A stretch of 62,961 nucleotides of DNA, the filler included, from Calcarisporiella thermophila CBS 279.70 (taxonomy: Eukaryota; Fungi; Calcarisporiellomycota): assembly GCF_041956535.1 (NCBI RefSeq). It is 5 parts of 5 records of this genome, joined end to end, with 100 filler letters (N's around TTAATTAATTAA, not from the genome) between each part and the next. Parts side by side here need not be neighbours in the genome. Positions count along the whole stretch, not along the records: positions 1 to 25,082 come from NW_027192195.1; 4 more parts are not named here. One strand, 5' to 3'. Numbering within the stretch: the first letter of the stretch is position 1; each line of letters opens with the position of its first letter. The translations under genes were made by a program, and so were the position numbers. Positions 1 to 62,961 of this stretch are shown here, piece after piece. The notes beneath the pieces are model-generated. The model did no database searches. It had not been told where the DNA came from and worked only from the letters and a program-made list of their open reading frames with translations.

Positions 1-98
1 TTATTTACAAGTTGGCATGGCTCCTGGCGGTAGTCACCTTTTCTAGAGTATCCGATCTAGCACGCATGGACCTTTAGTCGACCGCGGTTGGAGAAACA

Positions 99-545
99 AT
101 GATGAAGGGGAAGATAATCGCTCCGAAGGAAACGAGAAGAAATCGGCGCACCATAAAACCCTTCCATGTCCATCGATTCCCAGACCCCAACCTCTGTCCA
201 GTAGAGTGCTTCATTGAATATAGGAGGCGCTGGCAAGAACAGGGTAAACTGCAACAAGGCTCAGAGGTATTCCTCTGCCCTGGAATCGCTTGCCCGGCGA
301 GGCCCGCAACGATTTCGCGATGGATCAAAACAATCTTTGCAATCGCCTCACCCGACGCAAGAGCCCATGACGCGCGGAAAACAGGGGCCACCCTCGCTCT
401 ACGAAGGTTCAATGTAGACACAGTGGTTGCAATAGGGAATTGGTCTTCCACCACTACCTTCGACCTATACTACCGCAGGGATAGAGCGGTAAATGCCGAT
501 ATCTCGGGCGCGCTTCTCTCCTTAGGACTCGAGGAAGCGCGCTAG
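99..545 (+). CDS. Tyrosine recombinase of DIRS element (C-terminal part; likely begins before the window)
   Basis: LCPVEC, HDARKTGAT (H-x-x-R box II) and GNWSSTTTFDLYY (W...F..YY with the catalytic Tyr) motifs. Confidence 0.88.
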   Translation: MMKGKIIAPKETRRNRRTIKPFHVHRFPDPNLCPVECFIEYRRRWQEQGKLQQGSEVFLCPGIACPARPATISRWIKTIFAIASPDARAHDARKTGATLALRRFNVDTVVAIGNWSSTTTFDLYYRRDRAVNADISGALLSLGLEEAR

Positions 546-594
546 GGCCCTCTGGATCATCGTGAAGCATGGACTGCTGACGTAGTCCGCATTC

Positions 595-986
595 TATTTT
601 AGCACTAAGCCTAGCGTATGCGACGGCTTAGTATAAATGGAATAGGCAGTCAGCAGTCCATGCTTCAGGATCCCACCCCTCAATGTATTATTTTGATTTT
701 GTTGCACCTATTTTTCTTTTTCTTTTTTATTTTTCTTATATCTCCCCACCCCTCTTCTCGGGAGGGCCAAGGAGTTGCACTTGGGAAACGACAGCTTTTT
801 ATACTCTTGATTTATTCTCAGATTTTTTCTTTATTTTTCTTTAAATTTCTTTAATTTTCTATGCAAATTCTCTGGAAGTAGCTCATTTGTCCAATAAAAC
901 GGCCTCATTATCGTGAAGCATGGACTGCTGACTGCCTATTCCATTTATACTAAGCCGTCGCATACGCTAGGCTTAGTGCTAAAATA
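595..986. repeat. 73-bp perfect inverted repeat (595-667 vs 914-986) enclosing a 246-bp spacer
   Basis: TATTTTAGCACTAAGCC...AGTCCATGCTTCA is the exact reverse complement of TGAAGCATGGACT...CTTAGTGCTAAAATA. Confidence 0.95.
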
Positions 987-1089
987 ATATTAAGATAATA
1001 ATAGTAGTAATCTTTTCATTTGATTTTTACCAGAATTTTACATATATTTTACAGAGCTCAAGTTAGACATGATTTATATACTTCCAGGT

Positions 1090-1540
1090 TCAGTTTGTCG
1101 AGGGTAATGTGTTAAAATTCTTTTTATACACAAAGAATATTTGTTGGCCCATTTTTATCCATCCTACACACCTATCCAGCGCTTCTACGCGGATAAATCC
1201 AATCGTGCTAGGCATATCGAAATTTTTTAGATCAAATTTATCTTTATACCAGTCCCTCGACCAGCGCACTAACACCAACATGAGAACTTTCTCCTGAAAT
1301 TTTTAATGGAAATAAAACTATAATAATCAATGATTTTATGAGTGACAAAATTTCAAATAATATCATAAGACTTATAGTATATTACCTATTCATATTGTAC
1401 ATATGAGCGATTGAATAACATTTGAGCTTACCTCCACCTCAGCATAGCATTCCTTCTCTACCATCACCTCTGGCCAATTGTGGAACTTGCTGGCACGTCA
1501 TTTACAAGGCCATTGTATCGGAATAGATTGCGTCTTATCG
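1090..1540 (-). pseudogene. Degenerate spliced fragment, possibly a DNA-transposon protein C-terminus
   Basis: Reads ...VMVEKECYAEVE|intron|EKVLMLVLVRW...GFIRVEALDRCVGWI with an in-frame stop upstream. The family assignment is weak. Confidence 0.25.
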
Positions 1541-1698
1541 AGTTTTTCTACCCCCACGTTTTCCTTTCTCTATCCCATGATTTTCTTTGGTGGATTGCTC
1601 TCTTGTCGGCGTCGTTCACATCAGGGTTATTTGTTGACGTGATCTGTGCAGGCTAAGCTCTCTTATTCAAACTTAGGTTATATCATTTAGATATGGCG

Positions 1699-2451
1699 TT
1701 ACTCTCTGCAATTGTAGCATTTTCCGAATCTTTGGAACTTTTGCTTTTGCCTGAAATTCGTTGTTCTTTTACGAGAAACGTTATTGTGTTCCATCGACAT
1801 CGTACCATTATCGTCTTCTGCATTCTGACTACATCCTTCGCTTTTATCAGTGTATGATGAAAGAGTCTTGCCCCAATTGATAGCAGCGTCATAAGAAACC
1901 GCTAATTTAATGGCCTCTTCAAGGGATTTCGGCAATCCCGCGATGACTTGTGTCCTCACTCTGGGTTTTAATCCGTTGATGAACATAGTCATTGTCATTA
2001 TATCACCGAAGGAATCCAGTTGTCCAAGGATGATGCGGAACTGGAAGACATAATCCTGAATGCTTTTAGTTTGTCGAAGCATCTTCAATTGATTACATAG
2101 GGACATTTGGTAATCAGCACGTTCGAAAGCCGCAATAAGTTTGTTGCCAAAAGCTTGCCATTCTTTTGGTGTATCTTTCATCAACTTGTTTGATTGATAC
2201 CACTGTTGAGCGGTGTCTCTCAAGTACGATGCAGCTGTTGCGACCCTCCGTTGATCGGGGATTCCCATCGCTTCGAATATTGTGTCAACTTGCCGAACCC
2301 AACTTCGCGCATTCTCCCCATCTCGACCATGGAACAGTGGCAAAGGAATTGAGATAAAACCTTCTTTGGAATTTTGCAAAGTATTTGAAACTATCTTCTC
2401 AATAAGGGTAGCCAGCTGCTTTAGGATGTCTTCGAGAGAGTTTTGATCCAT
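1699..2451 (-). CDS. Ty3/gypsy gag (capsid domain plus truncated CCHC zinc knuckle)
   Basis: LPLFHG...W...AASYLRDTAQQW...LRQTKSIQDYVFQF...FINGLKP retrotransposon gag pattern, ending KCYNCRE* (knuckle cut by a stop). Confidence 0.9.
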   Translation of the reverse strand: MDQNSLEDILKQLATLIEKIVSNTLQNSKEGFISIPLPLFHGRDGENARSWVRQVDTIFEAMGIPDQRRVATAASYLRDTAQQWYQSNKLMKDTPKEWQAFGNKLIAAFERADYQMSLCNQLKMLRQTKSIQDYVFQFRIILGQLDSFGDIMTMTMFINGLKPRVRTQVIAGLPKSLEEAIKLAVSYDAAINWGKTLSSYTDKSEGCSQNAEDDNGTMSMEHNNVSRKRTTNFRQKQKFQRFGKCYNCRE

Positions 2452-2524
2452 TGTATCTTATCTTCGCTGTTGATAACACGTAATAAAATAAATAAACGAT
2501 TTTTCTTAGTCGTCACTAGCAGAA

Positions 2525-2796
2525 TGTAGTGGTCAAGACTCGACTCACAAGAAAATCCAAGTTATCTTTATTACAGTGGAAGTTCGATTAATTTATACAC
2601 AATGATAACTACATTACAAGGGTTACCCTTGTAATATCCCGAGGTTCAAGTGGCAAAAATTTTACAACTATTAGATAAATGAATCGTTTCTGGCTCATTT
2701 TCCCATATGCCCACTTTGCTCACTTAATTGAATCAGACCATTTCACATTCATTCAATAAGAATCAGTATCAATAACAGTTCTAAGGAACTGCTACA
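2525..2796. mobile_element. Probable 5' LTR of the gypsy remnant
   Basis: Bounded by TGTAG...CTACA inverted termini, about 70 bp upstream of the gag ATG. Confidence 0.5.
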
Positions 2797-3183
2797 CGTA
2801 TTTATAATTTAAGAGAACAACGTTGTGGCTAATGGCTCTGACAGAGTGGCTATGATACAAATAAGGTTATGAAACAAGATAAAGGTTGAGATTGGTCAGC
2901 ATAAAGAATGTCGTGGTGTCCTGTGTAAATCCACAATAGAATGTATCTTCTTACAAAAATATTCTTACAAACATATACTGTATATAAATAAAAATGTAAA
3001 CGTAAATATGATGCGCTCATAAATTGCGAGGCTGTTGGAGCTATATATCGCTTCTCTCATTTTGGCAGGTACTAATTGATTAACCTTTTTTTTTCAGAGT
3101 TGATGGAAAATAAAACATCTGAATTAGTGTATCTTATAGCAAATCAATAGAAGGGTTGTATTGAAAATGAATTGGAGTTCTAT

Positions 3184-6100
3184 TTACCTACCTATTAAAA
3201 ATGATCAAATGGCGCAAATGAGAAATAGATCCCATTTGTATCTAGCAAAATGAATTGGCTTAGTTACAGGCTAATAAATTTAAATGAATGGTATGAATGA
3301 GTATATTCCATCAGTATTCAGTAGAATGGATGCAATTAGTATGAAAAAGAGTTTTACTTACTGCCTATTAGTGTTAATGGAATGGCACAGATGTGGAATA
3401 TGTTCCATCAGAATTCAATAGAATGGACGCACTTATTGTAGAACAGGGTGCCACTTACGGACTATTCGAGATAAGCAAATGGCATATACGAGGAATATAT
3501 TCCATTAGCATTCAACTCATTGACAGCGTGGAGTGTGTAATGGTGCGCTACTTACAGACTATTCAAGATAAGTGGGTGGCAGATGGATAGCAGAGAGATA
3601 TGTTTCATCAGTATTCAGTAGAAAGGATTCCATTAGCATTTAATTCATGGACTGCGTTGACGTGTGGAATAGAGTACTACTCACGGGCTATTCAAGTTAA
3701 ACGAATGGCACAAATGAGGCATATATTCAATTAGCATTCAATACATTGGCTGCGTTGAGTGTGGGATAGAGAGTTACTTACAGTCTATTAGAGATAAGCG
3801 AATGGTACAAACGGGGAAGATATTCCATTAGCATGCTATACATCGAATGCGTTGAGTGTGGGAGGGATAGCTACTTACTGACTATTCAAGATAAGCGAAT
3901 AGCACAAATGAGAGATATATTCCATTAGCATTCAACACATTGATTGCGATGGGTGTGGAATGGAATGTTACTTACTGGCTATTCGAGATAATCGGATGAC
4001 ACATATGAGAAATATGCTCCATCAGTATTCAGTAGAATGAATGCTATGTTAGTATGAAATGGAGTGCTCCTTACGTCCTATTCAATATAAGCAAATGGCA
4101 CAAATAAGAAATACGTTCCATCAGTATTCGGTAGAAAGGATGAAATTAGTGTGGAATGAAGTGTTACCGCCTATTAGGGATAAGCAGGTGACAGAAATGA
4201 GAAATATGTTCCATCAGAGTTCAATAGAATGGATGCACTTAATGTGGAAAAGAGTGCTACTTACCAACTATTCAAGATAAGCGAATAGCACGGATGAGAA
4301 ATATATTCAATTCAACACATTGGCTGCGATGAATGTGGAAAAGGGCGCTACTTACGGACTATTCAAGGTAAGTGGACGGCACAATTGAGAAATATGCTCC
4401 ATTAGTACTCAGTATATAGGATGCATTTAGCGTGGAAAAGAGTACTACTTACTGGCTATTCAAAATAAGCGAATGGCACAAACGAGGTATATATTCCATT
4501 AGTATTCAATACATTGACCGCGTTGAGCATTGAATGTGTGCTACTTACAGCCTATTATATATTAGCAAATGGCACAAATGAGGCATATATTCCATTAGCA
4601 TTCAGTACTTTTAATTAGTTGAGTGTGGAATGGAAAGCTACTTACCAACTATTTAAGATAAGCGAATGGAACAAATGAGGCATATATTCTCTTAGCATTC
4701 AATACACTGAATGCATTGAGTTTGGAATGAGCGCTACTTACCAACTATTTAAGATAAGCGAATGGCACAAATGAGAGATATATTCCATTAGCATTCAATA
4801 CACTGAATGCATTGAGTGTGGAAAGGTGGGCGACTTACCAGCTATTCAGGATAAACAAATGGCATAAATGAGACATATATTCAATTAGAATTCAATACAT
4901 TGACTGCGTTGAGTGTGGAATAGAGCGCTACTTACGGACTGTTCAAGATAAGCAAATGGCATATGAGGAATATATTCCATCAGTGTTCAGTATAATGAAT
5001 GCATTTAGTATAGAATCGAGCGCTACTTACCAACTATTCAAGATAATCAAATGGCACAAAAAATAAGTGTCTTCCATTAGTGTTCAATTGAAAAGATGAA
5101 ATTAGCGTGGAATGGAGTATTACCGCCTATTAAGGATAAATAGATGGCATAAATGAGGGATATATTCTATCAGTATTTAGCAGAATGGATGCACTTTGTG
5201 TGGAATCGAGTGCTACTTACCGACTATTCAAGTGAATGGCACAAATGAAAAATATATTCCATTAGCATTCAATTTATTGACTACGTTGAGCGTGGAATGG
5301 AGAGCCACTTACGGACTGTTCAAAATAAGCGGATGGCACAAATATATGTGACATATATTCAATTTAGCATTAACACTTTGAGCGCATTGAATGCGGAGTG
5401 GAGTGTTACTTACTTGCTATTCAAGATAAACAAATGGCACAAATGAGACATATATTCACATATATTCAAACCATTAGCATTCAATAAATTGAATGCGTTG
5501 TGAAATGAGTGCTACTTACAGCCTATTAGATATAAACGAATGGCACAAGTGGGGAAAATGTTCAAATCAGCATTCGGTACATTGAATGCGTTGGGTATGG
5601 AATGGAGATCCACTTACCGACTATTCAAGTTAAGCAAATGGCACATATGAGGAATATATTCCATCAGAATTCAGTAGAAATGATGTATTATGAGTATTAC
5701 TTACGGGCTATTCAAGATAAACGAATGGTACAAATGAGACATATATCCAATTAGCATCCTATACATCAATTGCGTTGAATGTGGAATGGAGCGATACTTA
5801 CATCCTGTCAGAGATAAGCGAACGGCACAAACGAGAAATATATTCGATTAGCATTCAATACATCGACTGCGTTGAGTGTGAAATGGAGAGCTACTTACCG
5901 ACTATTTAAGCAAAGCAAACGGCACATATAAGGAATTTACTCCATTAGCATCCAATACATCGACTTTGTTGAGTGTGGAATGGAGTGTTACTTACCGACT
6001 ATTCGAGATAAATGAATGGCACAAATAGGGAATATATTCCATTAACATCCAATACATTGGCTGCGTTGAATGTGGAATAGAAGGCTACTTACGGTCTATT

Positions 6101-8879
6101 CAAGATAAACGAATGGAATAAATAAGAAATGTATTCCGTTAGCATTCAATCCATTGACTGCGTGGAGTGTGTAATGGTGTATTACTTACTGCCTATTGGG
6201 GATAAACAAATTGCACAAATGAGAAATATATTCCATTGGCACTCAATCCATTGACTGCAACGATTGTGGAGAGCCACTTACCGACTATTCAAGGAAAATG
6301 AATGGCACAGAAGAGAAATATATTCCGTTAGCGTTCTATACATTGATTGCGCTGAGGGTGAAGTGGCGTGTTACTTACCAACTATCCAAGATAAACAAAT
6401 TGTCGTCGATGTGGAGTAGATTCCATTAGCTTCCAATTCATTGATTGCGCTGAACGTGGAATGGAGAGCTACTTACGGCCTATTAGAGATAGGCATATGG
6501 AACAAATGGAAAATTTATTCTATTAGCATCCAGCAGCATAGATGCGCTTAGTGAGAAGTGGCATGCTACTTACCGGCTATTAGAGGCAAGCGAGTGGCAC
6601 AATTGAGGAATATATTCCTTTAGCATTCAACCCATTGACTGTGCTGAGTGTGAAATAAAGCGCTACTTACGGTCTATTCATGATAAACGAAATGTACAAA
6701 TAGGAAATATATTCCTTTAGCATTCAAATCATTGATTGCGTTAAGTGAGAAATGGAATACTACTCACTGCCTATTGGTAATAAAAGAATGGCACAAATGT
6801 GAAATATATCTCATTAGCATCCAACAGAATGAGTGTGCATAAAGGTGAAATGTAGTGCTACTTACATTCTATTCAAGGTAACCAGATGACACCAGTGCAA
6901 AGTACACTCCATTAGCATTTAATAAAAGGACCGCGCTGAACATAGAATGGAATACTACTTACGGGCTTGATAAGATAAAAGAAAGGTACCAATGAGGAAT
7001 ATATTCCATTAGCATCCAACAGAATGAATGTGCTTAATCGAGATCAGAGTGCTACTTACGGACTATTTAAGAGAAAAGAATAGCACCAGTGAGAAAAAAA
7101 GTTTCATTAGCATTAAGTAAGATAGAAGTACTTAATGTGGTATAGAGTGTTACTTACCGCCTATTAGAGATAGATGAATGGCACAAATAGGAGTGAGAAA
7201 TAATATTCTATTAATTTTCAATACATTGACCACGCTGAATGTGAAATGGATTGCTACTTACGGTCTACTCAAGATAAACAAATGGCACAAATGAGAAACA
7301 AGCTCCATTAGTAGTCTGGACACTGACTGTATATAGTGTGTAGCACAGTGCTACTTACCGTCTATTAGAGACAAGTGGATGGAACAAGCAAGAAGAGCAT
7401 ACCATTAGCATCCAATTGGCCAACCGTAGCAATGATTTAAAGTGACAACCTTTACCGGCTATTAAAGATAAAAGTGTGACAAATATATAAGACACGCTCC
7501 ATCAGAATATATAAGGATTGCTACTATCATAGTAGAATGCGATTATACTTACGAGCTTGTTAAGATAAACGAGTGGCACAAATAGGAAATATTTTAGCAC
7601 TCTGTGGAATGAAAATGTGCACAAAATAGTATTGCTCACGTTCTATAAAAAAATGAATGGGATATATGAGAAATATATTCCATTATCATTCAGCAAAATG
7701 GATGCACTTAGCGTAGCATGGGGTGATACTTACTGGCTGTTTGAGCTAAGCGATTGACACGCATGGGAAATATTTTCCATTAACATCCAGCAGAATGGAT
7801 GGGATTAGTGTGGAGTGGAGGGTTACTTACGGGCTTGTTAAGATAAACGAGTGACACCAATGCGAAATATATTCCATTAGCATTTTATGCATTGACTGCA
7901 TTGAATGTGAAATGGATTGCTACTTACGGTCTACTCGAGATAAACAAATGGCACAAATGAGAAACAAGCTCCATTAATAGTCTGGACACTGACTGCATAT
8001 AGTGAGGAGCGCAGTGCTACTTACCGTCTATTAGAGACAAGTGAATGGAACAAGCAAGAAGAGCATACCATTAGCATCCAATTGGCCAGCCGTAGCTATG
8101 ATTTAAACTGACAACCTTTACCGGCTATAAAAAATCAAAGCGTAGCAAAAATATGAGACATGACCCATCTGAATATACTAGGATTGCTACTATCATAGTG
8201 CAGTGTGGTGATACTTACTGTCTAATTAATGTGAACCAATAGTGTAAATGAATTGGAGTACATCCCATTAACGATTAACGTGATTGCGTCTTTATAATGT
8301 ATAAAGTACATACCGCCTATTTAAAGTAAACAAATGACAGGGATTGCCCAAACGCCTCCTTAGCAATCAATAGTAGACATTTTCATCTTGAAAAATTGAA
8401 ACTCACGCTCTTTTGACGGCAATGATACGCGCAAAATTATGGGCAAAAATTAGCATCAAAGTATGAATGGATGAAAAGGTGTCATGATAGTTACTTTCTA
8501 TATGCAATGGGTGACACGGTTAGTAGCAGTAGAATACATCTAAATTAATTGATAAAATGGTTCATGTCTAGTCAACTAGGGGCTACTTACCAACTGATTC
8601 ATTGGCACAATTGCAGAGGGAAAATGAGGTGAAGTCATCCGTTAGTTCTCAATTTAATAACTGCTCACGCGTAATAACAATACATACAGGCTAATTGTGC
8701 GAATGAATTTTGGACGTAGAATGCAAGTTAATCGCGGTGGAATATTAGGCAGCAATGGATCTCGAAATACCTGGCTCTTGTATCATTTCAGCCTCGAGTT
8801 TGGGGATGATGCTAGCCGTTGCAAGCTGCTGGATTGCGCAAACAACCACGATACTGACCGTCAATTTGACAAGCTGCAT
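3184..8879 (-). CDS. Secreted prepropeptide (95 aa) encoded by exon 1 (8879-8771), 57 three-nucleotide microexons (8690-8688 down to 3270-3268) and a terminal exon (3191-3184)
   Basis: Each repeat unit reads ...(T/C/A)AG|NNN|GT(A/G)... on the minus strand. Joining the NNNs to exon 1 gives an uninterrupted ORF with a signal peptide, KR site and amphipathic C-terminus. 42 of 57 junction codons end in C. The exact 3' end (CR*) is less certain than the rest. Confidence 0.88.
3192..8770 (-). repeat. Tandem array of 58 ~94-nt spliceosomal introns, mostly homologous to one another (period ~97 bp)
   Basis: Approximate minus-strand consensus GTAAGTAGCACTCCATTCCACACTCAACGCAGTCAATGTATTGAATGCTAATGGAATATATTTCTCATTTGTGCCATTCGCTTATCTTGAATAG (donor, GCTAAT branch site, pyrimidine-rich tract, acceptor). 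Confidence 0.93.
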
Positions 8880-9059
8880 TTTGGGTGATTGCGCTTTCTA
8901 GTAAATGGGGGGTTAGTTAGTTTGTCGACGGCGTTGGAAACCAGCGGCTGGGGAAAATGAGACGAGGAAAGGAAATGGCGCGCCTCTCCACGGCCCTTAT
9001 ATCCCTCATATTTGCCGAGGCGAGGTGCTGCTCGAGTGCCGGCTGCAGTTGGAGAAAAT

Positions 9060-9480
9060 CTTGTTTCGAGCGTATTTCGATTGACGATCGATCCCTGAGG
9101 CGGACATGAAACATCCAATCTTCAACCACCTCCGAAACTCTTCCCATTCGCAGTGCCCTATCCACGTGGAGGCCCCTCTGATTGGACCCTAGCGTTGATA
9201 TTGATGCACGTGGAGCGAAGAGAGAAGAGGCCGCGCAAGCTGCGCAGAGGGGCCGGCGGCGGTGCAGCCAACGAAGGATACTTGCTGCACCGGCTTCGAG
9301 AGAGCGCAAACCGGAATGGACGAGCAAGCTCGGCTCTCTTGCATTTCCCAAATCGAAATAGCCAATAGCTCTGCTGCTGCTCCTCCGCTTTGGCCTCTGT
9401 GCTTGTCCGGCATCAGCGGATAGCCCATGAATCCTAGAGCAGTGCACGCCGCTTGAACAGCTTGCCACGTGAGCATCAGC
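9060..9480. repeat. GC-rich sequence of unknown nature, homologous to ~36300-36745
   Basis: Collinear shared blocks: TTTCGAGCG..., GCTCTCTTGC.TTTCCCAA.TCGAA, GCTGCTGCTCCTCC, GTGCACG.CG.TTG..CAGCTTGC. Confidence 0.65.
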
Positions 9481-9904
9481 CCGGTAACGATGCTGATGCA
9501 ACTCCACAATAAACTCCCTAAACGCTTGTTATCTTGGAAAATAATCCATCTTTAACTAAACTATTAGTTATTACAAGCTGTCTACATATGTGTCTTCTTA
9601 ATAATACGTTAACTTGTTTGGTCTATCTCAATGAAGCAAATCTCGGATTCAGTCAACTTAAAGATAATCTCATTATGTAATAATATAACATGGCTCTTAA
9701 GATAGACAGATGACCTTAATAAAAAATAGAGATCGTTGAGGGACAAAAGGAAATAGTATGAAATTTTTAAATAAGAACAAAAATTCAAAAAGAATATGAA
9801 ATCTCTGATCAGATATTAAATATATCTTCCCATAAATATTACACCAGAAAATAACAAAATAACAGCTAAGCCAGAACAAGTTAATAATGACATTATATCA
9901 TATC

Positions 9905-10890
9905 ATGTGAAAAGAAGAAAACGAGCCGTCCTATTACAAATAAGGGATTATCCAGCAGAGAGACCTCGCGCCAGTTTGGGGTGAGTTACTATATCGTCAA
10001 CAAATATCGTAGATTATGCACTTCAGAATCTTCTTAACCAGTCTCTGGTTGTCCACGTGTTCTCACTGAGAGTCAAGAGGAAGTCCTCGTACGAATTTTC
10101 AAGGCTGGAATATATGAGAATACACTAGACGCAAAGAAACATCTTGAAGAAGATTAAAATGCCAATTTGTCAGTGACCTCTGTAAGGAACGCATTGAAGT
10201 GAAACCAAATAAGCTCGAGATCTTGTGGAAAAAAGTCGTTTTTGGAAGCTAGCCATAGGAAAGCCCGACTATCCTTTGCACGTAAATATCGAAATTGGAG
10301 TTTATATAACTGGAAGCGTGTCATATGGTCAGATGAAAGCATATAGAGTGTTCAGTACAGGTAGGAGAAGATATTATTGGAAGGCTACAGGCGATACTAT
10401 ACGCGAGCATCATTTCAAAAATACAGTCAAGCACGGTAATGGTTCGGTTACCGTGTGGCCATGCATCACTTAGAAATTGGGTTTATGTGCCGAATCGAGA
10501 AGGGACTAGATGCACAACTTTACCAGAATATTTTAGGAGATGAATTAATGAGAACGCTAGATTGGTATGACCTCGACAAGAATCAAATTATTTTCCAGCA
10601 TGATAATGATCCTAAGCATACCACGCGTAGTACAGTGGAATGGCTAGCAAACCACGATATTAATGTACTAGGACGGCCAGCTCAGTCTCCTGAATGAGTT
10701 CATGTGGGATGAATTGGACAGAAGAATCGAAAATCGTGAGCAACAGCCGACTAATGCCCAGTCACTTTGGGATATACTACAGAAAGAGTGTGAGAAGATA
10801 GAACCAGAGTTGTGCGCTAAAGTTATAGGCACATTGCTATGGTGTCTAGAGGCGGTGATAAAAGCAAAGGGTGCTCATACAAGATCTTGC
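9905..10890 (+). mobile_element. Tc1/mariner (DD34E-type) transposase pseudogene
   Basis: Frameshifted fragments WKRVIWSDES, TVKHGNGSVTVWPC, IFQHDNDPKHT, PAQSP, KAKGAHT. Confidence 0.9.
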
Positions 10891-10901
10891 AATTTTTTTT
10901 T

Positions 10902-11102
10902 TTAAATATCAAGACAAAATGGCCTCTTATAGGGTTGTCGGAGTTTTAAAATTTTGGAAAGATGGATGACTCCTGCTTTCGAAACGGGATAGGCATAATG
11001 GCTTATGCCAAATACTAGGTTGCTATTTGGAATGATACCTGATATGCTGCTGACGTTGATTATCTTTGCGTGATTTACTTGGGTTCCTTTTAATAGTGGC
11101 AA
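10902..11102 (-). pseudogene. Short-chain dehydrogenase/reductase fragment
   Basis: KIINVSSISG and YPVSKAG (YxxxK) motifs. No N-terminal Rossmann motif is visible. Confidence 0.7.
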
Positions 11103-11366
11103 AAATATTCAAGTCAAATCAAATTTGGAAATTCAGCCTCGTCCAAAATTCCTCATTTCAAATGAAAGGCTCATAGAATTTTCTTCAGCCCAGAAACCAT
11201 CAGAGTAATGACGCGTCTTCACTAAATTATGGTAATGACTGTGCAAGAATTATTCTATATTGTCTCTTTATTAATGGTATAAGAATGAAACTTGATATTA
11301 ATCCAGATTTAAGAGAAGTATTTAAAATAAAAGAAATTAGTTATATTCAAACCTTGTGGTGAATCG

Positions 11367-13108
11367 ATGGGTCAACTGCTGTTGAGTACACTAGTAGTAA
11401 CCTTGTGGGTACACTCTATCAATACATCCCCCGTCCTCAAATGTCGCTGCCTGCCCAAAGATCCATGTTGGCCAGATACTACAGCGTGGGATCGGTTTAA
11501 TACAACTCTCGGGGGACGTCTACTCGCCACTTTTCCGCCTGCGTACCCTTGCCATGACCCTCATTATGACGAAGCCGCATGTAATGTGGTCAAAAAACAA
11601 TGGAATAATCCTTTATGGCGAATTGACCAGGCTGGTGCGATGCAATATGAGACCTGGGAGGTAGATAATAATGCAAACTGCTCGTCGAACACAAATCGCA
11701 CTTCTCCATGCCATCAAGGCTCCATCCCAGAGTATTCTGTAGATGTCTCGGACCGTGCGGATATACAACACGCCGTGAGGTTTGCTGCCAACAACCGACT
11801 ACGTCTTACCGTCAAAAATACCGGGCACGACTTTCTTGGGCGAAGCACGGCACCAGGTTCACTAAGTATTTGGACTCATCATCTCAAAAATATCACCTTT
11901 CATGAGTCCTTCGACGCTAGCGGCTGCACCAAGGGAGTATCTGCAGTTACGTTAGGAGCCGGCGTTGAATGGGGCGAAGCATACGAAGCAGTGAGCAAGC
12001 ACAACATGGAAATAGTGGGGGGGCAATCTTTTACGGTTGGTGCAGCAGGTGGATATGCTCAGGGTGGAGGTCACAGTCCGCTTGGTCCTAAGTATGGTAT
12101 GAGACCGGACAACGTCCTTCAGATGGAGGTTGTGACGGCGGACGGAGAGCTGCGAATCGCCAATGCTTGCCAGAATAAGGACCTTTTCTGGGCCTTGTGT
12201 GGAGGAGGAGGAGGTACGTTTGGTGTTGTGACGAGTGTAACCTATCGAACGTATCCTTCAAATCGTTATTCGGGCGCCATTTACAACGTCCAAATCGGCA
12301 ACGCATCATACCAAGACCTTCTGCGCGATATTCTACTTTTGCAACCTGCTCTCTCTGATGCAGGCTGGTCTGGCAACTTGGCAATCTCGACAAATCCATT
12401 TTTATTTTCTACCTGACCAGCTCCTCAGCCGCCAACGCTTCTTTCCAGCAACACATTGCCTCGCTTGTACAAAAACATCCTGGAGCCCTCTTCACGGGCA
12501 AGTTGCAAGATTTCCCCACCTACCTCGATTGGCTGCGCTCTGCTATTTGGCTTCAAAGCCCGGATCCCGCTGGCAATTGCACCATCGTAGGGGGTGATAA
12601 TATTCTTATGGGATCTCGTCTAATTCCACGCAGCAATCTCGAGAGTAAATCTTCCGCGACTGAGCTTGCCCGTGTCCTCCTTCAAACCATGGCAACGCTT
12701 CCACCCAACAGCCCGCTTGGGTTAGGACTCCTTGGTGGAGGTGAAGTAGCGCGTAATGGTGGAATCAATGCCGTCAATCCCGCATGGCGTAAATCCCTCT
12801 TGCATACCCTCTACATGATATCCTGGCCCGAAAACTCTTCCAATCAAAAGCAAAACGAGGTAGCCTCTGACATCACCAGAGTTATACAGCCACTTCGTGA
12901 TCTCATCCCTGACTCGGGCTGCTATGCCAATGAGGCCGATCCAAATGAACCCAATTGGCAGCAGGCCTTCTACGGTGACAATTACTCGCGCCTCAAAACT
13001 ATTAAGAATCAAGTGGATCCGACCGGCCTGTTTGTGTGTCGCAAATGCGTGGGCAGTGAAGACTGGTCCGAAGACTTAAACTGTCCTAGATACTCAATAT
13101 CGCAATAG
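11367..13108 (+). pseudogene. Secreted FAD-linked oxidase (berberine-bridge-enzyme-like), split by one frameshift near 12390-12415
   Basis: Signal peptide, CRCLPKDPCWP, KNTGHDFLGRS (covalent FAD His), GGGHSPLG, GGGGGTFGVVT and C-terminal GCYANEAD/FYGDNYSRL/VDPTGLF. The second frame continues FYLTSSSAANASF...QDFPTY with no evident intron. Confidence 0.85.
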
Positions 13109-14144
13109 AAAAAGGTGGACACATCGAGGTGTAAGTGTAATTTGCGAAGAGCAATTTAACGGATCATTCTAACTCGAAGCTGTAATTCTATTCGGTTGGA
13201 CGAAGCTTGTCTTAGGAGATAATAGATGATACAACCTTTACCGTCATCCTACACTTGCCCTAGAACGATACTAAGCCTAATGATATCAGCAACTAAGACA
13301 TCATAATACGGGGACTGGTAGAGATCCGAGGTTAGGGGAGATAAAAAAAGAGAAATCGGGGCGAATTTCCGAGTTGGTTCTCTAGACAAGATTAAGCGAA
13401 AAAGGGGGGAAATCTGTCTATTAATTGAATAGGAGGAATATGTTCTGGTTACACAAGCACGGAATGCCCACAAACGATGCAGCGTGGAATTCAAGCTTGC
13501 GACAAGGCACTTCTTTCCACTTACGCAGCAGCCTTCATACTGGATGATCAGAGTGGAGATTCACCGCACGACCTCCGCATTCCCTGAGTGATACCCCAAT
13601 ACTGAGCTACCAGATCTTAATGAGGCTTCCTTCCATAAGGTGCTTGTCGTCCCGCTACAGCCAACCACGCCGCCCCTGCGAAGAAATTTCTACCCAAGCT
13701 CACTGGACCTTCCACTTTTACCATACGCTCCAAGTTTTTGCAGTACACTTTTTTCGAATGTGATCGCAGGTTAACTAGCCTTATATCATAATTGTGCACG
13801 ATTCTGACTCGCGTTGATTTCGACAATTTTCTAAATACATGATAAAAAAATTTCCAGATGCTAGAATTGTATACGGCTTATTATACAAACTTTGCAATAA
13901 TAGCGACTTTTAAGCAATCATAAACGTAGATATCACTTTCCCGTATAAATTCATTTCTGAGGCTTATTTTAACATGTTCCTTACTCATACAGTAGAAATT
14001 TTAAAAATTGGAACACAAATTTAAGTTGATTTATGTTTTTATAAATGCGAAATCTAGACATACAATATGCTCTATGGTACAAAATGGGCCGGAATAAAGA
14101 GAAGCAACTCGATTAAAATCCATGAATTAAAAACTGTCAATCGT

Positions 14145-14685
14145 ATTTGACAGTATATTCAGTAGTATTTTCGAGCTTGATTAACAGAGCAGCCATTTCA
14201 GACAGCTCATCCTTTTCTTTTCAAGCAAGTGTCGCTAATGCGCTGTGGATATCCTTAAATTGATTCAGTCTGGTTATGAATAAGAGGAGTTGCGAGAGAG
14301 AAACACTGCCGCCAAACTGAACCGCTTCATGGTCGGGTCGACTAAATTTAAGTGGAAAATGAATGTCTTCGGGCTCTAAGGAATTGTTGTTTCCCGAGGT
14401 AGAGCGATAAGCTTTCACTGCTTTTGAAAATCAAAATCGTAACAGGAAAGAACAATCGCAGAATTCGTCGACACGACCTTGAAACGAATCAATTTGCTCA
14501 GAGTGTTGCTCATTTAGAAGGCAGCGTTTCTCTCGCAACTCTTCTTATTCGTAGCCAGATTGAATCCATTCAAGCTAAGGATATCCACAATGCTTTAGCG
14601 ACAATTACTAAAAAGTAAAGGGTAAACTATCCGAAATTGCTGTTTTGTTAACCAAGCTTGAGAATACTACAGAACAAACTGTCAA
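14145..14685. repeat. Imperfect inverted duplication (14145-14330 vs 14520-14685)
   Basis: Both arms translate to related peptides (SVSLSQLLL..KDIHSALATL / SVSLATLL..KDIHNALATI) on opposite strands. Confidence 0.75.
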
Positions 14686-15300
14686 ACCCGCGTTGGAGAA
14701 TGGCACGCTGCAAAATATATTTTGGACGCTTAGCTCTCTTATTAATCTTGTGGACAGAGGCCCTGAGCTCGTAAATGCTGATAGTACCTACAATAAGTTC
14801 AGCCTTCCATGCTTGGTTATTGTCGATGTGTGCAAAAATCTCAAAGCGTTTATGAAGGGGATTGCGCTCCTAAAAACCGCGAATATACACATGCATTTCT
14901 TGGGCGTCCCAATAGCTTGTAGCTTATTTGAAAATGAATAGACTGCGAGTATACGAACGTTGATTAGCGATAAGATCCTCAGCTCATGAGAGACATTCGT
15001 AATATTATCCCACTAGCTCTGCAACCGGTTTGTTTTGGGCATATACCGTTGGGTAATCAAATAAATCTACACCAAAAAAAACGAGCACTACAAAGATTTT
15101 GGGGGTTAGCCAAGCTGTTATATTAACAGACACTAGATAAATTCGACAAAGGATACAAGGAAATTATTAAAGCATACCTCAATACTACAGCGGACTATCT
15201 TTAGAAAGGTATAATCATTGTGGGATGAGGGCAATCGGATTTGTCGCAAAACATACTAATATTGACGGATGTCGAACTCAGCGCATAGAAGCAACATGTG
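14424..15300 (+). mobile_element. Mutator/MULE (FAR1-like) transposase pseudogene
   Basis: LQNIFW...ELVNADSTYNKFSLPCLVIV...GIALL resembles the MULE DxTY-N-P catalytic region. Stops are present. Confidence 0.7.
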
Positions 15301-15388
15301 GTTCTCAAGCGATCCGCTAGCATTTAGGCCAGCCATAACAAACTCTTCAACACTCTCGATACATTTTTCAATAAACAAGAGAAAAAGC

Positions 15389-15792
15389 GATTGTTATGTT
15401 TATATCAAACCAGAAATTCACGTAAGCTTTATTCCTTGCAATTCCATCCAATTGGAGGCTTAGAAGGCAAAATCTCTGTTGTGACGGGGGTTTTTAGTTG
15501 GAGAGAAAGATTTAACTCCTTCTTAATTTATTACAATCTCAAATGTACGTATATAATATATACGTACATTGGATATATTATATCCAATAAATGATGACGT
15601 AGCTACGTAGACAGAGATTAAGAAGATCTGAAAGTAACATATGTAACATCTGTGATTGGGTTTTAAGTTGGAGAGAGAGATTTAACTCCGTATGATTTAT
15701 TACAATATCAAATGTACGAATATATATCAAACACATGATAACATAGTTACGTAGACTCAGATTAAGAAGATCTGATAATAACATATGTGTCA
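15389..15792. repeat. Repeat with internal tandem subunits; direct copy at 18585-18812
   Basis: GATTGTTATGTTTATATCAAACCAGAAATTCACGTAA...GGAGGCTTAGAAGGCAAAATCTCTG is shared. The subunit TTGGAGAGA.AGATTTA.CTCC...AAGAAGATCTGA occurs at ~15498, ~15668 and ~18689. Confidence 0.85.
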
Positions 15793-16522
15793 CTCTGAAG
15801 TATGGATGGAAAACATATATAACGAAATCGTCGAAAAGAAGATTTCGTTCTTGTCGGAAAAGATAGGTTGTGTTTGCTCAGCTGCAAATTATAGGTATCA
15901 TAGCATATTAACAAGCAGGAGAAAATTGCCAGCAACCTCTTTTTTTTAATATGAGAAATATTATCCAATTTCGCAGAGTAATCTTCATCTGTATGCGGCT
16001 GCAGCTGAGCAAAGCTCAATCTTACTCCGTCTGCCTGCCCACCTCTTCTTTTTCGTAAGCAACAAGGTGAGGATAAAATCTGTGATTCAGATGCCACAGC
16101 ATTTTATCATACCAAAATATAGATCCATCACGACGGAAAGCACTGAATCGTCAGTTTGATAAAACAATTTTCCTAAAGTTATGGGGTTTTGAGAAATAGC
16201 TGAAGTAGATTTCCAAAATGCGTGGACGACGCAAGGTTGTTTATCATGGTTGCCCATGATTTTTCGACTGTTCAAAAAATTGCTCACAATCTCCCTGTTG
16301 AAAAACTAAATTAGAACTTATTTATTTATTACTCGTTCTGAGCTGGCGACGAATACAGCTGGGCAATTTCTCTTGGGCCGATTGCAAGCATTGCTCCCAC
16401 ATTATTTCAGTGAAATCAGAAGCGCAGACATTTTAACCGTGCTAGATAGTTGCAATTTAATATACAAAATAAATAATTTATTTTGATTCGAAAAATAATC
16501 AAGAGTATTATAAAATAACTTG

Positions 16523-17224
16523 TTATTTCGGGGTATTAGCGAATGGATCCCATGTGGGATCTTTATGAGGCACATACTCCATGAAATCACTGACCAATTT
16601 CGCCGTCGTCTCGTTATATATCTTTCCAATGAGGTAGTTGGTCAGATCCATGCCCGCCTGAACTCCTGAGCTAGTGAGGATGTTTCCATCCTCCACCCAG
16701 CGCGCACTGCGGACCCACTTAACATTAGGCCGTTGTTGCGAGACCCAATCAAACGCCCTTTTGTTAGAGGTCGCCATTTTGCCGTCCAATAGACCTGTCT
16801 TTGCAACTAATGCCGAGCCCGTACACACGGTCATTAAGTATTCCAACTTGGGGTATGTTTGCTTGATGAAATCGAGGAGCACAGTGTCGTTGATCGATGA
16901 CCATGTGCCGATTCCTCCAGGAACCATGAGGATATCAAGGTTGGGGGCGCTGTTGAACGAGTGGGTTGCAAAAACACTCTGTCCAATCACTGACGGAAAG
17001 TTAGGCGGGACTGCACTTACAGGTCCAACCTCGTGGGAGATAACTGAAACGCTCAGGTTGGTAGGATTGACGGCCGAGAGCAAGTTCCAATATTCCAGCG
17101 GACCAAAGACATCGAGAACCTCGAATCCAGGGTAGACAATCACACCGACGGAACGGGAGTGGACGCCAGTTGATAGCACAGCGACTAGCGCCAAAGTCAG
17201 CAGGAAATTCCGGAGACACTTCAT
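16523..17224 (-). CDS. DJ-1/PfpI (ThiJ) family protein with N-terminal signal peptide
   Basis: YPGFEVLDVFGP, DILMVPGG, VCTGS nucleophile elbow, ARWVEDGNILTSSGV. Intronless, with a hydrophobic leader. Confidence 0.92.
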   Translation of the reverse strand: MKCLRNFLLTLALVAVLSTGVHSRSVGVIVYPGFEVLDVFGPLEYWNLLSAVNPTNLSVSVISHEVGPVSAVPPNFPSVIGQSVFATHSFNSAPNLDILMVPGGIGTWSSINDTVLLDFIKQTYPKLEYLMTVCTGSALVAKTGLLDGKMATSNKRAFDWVSQQRPNVKWVRSARWVEDGNILTSSGVQAGMDLTNYLIGKIYNETTAKLVSDFMEYVPHKDPTWDPFANTPK

Positions 17225-18584
17225 ATACTGGGTATTACTTCTGAATCCTGATTAGGAGTGCAACTTTAGCGAAAGTTATAGACTATAATAAGAAATACTA
17301 TATTTTCCCAAAAGATGAGAGTAATAATCGAGAAATCAATATAAAATAGAAATAGCTCAGTATTTATACAACCTGGATTTTTACTTGAATGACCGAGTAA
17401 ATTGATTTCTGAGTAGCTATTTTCTCCATCGCTAAAAGAATTTATTTCTGGAATTTTTTGTGCTTCATAGTCAGCCTCATCGTAGGTTGTGAGAAGAGAT
17501 GAACCCTAGTGAATTCCTGAGATAGTGGCTGTGGCTGTGCTTCAAGACAATTGAGAGATCTGTGGACTAGGATGCGTTTACATAACCTAGATGAAGTTTT
17601 AATCGGAAGACGGCGAAATAGGAAAAATATGCAGCTCTCTTATTTCATTGGACCTGCAAGTTTTGAACGAAGAGCCTATTGCGGTTACAGCTGAAGCCCA
17701 GCGACTCAGCCAAGATGAGTAAGTCCTGTTCTATTAGGCATTTGCTTATTATCATATCATCTGATGTAAATGTTGTCGAAAAGAAACAGATATCGAATGG
17801 GGTTAACTCAATGCAGTGAAACCAAGCTTACTCCTAATAATAGAAAATTGAATCGGAATCTGAGGGCAGTCATAACTAGTAAACCTCCAGGCCTTATAAT
17901 CCCTTCCGGTTGTCCACGAAATTTGGAAACAAGTCATCAAGGGCTCCTTTATTTGGAGGGATTGTTGCTGCTATCATCAGGATGATTATATATGTAGAAA
18001 AACGTCTATTTTTAATTCATGATCCGGGCAAATATCCAAAGTCATACAGAGAAATCGTAAAATGTTAAAAATATCGTTCAAAAAGTTGCACCCTCAAAAA
18101 AATAATGAGCAGAGCAATCTTTTAGGGTGCTTAAATAATGATGGGCTACGTCTTACACTCTGAATTTTTTTTCTCTGCTTAACTGCCTCATTTAGTTAGA
18201 ACATATAGTGTTGTTGCAAATAAAGTTCCGCCTATCTTCAGATACTTTCGCGATAAACATCGTCATCACTCTATTCTGCCTTGTATTTCTGGAAAGCTCA
18301 GCTAGTTTCGAAGAGTTAAACAACCTTCACCGCTACCACGAATGTAGGATGAAAGGGTTGGCCTTGAAAGATATTGAATTGTTGTTCATCAGGCGCTTAA
18401 TATAGGTTTTTTTCTGAGATAAAAGCGATTTCAGGAGATCTGTTCTGTCTCCTCTGAAATAGCGAAATCAATCTCTCCTTGAGAACCAGTAACCGCTTTG
18501 GTGAGTAAAAACATTTCAATTTCTCAATTGACCAAAAATCTCTTCAACCACCACTTATTCTCTTATTGATGATTGAGATAATGG

Positions 18585-18812
18585 GATTGTTATGTTTATA
18601 TCAAACCAGAAATTCACGTAAACTTTATTCCTTGAAATTCCATCCAATTGGAGGCTTAGAAGGCAAAATCTCTGTGATTGGGTTTTAGTTGGAGAGAAAG
18701 ATTTAGCTCCGTATGATTTATTACAATCTCGAATGTGCGTATATATATCAATTAAATGATGACGTAGCTAGATAGACAGAGAATAAGAAGATCTGAAAGT
18801 TACACATGTGAC
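18585..18812. repeat. Second copy of the 15389 repeat
   Basis: Near-identical to 15389-15650. Confidence 0.85.
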
Positions 18813-19308
18813 AAAAGCGTAAATGCTCATAAGCCACACATTGCATGCCGATTAAAGAGCTTTGGTATTCTGTTTATTAAAATTGTTAATGTCTTTCTAT
18901 GTTATTTCATCGACTCCTCTTCCGAATAATATTCAACTTGTATGTATATTCTAGGAATATTTCAGATACTCTCTAGCCAAATTATACGGAAAAGCAATGA
19001 ACAATAGATCCTTATGCACAGGAGATTTGCGCAAAGATTCGAATTTTATTTCGATACTTTGGTGTTGGTGAAAACTTGAATATATTATATTATGGGTTAT
19101 GTATATACTTAGGGGATAATTTGGAATCAATGCATTCATAACGACCTATATATACCCGAAACTACATGTATATTGGCAATATATATGAGGTAAGTTTAGA
19201 ACCAAGCCATAGAGAGTTTACATTTATTTAATATCATCCTATATTTCACCCTCTAATCATTTGTGAAATTGAAACAGGAAGTAAACCAGATTAAAGTATT
19301 CGTTCAAT

Positions 19309-20638
19309 TTAAAGAGATAAATCGATAACAGCTCGGAAACGTAGCTTATTCGCCATCATTTCATCAAATGCAGTTTGAGCCTGATCAAGTGAATATTTCT
19401 TTATCATCGGCTTGCATCCAGTTAATTTGGAGAATTTAGCACATTCTTCGGAATCCTATTTACAGTGAATATTCATGCATCAAAGGTTAGCCTTTTATAG
19501 TCAAGATTGCTATTAAAACATCCCTGGTTATTAATACCTTTGCAACACCTGAATACCATCCCAGGACTTTTGCCCGTTTTTTAATAAGCATTGCTGCCTC
19601 AATGTTCAATGGTTCCAATGGTACGGCCGCTACGAGAAGTGTGCCATTTGTCGCGAGGCATTTTACTAGGGGCGAAATTGAATCAGCATGTGGAGCTGTA
19701 GCGATAACTAGGTTTGCGCCACCAAGCTTGTTAATTTCAGCAATCGCATCAACTTGCGATTGATTAATGTATGTATGAGCGCCAAGCTTCGTAGCGAGCT
19801 CTCGCTTTGAATCGCTGGTGGATAATACGACAGTAATGAAACCCATTTGACGTGCGTACTGAATGGCTAGATGTCCTAATCCTCCAACGCCTTGAATTGC
19901 ACATACATCCCCAGGTCGAAGTCCGGCATTACGCATGCCATTATAAACAGTGACACCGGCACAGAGCAAGGGCGCAATTTCAACTGGATCCATATCTTCA
20001 GGGCAGACAGCTACGGCTATAAAAATGCATTAATAGAATAAAATTGAGACTAGTGTCATATACGATAGACAAACGGTGAAATCCTAATTCTTACCATCCT
20101 CTCTCGCAATCATGTACTCTGCATAGCCACCATCAAAGGTTAATCCAGTTACAAATTCTTTTTCACACGCGAAATACTGGCCCGCACGACACATATCACA
20201 GGTGAAACAGTTACCACCTACCAGGTAAATGAACTTCAATTAAAATCTCTAAAGAATACGACAATCCCCACAGAGCCCAATAGATTAAGTTCTGTATCTC
20301 GCAACTATTTATTCCTTGTCCCCACTCCCACCCCCCTTTTCTTTTGTCTTCACCAGAGTTAAAAATTACATACCATGCCAGCCGACTCCAACCAAGGTTC
20401 CTTCACGCAACCTATCTGCTACTCGTGGACCACGTTTCGCGATACGTCCGCATACCTCATGGCCAGGTATTCTTGGATAAGATTTTGCCATTCCGGCTAA
20501 AACGGCCACATCGGAATGACACACCCCACATGCTAAGACTTTTATGAGAACTTCATGTTCACCAGGAGTAGGAATTGGACGTTTGGCGACTTGAAAAGGT
20601 TGATTCGGACCAGGAACTTCAACAACTTTCATAGACAT
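19309..20638 (-). CDS. Zinc-dependent alcohol dehydrogenase (MDR family), 4 exons
   Basis: CGVCHSD, GHEVCG, structural-zinc exon (GNCFTCDMCRAGQYFAC), PLLCAGVT, GVGGLG. GT-AG introns at ~20218-20373, ~20017-20094 and ~19456-19537. Confidence 0.93.
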
Positions 20639-22918
20639 CCTAATAATTGTAACGCAACAGAAATGAATGAAAGTGACGAGAGAACCTTGCCAGAAAATCT
20701 CTTTATATAACAATTTAATCAGTAAGTCACATAGGTTATCAGTTCACTAGTTTATTCCCATAATGCGCCAAGGTATTGCGCCTCTTGAGAGGCCGAAATT
20801 TGGATAAAATTTCTCACAAGAACTCGCATTGGCAAATCAAACTGTGCACTTTCTACATGTTTTCCGAATTAAGTATATTGGATTTTAAATTTTATACTGT
20901 GTGGTCTAAAACCCCGGTAGTAAAAATGGATGATGTAATCCGGATATGGAAAAATCCAAAAATGAAATTTACCATGTAAAAAGGCTGCATGTAAATTGAT
21001 ATTGCATATTTTACGTATCAAGCTTCCATCCTTCATTTTTCTCCTATATCACGTATGGTACACTGTCCATTACATATTATCTGTTAAGCCTCAAGTCCTT
21101 GTATTTAATTTATCCAACGTTATACTTCAGGTTTAGATTTAATTATTAACCTAATAGTTTTCCTCATTATTGAAAGTGAAAATGTTGAATTTAATATAAT
21201 ACGTTCAACATTTGAAGTAGAGTGATTATTTAACAAAAGCGTTGCAACATAATGCAGTTGTCAATTAAATAGTGTACATCATTTGGGATGTAAATTAAGG
21301 AGTTTACCATAGCCGGCAATGTTCAGCAAGCTTCTTAAAATTAGTATATATTATCGTATTAAGATATCCCGCTGACCTACATACAAAGTATCCAATAGCT
21401 ACATTTAAAAATCTGATTGAATTGAACTGGTTTCCAATATAGGTTCATTTAGTGAAAACTTCAGCTCAGCAACTAAATGTATTGAAAGGCTATCTATGAT
21501 ATAGTGGATTTTTAAATAGCAATTGGGCAAAAATTCAGATATCATTGAGAAACAAACGCTGTGTTACCTAATGAGCTTGAAAAGCTAGATGTTTGAAGCA
21601 CAATTTTTTATTGATGCCATTCAGGTATAATTTCTTTTGTAAAAATACCCATGATGAAATTGAATTTCCACTCACCACCCCATCCTAAACCAAGTACTAA
21701 TTCGTGGAACACCTCGAATATGAAAGGAAAATAAGCAATAGTTCGAATACTAATTTCATGTGAGGAAATTCTCACTTATCGTCGAGACCAAACTTAAGGC
21801 CTTCAGCTATTTTTTCTACAAAGAAAAATTTAAGCTCCGAAAGAGCCCGCAAGAGAAGCTATGACACGATTTCTAATAGGGCATTGGCTTAACTTTAAAC
21901 ATGGTTTGAATAGCAAACCTTGTATTAGTAACATTTAGTTGGTCTCTGTAAATCAACTTGGTGTTACTATTGCAATTCTCCCATCTAAGCAAGTTTTCCA
22001 TCGTGAAAATATATGTAAGTCTAAAAATTAGCCAAAATTTTATTTCTAGTTTGCCTGGTAAAAGAGATCCCGCTTAGCAAAACTTATTTCAGTATGAAAG
22101 GCTTAATTGAAAGTGAAGAGAAGTACATATCCTACACCTTTATTTTAATCAGAATCTTTAGAATTATCAAATTGCTGTTCTTTATTTTGAGTAGTATACT
22201 CTGGTTAATTATATTTTATCTAATTATATATGATAAAATTGCTTGCCAAAATATAAAAAATAATCTGATTCAATGTTACATAGGCTATTATAAATAATAG
22301 GAGAGCTATCTCACAATCTTCTGATAATGCTATCTCTGATTTTAACGCGCTGTATTATCAAATCATCTATTAAATGAGCCCTTACAAAAAATTTGTTTTT
22401 TTTTTCAAACATTTCAATTATATCGACTCTGTTACTGATTTAATACTTATCCGAACAACTTAATACTATCTCAAAGTGCCTCCTTGTAAATAATTAGGAT
22501 ATAATAATAAGCGAGTTGGGGGAGAATAAATGAAGGTTTTCTCTATTAATAAAACTTTCGGACATGGATGCTGATTATACTAATACAATCTAGCCCCTTT
22601 CGTCTATGATGATGAAAGCTCAGAATTGTCTAAATGGATCGAATGAATGATATCATACAGGAGGTATGATGTCACCAGAGAACACAATGAGGTAGCACGA
22701 AATAAAGTTGTCTAAATATACAAATATAAAATAATAAGTGTGATTACAATATAATATAATAGAGCCAATAATTTTGTTAATTATTTTTTTTGCGATGTAA
22801 TTATGTGGCTTTTAATATTTATATAAGAATGTGGCAAGATATTAAAACAATCAATTTGCAATTCTTTTAGGCTTGAAGAAATGATCTTAATTTCTTTTCT
22901 TTTCTTTTCTCAATTTTA

Positions 22919-23239
22919 TTAAGAACACTCACTGGGGACCACGCATTTATCAACCTTCTCATCTAATAATAATCCTTCTTCGCAAATACATGCTAGCTGG
23001 CAATCCTCCGTACAAGGTATAGGTTTTTTGAGGAGATGTTGATTTTTGCAAGACGGAAAGCAATCAGCAGTACCGCTTACGCACCCATATATTCGTTGAG
23101 GTTTAAGTAAGCAAGCTCTTTCTCTTTCACTTATTCCATTAATTAAAGAATCGGCATTGAGCCGCACAACGACGCCCCCGACAAATAAGATATAAAATGA
23201 TAGAATAATAACAAATTTCAATAGTCTGATTAGATACAT
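22919..23239 (-). CDS. Secreted TIL (trypsin-inhibitor-like, 10-Cys) domain protein
   Basis: Hydrophobic leader, then C-x9-C-x6-C-x3-C-x11-C-x3-C-x3-C-x-C-x12-C-x5-C spacing ending CICEEG...CVVPSEC. Confidence 0.85.
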   Translation of the reverse strand: MYLIRLLKFVIILSFYILFVGGVVVRLNADSLINGISERERACLLKPQRIYGCVSGTADCFPSCKNQHLLKKPIPCTEDCQLACICEEGLLLDEKVDKCVVPSECS

Positions 23240-25082
23240 CTTGATTAAATATTAATGTTAAGTTGTTCTAATTTATGTAGACGATCAAAGCTGATATGTA
23301 AATATATATTTGCATTGTATTGCACTGTGAAAAATGCCACAGAAAATGTGTATTTCTGACCTCCCGGGGTTTTATTCTAATTCTGCCGATTTTTTATGTC
23401 ATGAAAGGGTATAACCTGGTGAGTTGCATTAGCCCTATTTTGATTATTCAAAGTGTTTTAATGTGTATACCTGTTTCTTCTATGTGCTATAAGTTCTTTT
23501 GAAGCTAGGGTTTAAATAGACCAAAAGTAGTGAATACCATTTTGTTCTTAGTTAGGGATAGAATGACTAGTTTTATTCCTACACTTGAGATTATTGGGTT
23601 TTTCATGAATGCGAGCTTTCATTCTATGTAAATTGACAGGTTTTTTTTTTTCTAAATTACCAATTATATACTAGGCATTTCTTCACTGAAACTGCATTTT
23701 TATCTCCCATTTTACCGAAACCTCAAAGATATCGATCAAACTTTCTGCTGTTAATTGCCTAAAATATGGGTTTCGTTACTAGCTTAAATGAGTACATATA
23801 CCCCCTGTGTTATATCAGGGGCAACTTTGACGATTTCATCGAAGCACTAATCAAAGTGTACACTTGCACTGACGATACAAATAAGATTATTATGGATAAT
23901 ATATTGTAAGCAGGTTCCTTTGTTTATGTGAAAATTTAATATTTCTGCAGCTGAATGGGTGGTTGTAGTTCGAGGACCAATTCGTGTTGGTGTTCATATA
24001 CATCACAGCAAGTCTGAGAGCATTTTCAAGTTCAAAACCCTTAATGATTGACAAAAACAACCGCAAAAAGATGGGATATTTCGACTGAAATCCCATGGAA
24101 CTACTTCATTATATTTCTCCAATACTTTCTGTTCTAGGAGATATTTCGAGATAATCCAATCTCTCCAATTCAAGGTTGTGAAGGTCTGAAAAGCTTGGTT
24201 TATCAATAAGTTAGAATTTCACAAGATTTACAATATACTTCTTGGATTAAACAATAGATATTCAAGATTCTCATAAACTGATGATATTCAACAATCCAAT
24301 TGTATTTGTTATAATATTATGTCATACACGATATGGGTAATAACAGAGATGGCGCTTATTGTATCTTGAGAAAAAAAAAGAAATACTTAGTGTAACAATT
24401 GTTACGCTAAATTTAAATTCAGTAAAAGTTGTTTAATCAAGAGTTGAGTCATTTTTTACCCATAATGTCCATTAATATCGAATATGAATACTGATAACGT
24501 TGGTTAATTAAATATTATTGCAGTGAGGCCATATTTTAGAATTTTCGCGCTAATAATTCATAGGATTAAGACTAAAGCGTAACCAATTGATTTTCATTTA
24601 TTACTCTAAGAAAATTTCTGTATTTTATTACCATCTTATCTCGGTTCTAGATTTTAGTAACCATTCATTTTGACAGGATGTAGGCTGTATGCCCATACTA
24701 GCGGCAATAGCAGAGAATCTGCCAAAACTCATGATGAGAAATAAAATTTTCATTGGAAACTCAATTGTCCACTCAATTTTGTGAAGCAAGACGCAATAAA
24801 TTGTTCAGAGGACATTCAAGGGAATTCTGAAAAAAAATTATAACTCTTCTTTAGTATCCAATTCAGTGAACGCTACTGTGGCATCTGCATACAAAGCAAA
24901 TTAACGGCAATTTGCGGTCTATGTTGTAAAAGTTGCCCCCCAAACCCCAGGTCTCGCATTCGTAGCCTAATTTTGAATGAATTTATCAATGGTTTGTTTT
25001 CGCAAAGGTTATATTATGAAAGTGCCATTTATTTTAGCATTAATGGCGGAGAAACAACAGACTCAAATTATAAATAGACTGC

Positions 25083-25182
25083 NNNNNNNNNNNNNNNNNN
25101 NNNNNNNNNNNNNNNNNNNNNNNNNNTTAATTAATTAANNNNNNNNNNNNNNNNNNNNNNNNNNNNNNNNNNNNNNNNNNNN
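25083..25182. other. Assembly gap with artificial TTAATTAATTAA linker
   Basis: 44 N + 12-mer with stops in all frames + 44 N. The same spacer occurs four times. Confidence 0.98.
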
Positions 25183-25369
25183 CCTAACCTACTATAATTC
25201 CTCTCCGAGGGTACTTTCGGACTCCACCAGAATTCCATCGTTTATTTCATTCTACCAGAGCTCGTTTTTATTTCGCATATCGGCATTCCCATACTATTCC
25301 TTTCATATTTATTTATTGAAAACTGATTTAAAATAACAATAGTATGCAACAGGAATAGCGTTATTTTGT

Positions 25370-25586
25370 ACTTAGATACATTAACAATATCATCCTCGTT
25401 ATGCCTCTACTAGTCAGTACCCCCCAATATCTAGTTTTTCAAAAAAGGATTTAGGGTGACGTATCACTATGCTACTGAATTCAAGCAAAATAATAAGCCA
25501 CAAATTTTTGAAAAAAATTATTTCTAAGATACGCGGTCTAAATTTTTGAAAAAAAAAATGAATCGGACATTTTTTCCCTATGAACC
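25370..25586. repeat. ~217-bp young repeat (probable DNA-transposon end); copy at 29764-29982
   Basis: Near-identical copies share the same right boundary ...TTTTTCCCTATGAACC. Confidence 0.85.
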
Positions 25587-26455
25587 CCCAATGTTTCATG
25601 ATGGCTCTGAGAAACCGGAATATGAGGTCGAACGCATTCTTCGCTCGCGAGGGCGCGGAAAGAATAAGAAATACTTGGTCAAATGGCGAGGATATCCCGA
25701 CGAAGACAACACTTGGGAACCGATAGAACATCTTCGCAACGCTCCAGATATCGTTCGACGATTTGAAGCCGCCACATCGTCTTAATCGCCGCGACGTCTG
25801 TTTTCTAAGGGGGGGTGATGTAACAGGATTAACTCAGCTCATTATGCTACCGAGATAAAGTTAATATCTTTTACCATTTTTGATAGTTTGTTGTTCTATT
25901 GTGTTTATGAGATATATTTTAAGTTTAGTCATGTGAAAAACCATATTGTGTTATTTGTGATTTCTTATTTATATACAAACCCATTCGCTTATGAATTTTA
26001 TAAGGAATATAAGGAAGGAAGCTTGGTTTGGCTAAGAAATACAAAGACAAGGTTTATTCTAAAGACAAAAAGGGGGAATTGACTAAAGAAAACTAAGGGA
26101 AGAGTGACATTGAGTGATTCTTAAAACTAATTCTGACGAATGATCGTGTGTCTTAAATAATGTAAGAAGGATAAAAGTATAACTAAGTTAAAGTAGGTTT
26201 TCATGGGTAAATGCTTGTATTGTTCTTGGGGGATGGGTGTTGCTTGGTCTTTGATGGATCAAGGTCGATGCTAAGCAAAGGTTCTAAGGACATTGAACTT
26301 GGCTAAGTTCATTTCCTTACAAATCCTCACCGATCTTCTATTTCATAAAGGTGAGGATATCCCTTTTATTTATGATATTATTATTATGGTGTTATTAATA
26401 AAAGACCGATCTTCTATTTCATAAGATCTTTGTCTACCATTCGAACCCTGTGACA
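25587..26455 (+). mobile_element. 3' end of a chromovirus (Ty3/gypsy): integrase chromodomain, polypurine tract, 3' LTR (25819-26455)
   Basis: EYEVERIL...[17 protein letters not shown] chromodomain, AAGGGGGGG PPT, then an LTR with TGTAACAGG...CCTGTGACA termini. Confidence 0.88.
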
Positions 26456-27266
26456 CAAGAACAAAAATATTCAGTTGTATTCTCACGCTTCTGGCTGTAG
26501 ACTAAAGCCAAACACAAAAAATATTCAGATGTATTCTCATTTTTCTAGATGTACCTATCAGTCATATTCGAATAAAAGCTAAGCCCTAAAATTGATGGCT
26601 TGGTTTGATCCCAAATTAGGATTTTACCAGCGGAGCTTAAAACTAGTTTATTAGGCAACCTTGGAAAACGTACATAATTTTTTTGAATAAAACCCTTTTC
26701 GGACAATTTTTCCCGATAAACCTTTAGTGCTGAGCCAATAGGCTACTCAGCATTATCACCATAAAATTCACCATAAAATGGGAAATATTTCCGCAGAGTT
26801 ACTGTCCCTTCTTACTGGGATAGCAGGTAAAGTTAAACGCTATTGAAAATAGAATGCATCCCTTGAAACTCTAAAGGTGGAACTTTCTGACTTAACTCCT
26901 AAAATGTAAGTTTTCTCATGATTATGATCTGTACAAAAACTACATCCGCGCCACATACTAATGATATGGTCGGTAAAATAAAGTACCCAAGCAAAAATTT
27001 TGCAAATAGAATGCATCCGATAAAATCATCGAAAAATCTCCGTCTGTAGAACTCTCTGATCTTATTTTTAAAAGAGAGTTAATGAAGTTGAGTTTATCTC
27101 AAAAATATGGCCTTATATAAAACCCGCATCCGCGCCACATTAGAAACAAAGATTTGTGTCCAAATGTCCGTGCACCACTATTGAAATGGAAAGGGCATAC
27201 GATGAAAACTCATTAACTTAATTATGATTTAAGAATAAAAATTTGCAAGTCCTATAGTTCATACTC

Positions 27267-27322
27267 AAGCCTAGCGTATGCGACGGCTTTAGTGAAATGG
27301 ACAAGGCGAAGTCAGCAGTCTA
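27267..27322. repeat. Short remnant of the DIRS terminal repeat (another at 33018-33070)
   Basis: AAGCCTAGCGTATGCGACGGCTT...GTCAGCAGTC matches 607-658. Confidence 0.7.
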
Positions 27323-27571
27323 TTTAAACTTTATCTCATATATATGGCTTTTACCCGTACCTCCTGAGAAACTGTGTGAAAAAAGCAATAGAAACACGTA
27401 AGCGAAACCTACTTCCTATTCTCATTTATCACGAACTCCGGTAATAATTCTTATCACAACAAAAATATATTCTTTAAATTAGCTAATATATATGCACTCA
27501 AACTTTAAAAATACTATAAAAGCTATTCCATAAAATATCATAAAGCTAACAAACTACAAGTCTTGACTGAG

Positions 27572-28324
27572 ATGTTGAAATTAGTAGCAATCCTCTTTTT
27601 AGTGACGGTGGCCTCAGGGAAGCGTTTTAACAAGCGGGAGGTGTTTTCGCCTAATTGGCCTGATTGCAAGCTGGCAACCGTCTCTGACGGAATATTCCCG
27701 GACAAATTCAATCAAGATCTGTGCCGTCAGCACTATTCATGGCCGTTTGACCGCAATGTTATTAAAAACGGAACAGTGGAGTTTAAATCACTTAAGTTTG
27801 TTGCTGGTGGAACATGCATTGGAGCAGACTGCTTCTTAACTTGCGGTGGTGGTTGGCCCCCTTCCTCCGGCTCTTGCACGTGTAAGCTTAAGGTCTATAG
27901 GGAGCAGTTGTGCGTCGCCAGATTTGAGTCCGATCAAACTATGACTGATTACTTCGAAGCATGTACGGACGTAAATTTCAAAATAGGCGGTTCAGTCAAA
28001 GTAAATGGCAAAATAGAAGGAACGCCAATAAACATTGGAGAAGCGGGATTCAATATGGAATTATCAATCCAAGAAAAAATTTGCGAAAAGAAGACTTTAA
28101 CCTTCACGCCACGAAAAGGGGATGTATGTATTAAAACGCAAGGCGTAGCGTTTTTGGATTGTGATTTCAATGGCAGACAAATTAGCCTACCGCAAACGAG
28201 AGCTGGAAAACCTACGCAAGTGGTATCGTGCTACAAAGACGACAGCTCTGCAGCCAGAGGAGTAGGTATTCGTAGCGGTGGAGCATTAGAATGTTTACGC
28301 TGCTCAAATGCCGCTGACTGCTAG
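27572..28324 (+). CDS. Secreted cysteine-rich protein (250 aa), unknown function
   Basis: Signal peptide MLKLVAILFLVTVASG, KR sites, many Cys, intronless, TATAAA at ~27515. Confidence 0.85.
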   Translation: MLKLVAILFLVTVASGKRFNKREVFSPNWPDCKLATVSDGIFPDKFNQDLCRQHYSWPFDRNVIKNGTVEFKSLKFVAGGTCIGADCFLTCGGGWPPSSGSCTCKLKVYREQLCVARFESDQTMTDYFEACTDVNFKIGGSVKVNGKIEGTPINIGEAGFNMELSIQEKICEKKTLTFTPRKGDVCIKTQGVAFLDCDFNGRQISLPQTRAGKPTQVVSCYKDDSSAARGVGIRSGGALECLRCSNAADC

Positions 28325-29329
28325 TAATTGGATAAATTAGCAGAAGCGCACACAGTACGTATAACCCAATAATTTCAATTAAATTAATACAACTTATAAA
28401 AAACAACAAATATTATTTATTATTTTTATTTATTTATTAATTATCTGAATGATTCTCAAATGGTCCTGTAGAGAATGTTTCCACGATACTAAATATATAG
28501 GAAAGGTTTAAGACTCTCGTCTATATGGAATAAATAGAAAAAAATTAGCAGAATGACTAAGAAAATTAAAACTTCTTTTGTACGAGAAATCGAAGAAACA
28601 TAGGTTGGATATCTGCTCCCTCGGAGCTCGTATCATGAATTATTCATAGATTAATTATAGGATACAGTCGCGTCCGAAATTGGAGGAGTGCCTAAGCCAC
28701 ATCTCATTTGACGCCAAATGTTTCATCAACTCTTCATAAAATTAGGGAGGGCAAGTTATTATAAAAAAATTGCAGTGTCTACACACTTTTTGAGATATGT
28801 GCGTGCCTTGTTTATCAAACAAAAGTTGGCGTTCTGGGAGGTTGAAGTTATAAAAAGTGCACTTCTACATAATTCAATAATTAATATTTTGTATACAATT
28901 TCTTTAGAAATGAATTTTTTTTGCTCTTTTATTCGTTTCTTCCCATTGTACTCTGATATATAAAAAGCGCTTATTCTCTAATAACATCATTAATAAGAGC
29001 AACCAGGATGAAACCCACTTCTAACAAGATCCGCGTCAGTATTATCCAGCGCGCAAAAGAAGGGGTGTTACAAAAGTATTTCTACTTTTGGACTCCTCTA
29101 TAATAATATAATAAAATATAATAAAAGAACAAAGAAAAAGAAGTAAAGACCAGAAAACAAATAGCAGAGACTATTTAAAGATCAAACAATCGAATGATAA
29201 AATAATGTTATACAAAATAACAGTTAATAAAATTGGTATTACGATCCTAGGCCATTTATGGCTTAGACCTTAATAGCGTCATGAGGGTAAAAATTAACAT
29301 CATGACAAGGGGCCTCCTCATGAACGATC

Positions 29330-30582
29330 GCTGATGCTCTGCATATACATCATACCACGGCAGCTAAGGTTGTCAGAGAAGAAGCAAGGCAACGTCCCGA
29401 CATTACGAGGCCCTCCGCTGGTCGCCCTCGAACTCTGCGTGAAAGAGATGAAAGAAAGATTGCCACACTATTGGCATCCGCGGATGCCAATTGGGATCAC
29501 AATTGGTATTTCTCCAAGTGTAACACGACCAAACCTCTATCTCCTTTTACAATTAATACCGCTTTCCTTTTATGTACGTACTGATCACATGCTCATGAAA
29601 GTTTTTTAAGGTTTTTCCCAGAGATTCATCTTTATTTAATACTCGATGTGTTTTCTATTATTTCCTCACCGTTCTCTTGAATTCATTATGCATTCTCTTG
29701 AATTGGATTCATTATTAATTAAGGATCCGAATCATTAACAGTCTCAGAACTGTTACATTGCTTACTTAGATACATTAACAATATCATCCTCGTTATGCCT
29801 CTACTAGTCAGTACCCCCCAATATCTAGTTTTTCTAAAAAGGATTTAGGGTGACGTATCACTATGCTACTGAATTCAAGCAAAATAATAAGCCACAAATT
29901 TTTTGAAAAAAATTATTTCTAAGATACGCGGTCTAAATTTTTGAAAAAAAAAAATGAATCGGACATTTTTTCCCTATGAACCTAATCTTATTAAAAACCC
30001 AACAATATTCCAGCAAGACAACGATCCAAAACATACGTCCAAGCTAACCAGAGAATGGTTACGAAACAAGGGGATAGATGTACTGGAATGATTTTCACAG
30101 TCTCCTGATCTCAATATAATGGAGCTTATGTGGAACGAAATGAAACGAAGACTAAGCTATTATCAACGACTTCCGAAGAACAAGGACGAACTATGGGAAC
30201 ATATTGAGAAAGAATGGGAAAGCGTAAACGTAGAATTTTTCAGCAAGCTCTATGCAAGCATGCCGGAGCGAGTGCGTGCTGTATATAATGCAAAAGGAGG
30301 ACACACAAAATATCAGTAAAAAAGAGTGAAATACGCAATATGTGAAAACTTTCTATATAAGTGGCATATCTGTAAAGGACATTGCAACACTTTTTCCAAC
30401 TTTAACCTCCCAGCATTATAGTTTTTCTTTTTTAAACATGGGTATCACGTATTAATAAAACTGGTCTCAGTGTTGTACATTTTTACAAGAATATTCCGAT
30501 CCATTTTCCTAGGGTAGTTATTGATTAATTAATTGATATAGAAAATATGACATATCATTGCAACAGTTTTTCGGCAACCTGT
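29330..30582 (+). mobile_element. Tc1/mariner remnant interrupted by an insertion
   Basis: N-terminal AGRPRTLRERDERK (~29420) and C-terminal [11 protein letters not shown]...SPDLN...NAKGGHTKY (30000-30319). Ends ...GCAACCTG-TA, like a Tc1 terminus. Confidence 0.8.
29764..29982. repeat. Second copy of the 25370 repeat
   Basis: Near-identical; differences are mainly homopolymer lengths. Confidence 0.85.
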
Positions 30583-30962
30583 ACCATATTCTCTAGCTTC
30601 TGCTTGTAGGTTACAGCCAAACACAAAAGTAACCTCGGGTCTGGGACCAAAAGGCATTGACTGAACCTGTAGGGGCAGAGTAATTTCTTTGTCTTATTGT
30701 GTACGAATCAAAGCATAGCTAAAAACCGATGTATACGAACTTTATATAATTTTTAGAGTTTGTACTTGAGAAATCCATTTATTAGAGATAAAATTAACCG
30801 CATGTATATATAAACCCTTAGGTAGAGCTATTAAAGCCAGTTGTTGTATCAAATTCCATACGTGCTCTCTGCCTTCTAAAATAGAGGTGAGTAAATAAAA
30901 ATACGTGAGCCTTATGTACATAAGCAGCTACAATTCTTTGCCAATACGATAGAAACTAGAAC

Positions 30963-32149
30963 ATGATTTTCTTGATTTCAGATGGAGAGGTTGCTCTGAA
31001 TTGCCTCTCGATTCTCTGTGCAGTGGTTATGATGGTATTTGTGGTCTGGCTTCGTTGGTTACAACCCGACATTACCAACGCCATTTCCTTCCGACTAAGT
31101 TTCTGGATTGGTCTTACGGATGCTTGTTTCAGAGCATGTTTTCTCATGAATCGAGCACCAGATTTTATCGAGAGTGTTGGACCTTCTAATGAATGGATAT
31201 ATCGCTTTCTTCTTTGGAGTCTCCACTTTTTCCCCCTTTGGTTTTCCATGATAACCATGTGCATTAGTTTTGATATACAACTCTCCTTCATTCATGCACG
31301 CAGGAATTTGAAAAAAGTACAATGGTGGTATGTCCCAGTAAGCACCCTTGTGTCGTTTGCTCTTGCAGCTCCTTATCTATTTTACGGGAAATTATGGTGG
31401 AATAACGAGAAAGTAAGTATTCTGCCCATTAACCCTCTCTAAGGATCGTTTGAAGACATATAATTGAATATCACGATTTCAGACCCTTACCTAATTGTAT
31501 TCTATGTATTAACGGTATTACAAACTAGAAAATATTCGGGTCTAACTGGCCAACCCATATCGTACTAGCCATGAATATCCTCCACAGCTCAGTCATATTT
31601 GCCTGTATCTTCTACTCCATTACTTTGATCCTAACAACTCTAGGTATCGTTCTCCGTCGCCTGGACAATATGAATAAAGGGCAGACCACTATCAAATCAG
31701 AGAATCGTGAAAGACAACGGAAAATAATTCAATCAGTAGTCCGACTTCTTGGATATCCCTTAGTGTTGATTATTTGTATGCCTGCTGGGTTCGTGCTAAA
31801 AATTCTGTATACAATGGGAGCAAGAGCCACACCTTTTGGTGATTTCACCAATACTGCTAATACGATTCTTGGCGGAATGCAAGGCATTCTTAATTTGCTT
31901 ATTTTTTTGTTTAATCCAGCCCTCTCCGATGCACTTGCCAATCACCGATACTTTGCAAAACGGTGGCCATTCAAAAAACAAAATATTAATTGTCACGAAA
32001 ATGGCACTCCTTGTTTTCTACCAAAGATCGAACGGCCTAGAAAACCAAGCGACATCATGGCCCAAGTGATAACGGATTTGAGTTCACAGGCGCACGAAAA
32101 AAGTGGAACACATGTAGATGACACTGCAAAATCAAGCATTTTACCATAA
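30963..32149 (+). CDS. Fungal 7-TM GPCR-like protein (Git3/cAMP-receptor-like), ~356 aa, intron 31413-31528
   Basis: ISFRLSFWIGLTD, ISFDIQLSF, RLLGYPLVLIIC, QGILNLLIFLFNP. The GTAAGT...CTAG intron joins both ORFs in frame. Confidence 0.82.
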
Positions 32150-32294
32150 TCAGAAAAAATAAACAATCTAGTCATTAGGAAAATATTTGCGTTTTCTTTG
32201 ACACATTATGTTTTATATAGTGCCATCTGCTTTTACTTTTATTTTTTTTATTGAATAAGTTACGGATTTGACCGGCACTATTTATCCTAATAGT

Positions 32295-32510
32295 ACGTTG
32301 TCTGAGTTACAACCACATCGAAAACTCTTGGGATGTGCTAGACCACAGAGAATGTAAAAGGGACCCACTTCCGACAACGGAAGGTCAACTTAAGGAGGCT
32401 TTAAAAGAAAGATGGGAGGGTATCCCACCTATGTACCTTGTGGACAGTATGGGTAAAAAAATCGGAGCAATAGTTCTAAATAAAGGTTTTCATACTAAGT
32501 ATTGAGTTGG
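32295..32510 (+). mobile_element. Tc1/mariner C-terminal remnant
   Basis: NHIEN.WDVLD...LKEALKERWEGIP...NKGFHTKY*. Confidence 0.65.
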
Positions 32511-33312
32511 TAGTTAAATTATTAATATACAGTAGGATGACATTATATTAGTGCACGGCTGGTTTCGATTATTTTCATCGTGGATAATTAGGATGAGCAG
32601 GATAATTTGGATAGTAAAAATACAATTATTTCGGTTTAGAAATAACCATCAAAAAATTCAAACTATTTTGAACCCGATTGTATGTAAAATAGGAGGATTA
32701 TTAATTTTGATCGTGGTTATATAAGAATTAATATGTTATGACTATGTAATTTCAAACCGGACACTGAATCATAATTTAGTTGTTTTACTACAGATTTCAT
32801 TTTTGATATCCTTACCAACGAAAAGGCCTATTATTTAAATGTCTATTCAAGACTTTTTCAACCAATTTTGTTAATTTTCGCTTTTTTTATTAAGGCGATA
32901 TAATTTAGACTTCTTGAAGGTGACCCTGAACAAATATATTGGAAATCAATCTGAAAAATAAGGTAATGCATAGTTTAAAAAAATGGGGAATCAGCTAATA
33001 TGGCATTTCAGGTATATGCCTAGTGAATGCGATGGTTAACGAAACAGACAAGGCAAATCAGCAGTCTATTTAACATATACATCCATTCACAGGAATCTAA
33101 AAGCATAAGCAGGCATAAAACTATTTTAATCTTTGAGAGATTGAGGGAACACATGCGGTATTAATAGCATTAATGGTAGAAAATTTATTCGATTTTAAGA
33201 AAATAGTACGCTTAGATCTGGTATTATTGAAATGATACAATGGGTATTGTTTAGTACAGAGGTGACACATTTCTTCTTGTTCAGAAACGCAATAGATTTA
33301 TTAGTAACTGTT

Positions 33313-34481
33313 CTATTGTATTTGGAGTACAAGCTAACGATAGAAAAAGAAATTATTACGAGAAAATTTGCGAAAATAATGAAGCGATCAAAATCAAGTT
33401 ACCTTGCCTATCGTCTTTCTGTTTGATAAATCATTGTGCGCATTTTGAATATCCGAGAGTTTGTAAGAGGTTATATGAATTTTTATATCATTTTGCTTCA
33501 TTAGTCTGAACAATTCATTCGAAAGTTCCGTGAATTCATCGCGAGTCTTTATATAGTTGAAAAGTTTTGGGCGCAGTAGCTTCCAGTTTCCCTCTGTTAA
33601 TCTTAGTAGATCAATGGGCTCGACTTTACCGCTCGCATTACCGAAACTAACCATAGTTCCTAGCCGGCGGAGGCATTTTAAGCTAGTATCGAAAGTGGCC
33701 TGGCCCACTCCATCGTATACCGCATGAACCCCTTCTCCATTCGGAGTGAGCTTGCGCACTTTTTCAACAAGGTCCTCCTTAGTGTATATGATAACGTGAT
33801 CAGCACCCGCATTTTTTGCAATTTCGGCTTTCGTTTCACTTGAGGTTGCCCCTATTACATGAGCGCCCATAGCCCGTCCCAGTTGCACTAACCAAAGGCC
33901 CGTGCCGCCCGCAGCAGCAGGAACCAAAATCCAATCACCCTTCTTAACCTCATAACTATATTTTAGCATACTAAGTGCAGTCAACCCTTGGCTTAAAATA
34001 CCTGCACCATCTCGTAATGAGATTTCTTCAGGCAACTTAATGGCGTGGTCTGCACCGGCTAGCGAATATTCAGCATAGGTTGAAGATCCCAAATAGGCGA
34101 CATGATCACCCTTCCGAAAATTAGGGACGCCAGGACCAACCTCTTCCACAATACCAGAACCTTCACGACCGAGGATTAGGGGGAGATCTGACTATTAATA
34201 GTTTGAGATTAAATCGACCAGACTTCATCTTGTAAAATACACGTTCTCTTATAATACTTTGTAAAGCCCAGTGCGCTGATAAATGTCGACGAAATTAACA
34301 CCTGATGAATTCTTCATTAGTGGAGTTGCTTAGGGCTAACACAACATTTTTAATGCTTACCACTAGCATAATTTTTTACCAGTAAATGACCTTCTTTCAC
34401 TTTTGGTATCGGCACCATCTTGTGCTGTAAAGCCTCCGTTCCACCATGTTTTTCGATGAGGATTGCCTTCATAAGAGACAT
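33313..34481 (-). CDS. NADPH:quinone oxidoreductase (zeta-crystallin/ZTA1-like), 4 exons
   Basis: GVNFVDIYQRTGLY, LILGREGSG, AAAGGTG, VYDGVGQ, SFGNASG. Last exon LVLQIQ*. Confidence 0.92.
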
Positions 34482-34969
34482 TGTGAATATTGTACGTTGA
34501 TGAAGCGTATGAAGCCGATTGTGGTTAATAAATGATAGCATATAACGCTAAATATTCATGGAACGAGCTAGATTGAGCCGCATTTTCGAAGTATTAAAGT
34601 TTAATATTGGTGAGACAAGTTCCTGGGAAGTTTATAGAGCGTAGAAAACCTTCAACAGTTCAATGCAACTTTGTACATTTTGCTTGGCTTGACAAACAAG
34701 AGATGAGATACCTTCTTTAAAATAAAATCTCGAAAGCGGGGAGTTATATTCTTCATAAGGATTCGTTTTGCAAATTAACAAATTTGTGGTCATTAGACAT
34801 GAATTCCATTTTCTCATTACCATAGAACCAATCGATTATATCACGTTCTCTTAGTGGTTTTTTAACCATAGGTCACGTGCATATTAGTCAACTTAAAGTC
34901 TTTGCCAATGCCCTAAGAAGGTTGCAAGACTGTGCATGGGAGAGTTCTCAGGTAAATAATTTTGATAAT

Positions 34970-35440
34970 AAGCCTAGCGTGTGCGACGGCCTAAGAAAAA
35001 ACTGTCAGTAGTCCATGCTTCACAATCCCACCCTCCTTCCTCAACCTTCATCTCGGGAGGGCCATGTAATAGAATTATTACGCATCTATTTATGCAGTAG
35101 TTATTCCAGTTAAGATCTTTAAATTTCATTCCTTCTTCTTTAGCATTCCGTATGATGTTACTCTGTATCCAGTTCAATTTGTTCAATAAATCGGCCTCAT
35201 CATCGTGAAGCATGGAATGCTGTCTGTCTGTTCTATTTTTACTATACTGTCGTATACACTAGGCCTAGTATAAAATACAGAATGCGGACTACGCTAGCAG
35301 TCCATGCTTCGAGATGTTTCCGAGGATTTAGCCCGCTCCTTTGTGATTTAAGGAAAGAAGCAAGCACGTAATGTTAGCGTCCAATGCATGATCCCTCCGA
35401 TAGTAGACGTCGAAGGCGGATATGGACGACCAGCTCTCTA
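34970..35440 (-). mobile_element. Degenerate DIRS 3' end (tyrosine recombinase tail plus inverted repeats)
   Basis: WSSISAFDVYYRRDHALDANITCLLLSL aligns with the 99-545 C-terminus. Diverged copies of the terminal inverted repeat lie at ~34970-35022 and ~35206-35277. Confidence 0.85.
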
Positions 35441-36299
35441 ACGAGAGGATTATAGATCTTGGAGTTCGCCAATTGCGGACGGCACTAGTTTTCTCAAGTA
35501 AAGCGGCTAATCCAAGATTAAATACGTAGTAACTAAGAGTAAGGATATGAGAGTGGAAGGGAGAGATTTTGGGAGGCTTAGTGCGATTCCTCACGGCTAT
35601 ATTTATTAATTTCAGATAGCTCTTATGTTTAATGACCGATTGGTAATAAGACCATTAATATATATTAATTGTGTTTCATTGAGTTAAGCGGCGGTGTTTT
35701 TACGCTACTCTCCTATCTCGAACCATCCAAATAACATCGGTGGAGAACCTACATCGAATCCTAAGATGTCCTCTAAACAAGGTACAGCATATATCCCTAC
35801 AGCGACCCTTGGTCTCTATGATATTCAACCCTTTATTGAAGAAAATCTGAATAATACAATTGAATGATTACAAGAGTTCGAGTACACGGCAGGCGTACCA
35901 AACTGGCCGGACCGAGTAAAAGCTCGCGTGCTCGCTGAGAAGTGAACAAATGGCGCTAAGGATTAGCCTAGCAACCTTCGAGCGAGAAGAAATCAAGTTG
36001 GAAAGAGCATAAGATAGTGTTTCAGAAGGAATACGCTAGAAATGAGCGTATATGCGCTCAGTTACTGTATATAAGCTCGACGCCTTGAAGTAACGTGATG
36101 GAGAACACGTTGTGGTTGAATGCGCCTAGCAATGGGAAAGAGGCCGTAAGGGTGAATAAATGCGAAGAACTCATTGTGACCCTGCACGCAGCAAATGGTA
36201 TGAAGGAAGCTACGGAAAGTGTCGGCGTCGCAAAGCATGAATGCGATTCTGCGATGTGCGCGAGAAGGTTCAGAGTCTGTCCAATTAGCTCCTCCGAAT

Positions 36300-36745
36300 T
36301 TTTCGAGCGAGGATTGATCGAGGACCGACCCCAAGGGTGGGATGAAAACTTTAACTAGGGCTGATCATCACCGAAAATGCCAGCCCTCCAATCCAAACCG
36401 TGGCCTTCTGATTGGTGCCCAACGCTTATCGCGAAGAGAGAGGAGCATGAGAAAGTGCGCAGAGGGACGGGCGGATGCAGCCATTGAATGGGGCTTGTTG
36501 CACCGACTTGGAGGCAATCTGGCGTGCAGATTGCGCTGGGCCACCACGCCAAAACCAGAACAGCTGCTACCGCTTCGGATCCTGCTCAGCGTCCCCGCAT
36601 ATCGAGCTCTCTTGCTTTTCCCAACTCGAATTGGTCCAGGGCGCTGCTGCTCCTCCCCTTGCCCCGTCCTCAGTGCGGCAAACAAGCCTTCTTCTGCATG
36701 GGCTCTGGATCCTCAAATTGTGCACGTCGTTTGTTCAGCTTGCGT
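36300..36745. repeat. GC-rich sequence homologous to 9060-9480
   Basis: Same collinear blocks as the 9060 feature. The conceptual minus-strand peptide contains stops. Confidence 0.6.
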
Positions 36746-37518
36746 GTTTTCTTGCCATCGAAAATCGAGCACACAGTTGCAGTGCAGCCATTCGCCACGA
36801 ACTCTCCCTTGGAATCCGATGGGGCACTCCGAAGATTTCAACGGAACCTCTTCTCCTGCCTCTCCAGAGCTTGCGCTAGTTGATAGACCCGGATAGCAGC
36901 CAGATAGCTGTGTCCAAGCAAGCTAAAAATGAATTAGCCCGTCGCTCGGCCCCTTGAATGGGATTTTAGTAAGCACTGGTGCTGGAATCCAAATAGGGCA
37001 GAGCATGAACTATGGAAAGATGTATAGGGTAAAGATGGTGTTTAACCCAGATATCGAAACAATGCCCATTGTCAATGTTTAAACAATCCAAACCAGCCAA
37101 AAAGTAGAATCCATGAGACGGCTAGGGTTACCGAGTGCACCAGAAGATAGGCACCGCGTTAATGGCTGCACAATTTCAGCTTTTCCATATCACTTTAAAG
37201 AGTTCCCCACCGAGATGGATGGGCCTATTTGGGTCGTCTTGCTACACAAAAAGTTGACTATGTCTTCATAGGCCACTAGTTGTACTTTGGAGCCTCTCTC
37301 CCATCCGTTTCGCTTGCAAACCCTACTTTTTCGACTCCATCTACATAGATTTTATTGGATTGAGACGGTAGTATTCATCGTTTCAATCGGGATTTTAAAT
37401 AAAGATGTTCCGCTCTCGATATCTATTTCAACTTCGCGCAACTAGATTTAGAGAGTATTTTAGAAATCCTTGATTCCCATTTTTAAGGACCGCGTTTTCC
37501 CCTATGTAAATCCGCCTA

Positions 37519-39261
37519 TTGCTAGATGCTCCAATGAATGCCGTACGCTTCACTACTGTGAATAATATAGCAGATGAAGCAGAAATCCATCAGCAAGGGT
37601 GTTCTAATCTTCGTGATTTTCTTTCGACTTCTGATGCTCAATACTTTCAACTCAACTCTTATACTGATCTACATCGTCTTCTTAGCGCTCAGTATATCAA
37701 GGATGGCATCTTACTACCAAAAAACTCTTTTTCCCCACAGATATATACATTAGCCACCAACACAAAGCATACAAACTACTGCTCTTACTTCAAGCTTCAA
37801 TCTCTCCCGCCACCAATTGAAGACAGCTTCTTTGGATGGTCGACAAAATCTATCACTACCAAAGAGAAACGGCTCATCGAGCAACTTTTTCATGTTTATT
37901 TGAGTACTTGCTGTATAGACTCTATACATCCAGATCACGAAAGATTTCTTGAAAGCTACTATTGCTGCGAACTCGACCCTGCACTTGTCCACACCGCGGT
38001 TGCAAGGGCAGCTATCCATTTATTGCTAAAACATCCGGAGGCGCCTCTTAGGAGTAAGCTCCGTGCGGCTGTAGGAAGCCTGCTAGCGCAGGCAAAACGG
38101 TCATTGGCAGAAGTATTTGATGTTCCAACTCCACAGGTTGTCCTTGCCTTTATAAATATGGATGCCTGTCTGCAAGAGCTGTCGCGTTATAAGGAAGCTT
38201 ATGCATTTTACTCGCAAGCCGTACGGATGGCATTCGCACTTCAGATGGACAGGGACGATTCTACAGAGAAGGATTCTGTCCAGCTAGAGTTTCGAAAAAG
38301 GATCTGGTAAAAACAGTCATTATCTGATAACTTAGGCTGCACCGTGTAGTACTGATCAATTAATACCATGTAAATTGAATATTTCCAAGGGCCGATGTTT
38401 GCATGCGCGAATTATTCTATGTATTTGATTGCGCCAAGCCGTCTCTAGTAAATATGAATATTATTAAATCGTCCCCCAAACCAACCGTAACGACGAGAGA
38501 TAGCGAGTCGTATAAGTTTGCATTAGTAATAACTGCAAAGAGTTCATTTTATCAAGTTAGCTGACTAGATATTTTAGATATGTTTATTACTGCAGATATC
38601 CACATTTTCTAGACTCTTGGAGCTACAAAACATTGATTGGTCCCTACCCGATGTCATGATCGTGCAAAAACTGGCTGGCCTTGCTGCACACTTACAAAAT
38701 GAACAAACTGAATATATTCCATACTGCGGGGAGGACGACAGGCAAAAATTTTTCCTCCCTATCCTAAATTATGATTTTTGGTCACAATGGTGTGCCCTTT
38801 GGCGACAGTTTATCAAGTCAGACGCACCTACAGGGAGATTGGAAACGAATTTGATGCAGCAACTGCGTGAAAAGGCATTCGACGAGTATGTCAAGGTAAA
38901 AATATTTTCTCGTAAATACTCGTTGATGGATGCTATAGCATTTCCACATGTCAATAATCAGGGTTTAATCCATTGTATAAGGTATTTTAAGTGGAAAATT
39001 AATGCCCAGATCAGATGCAAAACGCGATCTCTTATAGCAGCACATACTGTTTGCGAAAATGTTAAATTCATGGCTCAAATGCACCCGTGTGTTCGGGTAC
39101 GACGCAAGATATTCCAGGAGCTTATTAAAATATTAAATATGCTACAATCAACGGAAAATAGAGGAATATTAACGCAACTACTTACTTGGCAATTTTTGGA
39201 TGTGCTAGAAGAGATTAAACCAGTCGTATTTTCAAAGGAACTGCTGGAACGTACAGCCTAA
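37519..39261 (+). CDS. Fungal-specific transcription factor domain protein (Fungal_trans/MHR), multi-exon; 5' end uncertain
   Basis: YLSTC...HERFL, AYAFYSQAVRMAFALQMDR, EFRKRIW|W pattern, with GT-AG introns after 38306. No Zn2Cys6 motif found upstream. Confidence 0.72.
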
Positions 39262-40596
39262 AAACAAAGCAGGAAAAATAAGCAATTGAAAATATATATA
39301 TTTTGGAATGATTGAATTTTACTGTAGTTTTTCTTTTATCACATTGCTAATGTTACAAGCGGCGAAAAGTGCTGCATGCTTTATAGAATTGATCGCCGGT
39401 GCCGATGTGGATTGCGAACAGACAATCGATAGTTTAAAATGCTTGTAATGAAAAATGCTCGATGGTTTATTTTATAAGGCGTCCATCAAAAAATCTGACC
39501 CACTATAATACACTATATTACATTATAGTATACTAAATAGATGAATCTTTTCTTTCCAGTTCTTCAAACCAGTTTGCTAATTATCTTTACACCAATACAA
39601 ATGCTGAAATGAGTTATAATTGCACCTTTCAAAAAGGGGTTAGTAGCTGTAACAGGAAAATAAGCGATGTGTATTAAATGAAATAACTCAACGTAGCATG
39701 CTAGACTCATCTTTTGCTTTCAAAAATAGTGACCTCTATTCCCATATATTTACAAAGGAATTGATTCAGGATAAGCGTAGTAAAAATTGATTGGAAATAA
39801 GGGAGTAAACTATTCGAATTTGAAAGCATTTTTAACTTCGTCCTCGTTAGAGACGATTGTAGATTTGAGGTTTACTCATTTTCATAAAGTTAGGATTGCA
39901 TACGAAGGACGATATTTGCTTTGATTAATACTCGAAGGAGCATGAATCCAAAGCTGTTGGATGGGTTCGAGTGAGGGAAATAAATTTGGATATGTGGAGT
40001 TAGGACAGTTAAAACTTTGATTCTATCTTTTTGAATAATTTCAAATTTTTTATCTACTCGTGCTTGTGAAATTCAATAGTTATATATTTAAACAAAGTTA
40101 AGCAATGCACAGTTAATTGCCACATTCAACCGAAATTTCTCTAAACTTACAAGGTCTCAAAAATATTTTATAATTTTTCTTTAGACGCGCGATATTAGAA
40201 TAAGATAGATGCAATGAGAAGACATAGTAATAGAAGAACTCCGTCAATGCTGTAAATACTGCATGCTGTCGTCAGCTAGTAGTTTTGTATATCTATTTAT
40301 TTTAGATATTATCGTAGCTTTGCTATTACAGTATAGTAGAGACAATCCAAGCATAATTGAATTACTGTAGATATTGGATTGGTAAGCGTCTGTCTATCTA
40401 TTCCTCGGGGGGGGGGGGGGGAGGAGGTTAAGTTCATAATCAACCTGATATTTTTCATCGTTAAATAGGGTTTGTGATGAATTGATGTGATCTTGAATCT
40501 TTTAATGTCTTAATGTTCAAACAAGCTAGGTTAACAAAAATGGAATTCAAAATTTATCGAGAACTATGTACCAAATGAAAACAATTATTTCCTCTT

Positions 40597-43248
40597 TTAC
40601 CAAATCGCACATTTCTTTTTCGGATTCATTCTGGTACCTATTGGACAATTCCAAGCTCGTGCAAATTCTGCCGAGTTCATCACTACGCCGTTAGCTCGGA
40701 ACTCTCCAGGAGAATGCTCGTCCGTAAGCACTTGGCGCAGCAGCATCTCTGGAGTGGAGTAACCGCAGAAAAATCGAACACCTGATATGAAGAACAGTTG
40801 TTCAGGGGTATAATGATCTAGCCCAGGCAATAGATTGTCCTTCCGGTTAGTTTTGGAGAGGTTTTTCCATGCCAAATATGACTGTAGCCTCCCTCCGTTA
40901 TCTGCGATGTCCTCACTGAGTGTATTTCGGCTGTCTAGAGCAACAAAACTACCGTTAGGAGCCGGAATAGTAAATTTAGAGTATTGATCAACGAAGCATT
41001 GTGCTTTCTTCTCGAAATTATGTGATGCTTCTTCGCTCCACCAGTCACGCACTGCGCCTTGACCATCATATTTTCGGCCCATATTATCAAACCCATGCTA
41101 TTACGTGTAGGTGCATTAATATATTTTCCATGCTAAAACAATCAAAACTGCCACTTCAATACATACTGTAAACTCGTGTCCAATCACTGTCCCAATAGCA
41201 CCATAGTTGATGTAAGACGGTAATTCAACATGGAAGTAAGGTGGCTGTGCAATCCCAGACGGTATGGCTAGGTGAGCTAAACTCGGTCCCTAAAATACAT
41301 CCCAAAGACTTGTGGTTAAAAAACTAATATCTTGTTAATGTCCAAAAAAGAATCCTCTCACATAATATGCGCTAACCCTGTAGGAAGTCATTTCCCAAAC
41401 ATACCTGTCTGGTGTCTTTCCCAATAACTGTGTAAACTTAGCAAACTTAAATCTTCTTCCTTCAATACCTGTATCCAGATAATCCAAAAGTTTTGCTGAG
41501 AAATTAGAATGGTATCTCTGCAAATCGCCTGGAGACATCACGTTGGGAGACTTCGTTGGGTATCCAGCCATTACCATAAGTTCTTTTGCTTTTTTAACTG
41601 CATTTGTACGTGTCATATCATCAAGCCAATCAAGTTGTTGAAGGTTTTGAGTAAACGCTTCACGGATATTTTCAAGCATCTCCATAAGAGCGTGTTTGCC
41701 ATTGGGACCAAAACGTCTTAAGGCAAAAAAACGAGCGGGAATATGCCATAATAAATTGCTCACCTCAGCAATGCAAGCGCGCCAGCGTGGTGAATCTGAC
41801 TGTGTCTTCGTTCCAGATAGCATATTGTGTAGCTTGCGCAGAGGTTGTCTATGTTTCTCGGGGAGGTAATTCTCATATTCGATAATTGCTTGCCAAAGCA
41901 AGAATGCCTGTAGAATTGGATCAGGTGTATTTGCAACAATTGAGGAAAGATTGCCGACATATTCCGGCCAACCCACCACGATATCCTCATTTACAGCTGC
42001 GCTACTATCACTAGAATAGAAATGTTGAAAATAATCGTCCCAATCAAGCATAGGGGCAAGCCGTTGAAGTGATGTGATATTCATAAGGTTATAGGACAGA
42101 CTAGGATCCTCTCGCAGCTGCCTAAAAGTAAAATCAACAAATTATTTGTGAACAATTTATGAAAAAAAAAAAATATCAATCCTCACGGTGGTAGATAATG
42201 CTCCATCAGCCGCTTTTCAAATTCAATAATTTTCTTTGATATAATCCCCCAAACTTTCCGGTCATACTTATTATCCGAATCAGGCCATATCATCACATCC
42301 TCTGCAATTCTTGAAAATGTTTCTGAAATTGCAACGCTATATGCAGTTACCATGGTCTCATTTTGGTAGTACGTTAATGCCGGCATCCCAAGCTCCGGTT
42401 GAGTAAGCCACAACCTGGCCATTTTTACATCCATCCAGAGCTTATGTTTGAATAGGGCATTGATTCCGTAATTAGCTAATAAACCTAGAGTGGACCCCAA
42501 TCTATACTTCGCACTTCTATCGTCAGCAACAATGCTGCTCTCTACTCTTCCACCAAAGTAGTCTGGTAACGGGCGAGGGAGGGGAAATCCTTCCAATACA
42601 AAATTCAGTACGGTAAGTATTTTTCCTGCCCCTTCTTCATTAGGGGCGCCACCCATACAAACATCATAAACCATTTTGGCCTTTCCAAATACTTCTCTAT
42701 CATTATGTTCTTCGTCTTCTGTTAACTTCCCGACACCTATATTATCATAATCACCTTCTAAGATGTCTCGAATTACGAGAAGATTCTCTTCCTGTACTTT
42801 ATCCCTCCCAGTCCATTCGGGTAAGTCGAGAGAGATATGGTGATGCTCTTTAAATCTTCCACATACGAAATTATAAAAGTTGTCACATGGTGAGACAGAG
42901 GAATTGATGTCTCGGAGAATACCCGCCGCAGTCTCAAGGCAGACAGGTTCTGTGCAATAATTCTGATAATTTTATAATTACATTTGTGAGCATTTACGAT
43001 AATAGTATTTATCAACACTGGTACTTCACTTTTGCAAATTTGTGCGGAAATCTTGAGTGGAATAAGTTGAAAATCCCAAGCAGGGCCAATGCAAGCACAA
43101 CTATTTGAAATATTACCAAGCATCTTTGCTTTGGTTGATGGTAATGTACATTTTTAAGATGATCTTTGTGTATTTTCCTAACTTGCCTCATCGTAAATTT
43201 CGAAGGAAGGAAATCTCTTGGCTGCTCTATGAAGCCTTCATAATTCAC
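40597..43248 (-). CDS. M13 (neprilysin/endothelin-converting enzyme) metallopeptidase, type II membrane, multi-exon
   Basis: N-terminal TM, CTEPVC, SPCDNFYNFVCG, NYGAIGTVIGHEFT|HGFD (HExxH), EDIADNGG, HSPGEFRANG, CPIGTRMNPKKKCAIW. Start codon uncertain. Confidence 0.93.
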
Positions 43249-44508
43249 TTTCAGCCTAACCTAAGTAAAATGCCTGTTACAATCTCCGAGAAGCTTTCCA
43301 GCTCCGAGCCAATCAGGTGCCGGCATATATTTTGACGAAGTACATCACAAATATTTGGCAAAATGTTGAAGCGCCTCGTGACAATGTATTAGAAGGCTGT
43401 ACAATGTGTAGCTTTGCAACTGGAATACAGCAATTGGGCAAATAAACTTGCTTGTCAGTGTAGCTCTGTCTCCATTAAACTCGCCGAGAATATAGCTCCA
43501 GTGCACTTGTGATTGAGCTCCGAGCCTTTGTCTTAATTCAAACTACATCCATTAGCGAGTCTTACCGCAAATATTCCTACCCTAAGTGAGCCACTATCCT
43601 ATGCAACCGCGTTATATCTATCTTTTTTGCACAAATTTCAATCATCTAAGCCACTCCAACATACTTTTAGGAAACTCTCGATATTACAGCTAGCATTTAC
43701 TGTCGTAGAAACCAATCGAACTTGAACTAAACTAATTATAAAATCTAACGGTTTGTTTTCAAATATTTCTCTTTATATTGATATTTACACCCTATAACAT
43801 ATGAAAAAAAAACTCCCAGAGGTTGTCAAATTGAGAATTGTTTCCTTTGGTAGGAGTGTTTTACATACTAAGAAGCTTTTGCACGCACTATAAACTAATA
43901 GGATAGAATCCTTTTAAATCTGAAATATAGATTCGATCATATGATATCCTGAACAGTTTTAAAGTGAGGACAATCCTCTACCCCACCCGGTTTATGCTTC
44001 TTATCCAGCTCAAAAGGTTTGAAAATGGTGGTTTGAAAAAAATGGAAAAAAGAGGAAATAGAGTGGAAGGTTTAGAGCTGGGTTGAAGATTTTGGGTAGA
44101 CATATATTTAAGAGTGTAAACTATCTAACCCCCCTTACACTACAAAATTAATGATCCGAGAAGAACACTGTGATTATTTTATAAAAAACATAACGAGAAA
44201 ATTCCTGTTTTAAAACAGATGAATAAATTTTGGGTCTCTCGCGACAAAATTAAACTTACAGCGATAAAGGTTTAGTTAAGAGTATTAATCGGACTAAATT
44301 TAGACTTAATTTTCTTATTAAAGTTCGAGAAGAATACTTGTAGTCTGGTGGTTTAAAATACTTGAGATATTCCCTTATTTCATCTCTACTCTCTAACATA
44401 TATAGATTGTGATTTTCTGTAAGTGACTTGACATTAATATGCAAAGTGTAGTAGGATGGTATAATATTAAAAAATTTAAAAAAAAACCACAAATACATTG
44501 ATATATTA

Positions 44509-45270
44509 TCATAAATCACCCTTAATTGCGCTTACAAGAGCCAATTCATACTTAGGCGGAGGAGTATCATGCGAAACATACATCGGCAGTGGCTCGTTCG
44601 TTATCCCCTCTTCGCTCATATTTTGATAACTGTCAGAACAAATCGTTGCAATATAGGGTGGTAGTCTATTAGCATCTTGGATAGCCAGATGTCTAGATCT
44701 CGTCCCTTTACATGGAAGAATTACCGGCAAAATTAGACCAAGGGCAACTAAAGCCACAATGCATCCGAAAACAAGTGCAAACAGCCCAACATTAACGTTG
44801 TAATAACTTTTGTTGGGGTTGAGGGGATCTATGTTGTCTTCAATTATGTCAGGGATAAGAGTGCTTGATGGTCGCTCAGTTGCCGTGAGAAAGAGCGAGC
44901 GAGTGGTGCTGAGGGCGGTAGGGTCAATGTGAGACGTTTTGAATAGTTCTGGCTCACTGGTTTTTACCACCTCCTGTGGTACTTGTGTTTTACCGTCCAG
45001 ACCGCTTGCCAAATTCTTTTCACGATAATCTACTTCTATATATGAATCCTCTAGGGGCTCTTTCTGATTTGATGTCTCCATATAACGAAGTCTTTTTTCT
45101 TCCGATGGACAAGTATTGAAAGGGTAATGGTTATTTATGACGGTTGTCCTAACTTCATCGGCATGAACATGGGATATCCCATCAAGCATAAATATCAACT
45201 TATATGAGTTGTTCAAAAGTATTTGAGAGGAAAAAAGGAGGAAGAGCTGAAAAAGTGCTGGCATATACAT
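44509..45270 (-). CDS. Single-pass membrane protein with cytosolic PY motifs
   Basis: Hydrophobic N-terminus, S/T-rich stalk, TM (VGLFALVFGCIVALVALGLILPVIL), then LPPY, LPMY and PPPKY. Confidence 0.75.
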   Translation of the reverse strand: MYMPALFQLFLLFSSQILLNNSYKLIFMLDGISHVHADEVRTTVINNHYPFNTCPSEEKRLRYMETSNQKEPLEDSYIEVDYREKNLASGLDGKTQVPQEVVKTSEPELFKTSHIDPTALSTTRSLFLTATERPSSTLIPDIIEDNIDPLNPNKSYYNVNVGLFALVFGCIVALVALGLILPVILPCKGTRSRHLAIQDANRLPPYIATICSDSYQNMSEEGITNEPLPMYVSHDTPPPKYELALVSAIKGDL

Positions 45271-47244
45271 ATCGATTTAACAGGATGTCGTACTTAATAT
45301 GGTGAATTCTATGGAAACTAAATTGATATTGGTTGTAGCATCTAAGACGCCGTTGGTGTACGCAAACGCAATTATGTAGACCGCCGAGTCACTATCTTCC
45401 AGGACCGCAACCCTACCAAATTCTGTGGTTATTATATATCAAGCTTGAATTACAAGTTTAGTGCAATATTAGATAGAATAGGAAGAGATATTGATTAAAT
45501 AAAATAAAACTAAAACAATATGAAATATATTTTCCACAGAGATAAAAAGATATCGCTATTTATTGCTTTTTTATTTCGCGATACGAATGCCAACCTACCT
45601 AAACTAACGTATTTTTCTTCTACTAGGTATTAGTAATTATGAAATTTAATTCAGTCTATCATAGAACATTCCATCCGCTCGAAGCAATTCCACTTGATGC
45701 TGACCTATTGTGTTCATATCCAATATATGTAATACAACGATTCAATGGTAATGCAAGGTGTTGGTTTGGATATTGTTCTATGTTAATGTATAGAGTCAAT
45801 ATCTTACCAATGAAAAAGAGTGTAAAGTCTAATATCGCCATATTTCCACAAATTTTCAAAGAGCGTAGTGTAGTGATTGATATTTCTTTGCTTGATTAGA
45901 TGAAGCATTATCTATTGGTAAATATGCGAAAGGAGGTTTTTATTGTGAGCACCAAAAATATCTTGTATAATCGTTGCCTTGATGGTTTGGTGTAACGTGT
46001 CTCTAAACATGTCTAGAAGAAATTATAACTTTATTGATCGGATCTCAAAGAGGTTCGTTCTCTTAGTCGTATGGGTATGTAATGTAGGCATTCCTTATAG
46101 GCACCGCTAGTTTAAGCGGAGAATTTACCATTTTATTTAGCGATTTCAGGGCTCAGCTTTCAATTAGCTATTATTTTCTGACTGATTATTTTGGGCTGAA
46201 ACAAATGTAGTCGAATAATCCTCTTAGTGCATAATATCTAAAGGGTCGTCAACGTATCATAGTTATAGTAGCTCTTGAATTAGATACACTATTATATTTA
46301 CTGAAAAAAATCTAATACGATGCGGTTGAACCATGAAAAAAATATTTTTCACTCTCCGAAAGTTTCTGCTCAATATATGGTAGGTGGAATAACCATATTA
46401 TTGTCGAAAAATCTGTAACATCGTGAAAAATATGTGACGTAAAGGGCTGTTTTAAGCTTAGATTCTAAGCTTAAGTGAAAGGTTTAGTAAAATGTGGTAT
46501 TTGTAAGTTTATTAGTACATGTTATATGCCAAGTTAACATTTGCATAGGCTCTTAATTTGTGCTACTATTAAGCTGTTTATAATCTGACTAGTTATAGAA
46601 CTACAGCATGTATACTAAATAATAGATGGTGGAGCACCTGCACCATTAACAAATTTTAGATTTGAAATATCTCCAACCGATTCAATGGCCCAGTGCATAA
46701 AAGCAGAGAAGGGAAGGGGAAAAACAAATGGTTCTATTATTATAAAATATTTAAATATATGAACAAAACTTTTAGCGCCGAATTTTGGCATTTAACCAAT
46801 AGGCCATCAGATATGTGGTTTAGATATATGATATGATTCTAATATGATAAAAGATCAAATAATACAATATAATGGATACTATGAAAATTTTCCAACATTA
46901 GTTCAGCCTCCACCTTATAGTTTTTAATGTTGGCATTGATGTAACTTTTTATCTGAATTTTTTTGTAATATGTCAATTGAGAAATAGCTCTTAAATGTAC
47001 ACTAGCTTCCACTTGGCAAATCACTTTTTACTAGTTATTCTTTTCAAACAAAAATTAAAATGAAAAAATATTTCTTTGTTATACTTTTATTTGTTCAACT
47101 CTACTGCACGCAGTGCATATATTATATGAAAATAAATAATGAAAAAATTTATTGAAAGTATTCTATATTCTCTATTTCACCCTCTATATAAGAGATTGAG
47201 AAGTATGGCAGCCCTGCTATTGCTGTTGATAGATTATATTGCTC

Positions 47245-48042
47245 TTATTCTCTGGCAATATTCTCCTCAATCCAGCTCCGATATTTCGCTACGCTAATAT
47301 CTGAATCATGTTGACTATGCACTCCTATAAGAACGGGCTTGCCATTTTCACGTAGAAACGAGGGACCGCCAGAATCACCTTTGCGAAATCCTGATAGCAC
47401 ACTTTGCCCTGATACAACTACTTCTTTTTCATTGAGAATAACCTTGCCGTCTCTGTTGTAAAAAGCGATACTATTCTCTGTCGATAGTGCATATTTTCGA
47501 TTTTCATTATATCCCGGTATTTTACTCGCACCAAAGCCAGCTACAATCAAAGGAGTACCCTTTTGATATTCGCGAGTAGCCAACGAAGGGAATACTTCGC
47601 TTTCGTAGGTACCATTTATCCGCAACAATGCAATATCGTGCAAATTATCTGACGAAAAAACCGTGTATTCTGGATGATCTATTGTACGCATCACCGTGTA
47701 AATAGTACCATTTGCACTCGATACTAGTAGTCTTTCTGGGGCATCTGAACAATGGGCTGCGGTCAAGGCGAAACGTTCATTGATCATCGATGCAGTGCAT
47801 GTCATAGCTTTATTCTCACTATGTAAAATTTTGACTATCCAGGCATCTGAAATCGGCTCACCATAATTTATTCTCTTATTCAGTGAATTGCCAGTAGAAT
47901 CCACCGTAAGAGTATCATCTGCTGAGCCAGATCCCGAAGGGGTTATTCTGTATTTGTCATCCGGGGATGGAACACTCTTAGATTGAGGTCGAATCACTGA
48001 GGCAGCGACGACACAAACAAGCGAGAGCAATATGAACTTCAT
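47245..48042 (-). CDS. Secreted S1 (trypsin-fold) serine protease
   Basis: Signal MKFILLSLVCVVAA, propeptide ending KR|INYG, catalytic triad TAAHC / HDIALL / GDSGGP. Confidence 0.92.
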   Translation of the reverse strand: MKFILLSLVCVVAASVIRPQSKSVPSPDDKYRITPSGSGSADDTLTVDSTGNSLNKRINYGEPISDAWIVKILHSENKAMTCTASMINERFALTAAHCSDAPERLLVSSANGTIYTVMRTIDHPEYTVFSSDNLHDIALLRINGTYESEVFPSLATREYQKGTPLIVAGFGASKIPGYNENRKYALSTENSIAFYNRDGKVILNEKEVVVSGQSVLSGFRKGDSGGPSFLRENGKPVLIGVHSQHDSDISVAKYRSWIEENIARE

Positions 48043-49408
48043 GATAGCAATTTTAGTAGAATATATTTTGAAGTTATAAGAATCTGAAGAGATTATGTGA
48101 ATGAAGAATATACAGTATTTCACAACAGAAACCGAGATCTATGCATATTTATGTTGCAAACGAGTCAAGACGGATCTTTCAAAAAACATCACATCATTCT
48201 ATGCCGAAAATCCATTCCCAACGGTTGAACCATTCAAATGCATTTTGATATGACATATGGTCTGAAAAATACGAAAGAAACGATTTTGTTGGTGACAAGA
48301 TCAATTATTAATACAAGTAGGAAACATTAAAGTTAGTTGCGCGTACTTTGTTAAATATTGCTAGATTGAATAATTACGCTAACATTATACTACTGAACTT
48401 TCTTGGACTCAGTGAAACGTTAGTTTGAATATTTTTCACTAAATTACGACTACGGAGTCGAAAATATGCTTCCAATAAAGCATCGTTATTATTTAAACAA
48501 TAAGCTTATTGGATAACTAAGACTCATTAGCTTACTGTAGTAGTGATCATTAGTGTAACTTAGGTCATTTTCAATATCACCAATTAGATCCCATTCTATT
48601 CACTTCAACCCGTAACCACACTGGGTTGCATAACCAATCACAGTTTTAGCAAACGTTAAAACATCGAGCTATTTCATTTCATTGAAATCGCTAGAATATA
48701 CTATTTATGATTCTGCGATGTAAATAATCTGAAGAGAATCGCTGATTTTTATTAGTCTGAATATAACGCTATCATATACGCACACTTTTATTGTTATCTC
48801 ATTTATATTTATTTTACTTCTTGCTGCATAGATAATAATCAACCGAGTGAATAGATTTGAAGCATCTTTTTTAACTTCCGACATGTCCAAAGTTTGGAAA
48901 TTAAAATGTCCAACTTAAGAATAATGAAACTCAGTATTGGCCGAATCAATACAATACATGATTGCTCCGATGCTCTTATCTAAGTCAGGGAACCTAACAC
49001 ACTGGAGTTTTGAAAATGTTACAGTGCAAAATTAAGCCATTGATTGTGACTACTCTCGATCGTTGCGACTAAAATTCCAAGCTTCTTGAGAACTATTAAA
49101 GATTTCGTGAGTATATTGTACATATTCGAGGCCTATTAATCAGGCTCTTTCTTATTATTGTAATAAATGCTTCTCAAAAATATAAGCCTAAGCCATCAGC
49201 GCTCATATGAATGCATTCAGCATTATATTAGTTTGAGTTGAAATATGTTGGAGAACGACCAGGCATGATCTAAGTCTGGATAGTTGTTGTGTTACGACGG
49301 TTATTTCATACTTATACAAATATGTATAAGCAAGTATCTTATCATCATTATTAGTCATCATCTCCTATTCTATCATATATATAGGATGTGCTTTCTCTCT
49401 TGAATTCC

Positions 49409-49508
49409 NNNNNNNNNNNNNNNNNNNNNNNNNNNNNNNNNNNNNNNNNNNNTTAATTAATTAANNNNNNNNNNNNNNNNNNNNNNNNNNNNNNNNNNNN
49501 NNNNNNNN
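49409..49508. other. Assembly gap with artificial linker
   Basis: 44 N + TTAATTAATTAA + 44 N. Confidence 0.98.
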
Positions 49509-49510
49509 TG

Positions 49511-50080
49511 TTACAGGTGGACCGGTATTGTTAAGTATGCATTGCTCAGATCGACCTTGATCAGGTAGTCCCCCGGTTGGATCATGTCCCGTATGGTTGG
49601 CAATCCCTCCATCTTGAAATGTTGGTACTGCACATATCGATTTATCCGTCGTAGGTCTAGGAGTGGCCGGATCTTTGTTTTTTCTCGTTTTGGAAAGAGG
49701 TTGGACAGAAAGCCGTTTGCCTTTGGACTCGCCTTTTCTATTACGTCGTCTCTTATGAATTCTTCCACTGCTTTGTCTAGTGCCTGTAGGTCGTGGTTTG
49801 ATAGGTGAAATTGACTTACTGGCTCCTCGGGTGGTAATTTTTCGAATTGTATTCTCACCCCCTCTTGAATAGTCATAGTACTCCAGCTCTTGCCAATTCG
49901 TTTTTCCCATTCTTTGGCGAAGTGCTGTGTTCTTCCTCCCGGAGGGATGCTTGCCTCTAATTCCCGGGGAATCTGTTGAGTTGACTCGAGCTCGTGTTGG
50001 TTGGGTTGCTCGGTGCATTGTTGTAGTTGGCGTTGGAATTGTTGTCGTAACGCTGGTTTCTGGGGCTCCTCTGCCCCCAA
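49511..50080 (-). CDS. DIRS reverse transcriptase (N-terminal part, cut at the contig end)
   Basis: PPGGRTQHFAKEW, FLSNLFPKREK..RPLLDLRRIN, HFKMEGL, KVDLSNAYLTIPV. Confidence 0.92.
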   Translation of the reverse strand: MGAEEPQKPALRQQFQRQLQQCTEQPNQHELESTQQIPRELEASIPPGGRTQHFAKEWEKRIGKSWSTMTIQEGVRIQFEKLPPEEPVSQFHLSNHDLQALDKAVEEFIRDDVIEKASPKANGFLSNLFPKREKTKIRPLLDLRRINRYVQYQHFKMEGLPTIRDMIQPGDYLIKVDLSNAYLTIPVHL

Positions 50081-50874
50081 ACTCCTTTTCCCTGTCTTCC
50101 ATTATTATATTGCCTTCTTCCTTGGTAGTTGGGTCTGCTCTGAGGCTTTGGTTTGTGTGTTTGGTCGAAGAGTATTGCCGCTCTTTCCTGTTCCATAACC
50201 TCGCTAATAAACCCCTCTCCAAAAAGGCTGTCTTTTGAGCTCGAACGTACGAATTTTGCGTCCCGGGCCATGCCTTGCGGAAGTTTGGCTTCTTTTGCAA
50301 TCCTGGATCGGCGTTCCACTTTAACCTTTGCGGCCGTATGTAGGGTAAGGTAGATCGTATCTTCAAGGGTGACTGCGAGGTCTTTGGGGTCGATTTTTCC
50401 TTGATCCGCGTCCATTTTGTTGAGGAAGAGCAAGAGAGGTCTTGCGAGTCCCAGGATGTCTTTTTGGATTTCTGCAAGGTAGACGTCCAGTAGAAGTGTT
50501 TGTTTTGGGATACGATGTTGCCGGAAGCTCTCCAGTCTTGGGCTTTGGAGGTATCCTCCTCTTGGGGTTGGGTACTTGTGGAAGAGGCGCTTTGCTGATC
50601 TGCTTGATAAGAGTGAGAGTGTGGAGTCTTCTGGGAAGAGGTGTTTGACACTCTCTTGTAAGTCGTATGCTCCAGCCTCGCGTGCTTCAATGGCGGAAAC
50701 CAACTTTTCTTCTTCTTCTGCTTCCTCTTCTGGATCATTGTCAGAGTGGGAGTTCTCTGATTCGTCCTCGTACTGTTGGGCATTTCTGTCTTGTCGACGT
50801 TCATATCGTCGTTCCAGTTGGGCCAGTCTATCGAAGATCTGTTCCAAAGCTTGCTCATTGTTCATCGTTATCAA
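49957..50874 (-). CDS. DIRS gag-like ORF1
   Basis: 305-aa ORF overlapping the RT start; coiled/acidic N-terminus, D..LAEIQ..I..LARPL motif, low-complexity R/N/Q tail. Confidence 0.75.
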   Translation of the reverse strand: MITMNNEQALEQIFDRLAQLERRYERRQDRNAQQYEDESENSHSDNDPEEEAEEEEKLVSAIEAREAGAYDLQESVKHLFPEDSTLSLLSSRSAKRLFHKYPTPRGGYLQSPRLESFRQHRIPKQTLLLDVYLAEIQKDILGLARPLLLFLNKMDADQGKIDPKDLAVTLEDTIYLTLHTAAKVKVERRSRIAKEAKLPQGMARDAKFVRSSSKDSLFGEGFISEVMEQERAAILFDQTHKPKPQSRPNYQGRRQYNNGRQGKGVWGQRSPRNQRYDNNSNANYNNAPSNPTNTSSSQLNRFPGN

Positions 50875-52656
50875 GTGTAGAGGATTACTAATTCTTAGCG
50901 CACGATTCGGAGGCTTCGAAAAAGCTAGGGAACAAGGATAGCGGACACCGTTTTTAAATAACTTTGTTTTCAGTATTATTACTTTTTTACAATTAATTCT
51001 AAAAACAGCAATTTGGAAAAAATTTGATCAATATTTTACTTCAATTTTATACTTTTTTATATTTTATTATTACTTTCTGTAACTATGAATAAAGCACGAT
51101 TTGGGCTCCGAAGGAGCAGATACCATCCAGGGAGAGAACCTTGGGCACGATGCCTAAAGGGCATTGGCCGAGCCTGTGAAGGCTAATAATAGTTGAATTT
51201 ATCTCAGAAAGTTTTGTATTTATTAAATCGAAATCTTCATGATCTCAACTTTCCATTCTCTTTCTCTACAGACTGGTTGTCATAATAACTATATAGTTAG
51301 GATTTAGAATACGAGTATAATCTGACTATCGTTGAGTATCTCCATCCTAGTCTTAATAACACCTTGATTCTCTTCATATTAATCAGTTTATTTCAATCAT
51401 CTTTAGTGTGCAATTTCCACTAACTCCTAAACGAGATTCATCCTTTCTCACAGATCGCCCTGACCTATTAGCTGTGAGAATCTGCTCGTTAGACGCCTTT
51501 TTACTTTATCTCATAGATACTCAGTGAGATTGATATCTTGAAACTACGCCGGCCAATCAAGAGCTTGTGTCTGGTTGGTTTGGAACTAACATTCAACATG
51601 TTTTCCTTTATCCTTGGGATCATTGTCATGCTGGAATATTATCTGCTAAGATTGTACCTTCGGAGTGTCGCCATTAATTCATCATGACGCTTATATTATA
51701 CGAGTGTAAGTTAATTAAGTGAAAATTTGACAGAAAACTTGAAATAACCTCGGGACCATAAGAAGAATAATACTATAATTTGATATGACCAACCAATGAC
51801 CCTAATGTAATAAAGTCAAGTCTTATCACTTAACCTTAGCAACTCTTTATCTTTGCTTTTATTTGGGGAAATCAAGTTGAGTAGAATCAGATGCAGTTGA
51901 TTGGTTTACAATAGCCTCATGTCTGATTATGTGGTTGTGTGAAAAGCCGTTACTGCTACTGTAAAATAATATTCATAAGAACCTGTAGGTGCGAGTCATC
52001 AACCGAAAGTCACATAATCGGATGTATTCCGGATTTTAGGCGGTGACAATTTGTAGTATCACCAAATAATGAGACAGTATTTGGAATAGTGGATAGGCTT
52101 TGTATTCTTTCAAAATTCAATAGTTTAGGCTAGAAACAGTGCCATCAGGTTCAAATGATCTCTTATACTTCAACTTTCGTTTAGTGCAGAAGTTTAGAAT
52201 TTTAATATAAAGCCAAGGAATATCTAACTTGAAATGAGTAGTAAAACAATTACGTCATTTGCGGAGTTTATAAATTTGGCTAGAGTATCTAAGCTAGCAA
52301 CCGACAGATGTAGTACATAAATTGTCGCCACGAGTAAACCGCTGTGCTCAAGTTTCAATAGCCATTTTCAACTAAGTGGCAGAAATGTGCTTTGAAAATA
52401 TCAGAATGTAATTTAAAATTTTACATGTCATCTTTTCATTTATAAACTATTTAAACAACACGGTGATGTTGCAGGCTCACTTTTTTTTAACTACCACTTT
52501 CTTAACGGTTCCACCTTCGTTTTATACGGTATTTATATATATTCACCCATAGTTTAGTTTGCTCTAATCGTTAACATTGATTTTATTGCTCTCATCATTT
52601 CAGAATTTCCATTAAACTTAGCTATTGAAGGAGAAATCTTGATTTGAGCCTCAAAT

Positions 52657-52911
52657 ATGAAGTTGAACACCTTAGTATTTTTCTGCCTTGCCATAGTGTT
52701 GATGCTTTCTACCTCCGTATCAGCAGACTGGTGTTGGTGCGGAAAAGGCCCACGGGGAGTTTATCCCACCTACAACTGTGGTGTTAACAGGGGCGATTAT
52801 TATGATAGCCGCAATAAGAAATGGCATATTTCAGCCATTTATCCAAGTACGATAAGGAGTTTTAAAAAATGTTGCGCTGATAAAAAGAGCACCTGCACGT
52901 TTTCTCTTTAG
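52657..52911 (+). CDS. Small secreted cysteine-rich cationic protein (84 aa)
   Basis: Signal peptide ending VSA, mature CxC...C...CC...C (6 Cys), K/R-rich. Confidence 0.85.
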   Translation: MKLNTLVFFCLAIVLMLSTSVSADWCWCGKGPRGVYPTYNCGVNRGDYYDSRNKKWHISAIYPSTIRSFKKCCADKKSTCTFSL

Positions 52912-53701
52912 AAAAATTATTTTCGGTTTGCTATAGATCTTGTAAAGCAAGTTAATTATAATATAGAGAATGTTTCCTTTTTTCATATAATTCCACCTTG
53001 AAGTACCTCATTGCATTTCGTAACGAAATATTAAATTGACCTTATTTATATCTATCGTTAATTTACAATTTCATCTCGCAATATATTCAAATATAACAAA
53101 AGCGTTAAAACAACAGCATGGTCAACCGGATAACCGTTTTATCATGACCTTTTATTCAACAGTAAAAGATAATATTTTCGATTTCTGAAAACCTTATTTA
53201 TTCTCCCTGATGAAAGCTAATGATTTCATAGTCATGCATAGTAGGCAGAGAGCAGCTCGGAATATCACTGGGTAGAGAATGGGTAAGAGAATTTTAGTTA
53301 CAATGAGAAGTAGTTACCGGCTCATATCTTTATCTTCAATGCCAAAAAGTGGATTTTGCGGAATCTTATTAAGGATTGCAATATTTTATCCCAACTAATA
53401 CTCTTTTTCAACAGAACGAATTAAAAGACAATAAAAAACCAGGGTAAGAATAATTACGCAGCTTAATATTGAATTGAATACTATAACCCATTCAGACTAT
53501 TTGAGATAATGTCATAGCATTTCGAAAAGAAATTTCACATACAAACCAAATTATTCATGACATATTCATACATTGCTAAACCGTATTTCAATAATACAAT
53601 TGGAGCTCCTAGGTAAACTAATACACGTATCACGTAAAAAAAGTTAAATATCCTGACTATTCAACTAAAAGTCAATTCTTAGAATCCTATAAACTATCTC
53701 C

Positions 53702-54259
53702 TTATATACGCGATACCAGCTTGAACTGCGGGTTATGTACTTGAAAAATATAATATATGTATAGGATACCAGCAAGGGCCTCAGCCAGAATGGTGAGGTT
53801 CGTAGAAAATGAAAATACCCAAGGATATTCAAACATGTAATGCATTATGCCAGCGAAGAAATAAATCATCAGGGTTGCCCGATCGAAAGGGCTTACACGA
53901 GCGTTAATCGACATATCATCACATGCAATTGAAGATCTGATTAAGAGCCACCAATGTGTACAAAATATGATCTCTGTCGGCCAAAAAAGCCATTGAACGT
54001 ATATAAAACGCGGTGTGAAATAATCTGCAGGTCGCCAAAGATTATCGCAGAAATGTATTGTATGGAAAGTGAGATGTGTCGCATAGAGAATTACGTGTTT
54101 TCTCCATCTCCAGGCGCGTACAGCCCGATAAATTGCTAAGCTCGAACTTGTAATCATTAGGAATATGAAGATTAATCTCTCTGTTGGAAAATAAGGTAAA
54201 TTCTCTTCCACTATTATGTCGAACATGGGCATAATAGGAGATGATTTATAAGTTGCCAT
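53702..54259 (-). CDS. Multi-pass membrane protein of unknown function (probably continues in a further exon toward ~53540)
   Basis: 185-aa ORF with several hydrophobic segments and a GT donor near the ORF end. Confidence 0.55.
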   Translation of the reverse strand: MATYKSSPIMPMFDIIVEENLPYFPTERLIFIFLMITSSSLAIYRAVRAWRWRKHVILYATHLTFHTIHFCDNLWRPADYFTPRFIYVQWLFWPTEIIFCTHWWLLIRSSIACDDMSINARVSPFDRATLMIYFFAGIMHYMFEYPWVFSFSTNLTILAEALAGILYIYYIFQVHNPQFKLVSRI

Positions 54260-55432
54260 TTTCTGATAAGAATGGTAATGGAAAATAAGATGCCCAAAGA
54301 CAATAGAGTAATTGTCTAAAGTAAATTCTCACAGATACTACAAGTTTACCATCCCATCCCGAGGGACAATACTTTTGTCAAAAGAAAATATTTCACATGT
54401 ATTACGTCGCTTCGCTTTCATGTGTTAAATTTCATGTTTCAGCGCTACACAGATGAAAATTTGAAGCTAAAACAAAGCTCTGTAAGAGTTTTGATACTTA
54501 ATATATCTTTATTCTCAGATCAAACAAATTCTAAAACCGACAATCGATATCACACAGGGACAAGCATTAGTATTTTTACAGCTCTTGTTTGCATATAGTG
54601 ATTAAATTTCCTATAGAATTTCTGAAATTTCATGGACAATGCGTACGTAATAGCTAATTTAATTCAATGGCGGTCCTTGTATATATTTGCTTATTTACAT
54701 ATATTTATGAACTGTTTATTGAGCCGCTTTTCATTTTGCTCGTATAGTGTAATAGAGGTGATTTGGTCTAGACACAGGACCTAACATACTCCATGACATT
54801 GCACTCCGAGATCTAACACTTAAGCTTCGGCTTTTAATTGATAATAATACCTACAATATTCAACCACAAGATTTTCGAACTATTATTGATGGATATAAAA
54901 TTAGATCTTCTAATCAAGTCTTTTTTGGTTTTTTGTTAAGTTTAGTGTGTTTTAAACAACTATTCGACATCCTCAAATAAAATTAAATAGACTCAAAATT
55001 GTTGAAAATAGGGTTGCTAAGCAATCTTGTTTGCTCAACCAACAGTCGACATAATACAAGTTACGGTTTGACTGTGTAATCAATTTCCGATAAAACATCG
55101 TCTTTATAGACAGAGCTTAGGGTTATAGTTTGCAAATTTGAAGCGTAGCACTGAATTCCATTGCAAAGCCCCTGAGCAATTACTTTATTTTCAATGGAGT
55201 ATAAAAAAGGGGGTAGGTGTTCAAATAGTTACTCCCCCCAAATTTCTTTCTTCATCCAGTTCCAAACTGCTAATTGCATATCGCGTTCATATATTCGCTA
55301 TTATCTCTTTCATTATTAGACAACATTCACAACATAAATTTTCTAAATCATTCCAGTTTCTCCGTTTTTTACCGTGCTTTATACTAAAGAATAATTTTCT
55401 ATATCCCATTTTCTCCAATTATTAAAAAAAGA

Positions 55433-56563
55433 ATGCAATCCTCTATCTCTTCTACATGTTTAATCCCCTACGGCAGCGAAATATATAAACTCACACCAGG
55501 CAAACAGATAACTGGGTTGCTTACAAACTCAAATTTGGGGAATATTACGCTACCTACTTTCCCTGACACCGATGGCTTTCAATGCACAGTGGCCACTATC
55601 TCTGGCAAACCTACAGTATTGTTCGTCACGCATTTTCAAAGATTTCAAAGTGGCAGATCCCATAAGACTGTTCGTCTTAACCTCTTAGATCTCGCACAAG
55701 GCTCTCTTTCTGATCTGACCGTTGAGCTACCCTTGGCACGCAAAGCTTACCGCACACGACCTACGCTTATATCTGCCAACGACAAATACATATATCTTTC
55801 CGCGGAATACTACTACATTTATCGTATTGACATAGCAGCCGTTCAAGCTGGTGCACAATTAACTGGAACCCTAATCCAGGAGCTTTATGGAGCTTCGCAG
55901 CTGATTTCCCTGAACAATTTGATGTGGGGAGTTTCAAATCAACTCTACAGTCGCAAACTAATTCGAATGCAATATGGAGATGAATCACAATATTATATTG
56001 ATATTAAGTCAAGACAGCGATGCAAGAGTGGGACGAATATTGTTGGTACTCGAATCGACGAAAAAACCATTTACGTGTTCACTACTGCTGGTGCAGATTT
56101 AACGGTCTCATCCGACCAGGCATGGATGCCTGCTCTTTCTGTGACAAATAATAGTTTTCCGATAACTTGCTCAGAATCAGTTGGTGTTACTGCTTATAAC
56201 GGCTCTATTTATGTACTTATCCAAAGTCCTACCGACAATTTAGAGCGTTTATTCAAGCGTAATTTAACAACTAGTGGTAATCAGGAATGGAATCAGATTC
56301 TAGGTGCTCCCGTACCGGCTGGAGACGCACAGTTTGGCTTGACTGTGTCATCTGTAGATGATCTGGATGACCCAATTTATTTTGGCCCGTCAACAGGCTA
56401 TTTAATTGGCAGTGGTGTGGGTATATTCCTAGGAGGCTTTATCCTAGCAGCATTGATCACTTTCTTCATCATGCGTCGAAGGAACCGTAGTTCCGCTATG
56501 AAAGCAGCGAAAACCCAACCACCAGTGGATACTTCCATGCCTCAATCAGAACATAATGTCTAA
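55433..56563 (+). CDS. Single-pass membrane protein with beta-rich (propeller-like) ectodomain
   Basis: 376-aa ORF with repeated IYV strands and a C-terminal TM (LIGSGVGIFLGGFILAALITFFIM) followed by RRRNR. Confidence 0.78.
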   Translation: MQSSISSTCLIPYGSEIYKLTPGKQITGLLTNSNLGNITLPTFPDTDGFQCTVATISGKPTVLFVTHFQRFQSGRSHKTVRLNLLDLAQGSLSDLTVELPLARKAYRTRPTLISANDKYIYLSAEYYYIYRIDIAAVQAGAQLTGTLIQELYGASQLISLNNLMWGVSNQLYSRKLIRMQYGDESQYYIDIKSRQRCKSGTNIVGTRIDEKTIYVFTTAGADLTVSSDQAWMPALSVTNNSFPITCSESVGVTAYNGSIYVLIQSPTDNLERLFKRNLTTSGNQEWNQILGAPVPAGDAQFGLTVSSVDDLDDPIYFGPSTGYLIGSGVGIFLGGFILAALITFFIMRRRNRSSAMKAAKTQPPVDTSMPQSEHNV

Positions 56564-56998
56564 ATTGCCGAAAATTACGACTGAATTTTTCAGATATGTA
56601 AAAGACGATTTTAATTATCTAAACATTATATTTCTAAGATGTCACTATATATATTAATAAAATTGATGTTATTTAAAAGAGTTCATGACTTGATATTCCA
56701 TTGAGGAATTTTTAGATGGAAGGTTCATCGCTCATTCTGAACATTGAAGATAACAAAGAGGACTATTTCTTTGAGCACGATTCGAAGGCTTCAAATGAGC
56801 TGAAAAAAGGCTTAAAAAGTAGCTTCCCAATTTAAATGCATAACTTTAGTATATATTGATTTCGATAAAAATAAATCTATTCTGTATAAACTAGTTTATA
56901 ACAGATTCTATCCATCTTTTTTTATATATATATTCGCTTGACCCATTATCAAGAATCCCCATTAGCACAATAAAGAGAAGCGGTAACTTCTCGCATGC

Positions 56999-57364
56999 TC
57001 AAAAGAATGGAATAGCAGGCATATCCCCTCCACGAACATACAAAGTAAAGTCCATATAGTCTGCGTCTTGAATGGAAACTCGAATGCTTATAAGATGATG
57101 TTCTCCGTTTGGAGACTGGTTATTTACCCATGGTAAACGACGAACACGACCAAGGTGAAATACTACAAGCGCAAGCTGGCATCCCTCTTGATGCCAATAT
57201 ATACTCTGCTGGATTCGTACAAACCCAGCCTCGGAGAGTATAGCTGTAATTTCTCTATAGTATTGAGTATGTGAGCCGTAAGAATCGATTAGTGCTTTTC
57301 GCCCCAGATCATATTGTACTATCCAATGGCCATAACCAACAAGACTTTCTCTAACTGCTTGCAT
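56999..57364 (-). CDS. VapD/Cas2-like endoribonuclease homolog (121 aa)
   Basis: IVQYDL...L...YG...Y.EI...L...GFVRIQQSIY...LA.V...LPWV...IR...DFTLYV follows the VapD family pattern (AFDL...YG...Y..I...L...GF.W.QGSVY...W...IR....DFT). Confidence 0.75.
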   Translation of the reverse strand: MQAVRESLVGYGHWIVQYDLGRKALIDSYGSHTQYYREITAILSEAGFVRIQQSIYWHQEGCQLALVVFHLGRVRRLPWVNNQSPNGEHHLISIRVSIQDADYMDFTLYVRGGDMPAIPFF

Positions 57365-57982
57365 TTTGTTATTTTTATGAATATGAAAAAATAATAATAT
57401 GAAACCGCGTTTAGCTTTTTTGAATTCAGAATTCTTGCGGTTTTTATACAGCAAATACAATGCTTATTTCAGTTAAAGCCCAGAAATAGATAAATCAACC
57501 CTTTCTAGCACATACAAAGAGCATGCATACATCAATCTAAGAGATTATTCTATATTTGTGATCATATTGACCCAGAATAGAGAGTAGTATATCTTGTAGG
57601 CTTAACCTCCCAGCGATGTGCCTTTGTCTAACAGAGGTATAGGAGCAATGGTAGTATATTATATAACCACTTAATGGTCAAAGTTGCTTTATCAATTATT
57701 ATTATCTAGCATTATTTAGTTATGAATTAAACGTATTGAAATTTTAGAATTATAAATTAGTATTACTCTATTTATATCTCCTTTGTTTCCTGAAATATCT
57801 GCAGTTAAAGCCACAACAATTAGGTTTAGGATTAAGATAATGAAAAAACTTGAGTCGTTCATGTAAGCCAACCAAAGCAATTTCTGTAATCGTTAGCAAG
57901 CTAACACAATGTCGGAAGGAAATACTTCTTTAGACATCGAGTTTATGAGAAATCGTAGGCATTAGATGGGAGATTCCAAGCT

Positions 57983-58082
57983 NNNNNNNNNNNNNNNNNN
58001 NNNNNNNNNNNNNNNNNNNNNNNNNNTTAATTAATTAANNNNNNNNNNNNNNNNNNNNNNNNNNNNNNNNNNNNNNNNNNNN
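57983..58082. other. Assembly gap with artificial linker
   Basis: 44 N + TTAATTAATTAA + 44 N. Confidence 0.98.
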
Positions 58083-58380
58083 TTAAAATGATTGTCGCTC
58101 GTTTGGAGAATAGAAGTGGGGAGTTGGTTGTGAGAGCTTCATTAAAGAGTTCTAGGAGGAAAGGGGCCAGTTCATCTTCGAAAGCACTATAGAACTCAGC
58201 TGTCAATCCATCGGGGCCAGGCGATTTGTTTCGCGGTGCTTTGCGGATCGCTCTTCTTACTTCCTCCTCAGTGATCGGTCGGCCTAAGAGGGTTCGGTGT
58301 TCTGGCAATAGAGTGCTTTCAATGTGGCCTAGGAGTTCTTCTTGATCCGCCGAGGAGAGTAAAGATGGTCCACCTCCCAA
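58083..58380 (-). mobile_element. 5'-truncated L1/Tx1-like LINE ORF2 fragment
   Basis: PITEEEVRRAI...KSPGPDGLTAEFY...LAPFLLELFN...ATIIL, the start of the non-LTR RT domain. Confidence 0.9.
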
Positions 58381-58440
58381 AAAATCATGTCAAATTCTAA
58401 GAGAAGTAGGATAGATTCGCCGATGTCACGTGGACCAATC

Positions 58441-58513
58441 GGGTGTATGGCCAAATGGATAAGGCGCCTGACTACGAATCAGGAGATTCCAGGTTCGACC
58501 CCTGGTACGCTCG
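58441..58513 (+). tRNA. tRNA-Arg (anticodon ACG)
   Basis: 73 nt. Acceptor stem GGGTGTA/TACGCTC, D arm GGCCAAATGGATAAGGC, anticodon arm CCTGA-CTACGAA-TCAGG, T arm CCAGG-TTCGACC-CCTGG. Confidence 0.96.
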
Positions 58514-59469
58514 AAATCAACTTGCTAATGAGCACTCTAGGCTAACTTTTTGGCATCCTTTGATGCGGAGACCTTGAGGTTGATGGAAAATAGGTGAGCC
58601 ATTTATTTTTCAATTCTTATTTTAGAGAGTCGAGCCTAAGCTTTTATCCATCAGGTCTAAAGTCCTACTTTAATTTCAACCCTAAACTCTTCGGTGTTCC
58701 ATTTTGTTCCACTCTGTTCTCTGCTAATTATTTTACCCTCTAACAGTTCTTCATTAACCTTTCAAATTCGGTGCGCTTAAGAATATCAAACATATATGCT
58801 CTTACCATTGATGCCGAACGATTTGTATACATATATCGTTAAAATTAATTAAAAAGGAATTATATATCACTCGCCACTTTTTCGTCTATACTATTTACTT
58901 AGACTGCATAGAAAAGTGCGATGACGATACGGGAAAACAAAAAGAGGGATAAGGTTTCCAACATTAGCTGCGTCATGGCCGCTCGGTAAGGAAATCGAGG
59001 TGCAGAGCAGAAGTAAAGAGTGCTTTCCATCGTTCGCGTCAAAAATATCAGCCAAAAACACGATCAGGACGATTTTCCTGATCTCCATGGGAATGATTTG
59101 AGGAGGAGGGAAGGTTGGCGAAAAAAATCGAATATTTTAGAAACTGAATGGAATTTTGGGCAAATAAATGCGAATAATCGCAGGCTGTATAAACAAATTA
59201 AAATTTCTAACACGTCATGGACGGAATCTCTCGATTTTCATGGTTCACAAGATAGTTCTAGCCCAGATTTTGTGACACCAATATACCAATTCGCTTTTTT
59301 CTTATAAGAAGGCAACGCGAGAAAGCAGAACCGACTATTCTCTTTGCCATTGCCTGAATACCGACTCGCGCTTGTACTGTATGCTTTTATTATTTGACTA
59401 CACGCTATATCACCGTAAACTCTTCTACAGCTGACACCGACTTTATAAGACAACATCTTTATAATTATC

Positions 59470-59634
59470 ATGAATCCTAACGCAAATACTTGCAAAGTCT
59501 GTGGCCAGCAGGTATGTATTTTTAATCGTTTTCTCTTTGATTGGAGCTCGAATACTGATCCCCTTCTCTCATATTTTCATTCTAATTAGTTCGAAAGCTG
59601 GTACCAATTCCTTGGTCATAAGTGCTCGGCATAA
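59470..59634 (+). CDS. 28-aa single zinc-finger microprotein MNPNANTCKVCGQQFESWYQFLGHKCSA (intron 59512-59589)
   Basis: CAG|GTATGT donor, TACTGAT branch site, TAG acceptor. The in-frame splice yields C-x2-C-x3-F-x5-F-x2-H-x-C. Confidence 0.6.
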
Positions 59635-60169
59635 GAATATCTTAAGTCTGAATTGAGGGGAAGTGCTTTTTTTTCCTCTTATCTATTTTGTTGTAACAGA
59701 ATGTTTGTAGATACCAATTTAAAGCAACAGAGCCTCACGATGATATAAATCTCTTCCTTTGTCTTTTGTATATATTAAACTCCAAGATATTCGATCTTCT
59801 ATATTTTATCTTTCATCAACAATTCATTTGCCCTATATTTGAAAATGGAGCAATAAAATAGGATATTCCATTTAAAAAATAGCAATGTATGAGTATATCT
59901 AGGGAAAAAAAAAATTAATAGATATACAAGTAGGGAAAAATGTGACAGCGTGTTTTAACAATTTTCCTTTGAATGCTCATATCTCCTGAATGGATGGAAT
60001 ATTATAACAGCGGCTTTATTATTAAACACTGTTGGATCTACACTATATGCTGTTCCAACCGCTACCCCGGTTATAAATGCATTTTCTAAAATACCATGGG
60101 TATTAATATAGATGCTCGGGAAAAATGGCCTTCATGATAAAATTGAAGACATTTATTATCGTTATTTCA

Positions 60170-60470
60170 CATAAATATTTTAATACTTCGTATATCCTCC
60201 TCTAGCTTTATAAACAGCTCGGAATCTCCTCAACATACTCTCGTATAGGTTATCAATATAAGTCTTTTCTATATTCTCCTACGTGTATTTGATTCGTTTC
60301 CAGAGCTCTTCCCTATCCTTTGGCCGAGTAGGATAATCTTGAAGCCTCCTCTTCAAGAGGCCCACGCGTTTTCTATGGGATTCAAATCTGGTATTGAGCA
60401 GGCCATTCTAAGACCTTTATATTGCGATCTCGCAGCCACGCTTGAGTTGACTTGGCGATATGAGGGGGGG
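60170..60470 (-). mobile_element. Tc1/mariner C-terminal remnant
   Basis: [15 protein letters not shown]...KRRLQDYPTRPKDREELW, with a frameshift. Confidence 0.8.
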
Positions 60471-60523
60471 CGTTATCATGTTGGAATACGATCTTGTCCT
60501 TGTCTATCCCGTACCGTTCGAGG

Positions 60524-60623
60524 NNNNNNNNNNNNNNNNNNNNNNNNNNNNNNNNNNNNNNNNNNNNTTAATTAATTAANNNNNNNNNNNNNNNNNNNNN
60601 NNNNNNNNNNNNNNNNNNNNNNN
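60524..60623. other. Assembly gap with artificial linker
   Basis: 44 N + TTAATTAATTAA + 44 N. Confidence 0.98.
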
Positions 60624-62648
60624 TTGTTCTAATACCTTTTCTTCGACAAGTAAACGCCTTTCTTGTTTCTCCGCGCTCGGTGGATTTGTGGGATCCTCCA
60701 TGCCAAGGGTAGCCATGGTCGTGGTTGGGTTTACAGTTTCGACGGAGTTGCATGGAGATGGATCCATCTCACTTAACCACTTCAAGTCATGCGTCTGCTT
60801 CGGTTGGCGTGGTTCCTGAACACGCGAATGTCCTTTGACCTTGAAGCGCAACAGCTTATCGATTTTGCTCTCCCCAGATTCAAACTGAATTTGTGCAAGC
60901 GTAAGGTCAACTCGGCCGGTAAAAGGAGCATTATAGAGGGTGACCGATTTCTCAATACCAAGCTGGTCGGCAAGGTCGCGAAACCATGAGGTGTCTTCCG
61001 GCCGGGATATTAGGCTTTTGATTAGATGGCTGATGTAGGCTCCGAGCCGTTTTCTTGGGAGAATATTTCGCAACTTCGGAGGGAACTCCATTAGCTGGCT
61101 AGTGAGCATTGTCATGGCTTCGAGTCGATACATCTTGAATTGATACACGTGGTTTTGTGCAAGCATAATGAACGGTCGCGCCTGGATGAACGCTTCAAGT
61201 TTGGTTGGGATACTAGAAATAAACTCGGCAGCATTGTGCATATCAATCCGGTACTCAATCCGGACTCCATGGTGCATGGATCGAGCTTCTCCCCATACTT
61301 CGCGCATGAGTTCTATCGAGCGTCGCAAGAGAGCACTATTCTCGAGGACATCTTGGGCGGTGAATTTTTTCGGTCCCGTCGAACTATCAAACGTGTAAAG
61401 GCCCTGCTCTTCCCCCATATACGCCTGCATAAATACGAGGCCAACCTTCTCTTGCACGGCTTTACGCGCCTCTCCCCGCATGCCAGCAATCTCGGCCGAG
61501 TAACACCATTGATCCACCAGCCCTTTGCAGATGCCGGAACGCTTGAAAATTTCCTTGAGAGCCTCGGTTCGCCAGAGCAGAGTCCACCACCCCTTCTGAT
61601 TTTGCCTGGGGAAGATTTCCACCCCGATATCGACAAAAAGGCTGCCCTTCTCGATGGCTGCCCAATCAATTTCCGGAATCTGCTCTTGCAACAAGCTTAA
61701 GGGATCGCCAACCGAAGAGCGGTGAACAAGCTTCAAGTCTTTTCCGTAAAAGTGGAAAAAAAACCCCTTAAATGCACTAAACTTTTCATCCGTTTCGCAT
61801 TTCTGGCGCAGTTGCGAGAAAATTTCGGAGAGATAGTGGTGATGGATCCATTTGCTTCTGTAGTGGAAGTGGCCCCTTGGAGCTTTGCTTAACTCCTGGG
61901 CAACCCGGTAAAAGGCTGGGAACTGAGAAGCGTCATTTTGTGGGAGGATTTGCTTAAGAATGGGCAACATAAGCTCGTCATAGAATTGCTCCATCTCACT
62001 AGACTTGACATAATTAATCCATCGCCTTCCTTTTTTACGTCGCAATCCCGGGAAAAAGATCATCACCCTTATACAGGCGCTTTGACCGCATGTTCCAATC
62101 TCGAAATTTGGAATGGTGAAGAGTTTCATCCTCTCGAGTTTTCCTTGGCTGTTAAGGCACTCAACGGAAAGATGGTTGTCGATATTCAAGGTTGCAAATC
62201 GGTTGGGGAATGGATAGTACTTGAAGTTTCCGCTGAGAGGCAACTTAGGCCCTGTCCACATTACACTGTCCACATCAATCGTACTCTCCAGCTCCCTCTG
62301 CGTGTACTTCATGCTTGACGCCTCAAAAGATATTGGCAAAACCGTTTGTTGGTGACATCCGGAAACAATGAACTGCAATCGTTCTGCGGGAGGCTTTGAT
62401 GCGGCTAACTCCAGCCATTGCTCAAGTCCAATTGGTGAGTGAGAAGTTTGCTGAGCAAGGACCGATTCATTTAGAGGACCGGTAGAGCCCTTATTTTTCA
62501 AATCTAACGGTGGAGGCACAAGCGCGAAATCCGCTATCGAGGTTTTCTCAACGTTTCTATGAACAATAAAAGGACGGATACTCACTTGAATATCAAAGTT
62601 ATTTTTTTCTTCGAATTCTAATACAAACTCTTTTTCAACCAAAGACAA
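60624..62648 (-). CDS. Large hypothetical protein (>670 aa, cut by the gap), possibly transposon-encoded
   Basis: Long stop-free ORF, more GC-rich than its flanks. No domain recognised. Confidence 0.7.
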
Positions 62649-62961
62649 GTTTGGATCTTCGTCAACTGCCTCTGACTCGTAAGCATCATCACCATCAATA
62701 TTCCTACAACAATGAAGGTTTTAAAAACATAAAAAACATATTTAATGAACCTCTCAAGAAAATTAAACCAATTTTTATCAAATCAAGGTGCTCATTTTCA
62801 CTTACCTATCTTCATCCAATAACCCACTTGATTCCGCCATATCATTATCATTTAAATCAAAACTCGAGTCGCTAGTAGAGCCGTTACATTCCTAAAATTA
62901 AAAGAAAAATTTAACTTGATGCTTGAAAGAAACCCATTGAACCAATCGTAATCAATTGAAA

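Follow-up and report, generated by a model that had tools for sequence, protein, structure and literature searches.

A stretch of DNA that looks like a satellite in Calcarisporiella thermophila CBS 279.70 is very probably a gene for a secreted peptide cut into 57 three-letter exons. Within the window that we analysed (62,961 nucleotides, filler included), the minus strand carries 57 triplets separated by 58 GT-AG introns, every intron in phase 1, and we hold with considerable confidence that they form a spliceosomal gene for a secreted pre-pro-peptide, its splicing being predicted from the sequence. With 58 successive codons each interrupted by an intron, such a gene lies near the limit of exon-intron structure.

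Results

Anatomy of the array

The triplets (window 8690 to 3268, minus strand, as are all features below) were recovered exactly in the order given by an earlier note on this DNA, and its first exon and intron count were likewise confirmed. Exon 1 (8771..8879) comprises 109 nt, 36 codons plus a G, and ends in phase 1; the 58 introns are all GT...AG and phase 1, and measure 76-126 nt with a mode of 94. The donor reads GTAAGT in 44/58 introns, and the acceptors are TAG (49), CAG (5) and AAG (4). The branch point lies 44 nt from the acceptor behind an AG-free zone; across all 58 introns, the final 30 nt contain 3 AG. The window has 47 occurrences of AG-NNN-GTRAGT against 1.0 +/- 0.9 expected, all of them within the array and on the minus strand. 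We dismissed expansion during assembly because the units are only about 72% alike. A structured RNA or CRISPR array was also ruled out, as the array has no Rfam match and no consensus fold and the whole unit is homologous and diverged; a conserved hairpin between branch point and acceptor was rejected on the same lack of a consensus fold (mean z -0.7).

From its 5' end, the locus begins with a TATA-like box (8997..9002), 123 nt upstream of the ATG, which may serve as a promoter element; comparable boxes, TATA- or AATAAA-like, lie at -120 to -134 in five paralogues, with C7 at -114. The coding part of exon 1, 42-67% identical among nine paralogues, specifies a signal-peptide-like hydrophobic N terminus (about codons 1-22; this and Kex2 cleavage were judged by eye) and the start of a pro-peptide. 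Intron 1 (8691..8770; 80 nt) is the positional orthologue of intron 1 in the C5:783139 paralogue. Microexons 1-5 with introns 2-5 (8314..8690) rebuild the pro-peptide end AFEKR, with a Kex2-type KR site, and the introns here are older, their positions being conserved between paralogues. Microexons 6-57 (3268..8221), in tandem intron and exon units of ~97 nt, would encode the mature peptide, an acidic Pro-rich stretch of 17 aa followed by a Gly/Val/Leu-rich amphipathic stretch between two Cys. A recent internal block duplication (7262..8124) is visible: introns 8-9 share 94-96% identity with introns 15-16, and triplets 14-16 repeat triplets 7-9. Intron 58 (3192..3267; 76 nt) leads into a terminal coding exon (3184..3191) ending Cys-Arg-stop.

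The joined model is, as had been claimed, a 288-nt frame of 95 aa without internal stop. This result is itself uninformative, being obtained in 66% of column shuffles (P 0.66), and we dropped it as proof of a gene. The proposed last exon was reproduced, but the 3' end appears ambiguous: a decayed 59th unit (3072..3187), with its donor kept and its own acceptor lost, starts at 3187, inside that exon, and aligns to the unit consensus with a score of 61 (maximum 49.5 in 500 shuffles). With the distal AG at 3072, unit 59 could be removed as a 116-nt intron following an exon of 4 nt, and the alternative last exon (3041..3071) would then give a 104-aa product with a third Cys. The expectation that gene prediction would overlook the locus was borne out, as the public model VTP21DRAFT_9095 runs exon 1 into intron 1 and stops there.

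Evidence that the triplets code

Independent evidence from a match to paralogues, together with the variability of alignment columns, indicates that the triplets are coding, in support of the proposal that a functional secreted-peptide gene takes its pro-peptide end and mature part from 3-nt exons. The intronless paralogues VTP21DRAFT_733 and VTP21DRAFT_5961 carry the motifs VFEKR and ALEKR directly after exon 1, where the first five triplets of the array, read in the phase 1 frame, give AFEKR. Of their 15 bases, 12 agree with the first paralogue (P 1.6e-4 against triplets drawn at random from the same array) and 10 with the second (P 1.4e-3), whereas read-through into the intron matches the same motifs at 6 and 5 bases. 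The KR, at residues 40-41, is kept in both intronless paralogues, and the triplets of the C5:783139 paralogue give VLEERA.

This match bears on the reading frame. Were the frame shifted by one base, with each triplet a codon, the product would be a Ser/Thr/Pro/Ala-rich, mucin-like stalk; such a frame is likewise stop-free, the middle base is C in 42/57 triplets, and, among the matches listed in the scan described below, the non-Glomeromycota arrays that could be phased are phase 0. We consider it extremely improbable, as exon 1 ends in phase 1 at its sole GT donor, the first five triplets fit the intronless paralogues in phase 1 only, and no later exon changes the phase.

In the preferred phase 1 reading, the two triplet bases that fall on codon positions 2 and 1 (bases 1 and 3) reach a diversity of 0.71-0.76, above all 94 intron columns, and base 2 (the wobble position) has a diversity of 0.39-0.43, similar to intron columns. 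Where two units show 21-34% divergence between their introns, bases 1 and 3 are different in 72-77%. Five columns only are invariant (GT, AG and the branch A), and invariance of the four splice bases would have P~1e-24 under neutrality, a figure that treats units as independent, which they are not.

We weighed against these data the reading that only the first few microexons code and that the remainder is an unspliced, intron-derived minisatellite (a recent pseudogene or 3' UTR). Concerted evolution is able to maintain motifs in satellites, and several paralogues are decayed or truncated. A neutral minisatellite should diverge regardless of splice sites or codon position, and the array columns do not behave in this way: all 58 GT and AG are kept while neighbouring columns deviate 23% from consensus, and no column of the unit varies as much as the two amino-acid-changing triplet bases, which is unexpected for a non-coding satellite. 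The decayed paralogues (C29, C8, C33 and C16), by contrast, do carry broken sites. We therefore regard this reading as unlikely.

Origin of the introns and the paralogue family

The introns are mutually related and intronless paralogues exist, which could suggest that mobile introns (introners) were inserted singly into an intronless coding sequence; three orphan units at C16:212328 would also fit. Against this stand the exact 3-nt spacing in one phase, repeated 57 times, and the block duplication within the array. Furthermore, introners appear as near-identical introns in many unrelated genes, and our searches of the own genome, whose unit counts are lower bounds, found no units outside this family and its fragments and none dispersed in ordinary genes. 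Finally, in a midpoint-rooted tree with most of its forks open, the intronless pair clusters with C33, a copy that carries introns (support 94/96), and more distant family members retain intron 1, which together point to intron loss. We judge insertion of introners very unlikely.

Rather than by such insertion, the array would have grown by unequal crossing-over of intron and exon units, each unit gained or lost adding or removing one residue with the frame kept; the exon bases would later have been diversified or protected by selection and the introns homogenised. A retrocopy origin of the intronless paralogues is only suggestive. G at fourfold sites is rare in C24 (1/51) and in the array (0/39) compared with 20-26% in two neighbours, and C10, which is A-rich, has 3/33. 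The mature parts are unrelated among family members, and two are Cys-rich. In the C5:783139, C54 and C30 paralogues the assembly contains runs of N.

With exon 1 and the intronless paralogues as queries, homologue searches matched four annotated C. thermophila family members and none outside this genome, and the spliced product of the array was not found in protein collections; neither query type had a Pfam match, and Atlas and PDB searches gave nothing usable. With no homologue outside the genome and no Pfam match, any function is a guess, the most likely being a rapidly evolving extracellular amphipathic peptide for antagonism or for surface or non-self interactions.

Proposed mechanism and exon skipping

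In our model, exon 1 would supply the signal and most of the pro-peptide, and each microexon two bases that complete one codon plus one that opens the next, the 57 together giving AFEKR, where the pro-peptide ends, and a mature peptide of 54 aa (5.5 kDa) set free at KR. Splicing of these short introns would proceed by intron definition, probably roughly 5' to 3', such that each tiny exon joins a long upstream exon, and the 44-nt branch point spacing may give neighbouring spliceosomes room. The 58 splicing events per transcript may leave few complete mRNAs.

Because every exon is symmetrical, in-frame skip variants are expected, as reported for the nank genes of Tuber. It is thus quite possible, though we put it somewhat below an even chance, that the full 57-exon join of the same gene is rare and that the locus mainly yields a library of in-frame skipped isoforms, which modifies the preferred explanation and does not exclude it. 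The published Tuber arrays behave so, and 99.3% of possible skip junctions are stop-free (11/1653 create a stop), but the C-rich middle base also accounts for this low risk. Donors are strong throughout, and the full join has coherent zones, an acidic head and an amphipathic core bracketed by two Cys, both of which favour complete splicing.

Similar arrays in other fungi

A pattern scan found at least 46 further arrays with variable triplets, a larger gene class than had been proposed. Among the matches listed, the arrays adjoin NACHT, ankyrin, HET, kinase and signal-peptide exons, mostly those for non-self recognition, signalling or secretion signals, and phases 0, 1 and 2 all occur, which points to several independent origins. 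One array is flanked by PNP_UDP, winged-helix and ankyrin exons (locus L107), and on three contigs (L143, L108 and L157) a signal and a pro-peptide ending in R precede the array. In Rhizophagus clarus, 67 microexons bridge two separately annotated genes (TPR and kinase exons) with no stop, against 3.4 expected on order shuffle (P 0.007) and 8.5 on column shuffle; from its sequence, this SPRY-TPR-kinase gene appears to be one gene that annotation has split in two. Stop triplets are depleted across the at least 46 arrays (4 vs 39 +/- 5), but we set this aside as evidence because AG-TAA-GT and AG-TGA-GT also make competing donors, chain scoring may introduce bias, and AMF arrays are not phase 0. 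The prokaryote matches listed were almost all invariant-triplet repeats, mostly cyanobacterial CRISPR-like arrays, and viral contigs had no match to the AG-NNN-GT-type array pattern.

Discussion

The C. thermophila locus appears to be an entry to a widespread, unannotated class of fungal genes. We are evenly divided over whether codon-exon arrays are a general, repeatedly evolved fungal diversity module, which would allow residue-wise length change and peptide libraries via skipping in NLRs, HET-domain proteins, arbuscular-mycorrhizal kinases and secreted peptides across Dikarya, Glomeromycota and Mucoromycota, and which would escape annotation by being satellite-like, assembly-breaking and aligner-defeating. 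The reference annotation is wrong at both loci that could be checked, C. thermophila and R. clarus, and if fungi possess further variable receptors and peptides that have stayed hidden, this would matter for their immunity and for mycorrhizal symbiosis.

The earlier note knew of no gene made almost wholly of 3-nt exons, but something like it is known: the NACHT-ANK (NLR) nank genes of Tuber melanosporum are described with dozens of alternatively spliced 3-bp exons (Iotti et al. 2012, cited in PMC4986451, PMC3689799, PMC9815663 and PMC13449251). In the papers that could be searched, codon-sized exon arrays are reported in truffle immune receptors only, and PMC13449251 describes them as a lineage-specific strategy, a status that our scan suggests does not hold. 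In both systems a fungal gene for a protein has 3-bp exons following one another by the tens, a layout suited to in-frame diversification. Whereas nank encodes an intracellular NLR of an ascomycete, the C. thermophila gene belongs to Mucoromycota, splits its codons in phase 1 and predicts a small secreted pre-pro-peptide; its array makes 57/96 codon junctions and the whole mature peptide, and its 95-aa product contains neither NACHT nor ankyrin domains. A secreted Kex2-type peptide, split codons and occurrence in Mucoromycota thus appear to be new, taking what was a curiosity of one truffle NLR family into another phylum and to a secreted peptide, and making questions of minimum exon size and splicing order testable in a culturable fungus.

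Micro-exon genes (MEGs) of Schistosoma mansoni have 10-20 exons, mostly 15 bp (6-81 bp, or 3-81 bp in the abstract), and introns of 0.1-5 kb (PMC10526429). They share with our locus a small secreted protein, a signal-peptide exon (by eye in ours) ahead of a series of short exons whose lengths are multiples of three, and neglect by automatic annotation. In the C. thermophila gene all 57 exons measure exactly 3 nt and the tandem introns ~94 nt, so that it differs from MEGs in exon number and size, in introns and in lying outside the flatworm family; no sequence relation is expected. In Coprinopsis cinerea, exons of 1-3 nt are spliced in 89 gene models, including 27 three-nt exons in 26 genes (PMC12230235). 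Those microexons are single and lie within ordinary genes, in contrast to the array described here.

Fungal secreted peptides processed by Kex2 combine a conserved pre-pro region with a variable mature part. The C. thermophila peptide lacks a sequence match to any such family and repeated KR-delimited units, but its model resembles them in its signal, its acidic pro-piece, the dibasic KR after the pro-peptide, where cleavage is predicted, and its variable mature peptide.

Structure of the gene

Parsing the minus strand of the window reproduced exactly the exon-intron structure previously proposed for a putative secreted-peptide gene of C. thermophila, a thermophilic member of the Mucoromycota (PMC11393059). 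Exon 1 (8879-8771; 36 codons plus a G) is followed by 57 triplets (8690 to 3268) and a last exon, separated by 58 introns of 76-126 nt (mode 94). All 58 keep GT and AG, with GTAAGT as donor in 44, and a branch motif, CTAAT or CTGAT, lies 44 nt 5' of most acceptors, its A invariant across units (one intron plus one triplet). As had been claimed, the in-silico spliced join is 288 nt and encodes 95 amino acids with no internal stop; we rejected lack of stops as coding evidence, since 66% of shuffles are also stop-free. AG-NNN-GTRAGT occurs 47 times in the window (1.0 expected), always within the array, a region that Tandem Repeats Finder reports as a satellite with a 97-bp period (70% matches). 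At this locus the public model VTP21DRAFT_9095 extends exon 1 into intron 1 and includes spurious exons upstream; the array therefore has no annotation and was indeed overlooked by gene prediction.

The proposed last exon holds with one amendment: a decayed 59th unit begins inside it, at 3187. Splicing this unit to the AG at 3072 would give a 4-nt exon, a 31-nt last exon, and 104 amino acids. Because unit 59 has no acceptor of its own, the 95-residue form is probably the correct one.

Coding evidence for the triplets

The genome holds nine paralogues of exon 1; two of them lack introns and read on past the exon-1 region as ALEKR (VTP21DRAFT_5961) and VFEKR (VTP21DRAFT_733). The first five triplets translate to AFEKR and match these paralogues at 10 (P = 1.4e-3) and 12 (P = 1.6e-4) of 15 bases, respectively, versus 5 and 6 for intron read-through. 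A second array paralogue yields VLEERA, and its introns 1, 2, 4, and 5 match those of the window gene by position.

In phase 1, triplet bases 1 and 3 are codon positions 2 and 1; their diversity among units is 0.71-0.76, above all 94 intron columns, and base 2 (wobble) varies like intron DNA. In unit pairs whose introns are 21-34% different, bases 1 and 3 differ in 72-77%. Invariance is confined to GT, AG, and the branch A, with the remaining columns 23% off consensus, and just three AGs fall within the last 30 nt of all 58 introns; because array units are related, P values for these splice-site patterns overstate independence. Broken sites are present in decayed paralogues on contigs C29, C8, C33, and C16. 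Judged from sequence, the gene is real and very probably functional.

Product and gene family

The predicted product starts with a signal-like N terminus, followed by a pro-piece with a terminal KR. Its predicted mature peptide has 54 residues: 17 that are acidic and Pro-rich, then an amphipathic stretch rich in Gly, Val, and Leu (GRAVY 1.05) and bracketed by two Cys. In other family members, the mature parts attached to the common pre-pro cassette are unrelated and in two cases Cys-rich (C17:310746, L032:547-1118; and C7:1241244, L035). Antagonistic and recognition peptides typically pair a conserved leader with hypervariable cargo, and the window peptide may have such a function. Searches of protein collections, Atlas, PDB, and Pfam found no family relative outside the C. 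thermophila genome. The C17 paralogue, absent among annotated proteins, has one exon of 9 nt and one of 3 nt whose donor is GC.

In a midpoint-rooted exon-1 tree with most forks unresolved, the intronless pair clusters with an intron-bearing copy (support 94/96), and intron 1 is retained in distant members; together this suggests that the pair lost its introns through cDNA. N stretches of 1.4-4.4 kb lie within three paralogous arrays (C5:779533-782402, C54:11080-15481, and C30:183853-185298) and may be assembly gaps or withheld sequence. The C30 copy has no exon 1 and begins after a perfect inverted repeat, and three orphan units lie at C16:212328-212650.

Probable splicing mode and array growth

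Short fungal introns are recognized across the intron, so exon size would not need to be sensed; were introns removed from the 5' end, each triplet would become the tail of a long exon. The branch sites lie far from the acceptors, as they do at vertebrate microexons (PMC12871342). A consensus-fold test found no conserved RNA fold in the units. Unit duplication is visible in introns 8-9 and 15-16, which share 94-96% identity and carry the same triplets. Each unit gained, lost, or skipped would shift the peptide by one residue and could make a hybrid codon; a stop is created at 11 of 1653 possible skip junctions.

Predicted codon-exon arrays beyond C. thermophila

A pattern of three successive AG-NNN-donor units was scanned for in metagenomes, prokaryote genomes, and viral contigs. 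Metagenomes gave at least 120 matches, and filtering left at least 46 further loci with variable triplets (8-48 units each, branch motif in most); of the 46 listed, 45 are metagenome contigs and one is a contig from a bin labelled Mycoplasma. The latter (L193, JBOFTB010000114.1; GC 0.20), whose array has donor and acceptor motifs, is probably eukaryotic contamination. Matches in prokaryote genomes were almost only invariant-triplet repeats, mostly cyanobacterial CRISPR-like arrays; these repeats (L173-L216), which carry AG-GGA-GTAAGT, are the chief source of false positives. Viral contigs gave no match to the three-unit pattern.

Among the metagenome loci, arrays lie among PNP_UDP and ankyrin exons (L107), among ankyrin repeats (L067), after NACHT (L075), at the N terminus of HET-domain genes (L091, L082, and L076), and beside a kinase (L131) whose best named relatives are from Rhizophagus and Glomus. 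Domains on the GC-richer contigs are of fungal type. L085 and L142 fall in the same group as these HET, ankyrin, and NACHT arrays, a group in which an array also follows what by eye is a GTPase-like exon set. Three putative fungal secreted-peptide genes (L143, 2799-3737; L108; and L157) share the plan of the window gene, with a signal peptide and a pro-piece ending in R before a phase-0 array; L136 and L163 are candidates of the same kind, not cleanly modelled. Flanks place L107, L091, L143, L108, and L157 in phase 0, the window gene and L053 in phase 1, and L131 and a Rhizophagus clarus locus in phase 2. Pooled stop-triplet depletion (4 observed, 39 expected) is not counted as evidence, because donor competition confounds it. 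Arrays at L053, L068, L087, L099, L103, L114, L129, L131, L146, and L156 are AT-rich (GC 0.15-0.26); at L053, L068, L129, and L131 the next exon starts a Glomeromycota-type kinase, and T occupies the middle triplet position in almost every unit at L068, L146, and L156.

At the R. clarus locus (L221:1857-11344; BLAL01000176.1, GCA_015698045.1), 67 microexons, 66 measuring 3 nt and one 6 nt, separate the annotated SPRY/TPR gene from the annotated kinase RclHR1_10840004; a few units were probably missed. The phase-2 join of the microexons contains no stops, versus 6 and 7 in the other frames (P = 0.007, order shuffle), and the two annotations look like one gene joined through unannotated microexons.

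Comparison with known systems

The earlier note knew of no gene of this kind. There is a published precedent: as described in citing papers, 3-bp mini-exons occur by the dozen and are alternatively spliced in the NACHT-ANK (nank) genes of Tuber melanosporum (Iotti et al. 2012, in PMC4986451, PMC3689799, and PMC9815663), an arrangement that a 2026 paper counts among lineage-specific strategies (PMC13449251). By those descriptions, the window gene has the same exon design without being a nank gene itself. Schistosome MEGs are likewise secreted and built on a micro-exon plan, but their exons are longer and fewer and their introns long. Coprinopsis has documented exons of 1-3 nt that occur singly. 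In the literature covered, mostly outside subscription journals, such arrays are not reported for secreted peptides or for Mucoromycota or Glomeromycota. The window gene is an extreme single case with precedent; the larger result is a design apparently spread, unannotated, across fungal lineages and gene types.

Neighbors in the window

A Ty3/gypsy gag remnant (1699-2451, minus; Pfam Ty3_capsid) lies at least 480 nt downstream of the gene. At 99-545 (plus) and 590-985, an ORF that by eye resembles a tyrosine-recombinase C terminus, and for which Pfam gave no match, sits beside an inverted repeat; this is likely a mobile-element remnant. Broken Tc1/mariner-like transposase pieces (10225-10697, plus; by eye) resemble an element interrupting the array of the C8 paralogue. 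Further genes encode a secreted FAD-binding/BBE oxidoreductase in two frames (11367-13108, plus; an intron or frameshift near 12416-12503), a secreted DJ-1/PfpI protein (16523-17224, minus), a zinc alcohol dehydrogenase with three introns (19300-20640, minus), and a small secreted TIL-domain protein (22919-23239, minus).

Follow-up and report, generated by a model that had tools for sequence, protein, structure and literature searches.

The window (the whole stretch of DNA analysed here, 62,961 nucleotides with filler, from Calcarisporiella thermophila CBS 279.70) carries on its minus strand, from 8879 to 3184, an exon encoding a putative signal peptide, then 57 consecutive triplets and then a terminal exon. 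The features are as follows.

Exon 1, 8879-8771, minus strand: 109 nt with the ATG at 8879; 36 codons plus one base (phase 1)
Intron 1, 8770-8691, minus strand: 80 nt, donor GTATTT
Micro-exons 1-5, 8690-8314, minus strand: CCT at 8690, TTG at 8593, AAA at 8497, AGC at 8409, GCG at 8316
Micro-exons 6-57, 8221-3268, minus strand: each 97-nt unit gives one residue of the predicted mature peptide
First bases of micro-exons 6-15: 8221, 8124, 8027, 7930, 7833, 7736, 7642, 7555, 7458, 7361
First bases of micro-exons 16-25: 7264, 7160, 7062, 6965, 6868, 6770, 6673, 6576, 6479, 6381
First bases of micro-exons 26-35: 6284, 6192, 6095, 5998, 5901, 5804, 5707, 5620, 5522, 5416
First bases of micro-exons 36-45: 5315, 5223, 5126, 5033, 4938, 4841, 4744, 4648, 4551, 4455
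First bases of micro-exons 46-57: 4358, 4267, 4170, 4077, 3978, 3881, 3784, 3687, 3558, 3461, 3364, 3270
Last intron, 3267-3192, minus strand: 76 nt; weak donor GTAACT; branch motif changed to GCTAGAT
Start of the terminal exon, 3191-3184, minus strand: TGT AGG TAA (Cys-Arg-stop) when joined to the last T of micro-exon 57

Exactly 57 minus-strand triplets have AG directly before and GT directly after them, the spacing of triplets flanked by AG and a GT(A/G)AGT-type donor is mostly 97 nt, and at the DNA level the array is a tandem repeat of period 97 (Tandem Repeats Finder). Since exon 1 is 109 nt long all of the triplets fall in phase 1-1, the same count and phase that the initial annotation had given, and these 3-nt exons make up 171 of the ~288 nt of coding sequence. 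By inspection, the N-terminus encoded by exon 1 is signal-peptide-like, opening with basic residues that lead into a hydrophobic core and an Ala-x-Ala-like site (ATA then S), and is followed by the start of a pro-region. The gene is missed by the public annotation: the public protein model P0003 reads through intron 1 to a stop, its end consisting of read-through residues, and a look-up of public gene calls via the neighbouring DJ-1 ORF found none on record. A Ty3-type gag ORF lies 0.7 kb downstream.

Splice signals of the introns

The introns that follow the triplets are 94 nt long in 31 of 57 cases, with a range of 76-126 nt. GT and AG are intact in 100% of introns (58/58 for each), column conservation shows donor positions +3 to +6 to be preserved in 93-96% of units, and a CTAAT branch motif lies 43 nt upstream of the AG with its branch A kept in 98%; conservation of most remaining intron columns is just 45-90%. 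The splice signals are under selection, and the features of a U2-type spliceosomal intron (GT...AG ends, extended donor and branch motif) are all present. Seven introns have non-consensus donors, namely GTAAAG (8124, 7458), GTAATA (5126) and GTAACA (4170), each of which the initial annotation had already picked out, and in addition GTAACT (8497, 3270) and GTAAGG (4077); the AAG acceptors that it had placed before the exons ending at 8407, 7831, 7553 and 6963 are also there. The last intron combines a weak donor with the absence of a consensus branch A, and because of this there may be only 56 flanked micro-exons, followed by a terminal exon beginning with CCT. Were this intron retained, the frame would run TGT AAC TAA (Cys-Asn-stop).

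The genome was scanned for two such units 60-120 nt apart, with the reversed pattern as a control, which gave 41 matches compared with 6 in the control, an excess far beyond chance; the window array accounts for 35 of the 41, and 5 more belong to paralogues of this gene. A DNA search of the same genome with three of the units returned only the window array and a 3.5-unit relic on contig 16, and a related subfamily of introns is confined to paralogues of the gene. Analysis of 36 units with RNAalifold predicted 0 pairs of an intron secondary structure linking donor and branch site.

Coding signature and growth of the array

The triplets behave as coding exons. Their positions 1 and 3 carry 0.02 and 0.11 bits respectively, the lowest two values among the 97 columns of the unit (the chance of exactly these positions ranking lowest is ~1 in 4,656 by our own arithmetic), and position 2, which is the third base of the codon, is kept in 74% and is intron-like. 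In pairs of units whose introns differ by 17%, positions 1 and 3 differ in 71% and position 2 in 35%, and 42 of 58 codons have C as their third base, whereas C makes up 20% of the introns (p = 2e-17). In the frame fixed by exon 1 no stop interrupts the 57 triplets, and one is reached at most 8 nt past the last acceptor, an open frame with such an ending being found in 3.4% of random triplet sets of intron composition. These sequence signatures bear out the premise of the initial annotation that the array consists of genuine micro-exons, symmetric and coding, belonging to a secreted-peptide gene.

The best reading of the array is that it grew by tandem duplication of units, each made up of one intron and one codon, and two duplications can be recognised.

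Recent block duplication, 8221-7265, minus strand: units 6-8 (8221-7931) resemble units 13-15 (7555-7265)
Older duplication, 5126-4078, minus strand: offset of 10 units

Units 6-8 and 13-15, offset by 7 units, have introns that are 79-96% identical, and in their two best-matching pairs the triplets are unchanged (CCG, ACG). The two weak-donor units GCG/GTAATA (5126) and GCG/GTAACA (4170) are each other's best match at 81% and have in common a 4-nt loss in the donor region; since both units are in frame after 19% divergence since the duplication, these weak donors appear to be tolerated. The units of micro-exons 1-5 are old and diverged, being just 46-52% identical to the remaining array. What diversification can be seen lies in the DNA, where units have been duplicated and have then changed at the two non-synonymous positions.

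The predicted Kex2 site and the paralogue family

The last G of exon 1 and micro-exons 1-5 together spell A-F-E-K-R, a predicted Kex2 site closing the pro-region. The intronless paralogues L017 (NCBI VTP21DRAFT_5961) and L019 carry the motif at the corresponding point of uninterrupted ORFs, as ALEKR and VFEKR respectively, and the joined window sequence is identical to the L019 ORF at 31 of 39 nt. In a third paralogue, L013, micro-exons at the same positions spell V-L-E-E-R; the position of intron 1 is conserved in both L013 and L018, and the unit positions of micro-exons 1-5 recur in these two genes. The motif at the end of the pro-region is F-E-K-R in the window gene and L-E-K-R, F-E-K-R or L-E-E-R in the paralogues. 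Kex2 pro-domains have been defined by a signal peptide and a short pro-region ending in KR/RR or LxxR, and under the criteria of the same study (PMC8528282) the window motif fits Kex2, with Arg at P1, Lys at P2 and an aliphatic residue at P4, such that cleavage after F-E-K-R is predicted.

Judged by paralogous leaders the family has ~10 members in the C. thermophila genome, and at least one of them is located 10 kb from a telomere. A conserved leader precedes mature peptides that are unrelated to one another, being Gly/Leu-rich in the window gene and Cys-rich in L023, and an alignment of the window mature peptide with those of the intronless paralogues scored no better than shuffles. A conserved leader with hypervariable mature regions fits an outward-facing, fast-diversifying product. 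L013 and L020 are near-identical, whilst L014, L018 and L022 are pseudogenes. The decayed L018 has a TTG start and broken splice sites in 3 of its first 6 units (the acceptor of micro-exon 2, which is CGG, and the donors of micro-exons 5 and 6), which shows the fate of splice sites without selection. When the paralogues were compared for signs of retro-copying, all pairs shared just ~45-75 nt upstream of the ATG, and a run of 8 A was seen ~190 nt after the L017 stop; any direction of evolution between the micro-exon and the intronless paralogues would be one that we infer.

A search of 1.84 billion proteins with a profile of the leader gave six matches at E values up to 0.001. The four that were retrieved all correspond to genes of the C. 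thermophila genome, whilst P0004 and P0006, which are >1,100 residues long with many short matched stretches, were taken for low-complexity matches. No transcript-derived protein with the window leader was found among the 1.84 billion representatives, where the sole entry for the gene is the mis-annotated P0003. Scans of metagenomes with the intron-unit pattern and with P0001 gave 0 matches and no relative, respectively, there was no Pfam match for P0001, P0002, P0003 or P0005, and the ESM Atlas offered no usable match, its model of P0001 being poorly confident. In these protein and metagenome searches the family was found only in C. thermophila, to which it appears to be confined.

Interpretation and relation to known systems

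We consider it likely that the window gene is a genuine protein-coding micro-exon gene, the transcript of which would be spliced at the sites described above. The ordinary U2-type spliceosome would recognise each short intron separately (intron definition) by means of its GTAAGT donor, its CTAAT motif with the branch point 43 nt before the acceptor, and its AG, and the introns would be removed in succession, one triplet being left behind by each. The resulting mRNA would encode a pre-pro-peptide of ~95 residues, from which signal peptidase and then Kex2, cutting after F-E-K-R, would release a peptide of 54 residues. This peptide would begin with an acidic part rich in proline and continue with a hydrophobic stretch rich in Gly/Leu/Val/Ser; of its two cysteines one would lie close to either end, and the pair would probably form a disulfide loop. 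Such a 54-residue, Kex2-released, two-cysteine, Gly/Leu/Val-rich secreted peptide is the best reading of the product and, in our judgement, a probable one; it may be membrane-active or antimicrobial. Gain or loss of a unit would change exactly one residue and never break the frame, and selection would then have altered the two non-synonymous bases of each triplet. Against this reading, much full-length mRNA from 58 sequential splicing events would demand very high fidelity per intron; the seven non-consensus donors, the damaged branch site of the last intron and the search for transcript-derived proteins, which found none with this leader, also count against it, and with several pseudogenes in the family a recent inactivation of this copy is conceivable.

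The initial annotation had gone further, proposing that microexon skipping could create a combinatorial peptide library; on this model stochastic or regulated skipping of single 3-nt exons would yield a ladder or library of variants used by the fungus. Its arithmetic (frame kept, a residue deleted, a neighbour recoded) was correct when we recomputed all 57 single skips: 56 yield a full-length variant, comprising 19 pure one-residue deletions and 37 deletions with a recoded neighbour, and 1 gives a stop. The two examples it offered also held, in that without TCG (6284) L-V-G becomes L-G and without TTG (6381) L-V becomes L. It had further stated that a few skips create stops, and CCT joined to AAA, as on loss of the second micro-exon, does give TAA, the one stop among the 57 single skips. 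Mispairing of a donor with the next acceptor is conceivable because every intron copies its neighbours, so that a donor could pair with the branch site and acceptor of the next, homologous unit, and the seven weak donors and four AAG acceptors could leak; hypervariable mature regions are as expected of an outward-facing product, and such variation is reported for schistosome micro-exon genes (PMC10526429, PMC4350168). However, several points speak against skipping as the principal mode: all of micro-exons 1-5 are required to rebuild the conserved Kex2 site of the family, specific triplets are kept by selection, the weak-donor units are old and the diversification in view is genomic, whilst two published accounts (PMC6142364, PMC12861292) describe intron retention as the dominant alternative splicing in fungi and exon skipping as uncommon or rare outside animals. 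A library put to use by the fungus is thus unlikely in our view, and we are equally doubtful that donors sometimes pair with the next unit's acceptor to give a secreted library of single-residue deletions and recodings.

A recently inactivated relic, a former micro-exon gene that is now a pseudogene with its peptide blocked by weak donors and a damaged last intron, appears less probable still. The donors GTAATA, GTAACA, GTAACT (twice), GTAAAG (twice) and GTAAGG, the last intron without a consensus branch A, three clearly decayed paralogues and the nearby Ty3-type gag ORF would all suit such a relic, but all 58 GT, all 58 AG and the ATG are intact and the 95 codons contain no stop, in contrast to L018 with neither its ATG nor half of its first six units in working order; moreover the GTAATA and GTAACA units are older than an old duplication and yet have been kept, and the frame comes to a close in Cys-X-stop both with and without removal of the last intron. 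We give next to no credence to a non-coding 97-nt minisatellite in which the splice-like motifs are relics or decoys and the 5.5-kb array is one intron or untranscribed. Such a repeat would account for the period of 97 at the DNA level, and a direct junction of exon 1 with the terminal exon likewise keeps the frame (Gly-Arg-stop), but a product stopping after the pro-region would have no mature peptide, and it would be left unexplained that the non-synonymous triplet positions vary most and GT, AG and the branch A least, that five triplets spell the Kex2 motif of the paralogues' continuous ORFs, and that the frame is open.

Cone-snail toxins and amphibian skin peptides are made from precursor families with a conserved leader and a hypervariable mature peptide. 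The family of the window gene, read as a protein-coding micro-exon gene, resembles these in its conserved signal and pro-region, dibasic site and unrelated mature peptides, but is fungal, restricted to one species, without homology to them and wholly different in gene structure. K2PP effectors, alpha-factor and KEPs likewise have a signal peptide, a pro-region ending aliphatic-x-Lys-Arg and then the product (PMC8528282, PMC7329392, PMC6339444), whereas the window gene has a single Kex2 site rather than the repeated cores of Kex2-released peptide precursors. There is no homology between the window family, for which Kex2 processing is predicted, and known effectors or KEPs (no Pfam match for the paralogues), and its one-codon-per-exon structure has no counterpart among K2PP effectors and KEPs.

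A close analogue in architecture is provided by the micro-exon genes (MEGs) of Schistosoma, which like the window gene have a conventional 5' exon with a signal peptide and most of their coding sequence in very short symmetric exons, any combination of which leaves the frame intact; their small secreted products are restricted to the lineage, evolve fast and are for the most part disordered (PMC10526429, PMC4350168). MEG exons are 3-81 bp, of mixed sizes, with introns of up to 5 kb (PMC10526429), whereas those of the window gene are all 3 nt with introns of 94 nt that are homologous in a tandem array, in a fungal host and with no sequence relationship to MEGs; protein variants by splicing are reported for MEGs and are hypothetical for the window gene. 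Common descent with platyhelminth MEG families was rejected, the host being fungal and the retrieved leader matches all coming from the C. thermophila genome. Fungal introner-like elements are also look-alike spliceosomal introns of ~100 nt that multiply in one genome (PMC4457414), but they are dispersed in unrelated genes, whilst the window introns are found in the arrays of one gene family and the contig 16 relic, multiply tandemly together with a codon and, unlike introner-like elements, have no conserved secondary structure. An introner origin was set aside, as neither dispersal in unrelated genes nor stable secondary structure was found. Single 3-nt micro-exons of animals and plants (RPS24, MAP4K5) show that the spliceosome can include a 3-nt exon (PMC8632122, PMC12207440), although these are isolated between long introns and usually dependent on exon-definition factors, rather than 57 back to back. 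Our literature search returned no paper on runs of 3-nt exons, or on micro-exons in Calcarisporiella, and we found no earlier description of such a gene.

To our knowledge the window array would, if its splicing is confirmed, be the longest run of minimal exons described. If this reading is true, each of the small exons specifies a single residue of the peptide and introns take up 97% of the coding region, and the gene would be a natural test of the limits of the spliceosome (3-nt exons, 58 sequential splicings and competing identical neighbour sites), a new evolutionary route for a coding tandem repeat, in which unit gain or loss is always in frame, and a fungal parallel, of independent origin, to the schistosome micro-exon genes. 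It would also represent a gene class invisible to annotation, by which other genomes may be affected likewise; here the secreted-peptide family would be undercounted because the public model stops in intron 1. A skipping library, if true, would be an RNA-level generator of diversity with single-residue resolution in a fungus, and would come on top of what holds for the DNA itself, where unequal crossing-over of 97-nt units changes whole residues only. The peptides of this family, as candidates for a membrane-active or competitor-directed role in a thermophile, may also be of interest.

Anatomy of the gene and coding status of the triplets

The micro-exon gene is on the minus strand and is laid out as follows.

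8879, minus: start codon ATG
8879-8771, minus: exon 1 (109 nt), whose translation resembles a signal peptide with a short polar segment behind it
Between exon 1 and the first triplet, minus: intron 1 (80 nt)
First bases 8690 down to 3270, minus: 57 triplets, each with AG before it and GT after it

The intervening sequences are exactly 94 nt long in 31 of 57 cases (range 76-126), and Tandem Repeats Finder returned a period of 97 nt for the array. As exon 1 ends in phase 1, each triplet supplies positions 2 and 3 of one codon and position 1 of the next, and the terminal exon closes the frame with Cys-Arg-stop in its first 8 nt. The final intron is weak, and the frame ends in Cys-X-stop whether it is spliced or retained. 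When the triplets were re-listed and the skips recomputed, the coordinates, exon count, phase, weak sites and worked examples of the initial annotation all proved correct.

Five independent lines of evidence agree that the array is more than an intron-like repeat. Column conservation was computed on an alignment of all 57 units (one intron plus one 3-nt exon, numbered from exon 1), in which GT and AG were invariant, donor positions +3 to +6 were retained in 93-96% of units and the A of a branch motif, CTAAT, lying 43 nt upstream of the acceptor, in 98%; ordinary intron columns were retained in only about 45-90%. Of all columns in the 97-nt unit, triplet positions 1 and 3 were the least conserved (0.02 and 0.11 bits), and position 2, which is the third base of the codon in the exon 1 frame, was retained in 74% of units, like neutral intron sequence. 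In unit pairs with introns only 17% different, a difference was present in 71% of cases at positions 1 and 3, compared with 35% for position 2. This pattern reflects either non-synonymous change far exceeding silent change or homogenisation of the introns with selection protecting each codon, and under either cause selection treats the triplets as codons in exactly the exon 1 frame. That frame is open across all 57 triplets, an outcome reached in only 3.4% of trials using random triplets of intron composition. A decayed paralogue on contig 29 (L018) shows the neutral outcome: its ATG is lost, and three of the first six units no longer have intact splice sites, micro-exon 2 being damaged at its acceptor and micro-exons 5 and 6 at their donors. 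In the window gene, by contrast, all 116 boundary dinucleotides are intact.

The most telling line comes from two intronless paralogues carrying the same motif. These are continuous ORFs of 113 residues (L017:2162-2503, contig 24) and 105 residues (L019:2099-2416, contig 10), in which the leader runs directly into A-L-E-K-R and V-F-E-K-R respectively. The same place in the window gene is taken by A-F-E-K-R, spelled by the final base of exon 1 together with the first five triplets, and the joined sequence is identical to the contig-10 ORF at 31 of 39 nt. A third paralogue (L013, contig 5, about 782-783 kb) has micro-exons at the matching unit positions, spelling V-L-E-E-R. From this evidence we infer that the introns of the window gene are spliced.

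The gene family and its genomic setting

A search of the 28 Mb assembly (116 contigs) with exon 1 identified about ten paralogous leaders in the genome of the early-diverging thermophilic fungus C. thermophila. The NCBI protein VTP21DRAFT_5961 of this species has the same sequence as the product of the contig-24 ORF, and a run of eight A lies about 190 nt past the stop of this ORF. The contig-5 paralogue is an apparently intact second micro-exon gene (L013:1300-5140, minus) with a 92%-identical copy on contig 54 (L020); its first triplets give V-L-E-E-R-A, one unit has a GC donor (GCAAGT), the array ends in CCG followed by G-N-stop, and its intron subfamily is distinct from that of the window gene. 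An array of this type on contig 30 (L015:3190-5030) is 5'-truncated, without exon 1, and starts immediately beyond an inverted repeat, perfect over about 20 nt, where a rearrangement or an insertion may have had its breakpoint. The member on contig 7 (L023, encoding P0005), close to the contig end, has the same type of leader, ending in EKR, and a 71-nt phase-1 intron four codons past the Kex2 site. Several members lie near contig ends: the window gene is 9-15 kb from one, those on contigs 8, 33, 29 and 7 are less than about 20 kb away, and the intronless paralogue on contig 10 is 10 kb from a telomere-like 5-nt repeat, (CCTAA)n, at the contig start (L025:1-95), which suggests a subtelomeric family. 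The neighbours of the micro-exon gene in the window are listed below.

1699-2451, minus: ORF encoding a Ty3 capsid domain and a retrotransposon gag domain; it lies 0.7 kb downstream of the micro-exon gene
11367-13108, plus: FAD-binding/berberine-bridge-type oxidase, as two ORFs in different frames
16523-17224, minus: DJ-1/PfpI ORF
19487-19993, minus: zinc-dehydrogenase fragment

In the split oxidase no GT...AG intron stands out around 12416-12503; the gene may have suffered a frameshift, or its intron may lie elsewhere.

A profile of the leader, run against 1.84 billion representative proteins, gave six matches with E up to 0.001. Four were retrieved, namely the two intronless paralogues, the spliced Cys-rich paralogue and, for the window gene, a public model of 176 residues; each of the other two is a long protein to which the profile aligned in many short segments. 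Going by the four retrieved matches, the family would be placed in C. thermophila alone. The public model (P0003, 176 aa; 8748-9275, minus) begins in an upstream ORF that it joins to exon 1 and continues across intron 1 as far as the first stop codon; the micro-exons are unannotated because it terminates inside that intron, and its N-terminal extension finds no support in the paralogues, whose shared sequence ahead of the ATG amounts to only about 45-75 nt.

The predicted product and comparison with known systems

Signal-peptide cleavage and Kex2 cleavage after F-E-K-R, which fits the Kex2 requirements (P1 Arg, P2 Lys, P4 aliphatic; PMC8528282), would yield a 54-residue peptide. The head of this putative mature peptide is rich in Asp and Pro, G-S-I-L-G-like motifs recur in a 28-residue stretch composed of Gly, Leu, Val, Ser, Ile and Pro, and a single Cys is located close to either end. 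Its secretion and processing are predicted, as is its function, a disulfide-closed, membrane-active or antimicrobial peptide being a reasonable guess. The mature-peptide alignment between the window gene and the intronless paralogues scored no better than shuffles, and in L023 the mature part is formed by two Cys-rich repeats. Neither the paralogues in general nor the L023 product matched a Pfam family, and an ESM Atlas search with the family returned nothing usable. At the level of sequence the mature regions are unrelated between members, and because they sit under a common leader the family combines a conserved leader with hypervariable cargo.

The closest analogue is provided by the micro-exon genes of schistosomes, in which a signal-peptide exon is likewise combined with symmetric micro-exons and the products are secreted and evolve fast (PMC10526429, PMC4350168). 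These genes differ in that their exons vary in size (3-81 bp) and their introns are long, reaching 5 kb (PMC10526429), and they have no common descent with the window gene. The leader also resembles those of Kex2-processed pro-domain effectors (PMC8528282). Exons of 3 nt have been described singly from animals and plants (PMC8632122, PMC12207440); we found no literature report of runs of them, and none for C. thermophila.

Proposed exon skipping and the origin of the array

The initial annotation proposed that skipping of the 3-nt exons generates a peptide library at single-residue resolution. Its arithmetic is right, single skips giving one stop, 19 residue deletions and 37 deletions with a recoded neighbour on recomputation, and such skipping would be favoured by neighbouring introns that are interchangeable copies and by weak sites at seven donors and four acceptors. 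As evidence against skipping as the main mode, the Kex2 site requires all of the first five micro-exons, specific codons are preserved, and exon skipping is described as a minority mode outside animals in PMC6142364 and PMC12861292; we regard substantial, functionally used skipping as improbable. The demonstrable diversity is genomic, any unequal exchange altering the peptide by whole residues because of the repeat structure.

Units 1-5, which encode the pro-region, are common to the paralogues position by position, are only 46-52% identical to other units and are the oldest in the array; the remaining units are on average 62-74% alike. A recent block duplication relates units 6-8 to units 13-15; intron identity reaches 96% here, and the two best-matching pairs have kept the same triplets. 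A second duplication, offset by 10 units, is older and includes both units with GTAATA and GTAACA donors, a pair that has diverged by 19% yet is still in frame, which argues that these weak donors still work. In the simplest history, units comprising a single codon and a single intron would have duplicated in tandem, and their codons would then have changed. Within each 94-nt intron (3268-8221) the 3' half, from branch site to AG, is more conserved than the 5' half past the donor, notably at the blocks TGTGCCAT and TTTAT. In a search of the fungus's own genome the intron family was confined to this gene family and a relic of about 3.5 units on contig 16 (L012:3330-3650), which has one GCAAGT donor and no leader exon nearby. 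No conserved secondary structure was predicted in the introns, and introner-like elements were rejected on this ground together with the confinement to one gene family plus relic. The intronless paralogues would most simply have arisen by cDNA-mediated intron loss; if change did run in this direction, as we infer, they would preserve a fossil record of introns having been spliced correctly.
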